Source: Opitutales bacterium (GTDB lineage: Bacteria; Verrucomicrobiota; Verrucomicrobiia; Opitutales; UBA9783). Taken from it: a DNA stretch of 32,000 bases. Positions 1-32,000 of this stretch are shown piece after piece. Position 1 is the stretch's first letter. Every line of letters starts with the position of its first letter. Location: NCBI GenBank assembly GCA_046881885.1, contig JBKSMP010000019.1, forward strand, positions 1 to 32,000, given 5' to 3'. The translations under genes and the position numbers were made by a program. Below the pieces are notes generated by a model that saw only the letters and a list, made by a program, of their open reading frames with translations, ran no database searches and had not been told where the DNA came from.

Positions 1-479
1 GTTCGTTTTCAAGGTCTAATATCCAAGGTCCGCAGATATCGTCTTTTTTCGACCGCAGACGAGGCGACTCGAAGCCACCCTAGTTTTTAGTGTTTTTCGC
101 ACCTTCATTTTGAGTGTCATCACTATTTCAATTCTATTAAAATTAAAATTGCTTGTAAAGAAATTTTCCATGCAAGAACGCAATTATTTTATGCAAAAGA
201 ACTCATGGATCATCCATTTTTTCTTTTTATTGTTTTTTATGTTTTCCATTTTGTACTTTACAAGAATTGCCCAAAGTTGCTACAAACTAAAAAGTACGGC
301 GAAAGTCACAGACAGACACTAAAAAAACAATCTACAATTATCTGAATTTATATATAAATACCCCATCAAAACACATCATTAATAGATTGTTTTTGTAAAA
401 ACTTCTTTATAAACCCAACCTAATAATTTTCTTGAAAATAAGTTTGAGTAATGTGTTAAAATAGCTTTTAAAAGAGAAA

Positions 480-2978
480 ATGGAAATTAAGAAGCCGGTA
501 ACACCGATGATGCAACAGTATTTATCTGTGCATGAGAAATTACCTAAGGAAACGATTTTATTTTTTCGCTTAGGGGATTTTTATGAAATGTTTTTTGATG
601 ACGCTGAAACAGGTGCACGTGTGCTTGGATTAACATTGACGCAGCGTAATGGTGTTCCGATGGCTGGCATTCCGTTTCACGCCTCCGAAACTTATATCGA
701 TAAATTGTTAAAAGCTGGGAAAAAAGTAGCCATTTGTGATCAAATGGAAGAACCGAAACCAGGGAAATTGGTAGAACGCTCTTTAACGCGTATTTTAACA
801 CCTGGAACGGTTTTTGAAGATGGGCAAATGGATGCCAAAACCAATCATTACCTGGCTTGTTTAGAATTTAAGCACAATCAGTTATGTGCGGCTTGGCTGG
901 ATTTATCGACGAGCGAATTTAAGATAGCTTCGGAATCTTGTCCGGAAGTTCTTATTGCTTTCTTATTAGCTTTAGATCCTAAAGAAATTGTTTTATCCGA
1001 AAAATGTAACGCCGAAGAACGAACTCGTTTAAGTTTGTTGTTAACCGACCGAACTGTTTCGGAAGTTCCTTCGTTTGTTTTTGATAATCAGCGTGCACGT
1101 ACCCAATTAGAGAAATTATTGGGCGTTAAGCACCTAGAAGGCTTCGGTATTGCAGAAGAAGAGCCCAGCTTGGGTTGCGCCAGCGCATTGATCCATTATG
1201 TAACAGAAAATCTATGTCATTCGCCTAAAAACATAAAAAAATTAGCCCAACATCGTTGCGAAAAGAATCTGCTAATAGATGCTTCAACGGCAAAGAGTTT
1301 GGAAATCTTTCAAACACAGCGAGGAACTCGAGAAGGTTCTTTGTTGGCTTTTTTAGATCGAGCCAAAACAGCTGCAGGTAGTCGACTTATTCAGCAATTC
1401 CTTATAAATCCTTTGATTGATTTGGAGCAAATTCGTTATCGTCAGGCTTGCATTCAGGCTTTTTATGAAGCGTCTATGGCAACACATTCACTGCAGTACG
1501 CTTTAGGTCGCACAAGGGATCTCACACGTATTTTATCGCGTTTACATAATCGCTTACGTTCCCCCAGAGAGTTAGGAGCTATTCGAGAAACTCTGGAACA
1601 ATTACCCGAAATAAAAGCTACATTATCCCAATTAAAAGCTCCGGCCTTAGAACGTTTAACGACTTCTATTGAATTATTCGAAGATTTAAAGCGATTATTG
1701 AATGAAGCACTTGTAAGTGATTTGCCGAACGACCTTTTAGAAGGTGGCTATATCCGTGAAGGTTTTGATCCACAATTAGACCATTTGCGATCCGCTCAAC
1801 AAGAATCTCAAGTTTGGTTGCAACAATACGAAGCACAAGAACAGCAACAAACAGGCATTCGTAATTTGCGCGTTAAATATAATTCTGCCGTTGGCTTTTT
1901 TATCGAAGTTACAAAAGCAAATACGCACCTTGTTCCTTGTCATTATATTCGCAAGCAAACAATGACGCATTTTGAGCGTTATTATACGGAAGAATTAAAA
2001 GAAAAAGAAAATTTTATTCTTCATAGTCAAGAACGTGCGATTGAAAAAGAAAGAGAACTGTTTTTAAAACTTGTCCAAGCAATTTTAGAACAGTCAGAAG
2101 CCTTGTTGCAAACAGCACATACATTAGCCCAAATCGATGTTTTTGCAGCCTGGAGTTGCCTTGCAAGAGAGTATAATTACTGTTGTCCACAAATCGACAC
2201 TTCGCTAGATTTTGAAGTCGAAGAAGGCCGCCATCCTATTGTAGAAGCGGTTTTGGCCAAAACAAAAGGTTTGTCTGGATTTGTTGCTAACGCTCTTTGT
2301 TTACAAGGAAATCAAGAACAAATCATGATTTTGACCGGTCCAAATATGGCTGGAAAATCGACGTTTATTCGACAAAATGCATTAATCGCTTTAATGGCGC
2401 ATATCGGTTGTTGGGTGCCAGCTAAACAGTGTCGTATGGGTTGGATAGATCGCATTTTTTCGCGTGTAGGAGCCAGTGACGATTTATCGAGAGGACAATC
2501 AACCTTCATGGTAGAAATGCTGGAAACTGCCAATATTCTTAATAACGCAACCCAACGCAGCTTGATTATCTTAGATGAAATTGGACGTGGAACCAGTACG
2601 TATGATGGTTTAAGTATTGCTTGGTCTGTTGTCGAATACCTTAATCGTGATCCTGAACAAGGTCCAAGAACTTTGTTTGCAACCCATTATCGTGAACTTA
2701 CACAATTGGAGAAGTTATATCCTCGCATTTTCAACGCCTATGTTGCCGTTAAGGAATGGAACGATGAGATTCTTTTCGTACATCAAATTTGCCGCGGAAG
2801 CGCACGTCGTTCTTATGGGATTCAAGTTGCGAAGTTGGCTGGTTTACCGCTTGAAGTCATTGAACGTGCTAAAGTTGTACTTTCTAAATTAGAAAATAAA
2901 TGTAAAGTTTTGCAAAAATTGCTCGATAAAGAGGCAGTAAGTAGCGATTCTCCACAATTGGACCTATTCCATGGATAA
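480..2978 (+). CDS. mutS: DNA mismatch repair protein MutS
   Basis: 832-aa ORF. N-terminal mismatch-binding region MMQQYLSVHEKLPKETILFFRLGDFYEMFFDDAE (GDFYE = Phe-X-Glu motif). Walker A GPNMAGKST, Walker B/DE LIILDEIGRGTST, FATHY. Confidence 0.95.
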   Translation: MEIKKPVTPMMQQYLSVHEKLPKETILFFRLGDFYEMFFDDAETGARVLGLTLTQRNGVPMAGIPFHASETYIDKLLKAGKKVAICDQMEEPKPGKLVERSLTRILTPGTVFEDGQMDAKTNHYLACLEFKHNQLCAAWLDLSTSEFKIASESCPEVLIAFLLALDPKEIVLSEKCNAEERTRLSLLLTDRTVSEVPSFVFDNQRARTQLEKLLGVKHLEGFGIAEEEPSLGCASALIHYVTENLCHSPKNIKKLAQHRCEKNLLIDASTAKSLEIFQTQRGTREGSLLAFLDRAKTAAGSRLIQQFLINPLIDLEQIRYRQACIQAFYEASMATHSLQYALGRTRDLTRILSRLHNRLRSPRELGAIRETLEQLPEIKATLSQLKAPALERLTTSIELFEDLKRLLNEALVSDLPNDLLEGGYIREGFDPQLDHLRSAQQESQVWLQQYEAQEQQQTGIRNLRVKYNSAVGFFIEVTKANTHLVPCHYIRKQTMTHFERYYTEELKEKENFILHSQERAIEKERELFLKLVQAILEQSEALLQTAHTLAQIDVFAAWSCLAREYNYCCPQIDTSLDFEVEEGRHPIVEAVLAKTKGLSGFVANALCLQGNQEQIMILTGPNMAGKSTFIRQNALIALMAHIGCWVPAKQCRMGWIDRIFSRVGASDDLSRGQSTFMVEMLETANILNNATQRSLIILDEIGRGTSTYDGLSIAWSVVEYLNRDPEQGPRTLFATHYRELTQLEKLYPRIFNAYVAVKEWNDEILFVHQICRGSARRSYGIQVAKLAGLPLEVIERAKVVLSKLENKCKVLQKLLDKEAVSSDSPQLDLFHG

Positions 2979-3612
2979 GATCAAGCGAAAAGTTCACCAC
3001 CTCAATACTTGGAAACAGCTGCTGCTAATTCCTATTTACTGCATTTTAAAAGTCTGGTACATGACTTTGCGGCTAAAAATGGATGAAACCACCAAGCATT
3101 TATTGCTCGGCAAAGATCAAAAAAACTGTGTGTTTTATTTTTGGCATGACGCTCTTTTTATGGCTCCATTACTTCGAAAATTCAGAGGGGAACGACCTAT
3201 GTATGGCTTGATGAGTGCCAGTAAAGATGGGGCTTGGCTTGAAGCACTCGTCCATTGGTTCAAGGTAAAAGCAATACGAGGATCGAGCACTTGGCGTGGG
3301 TCAATTGCCCTCAAAGAATTAGAGATGAATGCCCATAAAACGTGCGATATTGTTATCACTCCTGATGGACCTAAAGGCCCAAGACATCGTTGTAAATACG
3401 GATCTTTAAAGTGGGCTTTGGAAACGGATCTCTGTATTATTTGCCTGCAAATAAACACATCTAAAGCTTGGTCACTTTCTTCTTGGGACCGCTTTCGACT
3501 TCCTCTACCGTTCACAAGCCTATCCGTAAAAGCCCATCAAATCGTACGAAATTCTAGCACTTCTCTAGATTGCTTAATTGAAAAAGTTCAAGCAAATCTC
3601 GGCGAGTATTAA
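2971..3612 (+). CDS. DUF374 family protein (lysophospholipid acyltransferase-like)
   Basis: 213 aa. The ATG overlaps the mutS stop (ATGGATAA). Family-typical blocks FWHDALF, SASKDGAWLE, IRGSSTWRGSIALKEL, ITPDGPKGP, SWDRFRLPLPF. Confidence 0.75.
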   Translation: MDKIKRKVHHLNTWKQLLLIPIYCILKVWYMTLRLKMDETTKHLLLGKDQKNCVFYFWHDALFMAPLLRKFRGERPMYGLMSASKDGAWLEALVHWFKVKAIRGSSTWRGSIALKELEMNAHKTCDIVITPDGPKGPRHRCKYGSLKWALETDLCIICLQINTSKAWSLSSWDRFRLPLPFTSLSVKAHQIVRNSSTSLDCLIEKVQANLGEY

Positions 3613-3719
3613 ACCTTCCGTAAAATCTAAATAAATTTATCACAAAACATGCCTTTCTGGCTACAATCAAAAAATTAGCCTTATAAGTGTTGTATTCTTC
3701 TTTTTTGCCCTCTTTGTTT

Positions 3720-3750
3720 AAGTTAATTCATCGTATCTTAAAGTTAATTC
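3720..3750 (+). repeat. Exact 10-bp direct repeat AAGTTAATTC x2 with 21-bp period, in the 5' region of the 3855 operon
   Basis: Copies at 3720-3729 and 3741-3750. Partial copies TTAAAGTTA at 3788-3796 and AAAGTTA at 3821-3827. Function unknown. Confidence 0.5.
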
Positions 3751-3854
3751 TCACAGATTTTTAGACCTTTTCTTCTGGGACTAATTTTTAAAGTTACAAA
3801 ATAACTCATTTTCGTGTTGAAAAGTTAGCGAGCTTCGTTCATTGTTATGGGACG

Positions 3855-5051
3855 ATGGAATCAGGAAACTTATTGATTTTGCAGTCTGGCATTTCGAATG
3901 TCACAAGCAATGCAGTGCTTTATGGAATGCTTGCAGAGGCTTTAAATTTTGAAATTATAGAAGAGATCTACGGAGCTTACAATGGATTTGAAGGACTTGC
4001 CGCAGGTCAATTGATGGATTTAGCAGCTCTATCACAGAAAAAAGCTCAATTGTTGCTTTCGAGCGCCGGAAATGCTTTACATAGTGAATCAGGTGCTTTC
4101 AAAGCTACACCACATGCTTTTGAGCAAATGGTTCGTGTTTTATCCCAAAAAGGCATTCGTTATGTAGGTGTTATTTGTGATCAAGAAACTTTGGCCTATG
4201 TTCAAAATTTGATTGAAGCAGCTCGCCAGGCAGACTACGAATTAAACGTCATTGCCATTCCTTTATCGAATTACAACGAACTTCCAATGACCGATCATAG
4301 TCTTGGTTACGGCAGTTGTGTTAAGTACGTCAATGCTTATCTACGCGCTTTTGATGCTTGGTTGGAAGATAATCGTGTTCAAGTAGGTGTTTGTGAGATT
4401 GAAGGTGGCAATAATGGTTGGTTGGTAGCCAGTGCTGCTCTAAATTATACAGTAGCCAATGGCAAATTAGGTTCTAACGAAGAAAGTTTACCGTATATTG
4501 TTTGCTTGCCAGAACAACCCTTTAATGAGGATACTTTTTTAGATTTAGTAAAGGCTAAAGTCGAAAAATTTGGTTATGTTCGTGTGATAACCCATTCACA
4601 ATTGGTAGACGAAGAAGGAAATTCGATTGATTTTTCTGATTACGGATCTACAGGCGCTTACTTAGAGAGCTTGATTGATTCTTTAGATTATTCTGTCCAA
4701 CTCAATCTTTGCGACCTCCAACTCCAACCTCTTTCGCAATTTATGTCAAAGAAGGATGTTGACGAAGCGGTACTTTGTGGACGCAAGAGCTTACAGCAAA
4801 TGCTTGAAGAAGGCGAATCTGATCAAGCTGCTGTTTTGGTGCGTAAAGAAGGTGAACGTGAAGCTATTTATGAAGTTCGTTTCGTGAAAATCGAAGAAAT
4901 TGCTTCTGGGCTAAAATTCTTCCCAAGTGACTGGATTGCAGAAGCTACGAGTACAATTCAATACGCCTTAATTAAGTATGCATTGCCACTCATTCAAGGA
5001 GAAGTTGCAGTTGCTTATGAAAAGGGCTTGCCACAATTCGCTCAATTTTAA
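3855..5051 (+). CDS. Phosphofructokinase-fold (PfkA/Pfp family) protein with substituted catalytic motifs; probably not an active PFK
   Basis: 398 aa. Collinear by eye with E. coli PfkA, with every hallmark motif changed: [18 protein letters not shown] vs [30 protein letters not shown] vs [32 protein letters not shown] vs [38 protein letters not shown] vs VVEVMGRYCGDLTLAAAI. Confidence 0.7.
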   Translation: [398 protein letters not shown]

Positions 5052-5054
5052 GAT

Positions 5055-5960
5055 ATGATACTTCTTTTTCCAGGACAAGGGGCTCAAGCAGTTGGAATGG
5101 GCAAAGCTTGGTTTGAAGCAAGTGAAACCGTTCGCAATTGCTTTGAGATCGCTGATAAAATTCTGCCGTTTAAGGTAAGTAGCTTATGTTTTGAAGGCCC
5201 TGAGGAGGTTTTACAAGAAACACGGGTTTGTCAACCGGCTTTATTTGTGCTAGGATATAGTATTTTCGCGCATTTAAAGCAAATCGGTTTCTTCGAGCAA
5301 CATCCACTTGTTTGCGCTACCGGAAACAGTTTGGGAGAATTAACAGCTTTAGGTGTTGCAGGCGTGTTCGATTTTGAAACAGGGCTAAAAATTGTTGCAG
5401 AACGCGGTCGTTTAATGCAAGAAGCTTGCGATGCACAACCTACGGGCATGTTGGCTCTCATTGCGGGATCTTTGGAATTGGCTGAAAAACTTTGTCAAGA
5501 TTTTGATCTAGACATTTCCAATCGCAATTGTCCGGGCCAAATTGTTGTTTCAGGTCTTTTAGAAAATTTAGAAAAGGCACAATTTGTAGCGAAAGAACGC
5601 GGCTTTAAAATGGCCATACCATTAAAAGTTGCAGGAGCATATCATTCGCGTTGGATGCAGCCTGCTCGTGAAGCTTTTGAGGCATTTTTGAAAACAATTC
5701 CTTTGCAGAATCCTTCTATAACGGTTTTGTCTAATACAACAGGCGAAGCCATTGAAGATGCAGAAGCGATTCGAACAGCTTTGGGAGTTCAGCTAACCTC
5801 GACTGTATTATTTGAAAAATGTTTACGTAATTGCGCAACTTACGCTTATGACTGCTTAGAATGTGGTCCTGGAAACGTAATTGCAGGGCTTGCTAAACGT
5901 ACAGAAGCTAATTTGCGAGTAAAGAGTGCTGCCGAACCTCAATTTCTAGAAACCTTGTAA
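5055..5960 (+). CDS. fabD: Malonyl-CoA:ACP transacylase
   Basis: 301 aa. FPGQGAQ near the N-terminus, active-site block GNSLGELTAL (canonical GHSLGE), VSG, AGAYHSRWM (canonical AFHS with the catalytic His). Starts 3 nt after the upstream stop. Confidence 0.9.
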   Translation: MILLFPGQGAQAVGMGKAWFEASETVRNCFEIADKILPFKVSSLCFEGPEEVLQETRVCQPALFVLGYSIFAHLKQIGFFEQHPLVCATGNSLGELTALGVAGVFDFETGLKIVAERGRLMQEACDAQPTGMLALIAGSLELAEKLCQDFDLDISNRNCPGQIVVSGLLENLEKAQFVAKERGFKMAIPLKVAGAYHSRWMQPAREAFEAFLKTIPLQNPSITVLSNTTGEAIEDAEAIRTALGVQLTSTVLFEKCLRNCATYAYDCLECGPGNVIAGLAKRTEANLRVKSAAEPQFLETL

Positions 5961-5963
5961 CTT

Positions 5964-7757
5964 ATGGATCCTATTCGTAACTTCTGCATTATTGCTCACG
6001 TTGATCACGGTAAAACGACACTTTCCGATCGTTTGTTGGAAATGACACAAGCGGTTGAGCAACGTAAAATGCAAGATCAGTTACTGGATTCTATGGATCT
6101 AGAACGCGAAAAAGGAATTACGATCAAGTCCCATCCTGTAACGATGGGATATGTTCATAAAGATAAAAATTACGTCTTTAATTTGATTGATACACCTGGG
6201 CATGTCGATTTTTCATACGAAGTTTCTCGTAGTTTAGCTGCTTGCGAAGGGGCAATCTTGTTGGTTGATGCTTCACAAGGAATTGAGGCGCAAACCGTTG
6301 CGAATGCTCTTTTGGCAATCCAAGGTGGCTTGACGATTATTCCGGTCCTCAATAAGATTGATTTGCCAAGTTCGAATGTTGAAAAAGTTACTAAGCAGTT
6401 AGAAGATATTTTGGCCATTCCTGCAGAAGAAACGCTTCATGTAAGTGGAAAAACAGGAGCCGGTGTTAAGGAGTTATTAGAGGCAGTTGTGGAGCGCATT
6501 CCAGGCCCTAAAGGCTCTGTAGAAGATCCTCTGCAAGCGCTTGTTTTCGATGCAACCTATGACACTTATAAGGGATTAATTTGTTACGTCCGTGTCTTTA
6601 ACGGGTGTATAAAACCAGGACAAACCATTCTTATGATGCGTAATGGTACCGAAACTCAAGCTAAAGAAGTCGGTATTTTTACGCCACATATGCAAGAAAC
6701 GGAGTGTTTGCGTGCAGGAGACGTAGGTTATATTGTTACCAACTTAAAAACCTTAACAGACATCAAAATTGGTGATACGTTAACGCATAGTCAACGACCT
6801 GCAAGTAAACCTTTGGATGGTTACAAAGAAATCAAACCAATGGTATTTAGTGGGCTTTATCCTTTAGAAACAAAGGATTATGAACGTCTCAAAAACGGCC
6901 TTTTCAAACTCCAATTAAATGACGCCTCCCTTACCTTTCAATCGGAAAATTCAACCGCGCTTGGATTTGGTTTTCGCTGTGGCTTTTTGGGTCTGCTTCA
7001 CATGGAGATTATCCAAGAACGTTTGCGTCGAGAATATGACCTGGATTTGATTGCAACCTATCCTAGCGTTGTTTATCGCGTTTATTTGACGAATGGAACG
7101 ATGCAAGAGGTCGATAATCCCTTACGCTTGCCGGATCCTTCATTTATCAGCTATATTGAAGAACCAACGATTAAAGCTTCCATTCATATTCCGAATGAGG
7201 CCATTGGAAGTATTTTGGAATTAATTCGCGAAAAACGAGGGGAATGTCAATCAACGGAAACACTTGATGAACAACGCTTGTTGCTTTCATGTGTCCTGCC
7301 ATTAAATGAGATTCTTTTGGACTTTAATGACCGGCTAAAAAGCATCACCAAGGGGTACGGTTCCATGGACTACGATTTGAGTGATTATGTTCGATCGGAT
7401 CTTGTAAAAATGGACATTATGGTTCATGGTGAGCCCGTTGACGCATTTTCGAGCATTGTACATCGTACCAAAGCAGAATATCAAGGTCGTTTGTTATGTG
7501 AACGTTTGAAGAATTTGCTTCCTAAGCAGATGTTTAAAGTGCCTATTCAAGCCAGTGTTTGGGGAAAAGTTATCGCACGTGAAACCTTAGGGGCTTATCG
7601 CAAAGACGTTACAGCCAAATGTTATGGTGGAGATATTACACGTAAACGAAAACTTTTGGAAAAGCAAAAAGAGGGTAAAAAGCGAATGAAACAAATCGGT
7701 AAGGTCGCTATTCCTCAAGAAACTTTTGTAGATATTTTAAAATCTAGTGTTGAATAA
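5964..7757 (+). CDS. lepA: Elongation factor 4 (LepA)
   Basis: 597 aa. IRNFCIIAHVDHGKTTLSDRLLE (G1), DTPGHVDF (G3), NKIDL (G4). LepA-specific C-terminal region ending KRKLLEKQKEGKKRMKQIGKV. Confidence 0.95.
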   Translation: MDPIRNFCIIAHVDHGKTTLSDRLLEMTQAVEQRKMQDQLLDSMDLEREKGITIKSHPVTMGYVHKDKNYVFNLIDTPGHVDFSYEVSRSLAACEGAILLVDASQGIEAQTVANALLAIQGGLTIIPVLNKIDLPSSNVEKVTKQLEDILAIPAEETLHVSGKTGAGVKELLEAVVERIPGPKGSVEDPLQALVFDATYDTYKGLICYVRVFNGCIKPGQTILMMRNGTETQAKEVGIFTPHMQETECLRAGDVGYIVTNLKTLTDIKIGDTLTHSQRPASKPLDGYKEIKPMVFSGLYPLETKDYERLKNGLFKLQLNDASLTFQSENSTALGFGFRCGFLGLLHMEIIQERLRREYDLDLIATYPSVVYRVYLTNGTMQEVDNPLRLPDPSFISYIEEPTIKASIHIPNEAIGSILELIREKRGECQSTETLDEQRLLLSCVLPLNEILLDFNDRLKSITKGYGSMDYDLSDYVRSDLVKMDIMVHGEPVDAFSSIVHRTKAEYQGRLLCERLKNLLPKQMFKVPIQASVWGKVIARETLGAYRKDVTAKCYGGDITRKRKLLEKQKEGKKRMKQIGKVAIPQETFVDILKSSVE

Positions 7758-7790
7758 GCTTTTAACGATTATTTCTTTTAACAAACGCTC

Positions 7791-8375
7791 ATGCCTACCC
7801 TATTAGTTTGCCTTCTTTGTCTTTTAGGTCCTTTTGTAAACCGTGTAGAGGGATCTTATGTAATGCCTAGATGTAAGGTTTGCAAAATGATTACCCAATA
7901 TAATACATATTTAAACCTTAGATACTGCCCCCATTGTATAAGAAAACATCGAGGTTTTTGGCATTACTTTATTTCCTTTACAAAAGCAAAAATTAAGCAT
8001 ATTGCAACTTCCTACAGCTCACAGTATACACCTTTAAATATCATAAATAACAATATTTGCAAAGTTTCTCTAAACAATTATGAAAAAAAACTTTTTATAG
8101 AATTTATGGATGCAGTCTGGCATAAACTAAACGATATAGATTATGTTTTTAAGAATCCTGATTTAGAAAACTTCTTTCTTGCCTTATTTGATGAAGAAGA
8201 GATATTGAAGGCTGAAAAACGTTATGGTGAATTACTACAGTTTTATTATACGCTAAAATGGGTATGTCTTGCTTTATTTTGCGAGTATACTCAAGCACAA
8301 AATTATGTGCGCCATCTACATACACTTTTTGAAAAAATCGACGACAAAATCCTCTCTTGCTCCTATTCCTCATAA
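7791..8375 (+). CDS. Hypothetical protein with an N-terminal CxxC...CxxC zinc-ribbon-like motif
   Basis: 194-aa ORF filling the lepA-helicase gap. CKVCK...(14 aa)...CPHC. Clearly more AT-rich than its neighbours. Alternative start at 7863 (MPRCKVC), preceded by GAGGGA 9 nt upstream. No family recognised. Confidence 0.45.
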   Translation: MPTLLVCLLCLLGPFVNRVEGSYVMPRCKVCKMITQYNTYLNLRYCPHCIRKHRGFWHYFISFTKAKIKHIATSYSSQYTPLNIINNNICKVSLNNYEKKLFIEFMDAVWHKLNDIDYVFKNPDLENFFLALFDEEEILKAEKRYGELLQFYYTLKWVCLALFCEYTQAQNYVRHLHTLFEKIDDKILSCSYSS

Positions 8376-8474
8376 AAAATCAGTATAAAATAGGATCGGC
8401 AAAGGTCGTACTTAAATTTGTTTTTAGCTTGCCTTAAGTAAGAATTTTTCACAAGTTTTAACCTTAATAAAGGC

Positions 8475-9692
8475 ATGAGTTATTTTTCGGAACTAGGACT
8501 TAATCAGGCTTTAATGCAAGCTTTGGACGCATTAAAGTATAAAGAAACGACACCTATTCAAAGTCAAGCGATTCCGGCGATTTTAAAGGGAAGAGATTTT
8601 TTGGGGATTGCCCAAACAGGAACCGGAAAAACAGCTGCATTTGCACTTCCCATATTAGAATTGCTCAGTCGAGCTGAATCCAAAAAACAACTGCCACAAG
8701 CACTTATTGTAACACCTACACGTGAATTGGCTCTTCAAATTTTTAACAATTTAAAAGCTTTCGGAAAATTTTTACCGTTAAAATTGGGTTGTATGTTTGG
8801 TGGCGTCAAAGAACGTCCACAAATTCAAGAAGTAAAAGAAGGTGTACATATTTTAGTGGCAACACCAGGACGTTTGCTCGACTTATACCGCAGAAAACTA
8901 TTTTCCTTAAAAGGTGTTCAATTCTGTGTTTTGGACGAAGCCGATAGGATGCTCGATATGGGCTTTTTACCAGATATTCGCTTTATCATTAAGGAATTGC
9001 CTAAAGACCGCCAAACGCTACTTTTTTCAGCAACTTTACCGCGTGAAATCGAAGCCTTAGCGGAAAGTCTATTAAAGAATCCTATTCGTGTAGCCATTAC
9101 ACCACCTGCAACCGCAGCTGAATGTGTCGAACAACAGTTACTTTTTGTACCTAAAGGGCAAAAACTGGAACTACTTCAGCGTATTTTGAGCCAAGAAACT
9201 CATGAACGCGTTATTATCTTTTCTAAAACCAAATTTGGTGCAGAACGGATAGGACGTGTTCTACGTGCTAATAATATTGATGCATGCGTTCTCCATGGTG
9301 ATAAAACTCAAAAAGAACGTCAACGGGCTTTAAATCATTTCCAACAAGGCACCATTCCCTTATTGGTCGCTACGGATGTTGCTTCACGCGGTATTGATGT
9401 ATCCAATATTACACATGTGATCAACTTTGACCTGCCTACCGAACCCGAAAGCTATGTGCATCGTATTGGTCGTACAGGACGGGCAGGGCAAAAAGGTGTT
9501 GCGTTTTCTTTCTGTGATCCGTCCGAAAAACCGCTCCTAAAAGCCATTGAACGCCAATTGCAAGAACGTATTCCGGTTGTATCAGCTAGACAGTTTTGGC
9601 CCGATTTCGTTGCAGCCAAAGCCCCTAGTCCGACCCCAAAAAAAGCAAAACGCAATCTACGTTCTCGTAAAAGATCAGGCTCTAAAAGATAA
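8475..9692 (+). CDS. DEAD-box ATP-dependent RNA helicase (RhlE-like)
   Basis: 405 aa. Q motif (F..LGL, TPIQ), AQTGTGKT (I), PTRELA (Ia), VLDEADRMLDMGF (II), SAT (III), HRIGRTGRAG (VI). Basic C-terminal tail. Confidence 0.92.
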   Translation: MSYFSELGLNQALMQALDALKYKETTPIQSQAIPAILKGRDFLGIAQTGTGKTAAFALPILELLSRAESKKQLPQALIVTPTRELALQIFNNLKAFGKFLPLKLGCMFGGVKERPQIQEVKEGVHILVATPGRLLDLYRRKLFSLKGVQFCVLDEADRMLDMGFLPDIRFIIKELPKDRQTLLFSATLPREIEALAESLLKNPIRVAITPPATAAECVEQQLLFVPKGQKLELLQRILSQETHERVIIFSKTKFGAERIGRVLRANNIDACVLHGDKTQKERQRALNHFQQGTIPLLVATDVASRGIDVSNITHVINFDLPTEPESYVHRIGRTGRAGQKGVAFSFCDPSEKPLLKAIERQLQERIPVVSARQFWPDFVAAKAPSPTPKKAKRNLRSRKRSGSKR

Positions 9693-9782
9693 AATCGCTT
9701 TAAGCCCTTATTTAAGCTAAAACGTTAAATTCTTTTGAAAAAATATTGCAATTTGGCAAGAATTATTGTCCAATAGTAAGTG

Positions 9783-10925
9783 ATGAAGATTCGTATTGCA
9801 AAGAGCGTTTTTGTGAGTGGTTTGCAACAGGTTTTAAATGTTGTAGGAACACGTACTTCTTTACCTATTTTGAGCAATGTTTTGCTAAATGCACGCGAAG
9901 GAGGACTGGAATTAACAACAACGAATTTAGACATGGGTATTCGCTGTTCTGTTAATGCAAGCGTCACAGAAGAAGGAAGAATCGCTTTGCCCGCACGTAA
10001 GCTTGCATCGATTATTAAAGCCTTGCCAGATGCAGAAATCGAATTGGATTGCTCCCAAAATCAAGCTAAAATCACTTGTGGTCGTTCCAAGTTTCGCATT
10101 ATGGGAATGGACGACGGAGAATTTCCAAATCTACCTATCTTTGAGCAAAACCAAGCCTTTGTTCTTGAGCAACAAAAGCTCCTTTCGATGTTACGCCATG
10201 TCTCTTTTGCGCAATCTGAAGACGAAAATCGTTATTTGTTAAATGGTGTGTTTTTCTCGTTTAAATCGGAGGAAGGAAAGACTCAATTGCATTTGGTAGC
10301 TACTGATGGGCGCCGTTTGAGTCTTATGCATCAAGATGTAGAAGCTCCAGAAGCCTTCCAAAACATGGAATTCATTTTGCCTGCAAAAGCTGTTGCAGAA
10401 CTCGAACGTTTGCTTCAACAAACCGCTCCTATTAAGATTTATTTCAATGACAAACAAGTCGCATTTGAATTAGAACTCGAAGATAGTGCTAAGGACAACG
10501 GCTTGAAGCATACGATCTATTTGGTTTCCAAAAAAGTCGAAGGCCGCTTTCCGAATTACCAGCAAGTTATTCCGCAGAATACCGAGCATCACATTCGCTT
10601 GGAACGCGCTCTACTTTTGGAATGTATCCAACGTGCTGCATTGGTATCGAACTTAGAAAATAGTACGGTTAGATTAAAGTTTGGTGAAAATCTTCTGGAA
10701 ATTTCCGCATCCAGCGCAGAATTCGGCGAAGCTCAAGAATCCATTGCAATTGCTTACGAAGAAGCACCTGTAACGATTGCCTTCAATCCGCGCTTTTTGT
10801 TAGATCCGCTAAAAGCTTTGCAAGATGATGATATTTTCTTCGAATTTAAGGATGAATTAAGCCCAGGGGTGATCAAAACAAACGATCAATTCCTCTGTGT
10901 TGTCATGCCATTGCGCTTGCAATAA
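9783..10925 (+). CDS. dnaN: DNA polymerase III beta sliding clamp
   Basis: About 380 aa. MKIRIAKSVFVSGLQQVLNVVGTRTSLPILSNVLL, LVATDGRRLS, C-terminal VVMPLRL. The track ORF starts at GTG 9780; the ATG at 9783 is preferred. Confidence 0.9.
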   Translation: MKIRIAKSVFVSGLQQVLNVVGTRTSLPILSNVLLNAREGGLELTTTNLDMGIRCSVNASVTEEGRIALPARKLASIIKALPDAEIELDCSQNQAKITCGRSKFRIMGMDDGEFPNLPIFEQNQAFVLEQQKLLSMLRHVSFAQSEDENRYLLNGVFFSFKSEEGKTQLHLVATDGRRLSLMHQDVEAPEAFQNMEFILPAKAVAELERLLQQTAPIKIYFNDKQVAFELELEDSAKDNGLKHTIYLVSKKVEGRFPNYQQVIPQNTEHHIRLERALLLECIQRAALVSNLENSTVRLKFGENLLEISASSAEFGEAQESIAIAYEEAPVTIAFNPRFLLDPLKALQDDDIFFEFKDELSPGVIKTNDQFLCVVMPLRLQ

Positions 10926-10930
10926 GTACC

Positions 10931-12160
10931 ATGCGTTCATGGGGTCTTGCATTAGCTTTTCGTTATCTTTTTCCTAAAGAGCGCAAGGGGACGTTTTTTA
11001 CCTGGATTTCGATCTTAGGGATCGCAGCAGGGGTTACTCTGCTGTGTGTTGTTTTAAGCATTATGAGCGGTTTTGATCGTACGATAGAAAGCCGTTTGGT
11101 TCAAATCAATGGTCCTGTAAAGATCTTATCTTCGCAACTTATCGGAAATTACCAAAATTGGGCTTCTGAAATTCAGCAAATCCAACATGTAAAAGCCGTT
11201 ACGCCGTTTATTCAAGGAGTAGCCTTAGTTCAATGTGAAAATCGAATTGCCTTTCCAAAATGCTTAGGGTTGGATCCAGAGACGGCAAACCAGGTCCTTC
11301 CGCTAAAGTCTTTCATTCAAGAAGGGCGTTTGGAAGACTTAAACGAGGGTATCTTTCTAACGGCTCCACTTATGCAAGAATTGGGTGCGCAAAAAGGAGA
11401 TACAGTTAATCTGTATTCGCCCTTAGCGCTCGAAGCGATTAAACACGACGAAATGCTTTTACCGCAAGAGTGGGAAGTCGCTGGTTCGTTTAAAACCGAT
11501 TGGGCTGAAATCGACCGTGATACTTTATTGTGTTCTTTAGAGCATTTGCAAGAAGTTTATGGCCTAAAAGAAGATCAGGTACATGGCTTTAGTTTAGATG
11601 TAGATGAGGCGCATATTACAGAGGTTTGTAAAGATTTGAATCGTCGACTTCCTCATTCGATGCATGCTTATGCCTGGAATACGCTTAATAAAGATTTTTT
11701 ATATATTTTGCGGTTAGAAAAGATGATGTGTTTCTTTGTCCTCTTATTTATTGTTGGTGTAGCTGCGTTTTCCATCAGCAGTGGACTCATGTCTTCTATT
11801 GTTCGTAAACAGCGCGAAATCGCCCTACTGCGTACCTGGGGAGCAAGCAAAGCGCATATTTTAAGTCTATTTTGCTACCAAGCTTGCTTTTTAGGTGCTT
11901 GTGGTATTGTTTTAGGATTCGCGATTTCTTGGATTGTCTTGACCTTTCGAAATCAAATTGTACAGCTATTAACAGGCTGGTTTTTGCCGAAAAATGCTCT
12001 ATGGGATTTTTACGCCGTTGAACAATTGCCCGTTGCTTATTGCAAAGAAGACTTTATTTACATTACCATAGTTACCTTTATTATAACCCTTATAGCTGCT
12101 TTATTGCCAGCTTTTCGTGCGAGTTTAATGCCCATAACCAAAGGATTACGTCGTGAATAA
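10931..12160 (+). CDS. Lipoprotein-release ABC transporter permease (LolC/LolE family, FtsX domain)
   Basis: 409 aa. N-terminal LAFRYLFPKERKGTFFTWISILGIAAGVTLLCVVLSIMSGF, a large periplasmic domain, and a C-terminal FtsX-type 3-TM bundle. Followed by and overlapping a LolD-like ATPase. Confidence 0.8.
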   Translation: MRSWGLALAFRYLFPKERKGTFFTWISILGIAAGVTLLCVVLSIMSGFDRTIESRLVQINGPVKILSSQLIGNYQNWASEIQQIQHVKAVTPFIQGVALVQCENRIAFPKCLGLDPETANQVLPLKSFIQEGRLEDLNEGIFLTAPLMQELGAQKGDTVNLYSPLALEAIKHDEMLLPQEWEVAGSFKTDWAEIDRDTLLCSLEHLQEVYGLKEDQVHGFSLDVDEAHITEVCKDLNRRLPHSMHAYAWNTLNKDFLYILRLEKMMCFFVLLFIVGVAAFSISSGLMSSIVRKQREIALLRTWGASKAHILSLFCYQACFLGACGIVLGFAISWIVLTFRNQIVQLLTGWFLPKNALWDFYAVEQLPVAYCKEDFIYITIVTFIITLIAALLPAFRASLMPITKGLRRE

Positions 12161-12821
12161 GTTATTGGAAGTACAGCAGTTATCAAAGGTATTTAAAGAT
12201 TCAGAAGGTAAAGAATTACGGCTTTGGGAAAATGTTTGTTTTTCGCTGGAAGTTGGTAGCAACATGGCCATTTGTGGGGAATCGGGCTCCGGAAAATCAA
12301 CTTTATTATTAACCCTAGGAGGCTTGGAATCTCCTACAGATGGACAGGTTTTGTTTCTTCAAAAACCGATACAAGAAAGAGCGTACACGCCTGGGATTGC
12401 TTATATTTTTCAACATTATCGCCTAATTGAAGAACTGAGTGTATGGGATAACATTTTGCTGCCTGCCAAGATTCAAGGCCAATTTAAGCTCAAAACGATA
12501 AGTAAGCGAGCTGAAGAAATAGCAGAAAAATTAGATTTGAGTTCGTTACGAAATCGTTTGCCCAATACTTTATCGGGAGGCGAACAGCAGCGAGTGGCCA
12601 TTGCACGCGCGCTTATAACTCAACCCAAACTGTTATTGGCCGACGAACCTACAGGGAGTTTAGATGAGGCCACAGGTCAAAAAGTCATGGATTTGTTCTT
12701 TTCCGTTTGCCAAGATCTTCAAACGAGTTTTATATTGGTAACACATAATCGTTCTTTTGCAAGACGAACCAATCGAGTTTTTTGTTTAAAAAAGGGAGCT
12801 TTAATTGATGAAACCTGTTAA
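12153..12821 (+). CDS. lolD: Lipoprotein-release ABC transporter ATP-binding protein
   Basis: 222 aa. GTG start overlaps the permease stop by 8 nt. Walker A GESGSGKST, signature LSGGEQQRVAIARAL, Walker B LLLADEPTGSLD. Confidence 0.8.
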   Translation: MNKLLEVQQLSKVFKDSEGKELRLWENVCFSLEVGSNMAICGESGSGKSTLLLTLGGLESPTDGQVLFLQKPIQERAYTPGIAYIFQHYRLIEELSVWDNILLPAKIQGQFKLKTISKRAEEIAEKLDLSSLRNRLPNTLSGGEQQRVAIARALITQPKLLLADEPTGSLDEATGQKVMDLFFSVCQDLQTSFILVTHNRSFARRTNRVFCLKKGALIDETC

Positions 12822-13737
12822 GTGTGGCGTTGTAGGTGTAGGGTATTTAGGGGCCCATCATGCACGTATTTATTCCGAAATGGATTCGGTCCATTTGGTA
12901 GGCGTATGCGATCTTAACCCAAAGCGTGCCGAAGAAATTGCGAATCTTTATGGATGTAAGGTTTTTCACTCTGCCGAAGAACTTGCTCAAGAATGCGATG
13001 CTTTGAGTGTGGTAACGCCAACCACAACACATGCCGCTACCGCTATTCCGCTTTTAAAATTAGGAAAACATCTGCTTGTGGAAAAGCCGCTTTGCGTCAA
13101 TCTGGAAGAAGCGCAACAAATGATTCAAACAGCAGAAACGAACCATTGCTACTTACAAGTAGGCCATGTGGAACATTACAATCCAGTAGCAAGTTTTTTG
13201 GAGGAACAAGTTCAAAATCCGAAGTTTATTACTGCTGAACGACTCGCACCCTTTACACCAAGAGGAGCGGATGTTGGCGTTGTTTTAGACCTCATGATTC
13301 ATGATCTAGGAATTGTTCTTCAACTCGTTCGTTCGCCTATAGAACGTATAGAGGCTATTGGTGTTAACGTTATCTCTAAAACGGAAGATATTGCGAATGC
13401 TCGGATTTATTTCAAAAATGGGTGCATTGCTAACTTCAATACGTCGCGCGTTAGTTTGAAAAAATCTAGAGATATTCGCGTTTTTCAGCCGAATAAGTAC
13501 CTCTCACTCGATTTTATGGAGCAAAAAGGTCACGTGCTGTATAAAGAAAATGCAGAGATCAAAAAAGAAGAAATCCCCTTGCATAAAGAAGAACCTTTGA
13601 GGGTTGAATTAAATGCTTTTGTCGATTGTGTCTTGCAATCGCACCAACCCAAGGTGGATGGTCAAGTTGCGCGATCAGCACTGGCTGTTGCCTTAGAAAT
13701 TACCCATTTAATTCAAAACAATCTACTTTCTGCTTAA
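12808..13737 (+). CDS. Gfo/Idh/MocA family NAD(P)-dependent oxidoreductase
   Basis: About 309 aa. N-terminal Rossmann motif CGVVGVGYLGAHH and the family EKP motif (LLVEKPLC). Overlaps the lolD end and shares 1 nt (TAATG) with the lpxB start. Confidence 0.8.
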   Translation: MKPVKCGVVGVGYLGAHHARIYSEMDSVHLVGVCDLNPKRAEEIANLYGCKVFHSAEELAQECDALSVVTPTTTHAATAIPLLKLGKHLLVEKPLCVNLEEAQQMIQTAETNHCYLQVGHVEHYNPVASFLEEQVQNPKFITAERLAPFTPRGADVGVVLDLMIHDLGIVLQLVRSPIERIEAIGVNVISKTEDIANARIYFKNGCIANFNTSRVSLKKSRDIRVFQPNKYLSLDFMEQKGHVLYKENAEIKKEEIPLHKEEPLRVELNAFVDCVLQSHQPKVDGQVARSALAVALEITHLIQNNLLSA

Positions 13738-14849
13738 TGGCTATTGACCTTTTAGTGATTGCAGGCGAACATTCTGGCGACAACCATGCAGCACAAGTTG
13801 TACGTGAATTGAAGGGAAAGTATCCCTCTTTATCGATTTATGCGATAGGAGGACCGGCTCTTCAAGCTGCTGGTGCGCACTTACTATTTGACTTAACACA
13901 ATGGTCGGTTGTCGGCCTTGTTGAGAGCATTAAACACTATAGCCAATTTATGCAACTGATGCATTGGACGGTCGAATGGATACGCTGTTATCAACCTAAA
14001 GTCGTGTGTTTGGTCGATTTCCCAGGTTTTAATTTACGCCTTGCTCAACGCCTCTTTCAAGAAAAGTTAAGTATTAAAGGCGGCGGTACGATTAAAGTTT
14101 ACGAGTATATCGCTCCGCAAATTTGGGCGTGGAAAGCTAAAAGACGCTTTAAAATCGCTAAATGGGTTGATTCCTTGGGTGTTATTTTCCCTTTTGAGAA
14201 AGCTTACTTTGCCGACACCTCTTTAGACGTTCAATTTGTAGGCCACCCGCTGTTAAAGGAACAAAATCCCTTCTGTTATGATCCTAATGGTAAACTTCTT
14301 TTACTCCCAGGAAGTCGTAACGCTGCAGTTCACCGTATTTATCCGCTTTTATTAGACGCTTTTCAAGAACTACGAAAAGAATTTCCGAAATTGCAAGCCA
14401 TTGTCCCTTATCCGAATGAAAGAATAAAACACTTACTGGAAACGTTTCCTAACGACTCTGTTGCCATTTGTCCATTAAACTCTTTAAAAGAAGGCTTTTG
14501 CGGCACATTGATGACCTCTGGAACGGCATCTTTCCAAATTGCACTTGCAGGTATTCCAGGTGTGGTAACTTATAAAGCACATCCATGGACTTTTTTCATA
14601 GGCAAACATCTCGTAAAAATTCCTTACCTTTCTATGGCTAATATCCTTCTTAAACAAGAACTTTACCCAGAATGCTTACAAGATTTGCCTAATCAAGCCG
14701 CTACCATTGCACAAAAGATGTCTTCGTATCTTCAACATCCTGAAAAAGCTCGTCAAACCTTTCAAGAAGGTGCATCTACCATTCGTCAAACCTTGTCAGC
14801 CTCTTCACAATTTAATGCCGCTAAATGGCTTGAAACCGGGATTTTTTAA
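13737..14849 (+). CDS. lpxB: Lipid-A-disaccharide synthase
   Basis: 370 aa from ATG 13737 (MAIDLLVIAGEHSGDNHAAQVVRELK, the typical LpxB N-terminus). YIAPQIWAWK, LLPGSR, TSGTASFQIALAGIP. The track ORF start at 13626 is an out-of-gene extension inside the upstream CDS. Confidence 0.85.
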   Translation: MAIDLLVIAGEHSGDNHAAQVVRELKGKYPSLSIYAIGGPALQAAGAHLLFDLTQWSVVGLVESIKHYSQFMQLMHWTVEWIRCYQPKVVCLVDFPGFNLRLAQRLFQEKLSIKGGGTIKVYEYIAPQIWAWKAKRRFKIAKWVDSLGVIFPFEKAYFADTSLDVQFVGHPLLKEQNPFCYDPNGKLLLLPGSRNAAVHRIYPLLLDAFQELRKEFPKLQAIVPYPNERIKHLLETFPNDSVAICPLNSLKEGFCGTLMTSGTASFQIALAGIPGVVTYKAHPWTFFIGKHLVKIPYLSMANILLKQELYPECLQDLPNQAATIAQKMSSYLQHPEKARQTFQEGASTIRQTLSASSQFNAAKWLETGIF

Positions 14850-14961
14850 CGAAAAGCACAAAAAGACTTTTTATATAATATCTTTTAAAATTTTTTAAAA
14901 ATAACTAAAACAAATATGGACATTTTGCTAAAAATGTCGTAAAATTATTTTGTAGTGTTAT

Positions 14962-15369
14962 ATGAGGTTAGCAAATTTTGTAGAACTTGTTTGTAAAAAA
15001 TTGGATATCAGTAGTCCTACTGCTCCTGTAGATAATAGCTACTTTATTGCTTATGAAAACAGTAAACTTTCTATTAGTATGGTAGGAGAAAATATCCTTT
15101 TTCAAGCAACGCTAGGGCCTCAATTAAAAGATTCTGAAGCGTCAAAAAATGCTGCTTTATTAAGTGAAATTTTACAATTTAATCTAAAGCGTATGCGCGT
15201 CTTAGATGAAAGTTTATCCTTAAATCCCGAAACAAAACAATTATGTTTACGTAAAGAATTACCGCTAGATAAATTAACCCCAGAAAACTCCTGGGATATT
15301 TTTGACGATTTTTTAACCAATGTGACTGTTATCGAAAAACGATTTTTCAGTGACGATACTTATGTATAA
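14962..15369 (+). CDS. Type III secretion class-I chaperone-like protein (CesT/YscB-like)
   Basis: 135 aa and acidic. Layout typical of CesT-family chaperones: N-terminal helix FVELVCKKLDI, beta-rich core, LLSEILQFNL, C-terminal helix. Sits directly upstream of and overlaps sctC, as yscB does with yscC. Assignment rests on pattern and context only. Confidence 0.5.
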   Translation: MRLANFVELVCKKLDISSPTAPVDNSYFIAYENSKLSISMVGENILFQATLGPQLKDSEASKNAALLSEILQFNLKRMRVLDESLSLNPETKQLCLRKELPLDKLTPENSWDIFDDFLTNVTVIEKRFFSDDTYV

Positions 15370-17440
15370 ACTCATTTACTTCATTTTAGTATTTATTTCG
15401 GGGAATTGCTTGCAAGCAGCACTTTCTTCGGATGATATTATCATTGGAGCAAATCCTGCTGGTATAGATTTTATCGATAATTTAAATGATGACAGCAGTG
15501 TTATTGGCGAACGTAAGACAGCGATTCCACAAATTTCTATTTCCACAAAAGATAATGACGATGACGACATTGTTGTGGATAACACACCTATTTTAGAACA
15601 CCAATTTTGGCCCACATCTCCATCTTATTTATACTTACGTGACAAACCCTTACCAAATGCCATCATAGATTTTTGTAAAATGCAGGATATTGATGTCGTC
15701 CTTAGTGAAAATGTAAAAACAAGTACGCAGAAAGTAAATCAATCGTTCGAGCGTGTTTTTCCTATCGAAATTTGGAATCGTTTGGTTAAATCTTGTGGGC
15801 TTATGTGGTTTTGGGATGGACATATCCTCTTTGTGTACGAATCAGGAGAAAGTGTTACAGAAACCTTACAAACTCATCCCCAACAGATTGATCCCACACT
15901 AACCATGATGAAAGCTCTCGGATTTTATGGATCCAATATGGGCCTTAATTATATGAAAGAAGGGGGTATTATTGTAGCAAGTGGTGCTCCTAAATATATC
16001 CAATTTCTTAAAGACATGACAGAAAAAATGAAATTTTACCAAAACGTAGATACAGATACCGTTGATGTCTTTATTTTTACGCTTAAACATGCTTGGGCCG
16101 ACGATAAAACCGTTGGAAACATTACCGTTCCTGGAGTTGCCAATTTGTTGACAAAAATATTGGGCGATAAAGAACAAAAAAGTGATTTTAATATGCAAGC
16201 ACCTCCTCCACGATCTGCACAAAGAGTTCAATCGATTCGTGAGGAAGGATTACAGGCACAAAATAATGCAATTATTCAAGATGATTCTGTTAAGACAGAT
16301 GGAATTCCTAGTGGTGGATCTATTATGACAGATACGCGACAAAACGCTATTATTGTTAAAGATTTCAAAAAGAACTTTCCACTTTATGAAAAGCTAATAG
16401 AAAAACTCGATATTCCGCTTGAATTGATAGAAATACAAGCTGCTATCGTAAATGTTGACAAAAATTCAGGACTTACCTTAGGAGTGAATTCGCTTCAAAT
16501 TGGTAAAGATAAGATTAAATTTCAACCTATTGGCTCTAAAGGTTCTGATGAAAACTTTAGCATTCAATGTTCAGGAATTGTAAATGGACATGAATTTATG
16601 ACCAAAATTTCCTGCTTGGAAAACTCGAATCACAGCAAAGTTTTAGCACGTCCTTCTGTGATTACGATGAATAATATCGCAGCTGTTATGGATAATAAAC
16701 ATACATATTATCTACCAGTTTCCGGATCGGGAAGCGAAAGTAAAGGCGATTTGTATTCGATTTCAGGCAGTACAAGCTTATCTGTAACCCCTCATATTAT
16801 TTCAGATAATTTGTCGCAACAACCGCAAATTCAGCTTATCTTGGATATTAAAGATGAAAACATGTCGCCAGGCACCAACGAAAAAGATAAAATCAATGTA
16901 CATTCTTCGTCTATTTCCACACAAGCTGTTGTTTACGAAGGTCAAAGTGTGCTTGTCGGAGGATATTTTAATGAATCTTATAAAGATGAAGCAAGTGGTG
17001 TACCTTTCTTAAAAGATGTTCCGCTCTTAGGAAACTTATTTAAATCGACTGCAAAAAACAAAACTGTTAGCGAACGTTTGTTTCTCATCACACCTAAAAT
17101 TATTCGTCTTTCTTATGGCCAAGATGACTATGAAGGCTTATTCCAAACTCCTTCGACCTTATTAACCGAGTCGGAACGCATAAACACTCAATACGTACGA
17201 ACCGATAATCTACTTATAGAAACACAACCAATACCAGAAAGTAACTCTGTTGAAGATTATCTAGACAACAGCTTATACGATGATTATGGCGAAAAAGAAG
17301 AATACGATAATGACGAAGATGATTATGATGAACTTGAATTAGCACTTGCTTTAAATGCCAGCGATCAAAAAGTTAGTGAAAAGAAAAATTCACGTACACA
17401 AAGACTTTGGATCAAACAAGCAATTTTTAAAGAAAATTAA
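15362..17440 (+). CDS. sctC: Type III secretion system outer-membrane secretin SctC (YscC/EscC/HrcC family)
   Basis: About 692 aa from ATG 15362 (track start GTG 15350). Signal-peptide-like N-terminus. Collinear with Ysc[19 protein letters not shown] vs [56 protein letters not shown] vs [74 protein letters not shown]...[10 protein letters not shown]. Confidence 0.9.
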   Translation: [692 protein letters not shown]

Positions 17441-17561
17441 AGTATACCTTGTATTAAAAACATTTACATAAAAAATAGGACGTAGAAAATTCGTCAAAAT
17501 ACATTAACATTACAAAACTCTTTAAAAATTTTGAAATAATAAAAAGATTTTTACATTTAAA

Positions 17562-17590
17562 AGGAAGCTTTTAAAAAGCTTCCTCTTTTT
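17562..17590. terminator. Intrinsic terminator between convergent sctC and gyrA
   Basis: Perfect inverted repeat AGGAAGCTTTT-A-AAAAGCTTCCT (17562-17584), followed by CTTTTT on the plus strand and TTTAAA on the minus strand. Lies 5 nt beyond the gyrA stop. Confidence 0.7.
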
Positions 17591-17594
17591 CTAT

Positions 17595-20018
17595 TTAAGC
17601 GTCTTCGTGGTCTGTTTCAACGACTTTACAAATTCCGACTAATTGATCATCGGATGTTAAATTGATGAGTCGAACACCCATAGTTGTACGACCAATAACG
17701 CGTACATCCTTGACAGGCGAACGAACGGATTGGCCTGATTTGGTAAACAGCATCATTTCATCCGAATCGCTTACAGTGATAGCACCTGCAACCCCGTGTG
17801 TTTTAATGGCGATGATACCATAGCCGCCACGACGTTGAACACGATATTCGGAGAATTCCGAACGTTTACCTTGTCCTTTAATACCTGCAATGAGCAAGGT
17901 TTGTTTGTCATCAACAACGATTAAAGCTTTGACATAGTCACCTTCATGCAAGCGGATACCACGAACGCCTCTGGTAGCCCGTCCCTGTTCTCTGCAATCC
18001 GATTCTGGGAATCGTATCGAGAGACCTTGATAGGTGATCAAAATTAAATCATCGTTACCTTTGGTGAGTTCAGCTCCGATAATGATATCACCATCGTCTA
18101 CATTCATGCCGATCAAACCAGCTGCTCGACAATTCTTATAAGCCGAAAGGGCTGTTTTCTTAACGACACCATTGCGGGTTGCCATGACCAAAGAATGTTC
18201 GTCGCTGAAGTCTTTGAAGCACATCATTGCAGCAATTTTCTCACCTTCTTGCAGATTGAGCAAATTAATCAAAGCGCGACCTTTGGAGGTACGTGTTCCT
18301 TCAGGAATTTCGTACACTTTCTTAATGTACAAACGACCATTTTGCATCACGAAGAGGATGTAATCGTGTGTACTTGCAGTAAACGAATGTTCAATAAAGT
18401 CTTCGTCGTATTGGCCGGCACCAATGACGCCTTTACCACCACGTTTCTGCGAGCGGAAAGAGCTGATATCGGTACGTTTGATAAAGCCTTTATGCGAAAT
18501 GGTTATGCTGCAGCCAACGTTAGCGATAACGTCTTCCAAGCGGAATTCGGATTCGGCAGGAACGATACGTGTTTTACGATCATTACCGTATTTTTCGCGC
18601 TCTTTGAGGAATTCTTCTTTTAAAACTCCGAGCAATTTCGCATCACTGGATAAAATCGAACGTAATTCTTCTGCAATTTTCAGCAAATTCAGGTATTCGC
18701 CATCGATTTTTTCACGTTCCATGCCCGTCAATTGATACAGACGCAAATCCAAAATAGCACCGGCTTGAATATCCGATAGTTTGTATTTAGCGACCAATGC
18801 AACATGAGCTTCTTCGCGAGAATTAGATCCACGAATGATTTTTACAAAATCATCGAGGTGGTCAATGGCAACCTTGTAACCTTCTAAAATATGCAGACGT
18901 TCTTCGGCTTTACGCAAGCGGAATTGGGTACGGCGCGAAACAACTTCCCGACGATGCTCTAAATAACATTCGAGCATTTCCTTGATATTCATCTGCTTGG
19001 GGCGTTGCTGATCCAAGGCCAACAAGATAACACCGAAAGAAGATTCCAAAGGTGTCATTTTAAACAGTTTATTTAAAACAACACGAGGAACTTCACCACG
19101 CTTCAATTCAACAACAATACGCGTGTTTTCATCCGATTCATCGCGTAAATCGCTGATTTCTGTCAAAATCTTTTGTTGAACCAATTCCGCAATCTTGGTT
19201 ACCAAATTGGCGCGATTAACATTGTACGGGATTTCGGTAATGATAATTTGCTCTTTGCCATTTCCGATTTCTTCACAATGCGCTTCACCGCGAACATGGA
19301 TAATACCACGACCCGTTCGTAAATAATTCGAAATACCTTCGAGACCTACAACGGTTCCACCTGTTGGGAAGTCAGGTCCCTTGACGATCTTCATCACATC
19401 CTCAACCGTTGCATCTTGATTGTCTGCAAGCAGAATAAGCGCATCAATCAATTCGCGTAAATTATGTGGCGGAATATTGGTCGTCATACCGACCGCAATA
19501 CCCGTAGAACCATTAAGCAACAAATTAGGAAGAGCTGCTGGTAAAACAGTGGGTTCCGTTGTACTTTCTTTATAGTTAGGAACGAAATCAACGGTATCCT
19601 CATCGATGTCTTTCAGCAATTCCTCTGCCATTTCTTTCAAACGGCACTCGGTATAACGGTAAGCAGCAGCAGAGTCACCATCAATCGATCCAAAGTTTCC
19701 TTGAGGATCAACAAGCGGATAACGCATCACCCAGTCTTGTGCTAAGCGGACCAAAGCGTCATAAACAGAACTATCACCGTGTGGATGGTAATTTTTTAAA
19801 ACTTCTCCGACAACACCCGCGCATTTATCAAAAGGACGATTGTGCAGCAAACCTTCGCGGAACATAGCGTACAAAATGCGCCGATGAACAGGTTTAAAGC
19901 CATCACGAGCATCCGGCAAAGCACGGCTAACAATAACAGACATCGAGTAATCGATGTAGGCCGACTTCATGATTTCGTCGACATTGGTATCTATTAAAAA
20001 TTCTTTTTCTGCGTACAT
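17595..20018 (-). CDS. gyrA: DNA gyrase subunit A
   Basis: 807 aa. YIDYSMSVIVSRALPDARDGFKPVHRRILYAM, HPHGDSSVYDALVRLAQ, active-site AAAYRYTECRL. C-terminal beta-pinwheel repeats. Confidence 0.97.
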   Translation of the reverse strand: MYAEKEFLIDTNVDEIMKSAYIDYSMSVIVSRALPDARDGFKPVHRRILYAMFREGLLHNRPFDKCAGVVGEVLKNYHPHGDSSVYDALVRLAQDWVMRYPLVDPQGNFGSIDGDSAAAYRYTECRLKEMAEELLKDIDEDTVDFVPNYKESTTEPTVLPAALPNLLLNGSTGIAVGMTTNIPPHNLRELIDALILLADNQDATVEDVMKIVKGPDFPTGGTVVGLEGISNYLRTGRGIIHVRGEAHCEEIGNGKEQIIITEIPYNVNRANLVTKIAELVQQKILTEISDLRDESDENTRIVVELKRGEVPRVVLNKLFKMTPLESSFGVILLALDQQRPKQMNIKEMLECYLEHRREVVSRRTQFRLRKAEERLHILEGYKVAIDHLDDFVKIIRGSNSREEAHVALVAKYKLSDIQAGAILDLRLYQLTGMEREKIDGEYLNLLKIAEELRSILSSDAKLLGVLKEEFLKEREKYGNDRKTRIVPAESEFRLEDVIANVGCSITISHKGFIKRTDISSFRSQKRGGKGVIGAGQYDEDFIEHSFTASTHDYILFVMQNGRLYIKKVYEIPEGTRTSKGRALINLLNLQEGEKIAAMMCFKDFSDEHSLVMATRNGVVKKTALSAYKNCRAAGLIGMNVDDGDIIIGAELTKGNDDLILITYQGLSIRFPESDCREQGRATRGVRGIRLHEGDYVKALIVVDDKQTLLIAGIKGQGKRSEFSEYRVQRRGGYGIIAIKTHGVAGAITVSDSDEMMLFTKSGQSVRSPVKDVRVIGRTTMGVRLINLTSDDQLVGICKVVETDHEDA

Positions 20019-20022
20019 GATA

Positions 20023-22575
<2,553 letters not shown>

Positions 22576-22600
22576 CTAGTTGTAACAAAATCTACCAACT

Positions 22601-22629
22601 TTGCAAGGAATCGTTTCAAATTTTTTAAT
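22601..22629 (+). promoter_or_regulatory. Candidate sigma70-type promoter (TTGCAA-17 nt-TTTAAT) pointing away from gyrB
   Basis: TTGCAA at 22601-22606 and TTTAAT at 22624-22629 with a 17-nt spacer. The intergenic region is AT-rich, so a chance match is possible. Confidence 0.3.
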
Positions 22630-22902
22630 TTTGGTGCGTTTTTTTTGCTGAATCATACTAAAATTTCAGAAGAATTAAAAAAATCACCTCCGAATATTCG
22701 AAACGGAACAACGGATTTATTTTATAAAGCCTTACAAGCCAACACAACCTTAGAACGATTTCAAATTCTCCACACAAGACTTACCGATTCTCAAAACCCA
22801 ATAACTACAATAGAAGGTCTTCAAAAAGCATTAACATGTTTTAACATAAAACAATAATAAAAGGAATGATTTCGCAAAAAACAACCTCAACAACACTTAT
22901 TG

Positions 22903-22929
22903 TAGGGGGCTTAAGCTCCCTATTTTTTT
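22903..22929 (+). terminator. Rho-independent terminator with no annotated upstream gene
   Basis: Stem TAGGGGGC / GCTCCCTA (8 bp, one G.U), loop TTAA, then seven T (22923-22929). GC-rich stem in an AT-rich spacer. There is no T-run in the opposite orientation. Confidence 0.55.
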
Positions 22930-22990
22930 AAAAGTTGCTTTTTGGTATTGACGTTTGATCGGGAATTAGGCTGAATTTTTAATATTCAAT

Positions 22991-23066
<76 letters not shown>

Positions 23067-23095
23067 TTGAACCCTTAATCGTTAACGAGGTTTTT

Positions 23096-23254
23096 ATGTC
23101 GCAACATTCAAGTTTTAAAAAAAGTGCCGGCAGCACAAATGCCAGCAAGACGGTATTGAAGCGTTTTGAACGCATCGAGTTATTGAAAAAACGTGGCCAA
23201 TGGAAAGAAGGCCAAAGCGTTTTAGGTTTAATGAAAACAAAACCAGAATTATAA
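23096..23254 (+). CDS. Small basic protein (PVC-type, about 52 aa)
   Basis: MSQHSSFKKSAGSTNASKTVLKRFERIELLKKRGQWKEGQSVLGLMKTKPEL. The pattern (S.K...VLKR.ERI..LK....WKEG.SV.GL.K) matches my recollection of the 'small basic protein' family of Planctomycetes and Verrucomicrobia. GAGG lies 5 nt upstream of the ATG. The track ORF's N-terminal part (from 23006) overlaps the tRNA and is discarded. Confidence 0.65.
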   Translation: MSQHSSFKKSAGSTNASKTVLKRFERIELLKKRGQWKEGQSVLGLMKTKPEL

Positions 23255-23260
23255 TTATTT

Positions 23261-23818
23261 ATGGCATCCGCGACAGATATTCGTAAAAGCAATGTGATCA
23301 TGTTCCAAAATGCGCCTCACATCGCGCTCGAAGTGGAACATCGTACACAAGGTCGCCAGTCAGGTTTTGTGCAAGTTACCTTACGTAATCTTATTAGTGG
23401 AGTTTCAACAAAAACAAAGTTCCATTCTAATGACACTGTTGATTTTTGCTTTGTAGAATCACGCGAATTGGAATTTTCGTATATTGATGATATGGGGTAC
23501 CATTTCCTCAATACGGAAACCTATGAAGATGAGGTTATTCCTGCAAATCTATTAAAAGAACAAAAAGATTATTTGATTCAAGGAACGGCTTATTCTGTGC
23601 TTTTCGTTGAGGAAAAACCGGTACAAATCCAATTGCCTCCGTCGCTTGCAATGAAGGTTACAGAAGCTTCTGAAGGTTTACGTGGTGATACTGCAAGCAA
23701 TGCACAAAAGCCAGTTATCGTAGAAACAGGCTTACGCGTTCAGGTACCGCTCTTCATTAAAACCGGCGAGGTTATTCGTGTAAATACAAACGACGGTTCC
23801 TACTTAGGCCGCGCTTAG
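23261..23818 (+). CDS. efp: Elongation factor P
   Basis: 185 aa. Collinear with E. coli EF-P: loop HRTQGRQSGFVQVTLRNL vs VKPGKGQAFARVKLRRL; LRGDTASNAQKPVIVETGLRVQVPLFIKTGEVIRVNT vs [37 protein letters not shown]. Confidence 0.95.
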   Translation: MASATDIRKSNVIMFQNAPHIALEVEHRTQGRQSGFVQVTLRNLISGVSTKTKFHSNDTVDFCFVESRELEFSYIDDMGYHFLNTETYEDEVIPANLLKEQKDYLIQGTAYSVLFVEEKPVQIQLPPSLAMKVTEASEGLRGDTASNAQKPVIVETGLRVQVPLFIKTGEVIRVNTNDGSYLGRA

Positions 23819-23821
23819 TTT

Positions 23822-24745
23822 ATGCCTAAAAAACAGGCAGAAGGTCCAAAACCAAAAACAATGTACACTTTGGTTTTGGATGCTTTACAAGCAGATCGAT
23901 TGCAACAATGGTGCTTAGATCGAGGTTGGGAATCGTTTAGCGTTCAATACGCACAATTTGCTTTTCGCGGCAATGATATTAATGTCGTTTTCTATCAAAA
24001 AAGTGGCAAATTGGTCATACAGGGAAAAAACACCGAAGACTTTGTTTGCAACGTTTTAGAGCCAGAAATTACAAAAGAATTCAAGTTTGGCCTGGAACGA
24101 CTAGAACATCCAGAATGGTTTAGACCCCATGCAGGCATGGATGAAAGCGGCAAAGGAGACTTATTTGGGCCCTTAGTAGCTGCTTGCGTGATTGCAGATG
24201 AATCTCATGTTGATTTTTGGGTAAAAAATGGCCTGAAAGAAAGTAAACAAGTCACCAGTGACGCTCGCGTTTTCAAAATGGAGCAATTGGTACGCGGAAC
24301 TAAGGGCGTGGTTATTGAAGTTGCTTATGCGGGCATGGAAAAATACAATCAACTTTATTCCAAATTTAACAATTTAAATAATCTACTCGCCTGGTTTCAC
24401 GCAAAAGCTCTAGAAGGGGCCTTAAAAAAACGTCCCGTCTCTGAAGGTCTACTAGATCAGTTCACCACTTCTAAACTGGTTCAACGATACTTAAAGATCG
24501 AAAATTTCAATCTACAACAACAAGTACGTGCCGAAGCCGATCCTGTTGTAGCAGCCGCTTCCATCATCGCTAGAGCAGAATATTTACGACAATTAAAACG
24601 CTTGAGTGAACAAGCCGGCATGCCCCTCCCCAAAGGTTGTGGTACGCAAGCTAAAGAAGCCCTACAAAAGCTGATTGCAAGCCAAGGACGCGAAGCTATG
24701 TCGAAATTTATCAAATTACACTTCAAAACATTTCAGGAAGCGTAA
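23822..24745 (+). CDS. rnhC: Ribonuclease HIII
   Basis: 307 aa. N-terminal about 85-aa TBP-like/DUF3378-type domain, followed by an RNase HII/HIII catalytic core with GMDESGKGDLFGPLVAACV. Length and architecture fit HIII rather than HII. Confidence 0.85.
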   Translation: MPKKQAEGPKPKTMYTLVLDALQADRLQQWCLDRGWESFSVQYAQFAFRGNDINVVFYQKSGKLVIQGKNTEDFVCNVLEPEITKEFKFGLERLEHPEWFRPHAGMDESGKGDLFGPLVAACVIADESHVDFWVKNGLKESKQVTSDARVFKMEQLVRGTKGVVIEVAYAGMEKYNQLYSKFNNLNNLLAWFHAKALEGALKKRPVSEGLLDQFTTSKLVQRYLKIENFNLQQQVRAEADPVVAAASIIARAEYLRQLKRLSEQAGMPLPKGCGTQAKEALQKLIASQGREAMSKFIKLHFKTFQEA

Positions 24746-24749
24746 AGTT

Positions 24750-25568
24750 TCAAAAAGAAAAGTGTTTGGAAAAATTTATCCATACATCCAAATCAATTTC
24801 TTCTGCTCGTATTTGGTGAGGAATTTGTTTTTGAGACAAAAATTCCAAAAATCTTTCAGCCACTTCATTAGAAATCGTTTTACAGACACGACCAATTTGC
24901 TGCCGACGATGTAAAAAAACCTGTCGTAAAAACAATTTTACGTCTTTAGGAAATATATAAGCATCTGTACGTTTTACAAGGTGAATAAGCAAAGAATCCA
25001 CTTTAGGTTGCGGATAAAAGCAATTTTTGCCGACACAACATTTATTGGCCAAAGAATAAGCTGCTTGGAGATTAACACTCAAGGCACCAAAATTCTTCGT
25101 ACCTGCTTTTGAAAGCCAACGATTCGCAGCTTCTTTTTGCACCAACAAAACCATGCATTCAGGCAATCGAACTTGCTCCAAAATAAAATCCAACCAAACA
25201 CTCGCAATCGCATAAGGAAGGTTTGCAACAATTTTGTAAGATTTCGATCCATCAAAGGTGCCTATTGGAAATTGCAAAGCATCTTCATTACAAACCGAAA
25301 TAGGAAAGGTTTCTTGAATATATCGAAAAAAACACGCATCTTTTTCTACAGCAAAAACCTGCGCACCGGTTTCAACTAAGGCTCCCGTTAAGGTTCCACA
25401 ACCTGGGCCAATCTCAACAACAACATCTTCAAAGTTCAACTGTGCCCATTCTAGAGATTTTTGAACAAAACGAGCATTAATTAAAAAATTTTGTCCTAAC
25501 TTTCGATTAGGACAAACACCCAAATGAGCCAAAATCTTTCGTGTTTGACTAAGGTCTAAGGCCCACAT
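24750..25568 (-). CDS. rsmA: 16S rRNA (adenine1518/1519-N6)-dimethyltransferase
   Basis: 272 aa. KLGQNFLIN, SAM motif VVEIGPGCGTLT, VANLPY. Convergent with rnhC, with 4 nt between the stops. Confidence 0.9.
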   Translation of the reverse strand: MWALDLSQTRKILAHLGVCPNRKLGQNFLINARFVQKSLEWAQLNFEDVVVEIGPGCGTLTGALVETGAQVFAVEKDACFFRYIQETFPISVCNEDALQFPIGTFDGSKSYKIVANLPYAIASVWLDFILEQVRLPECMVLLVQKEAANRWLSKAGTKNFGALSVNLQAAYSLANKCCVGKNCFYPQPKVDSLLIHLVKRTDAYIFPKDVKLFLRQVFLHRRQQIGRVCKTISNEVAERFLEFLSQKQIPHQIRAEEIDLDVWINFSKHFSF

Positions 25569-25577
25569 AAGGGGATT

Positions 25578-25778
25578 TTATATATTTTCGCGTTTTTGGC
25601 GCAACATGTTATTGAACGCTGCAACCTTTTTCTTCTGACGTCTTACCTCGCAAGGCTTTTCAAAATAACGCTTTGCTTTAACATCGCGCAAAACTCCTTC
25701 GCGATCTAATTTTTTCTTCAAGCGGCGTAAAGCCTTTTCTAAAGGTTCACTTTTGCGCAATTTAACTTCAACGGACAT
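25578..25778 (-). CDS. rpsU: 30S ribosomal protein S21
   Basis: 66 aa from ATG 25778 (MSVEVKLRKSEPLEKALRRLKKKLDREGVLRDVKAKRYFEKP...). AAGGAG lies 10 nt upstream. The track's 12-codon N-terminal extension is rejected. Confidence 0.9.
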   Translation of the reverse strand: MSVEVKLRKSEPLEKALRRLKKKLDREGVLRDVKAKRYFEKPCEVRRQKKKVAAFNNMLRQKRENI

Positions 25779-25812
25779 TGCTATTTTTCTCCTTGGTTTT
25801 ACTAATACAAAC

Positions 25813-25842
25813 AATATTGAGGATCACCCCCAACAAGGTCAA
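25813..25842 (-). promoter_or_regulatory. Candidate rpsU promoter (TTGACC-18 nt-AATATT on the minus strand)
   Basis: Minus-strand TTGACC = 25842-25837 and AATATT = 25818-25813. This would give a leader of about 28 nt containing the AAGGAG SD. Overlaps the sequence discussed as a possible phage end. Confidence 0.3.
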
Positions 25843-25923
25843 GCGTTTTTTCCGAAAAACCTATCGCATTACAAATCCATAAAAACATCACATCCTTCTT
25901 TTTTTATGAGTTTTATACCCCCC

Positions 25924-26592
25924 CTACTCCACGGTAAAAAATTCGGGAAGAATTTCGATTTTATGGATTTTACCTTCAATTTCCTTTGGACAAGGCGTTC
26001 GCAAGCGAAAGGTAACTGAGGAATTGAGGAAAGTGGTTGTATACGAATCTAGCAAAGGATTATTGTGCCGTTCATCTAGCCAATCGCTTGTGGTTAAGGA
26101 AAAATCCTCATTGTTGGCAGCTTCCTTAAAATCCAAGCGCAAGCTTAATGTTTCAGTAAGATCACGCTCTATTGGGCGCCATAAAAGCGGCGAATTTTCG
26201 GTTAACAAAGTCTGTAAAGCAACACTTTGGGGCCAATCCAAGGTACTTTTGGTCGTAAATACTTGAGCAGGATAAAAATGGCATTCGGTTGTAATCTCCA
26301 AATCATCATCTGAAATTTCCGTATGCAAACCATAATCTTTTAAAGCAATCCGTTCCAAAAGTGTAAATGGTGTTGCATCTAAACGTACTGTATTTTGGAT
26401 GGGAAAATCATTAATTTGATAATGATAATTAATGGTAAGCTTTGCGAGAAGCCAATAACAACGCACAATGCTTGGAATATCCAAATGGGTAATGGTATCG
26501 CATTTTTTGGTTCCAAGATGGGGATAAACAAAGCGTCTCGTCGTAACACCGTAAGGCGAAACAAACGTTCTAAAAGGTTTTATTGTAGGCAT
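25924..26592 (-). CDS. Hypothetical protein, last gene of the phage-like cluster
   Basis: 222-aa ORF starting 12 nt after the upstream stop. No motif recognised. Called a gene only from operon context and length. Confidence 0.4.
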   Translation of the reverse strand: MPTIKPFRTFVSPYGVTTRRFVYPHLGTKKCDTITHLDIPSIVRCYWLLAKLTINYHYQINDFPIQNTVRLDATPFTLLERIALKDYGLHTEISDDDLEITTECHFYPAQVFTTKSTLDWPQSVALQTLLTENSPLLWRPIERDLTETLSLRLDFKEAANNEDFSLTTSDWLDERHNNPLLDSYTTTFLNSSVTFRLRTPCPKEIEGKIHKIEILPEFFTVE

Positions 26593-26604
26593 AAATAAAA
26601 AGGT

Positions 26605-28299
26605 TTAGGAAGAAAGCAGCCAAATTTTCTTAAGCACGCCGGATTCGACAACGTCAAACGGCTTTAAAGACATTTGCGTGTTAGGTGGTAAACTGGCAGC
26701 GTCGATAGAAATGGTTTTGTCTGCGCTTTTTAAGGTTAGTTGCGAATAGGTTCCTTGGTTGCAGCTTGAATTGATAATAGGCGTTAAATGCGGAAAATAG
26801 GTACGAGATTGGCCTGAAGCTTTTTGAGCAAAACGCATATGAGGATCATTGGAAATCGTACGCAGCCGATTGGCGCGCATCAATTGAATCAGATCGTTTG
26901 GCCCCAAATGCTTAGGTGCACCAAATTTAAGCTGTACAGTACCGGAATCTAAGTGCATATATTCTTCTTGGATAGGAACTTGAAGCGATTCCCAAGCTTT
27001 ATCGCCATGCAAAAATTTCAGTTTCTTGCCTAAATAAGACGATTCCAATTCCTCGCATTCAAACTGCACCGAACCTTCATGCTGCAAACATTGTGTCGAC
27101 TCGTAGAGGATTTTTGCTAAATTTTGGGGAGGTTTTACGCCTTCCGTAAGGTAAACACAATTGCGATAGGTTTTTGAAACAGCATCCGTACTACAAATTT
27201 TCAATGCAAATAACTGATGTGCTACTTGCGTGTCATTCGTTTTGTAACTAATAGTTGCAGTTATGGTTTCGTATTGCGCTTTACACTGCATCCAAGGTGC
27301 AATGGCTCCCTCCAGCAACTCATTAGGTAATTTCGTCGTTCTCTGAACCGATTCAAGTTGAATATCCGTGTCAGGAATCGCTTGCAAGGTTGGAAAATGC
27401 TGCTTCCACCAATCAACGGAATGGGTTTGAATCGGCTGCACTTGAACCCACTGCTCTTGAATATGCGTATGGGTCCCTTCCAACTCAACTGTCAAAACGA
27501 GCGTATTCATCGCATCGCTAGGGCAATTTTTGGGAAAAACATCAACCGTAGTTGTTTTCCAAGTACCCTTTTCGTTCGAATTTGAATGTTCGTATTTTAA
27601 AACAACACCGTTCAGCTTTAAATCGTTACGTGGCGTTAAAGAAAATTGGCTTAAACGTTGAAGGGATAAAGACATAGATTCTAAAAAGGCTTGCCGAGAA
27701 ATGTTAAACGTAGGCTTTGCAGCCGTGTAATCAAACCAACAAACCGCATCTGGAGTCCATCGAAGAAGCTTCTGGATGACCTCCATACAGCTACAATCTT
27801 TAATGGTTTCGCAAGGAAAGAAAAAATCAAAACCTTCGATTTTCCCCAATTGCAAAGGTGCTCCATGCTGAATACAATACTGAATTATGTTTGTTAAGCA
27901 ATTTTTTGCATCCATAGCCTTTCCGTCCTCTGATTGTCCTAATTGACACAAACTTCTTGGGATCGAAATCATTTCTTCATCGTTAGCACCCTTAAAATAC
28001 TGCCAAGATTGCTGAAAAATAAGATGCTCCAAGTACCAATTGGGACCAGAAACCCTATAGGATTTGCTTTCTTCGTTTACAGAAAATTGACAAGGTATTT
28101 GCACGATTCTTCCGCTAAACCAACGGGCATTATCTTTAAAAATTTCGATAGTGTCATCGCATTTAAAGGGTACGTTATTCGCTTCTGTTTTAAAAGAAAG
28201 TGTATCGCTTCCCTGATTTAAAACACGACGATTTACATCATAAATATACCACTTCGCTAACGGTTTTTTTACCCCCTGATAGCTTAAATACCAAGTCAT
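26605..28299 (-). CDS. Hypothetical phage structural protein (possible tail hub or distal tail component)
   Basis: 564 aa, the largest ORF of the cluster. The N-terminal about 100 aa (WYLSYQGVKKPLAKWYI...DTLSFKT...DDTIEIFKDNARWFSGRIV) and CMEVIQKLLRWTPDAVCWFDYTAAKPTFNI recall tail-hub or distal-tail proteins by pattern only. Not helical like a tape measure. Confidence 0.4.
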   Translation of the reverse strand: MTWYLSYQGVKKPLAKWYIYDVNRRVLNQGSDTLSFKTEANNVPFKCDDTIEIFKDNARWFSGRIVQIPCQFSVNEESKSYRVSGPNWYLEHLIFQQSWQYFKGANDEEMISIPRSLCQLGQSEDGKAMDAKNCLTNIIQYCIQHGAPLQLGKIEGFDFFFPCETIKDCSCMEVIQKLLRWTPDAVCWFDYTAAKPTFNISRQAFLESMSLSLQRLSQFSLTPRNDLKLNGVVLKYEHSNSNEKGTWKTTTVDVFPKNCPSDAMNTLVLTVELEGTHTHIQEQWVQVQPIQTHSVDWWKQHFPTLQAIPDTDIQLESVQRTTKLPNELLEGAIAPWMQCKAQYETITATISYKTNDTQVAHQLFALKICSTDAVSKTYRNCVYLTEGVKPPQNLAKILYESTQCLQHEGSVQFECEELESSYLGKKLKFLHGDKAWESLQVPIQEEYMHLDSGTVQLKFGAPKHLGPNDLIQLMRANRLRTISNDPHMRFAQKASGQSRTYFPHLTPIINSSCNQGTYSQLTLKSADKTISIDAASLPPNTQMSLKPFDVVESGVLKKIWLLSS

Positions 28300-28300
28300 A

Positions 28301-28423
28301 TTAATGCCTCAAATTCTCTAATTGTTCTTTTACTTCTTTTAAGTCCCATTCTAGCGAATGAAGCTTGTCAATTTGCTCATATAAAGCGTCCCAAAGAGCA
28401 TTATTATCTTCAATGGTTTGCAT
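28301..28423 (-). CDS. Small (40 aa) predicted coiled-coil protein
   Basis: MQTIEDNNALWDALYEQIDKLHSLEWDLKEVKEQLENLRH. The ATG at 28423 is preceded by GGAGGAG 7 nt upstream. Overlaps the end of the 132-aa ORF by 14 nt and stops 1 nt before the 564-aa ORF start. The track's 86-aa version is trimmed. Confidence 0.4.
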   Translation of the reverse strand: MQTIEDNNALWDALYEQIDKLHSLEWDLKEVKEQLENLRH

Positions 28424-28808
28424 GTAATTCTCCTCCGTAAATTTCATATAATGAAAAAGAAGCGTTGCCTTTATAATGTGTTTGAACGCGATACAAAGTC
28501 GCTGATTCAAGTTGAAAACATCGATGAGCTTTATCCTCAAAATCAAGCAGCAACACACCATTTGCCTGCTGTAATTCGCTTGCGTGCACTAAGGCATGTT
28601 GAGCAGCGTCTTGCTGAGATCGATGTTTACGACCCACTTCAAAAATTAGCTTCGTTTGCAGATTTCCACGGTTACAGGTTTGGCTAAAGGTCGCTCGAAT
28701 TGCTTTTACAATTTGCAGATTTCTTTGACTAGTAATTTCAAACCGAGAGGGTGTTTCATTCGCCAAATTTCCGCCACACAAAACATGTTCATTTAAGGTG
28801 ATTTTCAT
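28410..28808 (-). CDS. Hypothetical phage protein (132 aa)
   Basis: Starts 1 nt after the upstream stop. No family recognised. The position after the neck genes would normally hold a tail tube or major tail gene, but I cannot support that call. Confidence 0.45.
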   Translation of the reverse strand: MKITLNEHVLCGGNLANETPSRFEITSQRNLQIVKAIRATFSQTCNRGNLQTKLIFEVGRKHRSQQDAAQHALVHASELQQANGVLLLDFEDKAHRCFQLESATLYRVQTHYKGNASFSLYEIYGGELHANH

Positions 28809-28809
28809 A

Positions 28810-29250
28810 TTAAAAAATAAGTGAAAATTGAGAACTTATGAAATGCATTTGAAGGGCCAATCCATTGTCTACTTCTAACCATTTCCAAGGGTTTTTGGGT
28901 TCTAAAATAAAGCAACCTTCCCACTGATCATGCTCAAACTTTTTATGGGAAATAACATAACAAAGTTGTTCTGCAAGATCGAGAAAGGAGCCTTTTTCGG
29001 CACTTAAATGCTTTCGTATGAGCGTACACTGCAAGGACAATTTCTCCCAACATAACTCCGAAATGTTCGAAACGGTTTCTACAGGAAAAGGTGTCGATAG
29101 ATAAAGCTGCAAGGGTTTTAGAGAAGCCGATTTACGCGTTGTCTCCAAAGCATCGAAGGTTTCAGGAATAAATGAAACAGCTTTAAACATAAGCTCTTTT
29201 TGAAGATCTTCGATAATGGTCTTTTGTATACTTTGCAAAATGGGTTTCAT
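28810..29250 (-). CDS. Putative head-closure or tail-terminator-type neck protein
   Basis: 146 aa. The N-terminus MKPILQSIQKTIIEDLQKEL resembles the starts of gpU/gp37/HK97-gp10-type neck proteins. ATGA overlap with the upstream ORF. Assignment rests on position and size. Confidence 0.35.
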   Translation of the reverse strand: MKPILQSIQKTIIEDLQKELMFKAVSFIPETFDALETTRKSASLKPLQLYLSTPFPVETVSNISELCWEKLSLQCTLIRKHLSAEKGSFLDLAEQLCYVISHKKFEHDQWEGCFILEPKNPWKWLEVDNGLALQMHFISSQFSLIF

Positions 29251-29711
29251 AAGCCTCTTAAGGTTTTATAGGTGGTATCTTTTGGACGAAAGCGCACAGC
29301 TTCTAGCTTGTGTACGCGTTTATTTTCTTGGGATTGTTCACGCCAAGACTGCTGAAATTGTTCTAAGCTTGTTCGCGCTTGTTGGGCATTCCGAACTTGA
29401 TCTTCCGACAATTTTAATTCCGGAATACGCGTTTGAAGCGCTTCAATCACCAAGTGACAGGCACCTAATTTACAAGCAGTAGGAACGTGATTACGCGCTA
29501 AGGGATTCGGACGTAGCTTTTCTGGCACCCTTGCTTGAATATAAGCACAAACGTCATTTATAATTGTCTTCAGGGGCGTTTGATGTTCCGTAATGCCATG
29601 ATTCGACAAAAGCGTCACTTGATCATTTGCCAAATAATCTGCAATCGCGTCTGTTTCTAAAAAAATCCAATCTAATGTCGTCATAAGTAGAAGATCGGGA
29701 ATGGCTTTCAT
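29247..29711 (-). CDS. Putative head-tail adaptor (Mu gp36/DUF1320-like)
   Basis: 154 aa, immediately after the capsid candidate. Loose pattern similarity to gp36-type proteins (helical, conserved R/P-rich central segment). Weak. Confidence 0.4.
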   Translation of the reverse strand: MKAIPDLLLMTTLDWIFLETDAIADYLANDQVTLLSNHGITEHQTPLKTIINDVCAYIQARVPEKLRPNPLARNHVPTACKLGACHLVIEALQTRIPELKLSEDQVRNAQQARTSLEQFQQSWREQSQENKRVHKLEAVRFRPKDTTYKTLRGL

Positions 29712-29726
29712 TCCCGAAAATAAGGG

Positions 29727-30632
29727 TTATTCTTGCTTTGCAGTTAATTGAGTAATGTTGGTATTCGATGTCACAACGATATTGCTGTAATGCTCCACGG
29801 TAATATCCGTAAACTTCGTATGCTCTTCCAGGTAAACACGGAAAAGATTACCATCTTCACTCGGCGTTACAAAACGTTTAATATTGGAAGGTTCATCCTT
29901 TAATAAACCGTTTTGAGCATAAAAAGCAAAGATCTCGTTACCATTCAACTCATCTCCCTGGATACCCAAATGTTGCTTTTTAAGTAGCTGGATACCTTCA
30001 ACAAGCAATTTTTCCGACAAATGCTCACGTGACATTTCAGCCGAAATACGAGCTCCTGCGTTATCCTGAAGCGCATAACAATCTTGCCGCAAATACCATG
30101 CCAGTTCTCCAAAAAGCAGACGATTTGGATAAAATCCGTGCTCATAACTTGCCAAAAGCAAAGTTTCTCGGATATCCACGTCCGGCTGACTTTCTGCAGT
30201 CCACGTCTTCTCCACAACATTTGCATTTGTTTTTAACGCAGAAATCGCTCGTCTTAATTCGTTACGATACAAGCGTTTCATAAGCATATGTACGTAACGT
30301 TCCTGCCAATCCTCTCCAACGATATCATCTGTATCTACGCGAATCGTTAAACCTTTATTTAAGGTCTTAGCCTGAACCATAGAACCTGAAAACTCGATGC
30401 GCTTAAAACTGCTACCCGATGCACGCAAATCATCTTGTTCTGAACAAAAGATTTCGTCTGTTTCCGATTTTTTGTATTCAAAACGACGGGCAACAGGTAC
30501 TTTAGGTGCAATGAAATTAAGTAAATTCTCAACACCTTCCGTATCGGTCCAATTCTTTGTAAATTGCGTCAAAACCTCCGAATAATGGTTCTGATTAAAC
30601 TGACTTTCTTTTGCTTGTGTAAGTGTTTCCAT
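29727..30632 (-). CDS. Putative major capsid protein (HK97-fold candidate)
   Basis: 301 aa. Position is protease, then DUF2190-like, then this ORF. A long basic helix DWQERYVHMLMKRLYRNELRRAISALK resembles the spine-helix region of gpE-like capsid proteins. Not obviously Mu gpT-like. Confidence 0.55.
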   Translation of the reverse strand: METLTQAKESQFNQNHYSEVLTQFTKNWTDTEGVENLLNFIAPKVPVARRFEYKKSETDEIFCSEQDDLRASGSSFKRIEFSGSMVQAKTLNKGLTIRVDTDDIVGEDWQERYVHMLMKRLYRNELRRAISALKTNANVVEKTWTAESQPDVDIRETLLLASYEHGFYPNRLLFGELAWYLRQDCYALQDNAGARISAEMSREHLSEKLLVEGIQLLKKQHLGIQGDELNGNEIFAFYAQNGLLKDEPSNIKRFVTPSEDGNLFRVYLEEHTKFTDITVEHYSNIVVTSNTNITQLTAKQE

Positions 30633-30634
30633 AA

Positions 30635-31069
30635 TTATTTAACTTTAAGGTTACGTGGTAATGAGGTAAGGACTTCGATACATCCATCTTTTTGTCCATC
30701 TTCGAGCGCTAAACCAATGATACAATAGGTACCGGCCTCAGACGGTAAAGCTTGAGCATGTCCATTATCTGCAAGACAAAGCAACTGACCGGCTTTAACC
30801 TTCGAAGCAATACGAATTTTAGCCGTTCGAGCACACGAAGAAAGGGGTTGCACGCAGATAAGATCGTCCTTTACTTCCGCATTATACTGCGAAACTCCCC
30901 AAGGAATTTCTGTTTTAGGACAGATTTTGACATAATTTGCATCGCCATCAAAACAAACCAAGCAATACGCTTGTAAATCGTCTGTTTTGGAACGTTTCGT
31001 TAACATTCCTTCGTGTACCCCAACGGCGTTATGCGCATTGGCCATAATTATTTTTTTAGTTGTTTTCAT
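30635..31069 (-). CDS. DUF2190-like protein (head decoration or cement candidate)
   Basis: 144 aa (or 136 aa from MANAHN). Beta-rich with a G-containing C-terminal block (AGQLLCLADNGHAQ...GLALEDGQKDGCIEV), typical of DUF2190 genes that precede capsid genes. Confidence 0.45.
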   Translation of the reverse strand: MKTTKKIIMANAHNAVGVHEGMLTKRSKTDDLQAYCLVCFDGDANYVKICPKTEIPWGVSQYNAEVKDDLICVQPLSSCARTAKIRIASKVKAGQLLCLADNGHAQALPSEAGTYCIIGLALEDGQKDGCIEVLTSLPRNLKVK

Positions 31070-31075
31070 AAGAAA

Positions 31076-31657
31076 TTAGATATTATTTTTTTTAAAAACT
31101 GCATTCCAAGCTTCCGGATAACTTTCTCCAGTGGCTTTCATACGCTGATAAACTTTTTGAACAAAATTTAAAATTGCTACTTTTTCGGAACGTTTCTGGA
31201 CTGATTGCACCGGACAACCTTGCGTATTATTTGACTTATAAATCGGCTCTACCGGTAAATTCGGCGTATTAGTAAGGCCTACCGAAAGAAGCTTTTTGGG
31301 CACAAAGTGATCGTTGACTTCCTCCATTTCCCAGCGCGGAGACACATAACGATATCGTCCATTATCTATCAATTCTCGACCAGATTCTGTCCAATCTACT
31401 TGGATCCAAAGTCCGTTATCCTTTAAGCAAAAACGTCGAACATAGCCGTAAACAGTCATATTCATATGTTCAGGGAATTGCTGAAAATAGGCATCATCGG
31501 GATGACCCACATAAATAGGAATTTTCGTAAAACCAAAACGAAAGCGCCAGGTTTGCGTTTTCTTTACGCAAGCTTTCAGGGTTTCCTGCGATAAGTATTG
31601 CTTACCCAATCGATGGTAAAATTGTCCAAACGGTGATAATTGTATCCAAGTTTTCAT
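31076..31657 (-). CDS. Mu gpI-like phage protease (Mu-like prophage I protein family)
   Basis: 193 aa. Family blocks WIQLSPFGQFYH, IPIYVGHPDD, DNGLWIQVDWTESGRELIDNGRYRYVSPRW, SVGLTNTPNLP. ATGA overlap with the upstream ORF. Confidence 0.75.
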   Translation of the reverse strand: MKTWIQLSPFGQFYHRLGKQYLSQETLKACVKKTQTWRFRFGFTKIPIYVGHPDDAYFQQFPEHMNMTVYGYVRRFCLKDNGLWIQVDWTESGRELIDNGRYRYVSPRWEMEEVNDHFVPKKLLSVGLTNTPNLPVEPIYKSNNTQGCPVQSVQKRSEKVAILNFVQKVYQRMKATGESYPEAWNAVFKKNNI

Positions 31658-32000
31658 GATTTTTTCAATAAGTCTTCGTGGTTAGCTGGGGGATTGATGC
31701 CAAAATGCTCGCGAACATCGTTCAAACTGAGTTCGACCCCCATATCCCATAAGGTTTTAATAATGTTCAAATCGTTATTGAGATTTTTGTTTGGAGACGT
31801 CTTGAGCTGAAAATAAGCCTTAGGATGCTCTGTACCCTCCAAATACTTCAAAACGCAACGATCGATTTGCTCATGCAAGGTATCGGAAATCATTTGTGCA
31901 TCATCTTCTTCCAATAGATCTCGTTCAGCGTTTTGCACCGAACTTCCAAGGCCATGCTGCTGCCCCAAAGTCGTTAAGTCGGATCCACGCCATAAAGCCG
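31654..32000 (-). CDS. C-terminal part of a phage portal protein (Mu gp29/DUF935-like), 5'-truncated by the window
   Basis: The frame stays open to position 32000, so the TTG at 31968 in the track is an artefact. The C-terminal GVELSLNDVREHFGINPPANHEDLL resembles the G(L/V)...(F)G(I)P.P ending I recall for DUF935 portals. Lies directly upstream of the gpI-like gene. Confidence 0.5.
   Translation of the reverse strand, partial: ALWRGSDLTTLGQQHGLGSSVQNAERDLLEEDDAQMISDTLHEQIDRCVLKYLEGTEHPKAYFQLKTSPNKNLNNDLNIIKTLWDMGVELSLNDVREHFGINPPANHEDLLKKS

Follow-up and report, generated by a model that had tools for sequence, protein, structure and literature searches.

The Mu proteins relevant to this study comprise the portal protein gp29, gpI, gp36, the tube protein gp40 and the hub protein gp44. 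A region noted in 'Candidatus Marcellius' and other Verrucomicrobia, whose content was limited to TerL, a pair of Mu-like proteins and short hypothetical genes, was called a degraded prophage, and the hypothetical genes, 300–450 bp in length, had their best hits in Verrucomicrobia (Nixon et al., 2019; PMC6920513). Compared by description only, the layout of this defective prophage agrees with that of the cluster presented here, although it was read as a degraded remnant and the paper holds no analysis of conservation, selection or folds. Verrucomicrobia bacterium GWF2_51_19, which is listed in the same paper (PMC6920513), carries a related locus (L074).

The complete relatives of the cluster are temperate phages of 32–40 kb (IMG/VR contigs, 33–40 kb). 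Akkermansia phage DTMo-2021a (CP084202.1, 31.9 kb), whose host belongs to the same phylum as the host of the 32,000-nucleotide stretch of DNA analyzed here (the window), encodes a tyrosine integrase, an Amidase_3 endolysin, a collagen-like fibre and a 714-aa hub. The family profiles matched its portal (5e-28), capsid protein (2e-14), adaptor (1e-8) and hub (7e-38), and its genes follow the same order, the hub being in the penultimate position. However, this phage is complete and temperate, its early genes span about 20 kb, a 615-aa coiled-coil protein precedes its hub, and its identity to the window is about 33% and limited to a short segment.

The window originates from a gut-associated Opitutales bacterium (Verrucomicrobiota, PVC superphylum). 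An earlier sequence-only reading had guessed that the host might be chlamydia-like or PVC; the latter is correct, and the host is not a chlamydia. Of a phage-derived cluster of 14 genes and approximately 9.2 kb, the distal two-thirds fall within the window, and the whole element was read from related contigs. It begins with a membrane protein (g01, predicted from hydropathy), two small proteins and TerL (g04), followed by the portal (g05), protease (g06), DUF2190/cement-like protein (g07), capsid protein (g08), gp36-like adaptor (g09), neck protein (g10) and proteins of 132, 40, 564 and 222 aa (g11–g14). Among species-representative genomes, 63 loci were listed, nearly all in Verrucomicrobiota or Kiritimatiellia; this listing covers cluster-carrying genomes. 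The compact cluster forms one monophyletic clade of about 17 species-level genomes from guts, with one copy per genome, and its sister is a fibre-bearing type.

The ten coupled minus-strand ORFs described by the sequence-only reading were all recovered, with junctions of −14 to +15 nt and ATGA overlaps at 31654–31657 and 29247–29250, and its assignments of the head genes were borne out. The interrupted ORF at the window end (g05, 31654–32000) encodes the C-terminal 114 aa of a Mu-type portal (PF06074 Portal_Mu/DUF935; E value, 4.9e-13), which at full length has 397 aa in L002 and L080. The 193-aa prohead protease (g06, 31076–31657; PF10123 Mu-like_Pro; E value, 5.8e-15; phrog_328; E value, 2.3e-18) corresponds to Mu gpI over the N-terminal half of the latter. 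The scaffold-like C-terminal half is absent, whereas the proteases of other subclades, at 270–383 aa, carry it according to length comparison. The portal and protease genes are not separated by a Mu F-like gene. The 144-aa g07 protein (30635–31069) is a DUF2190/phage-cement-like head protein (phrog_673; E value, 1e-9) whose relatives match PF09956 Phage_cement_2, formerly DUF2190 (E value, 6e-5); its role may be either decoration or scaffold. The 301-aa major capsid protein (g08, 29727–30632) matched phrog_1005 weakly in the window (E value, 6e-4), and members of its family match this major-head family at an E value of 1.4e-26. Of the two neck-size proteins, the 154-aa g09 (29247–29711) was identified as a Mu gp36-like head–tail adaptor from the matches of family members to PF07030 Phage_Mu_Gp36 (E value, 1e-4) and the head–tail adaptor family phrog_195 (E value, 1.3e-6). 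The 146-aa g10 (28810–29250) has no family, but its position is conserved in 58 loci, and in soil relatives it bears a C-terminal CHB_HEX_C/Fn3_assoc domain. Together with TerL, these genes complete the DNA-packaging head set of TerL, portal, protease, cement/scaffold-like protein and capsid protein; no recognisable small terminase was identified in the cluster.

The tail gene set is minimal, consisting of a tube-fold protein, a 40-aa peptide, a hub-spike of the VgrG/gp44 type and a fast-evolving distal protein. Sequence libraries returned no match for g11, g13 or g14, and the sequence-only reading had placed none of the distal ORFs in a tail family and had found no tube, sheath or tape measure. 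Sheath and long tape measure are indeed missing from the window and the compact clade, but AlphaFold models searched with Foldseek assign a tail-tube fold to the 132-aa protein and identify the 564-aa protein as a hub/spike. The model of g11 (28410–28808; pLDDT 84) matched tube proteins of eCIS, myophages and siphophages, the Dit N-domain and Hcp, as well as lambda gpV, T4 gp19 and chains of 115–117 aa in Mu tail entries, with a best E value of 3e-4 and a probability of 1.0. The model of g13 (26605–28299; pLDDT 82) identifies it as a central hub-spike of the gp27/Mu gp44/VgrG/Afp8 type: in the PDB, it matched eCIS baseplate/spike entries (E values, 7e-14 to 1e-11), the MuSo2 43 kDa tail protein (2.7e-11), Mu gp44 (3.6e-10) and VgrG1 (2.6e-9). 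At E ≤ 1e-30, the g13 family comprises 1,562 clusters. The distal proteins are thus of tube-fold and hub type, and the nozzle and adaptor folds of podoviruses were rejected for them. Between the two genes lies the 40-aa peptide g12 (28301–28423), which is called in all related contigs and looks helical by eye; at its start it shares 14 nt with the end of g11, and its stop is 1 nt before g13. In both the compact and the fibre-bearing types, an ORF of 38–53 aa ending in (Q/R)(L/I)xNLR is found directly upstream of the hub gene, and this conserved peptide occupies the place expected for the tape measure. The last gene, g14 (25924–26592, 222 aa), always follows g13 and had no match in Pfam, PHROGs or PDB sequences; it evolves fast, retaining 26–35% amino acid identity where g13 retains 44–52%. 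No fibre or recognisable receptor-binding protein was found in the compact type.

A G + C-rich hairpin (29695–29717, minus strand) directly follows the stop codon of the capsid gene and overlaps the start of g09. Nearly all related loci have a hairpin at the matching position, with differing stem sequences. The sequence-only reading had placed the end of the cluster about 110 bp from rpsU and had judged its composition to be like that of flanking core genes. Both hold: the distance from the last stop codon to rpsU is 109 nt when measured to the start of its longest ORF and 145 nt when measured to the ATG that is called in relatives, and the G + C content is 0.37–0.41 in the cluster and 0.38–0.43 in the flanks. 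Where the element meets the host rpsU block (25858–25923), the sequence contains a strain-specific rearrangement breakpoint, as indicated by the ends of identity: identity to L002 stops at 25920, and identity to the rpsU-side contigs L078, L081 and L084 stops at 25858. The chromosomal location varies between subclades and between strains 98–99% identical to the window; either rearrangement of the host chromosome or some remaining mobility could explain this. The element co-diverges with its flanks. Between L015 and L002/L004, DNA identity is about 88% and colinearity extends over the element and the flank on either side, and co-divergence was observed in several subclades, down to 42–73% flank protein identity. 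The flanks of compact loci are housekeeping genes, namely an ATP/ADP translocase (TLC family), prsA, lpxD, bamA, ligA, accBC, FloA, a class I aminoacyl-tRNA synthetase, AhpC and LepA.

All 14 ORFs were intact in 16 of the 17 complete compact loci, the remaining locus lacking g02 only, and gene lengths vary by only a few residues across 49–97% identity. Between L002 and L015, dN/dS was 0.02–0.16 in 13 genes and reached 0.33 in the peptide region, at a dS of 0.24–0.79, with TerL (0.07) and portal (0.018) among the most conserved genes and the capsid gene at 0.027. The flanking core genes gave a dS of 0.59–0.74, which the dS of the cluster genes matches, and a dN/dS of 0.02–0.12. Purifying selection on the cluster is therefore as strong as on the neighboring core genes, and cluster genes remain intact even at saturated dS. 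The compact cluster contains no integrase, transposase, repressor, replication or endolysin genes, and no excised or circular copy of the element was found. Because of the lack of integration, replication and lysogeny genes, the vertical inheritance and the strong purifying selection, the cluster seems domesticated and GTA-like rather than an ordinary prophage. It is probably a GTA-like particle locus that the host has kept and whose ancestor was a temperate phage with a head of Mu type. The sequence-only reading had offered a domesticated GTA-like locus or a capsid-forming satellite as one of its interpretations. The former fits because of the conserved gene order, the single copy per genome, the co-divergence with the flanks and the housekeeping-low dN/dS; the latter found no support because an integrase and a replication module are absent.

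For such a locus, the 14 genes would be transcribed as a single operon, in which the hairpin 3′ of the capsid gene may adjust the ratio of capsid to neck protein. Small heads would be packed with DNA by TerL, and a trimeric hub-spike would be held directly below the portal by the adaptor, the neck protein and a single ring or a few rings of the tube-fold protein. The 40-aa peptide may plug or prime the hub, substituting for a tape measure, and the resulting tail would be very short and non-contractile. Release may be aided by g01, the predicted membrane protein, and the 222-aa g14 may touch the target cell. Since replication and integration are beyond the element, its particles would most likely carry host DNA and bring it to related cells.

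A phage-like particle with a purpose other than transfer, such as a PBSX-like killer or a puncturing or delivery device against competitors or a eukaryotic host cell, is an alternative product of the cluster, with any packaged DNA being a by-product. Contractile injection systems provide the best fold matches of the tail, which is in essence a tube ring bearing a VgrG/Afp8-like spike, the distal protein evolves as quickly as expected for target recognition, and the adjoining ATP/ADP translocase hints at a host-associated lifestyle. However, the strong conservation of TerL and portal argues that DNA packaging itself is under selection, a contractile power stroke is precluded by the absence of a sheath, and neither toxin nor effector genes were found within or beside the cluster, so that we consider this explanation unlikely. 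Capsid-forming satellites are a known kind of element, and a helper-dependent satellite or cryptic element could make its own heads and tail tips while a co-resident phage supplied replication, lysis, fibres or induction. This would explain the missing lysis, fibre and regulatory genes, and the related complete phages in the phylum could serve as helpers. It is nonetheless rather improbable: no integrase, excisionase, primase, replication gene or att-like repeat was found at the cluster, the single copy per genome co-diverges with its flanks over deep divergence, and no compact-type copy was present in the viral contig collection.

Two further explanations are already contradicted by the data. 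The sequence-only reading had also suggested a transposable prophage with a short tail, of which the cluster would be the distal arm, and the portal, protease, adaptor and hub are all of Mu type, with the portal gene interrupted by the window end, so that the early region of an active Mu-like or otherwise complete prophage might have lain past 32000. Related contigs contain there the terminase that this reading had proposed to look for, TerL, and none of the MuA/MuB-like transposase, repressor or Mu F-like genes named with it. In contigs 88–99% identical to the window, the cluster begins just three small genes before TerL and adjoins the ATP/ADP translocase and an aminotransferase; contigs 95–99% identical pass through TerL and these small genes directly into host genes, and L080, at 100% identity to the window, runs colinear into portal and TerL. 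No Mu A/B, repressor or integrase occurs in any compact locus examined, no transposase was found in any locus, and a transposable prophage was also rejected because a tyrosine integrase is what the only complete relative found among phages employs. For the closest relatives, this explanation is contradicted and retains hardly any probability. An inert remnant of a degraded prophage, as which the similar-looking 'Ca. Marcellius' cluster was interpreted (Nixon et al., 2019; PMC6920513), would be consistent with the loss of most early and late phage functions. Intact ORFs in nearly all complete compact loci, a dN/dS of 0.02–0.16 at a dS of about 0.6, persistence at saturated dS, conserved gene lengths and tight translational coupling contradict it, and it is very unlikely.

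The GTA-like locus favored here resembles RcGTA of Rhodobacter capsulatus in being a chromosomal head–tail cluster without replication, integration and lysogeny genes, in its long vertical inheritance under purifying selection, in its host-like composition and in its hub-type tail tip; the RcGTA neck structure 6toa was also among the tube-fold matches of g11. In contrast, the gene families are non-homologous, since portal and protease are of Mu type and the adaptor is of the gp36 family here, as opposed to an HK97-like set in RcGTA, and RcGTA comprises about 15 kb and 17 genes, compared with about 9.2 kb and 14 genes. The compact cluster has no tape measure, distal tail protein, megatron or fibre genes, RcGTA belongs to another phylum (Alphaproteobacteria), and DNA transfer is a prediction for the present cluster. 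With Mu, MuSo2 and FluMu, the cluster shares sequence matches to Portal_Mu, Mu-like_Pro and Phage_Mu_Gp36, the hub matches Mu gp44 and the MuSo2 43 kDa protein, and g11 matches the 115–117-aa chains of Mu baseplate and trunk entries at the fold level. Unlike Mu, it is not mobile and lacks MuA/MuB transposase, repressor, Mu F-like protein, sheath, tape measure, gp43, the gp45–48 baseplate wedge and fibres, and its hub has a VgrG-like length of 564 aa, compared with 379 aa in Mu. PBSX-like defective prophages and phage-tail-like bacteriocins are similarly chromosomally fixed, phage-derived particle loci without viral propagation. They possess a sheath, tube, tape measure, full baseplate and lysis genes, whereas of these components only a tube-fold protein and a hub are present here; tailocins, however, are headless, and the cluster retains a complete packaging head.

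The ten minus-strand ORFs that the sequence-only reading had described were all located where it had placed them, and the junctions of −14 to +15 nt and the ATGA overlaps at 31654–31657 and 29247–29250 were reproduced. The G + C content of the cluster (0.37–0.41) equals that of the flanks, as the composition sampled in that reading had implied. Its head assignments were borne out by profile searches: the portal (g05) matched Portal_Mu/DUF935 (E value, 4.9e-13), and the protease (g06) matched Mu-like_Pro (E value, 5.8e-15) and phrog_328 of the PHROGs database. In PHROGs, the 144-aa protein (g07) matched phrog_673, and the 301-aa protein (g08) showed a weak match to the major head protein phrog_1005 (E value, 6e-4). 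When diverse members of each family were also scanned, support was stronger than for the window proteins alone. The capsid family matched phrog_1005 at 1.4e-26, members of the 144-aa family matched PF09956 (Phage_cement_2, formerly DUF2190), and members of the 154-aa family (g09) matched PF07030 (Phage_Mu_Gp36) and the head–tail adaptor phrog_195. A Mu-type head module is thus present, with the DUF935 portal (PF06074), the gpI protease (PF10123), and the gp36 adaptor (PF07030) all matched. The distal ORFs proved as unplaceable by sequence as had been stated, with four distal proteins lacking a usable sequence-level match. Pfam and PHROGs gave nothing usable for the 132-, 146-, 564-, and 222-aa proteins, and profile searches of PDB sequences returned no match for g11, g14, or protein X, an additional protein of more distant loci.

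The complete cluster was read from contigs 98–99% identical to the window, found by exact look-up of the capsid protein. It is approximately 9.2 kb long and contains 14 genes, beginning with g01, g02, and g03 (146, 89, and 106 aa). These are followed by TerL (440 aa; Terminase_6N/6C), the portal (397 aa), the protease (193 aa), and proteins of 144, 301, 154, 146, 132, 40, 564, and 222 aa, in this order. The window's exact strain was followed beyond position 32000 as far as TerL by means of L080, an identical contig that extends approximately 1.8 kb past this position. g01 has one strongly hydrophobic segment, and probably more, and is a predicted membrane protein; its assignment as a holin is only a guess. 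No Mu F-like, transposase, integrase, repressor, replication, or endolysin genes were present in the complete cluster of close relatives, and integrase, transposase, repressor, and replication genes were absent from every locus examined of the compact type, the window's own architecture. Neither att-like nor terminal repeats were detected in a search for them. In close relatives, one flank carries ATP/ADP translocase and aminotransferase genes, and the other carries prsA–lpxD–ompH–bamA. The ATP/ADP translocase gene (PF03219, TLC) is the immediate left neighbor in the related loci L004 (1639–3147), L015 (1409–2917), and L016. A free-living gut bacterium would not usually have this protein, which is a hint of an energy-parasitic or host-associated lifestyle.

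Several features of the head and neck genes varied among the related loci. In the window's subclade, g06 (31076–31657 in the window) is 193–211 aa long, corresponding to the N-terminal half of Mu gpI, and in other subclades (L019–L029 and L033–L076) it is 270–383 aa long. The scaffold-like C-terminal half seems to have been lost in the window's subclade, and this loss might alter head size. The g10 neck protein appears to be exposed at the particle surface, as suggested by its homologs of approximately 225 aa in soil Verrucomicrobia (L053, L056, and L063), which bear a C-terminal carbohydrate-binding-type domain (CHB_HEX_C/Fn3_assoc). A G + C-rich hairpin at 29695–29717 on the minus strand lies directly 3′ of the capsid stop codon. 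Almost every related locus (L002–L076) has a hairpin at this position, but the stem sequences differ, so that the structure is conserved and the sequence is not. This hairpin may act as an attenuator or stabilize the mRNA and thereby set how much capsid protein is made relative to neck protein. Promoter and terminator scans gave results at chance level.

Structural models assigned two of the distal proteins. The AlphaFold model of the 564-aa protein (g13; 29 homologs as input; pLDDT, 82) matched central baseplate hub/spike proteins: eCIS baseplate and spike entries (E value, 7e-14 to 1e-11), the MuSo2 43 kDa tail protein (2.7e-11), Mu gp44 (3.6e-10), and VgrG1 (2.6e-9), as well as diffocin, pyocin, and siphophage Tal proteins. 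The model of the 132-aa protein (g11; pLDDT, 84) has a tail-tube fold and matched eCIS tubes, the phage 812 tube, the N-domain of 80alpha Dit, Hcp, lambda gpV, T4 gp19, and 115–117-aa chains of Mu tail entries. Because of this fold, the claim of the sequence-only reading that no tail tube is recognizable fails; its statement that there is neither a sheath nor a long tape measure holds, with only four ORFs after the neck. The podovirus tail that it had considered was not recovered either, as the 564-aa model fits hubs of the gp27/gp44/VgrG type, not nozzles, and the 132-aa model fits tube proteins. Neither model corresponded to a nozzle, tail-needle, or tailspike fold. As a contractile tail the set is incomplete: a tube fold and a hub were found, and sheath, tape measure, and wedge genes were absent.

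Immediately before the hub gene, an ORF of 38–53 aa, helical by eye and ending in ..(Q/R)(L/I)xNLR, occurs in both the compact and the fiber-bearing types of locus. Judged by this sequence pattern, the 40-aa ORF of the window (g12) is a real gene. It occupies the position of a tape measure gene, and we infer that the peptide substitutes for the tape measure. A frameshift fusion of g11 and g12 was rejected, as the upstream open stretch of the g12 frame differs greatly between lineages. The 222-aa gene (g14) is always located 3′ of the hub gene and evolves much faster than the other genes. In a termite-gut subclade (L013, 12526–15567; L014; L025; L031), two to three extra genes on the same strand (266, 596, and 130 aa) follow the 222-aa homolog. 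They share 67–78% identity compared with 88–97% for their neighbors, are absent from the sister genome L026, and may be accessory fiber genes.

A scan with the 564-aa family over one genome per GTDB species yielded 63 loci, nearly all of them in Opitutales, Puniceicoccales, Methylacidiphilales, Chthoniobacterales, Verrucomicrobiae, and Kiritimatiellia. The closest loci (97 and 90% identity) were in uncultured Opitutales MAGs. The remainder of the window is ordinary chromosome (mutS, pfk, fabD, lepA, dnaN, lpxB, secretin, gyrA/B, efp, rnhC, ksgA, and rpsU). From this distribution and these core genes, the host is a member of the PVC superphylum; the chlamydia-like identity proposed alongside it does not stand. 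Hub relatives were also found in MAGs assigned outside Verrucomicrobiota, namely, L060 (Conexibacter), L066 (Steroidobacteraceae), and L077 (Bryobacteraceae), the first two of which are short contigs (2–3 kb). They could be contaminants introduced by binning or could reflect a genuinely wider host range.

A total of 77 loci were mapped with iterated profiles for each of the 14 families. The compact type (type A) comprised the window and, at species level, approximately 17 genomes from the guts of humans, ruminants, horses, and termites, with one locus per genome. All 14 genes were present in 16 of 17 complete loci, and g02 was missing in the other one. In the fiber-bearing type (type B), g11 and g12 are separated by two additional genes, one of 137 aa and one for a large protein of 450–1,000 aa, whose N-domain is conserved and whose C-terminal part is variable and fiber-like. 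More distant loci (type D) carry protein X (approximately 310 aa) between g10 and g11, and in some of them, g11 and the hub are up to 8 kb apart, with a 528–544-aa coiled-coil protein encoded in the interval. In a neighbor-joining tree of portal, capsid, and hub, type A formed one clade, sister to type B, and type D fell outside. Distant relatives with two or three hub-gene copies per genome (L059, L069, and L071 in Kiritimatiellia MAG STD1_155; L054 and L057 in CAYYWX01) are probably ordinary prophages.

Inheritance of the element was assessed by comparison with L015, a 137-kb contig of another species that is colinear with L002/L004 across the element and both flanks at approximately 88% DNA identity. 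Between L002 and L015, 13 of the 14 element genes had dN/dS of 0.02–0.16 and dS of 0.35–0.79, and the g12 region had a dN/dS of 0.33 and a dS of 0.24. Six flanking housekeeping genes had dN/dS of 0.02–0.12 and dS of 0.59–0.74, so that the dS of the element is similar to that of its flanks. Co-divergence of element and flanks was also observed in other subclades, down to 42–73% flank protein identity. The flanks of other type A loci included FloA, M50 peptidase, class I aminoacyl-tRNA synthetase, AhpC, LepA, accBC, and ligA. By these measures, the element bears the signature of domestication. Adjacency to prsA as a synteny common to the compact and fiber-bearing types was dropped, the two “prsA” proteins being 28% identical.

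The order efp, rnhC, ksgA, rpsU, element in the window is 100% identical in the independent assemblies L080 and L085. Strains 98.3% identical over the efp–rpsU block have a different gene after rpsU, and in the same samples the element adjoins prsA. Identity to the prsA-type contigs ends approximately 4 nt past the g14 stop codon, and identity to the rpsU-type contigs ends at 25858. The 3-kb block at 22877–25858 contains tRNA-Thr (22991–23066), efp, rnhC, ksgA, and rpsU, and its neighbors on both sides differ between strains: gyrB and the element in the window, L080, and L085; an MFS transporter gene and an unrelated plus-strand gene in L078, L081, and L084. The junction is therefore read as a host genome rearrangement; some element-associated recombination is a possible alternative. 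Such rearrangement appears to be rapid in this host.

Among phages, Akkermansia phage DTMo-2021a is a complete relative. Its 31.9-kb genome encodes a tyrosine integrase, Amidase_3, a collagen-like fiber, a Mu-like protease, and a 714-aa hub. Relatives in IMG/VR shared at most 39% identity and lay on contigs of 33–40 kb; the compact type was not found in IMG/VR. The hub family comprises 1,562 clusters (50% identity) at E ≤ 1e-30. In tblastn searches against 50,697 phage records, the hub had one weak match, and the capsid protein had none.

Taken together, the particle genes account for the whole of a packaging head and for an adaptor and a neck protein. For the tail they supply a single tube-fold protein, a short conserved peptide, a hub-spike, and a distal protein that is variable. 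The cluster is under strong selection and has no means of autonomous propagation. The operon would produce heads that contain DNA and bear a very short, non-contractile tail; the hub-spike would dock almost directly beneath the neck. Since the element can neither replicate nor integrate, the cargo would most likely be host DNA, which would make the cluster a gene transfer agent (GTA)-like system. Two features expected of a GTA were found: a chromosomal, phage-like cluster of 14 structural and packaging genes between housekeeping genes, and vertical inheritance under purifying selection, indicated by dS parity, dN/dS, co-divergence, and monophyly of the compact type. The cluster is probably, with some reservation, GTA-like. 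A particle that kills or delivers, toward which the eCIS and VgrG matches of the hub model point, is unlikely; against it stands the strong conservation of TerL and the portal.

The capsid-forming satellite put forward by the sequence-only reading is not supported, as integrase and replication genes are absent, tail-tip parts are encoded, and the distribution is vertical; we hold dependence on a helper to be rather improbable. That reading's other proposal, a transposable prophage, agrees with the Mu-type head, but MuA/MuB, a repressor, and two element ends were not found in the compact loci examined, and relatives 88–99% identical are flanked upstream by the ATP/ADP translocase and aminotransferase genes. 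That the window holds one arm of a complete Mu-like prophage is hardly credible. An inert remnant, to which the missing propagation genes could be attributed, is very improbable; the selection and the flank co-divergence are at odds both with a remnant in decay and with a prophage that was mobile until recently.

Beyond the GTA-like reading itself, we tentatively propose, as a possibility somewhat short of probable, an independently domesticated GTA family that is ancestral to a gut Opitutales clade and the first in Verrucomicrobiota. Its Mu-type, DNA-filled head would carry a tail without tape measure or sheath, in which one tube-fold ring and a VgrG-like spike would be combined with a helical plug of 40 aa. 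It would have arisen by stepwise reduction from a complete phage of 32–40 kb through a fiber-bearing chromosomal cluster to the compact 14-gene cluster. The graded series of loci would then be a rare natural record of stepwise domestication. If particles are made, the locus would represent a new origin of GTA-like elements in abundant uncultured Verrucomicrobiota of human, ruminant, horse, and termite guts, with a bearing on gene flow in these genomes. The architecture, if true, would define a minimal tail that needs neither tape measure nor sheath, and would make testable the long-standing question of the smallest tube and hub set that docks on a portal and delivers DNA.

Literature searches turned up no specific account of a GTA or a GTA-like element from Verrucomicrobia. 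To our knowledge, a tail of tube-fold ring, helical plug, and VgrG-like spike is undescribed for any phage or GTA. Very few particles of the GTA kind, which package DNA and were domesticated independently, are known to us, none of them in the PVC superphylum and none on a Mu-type head. A cluster in “Ca. Marcellius,” similar by description only, was read as a degraded prophage (PMC6920513), an interpretation that the GTA-like reading would correct.

The cluster departs in defining features from both a podovirus-type tail and a cf-PICI-like satellite. The latter combines an integrase/regulatory/replication module with a head-only module and occurs sporadically, whereas the cluster has no integrase or replication genes. 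It shares Mu-type head and hub proteins with Mu, but is without transposition genes or a contractile tail. The tape measure and the megatron-size gene of RcGTA have no counterpart in the cluster, and the similarity in tube and hub is generic and at the fold level. The two would be alike in function without being homologous, as the portal, protease, and adaptor of the cluster belong to Mu-type families.
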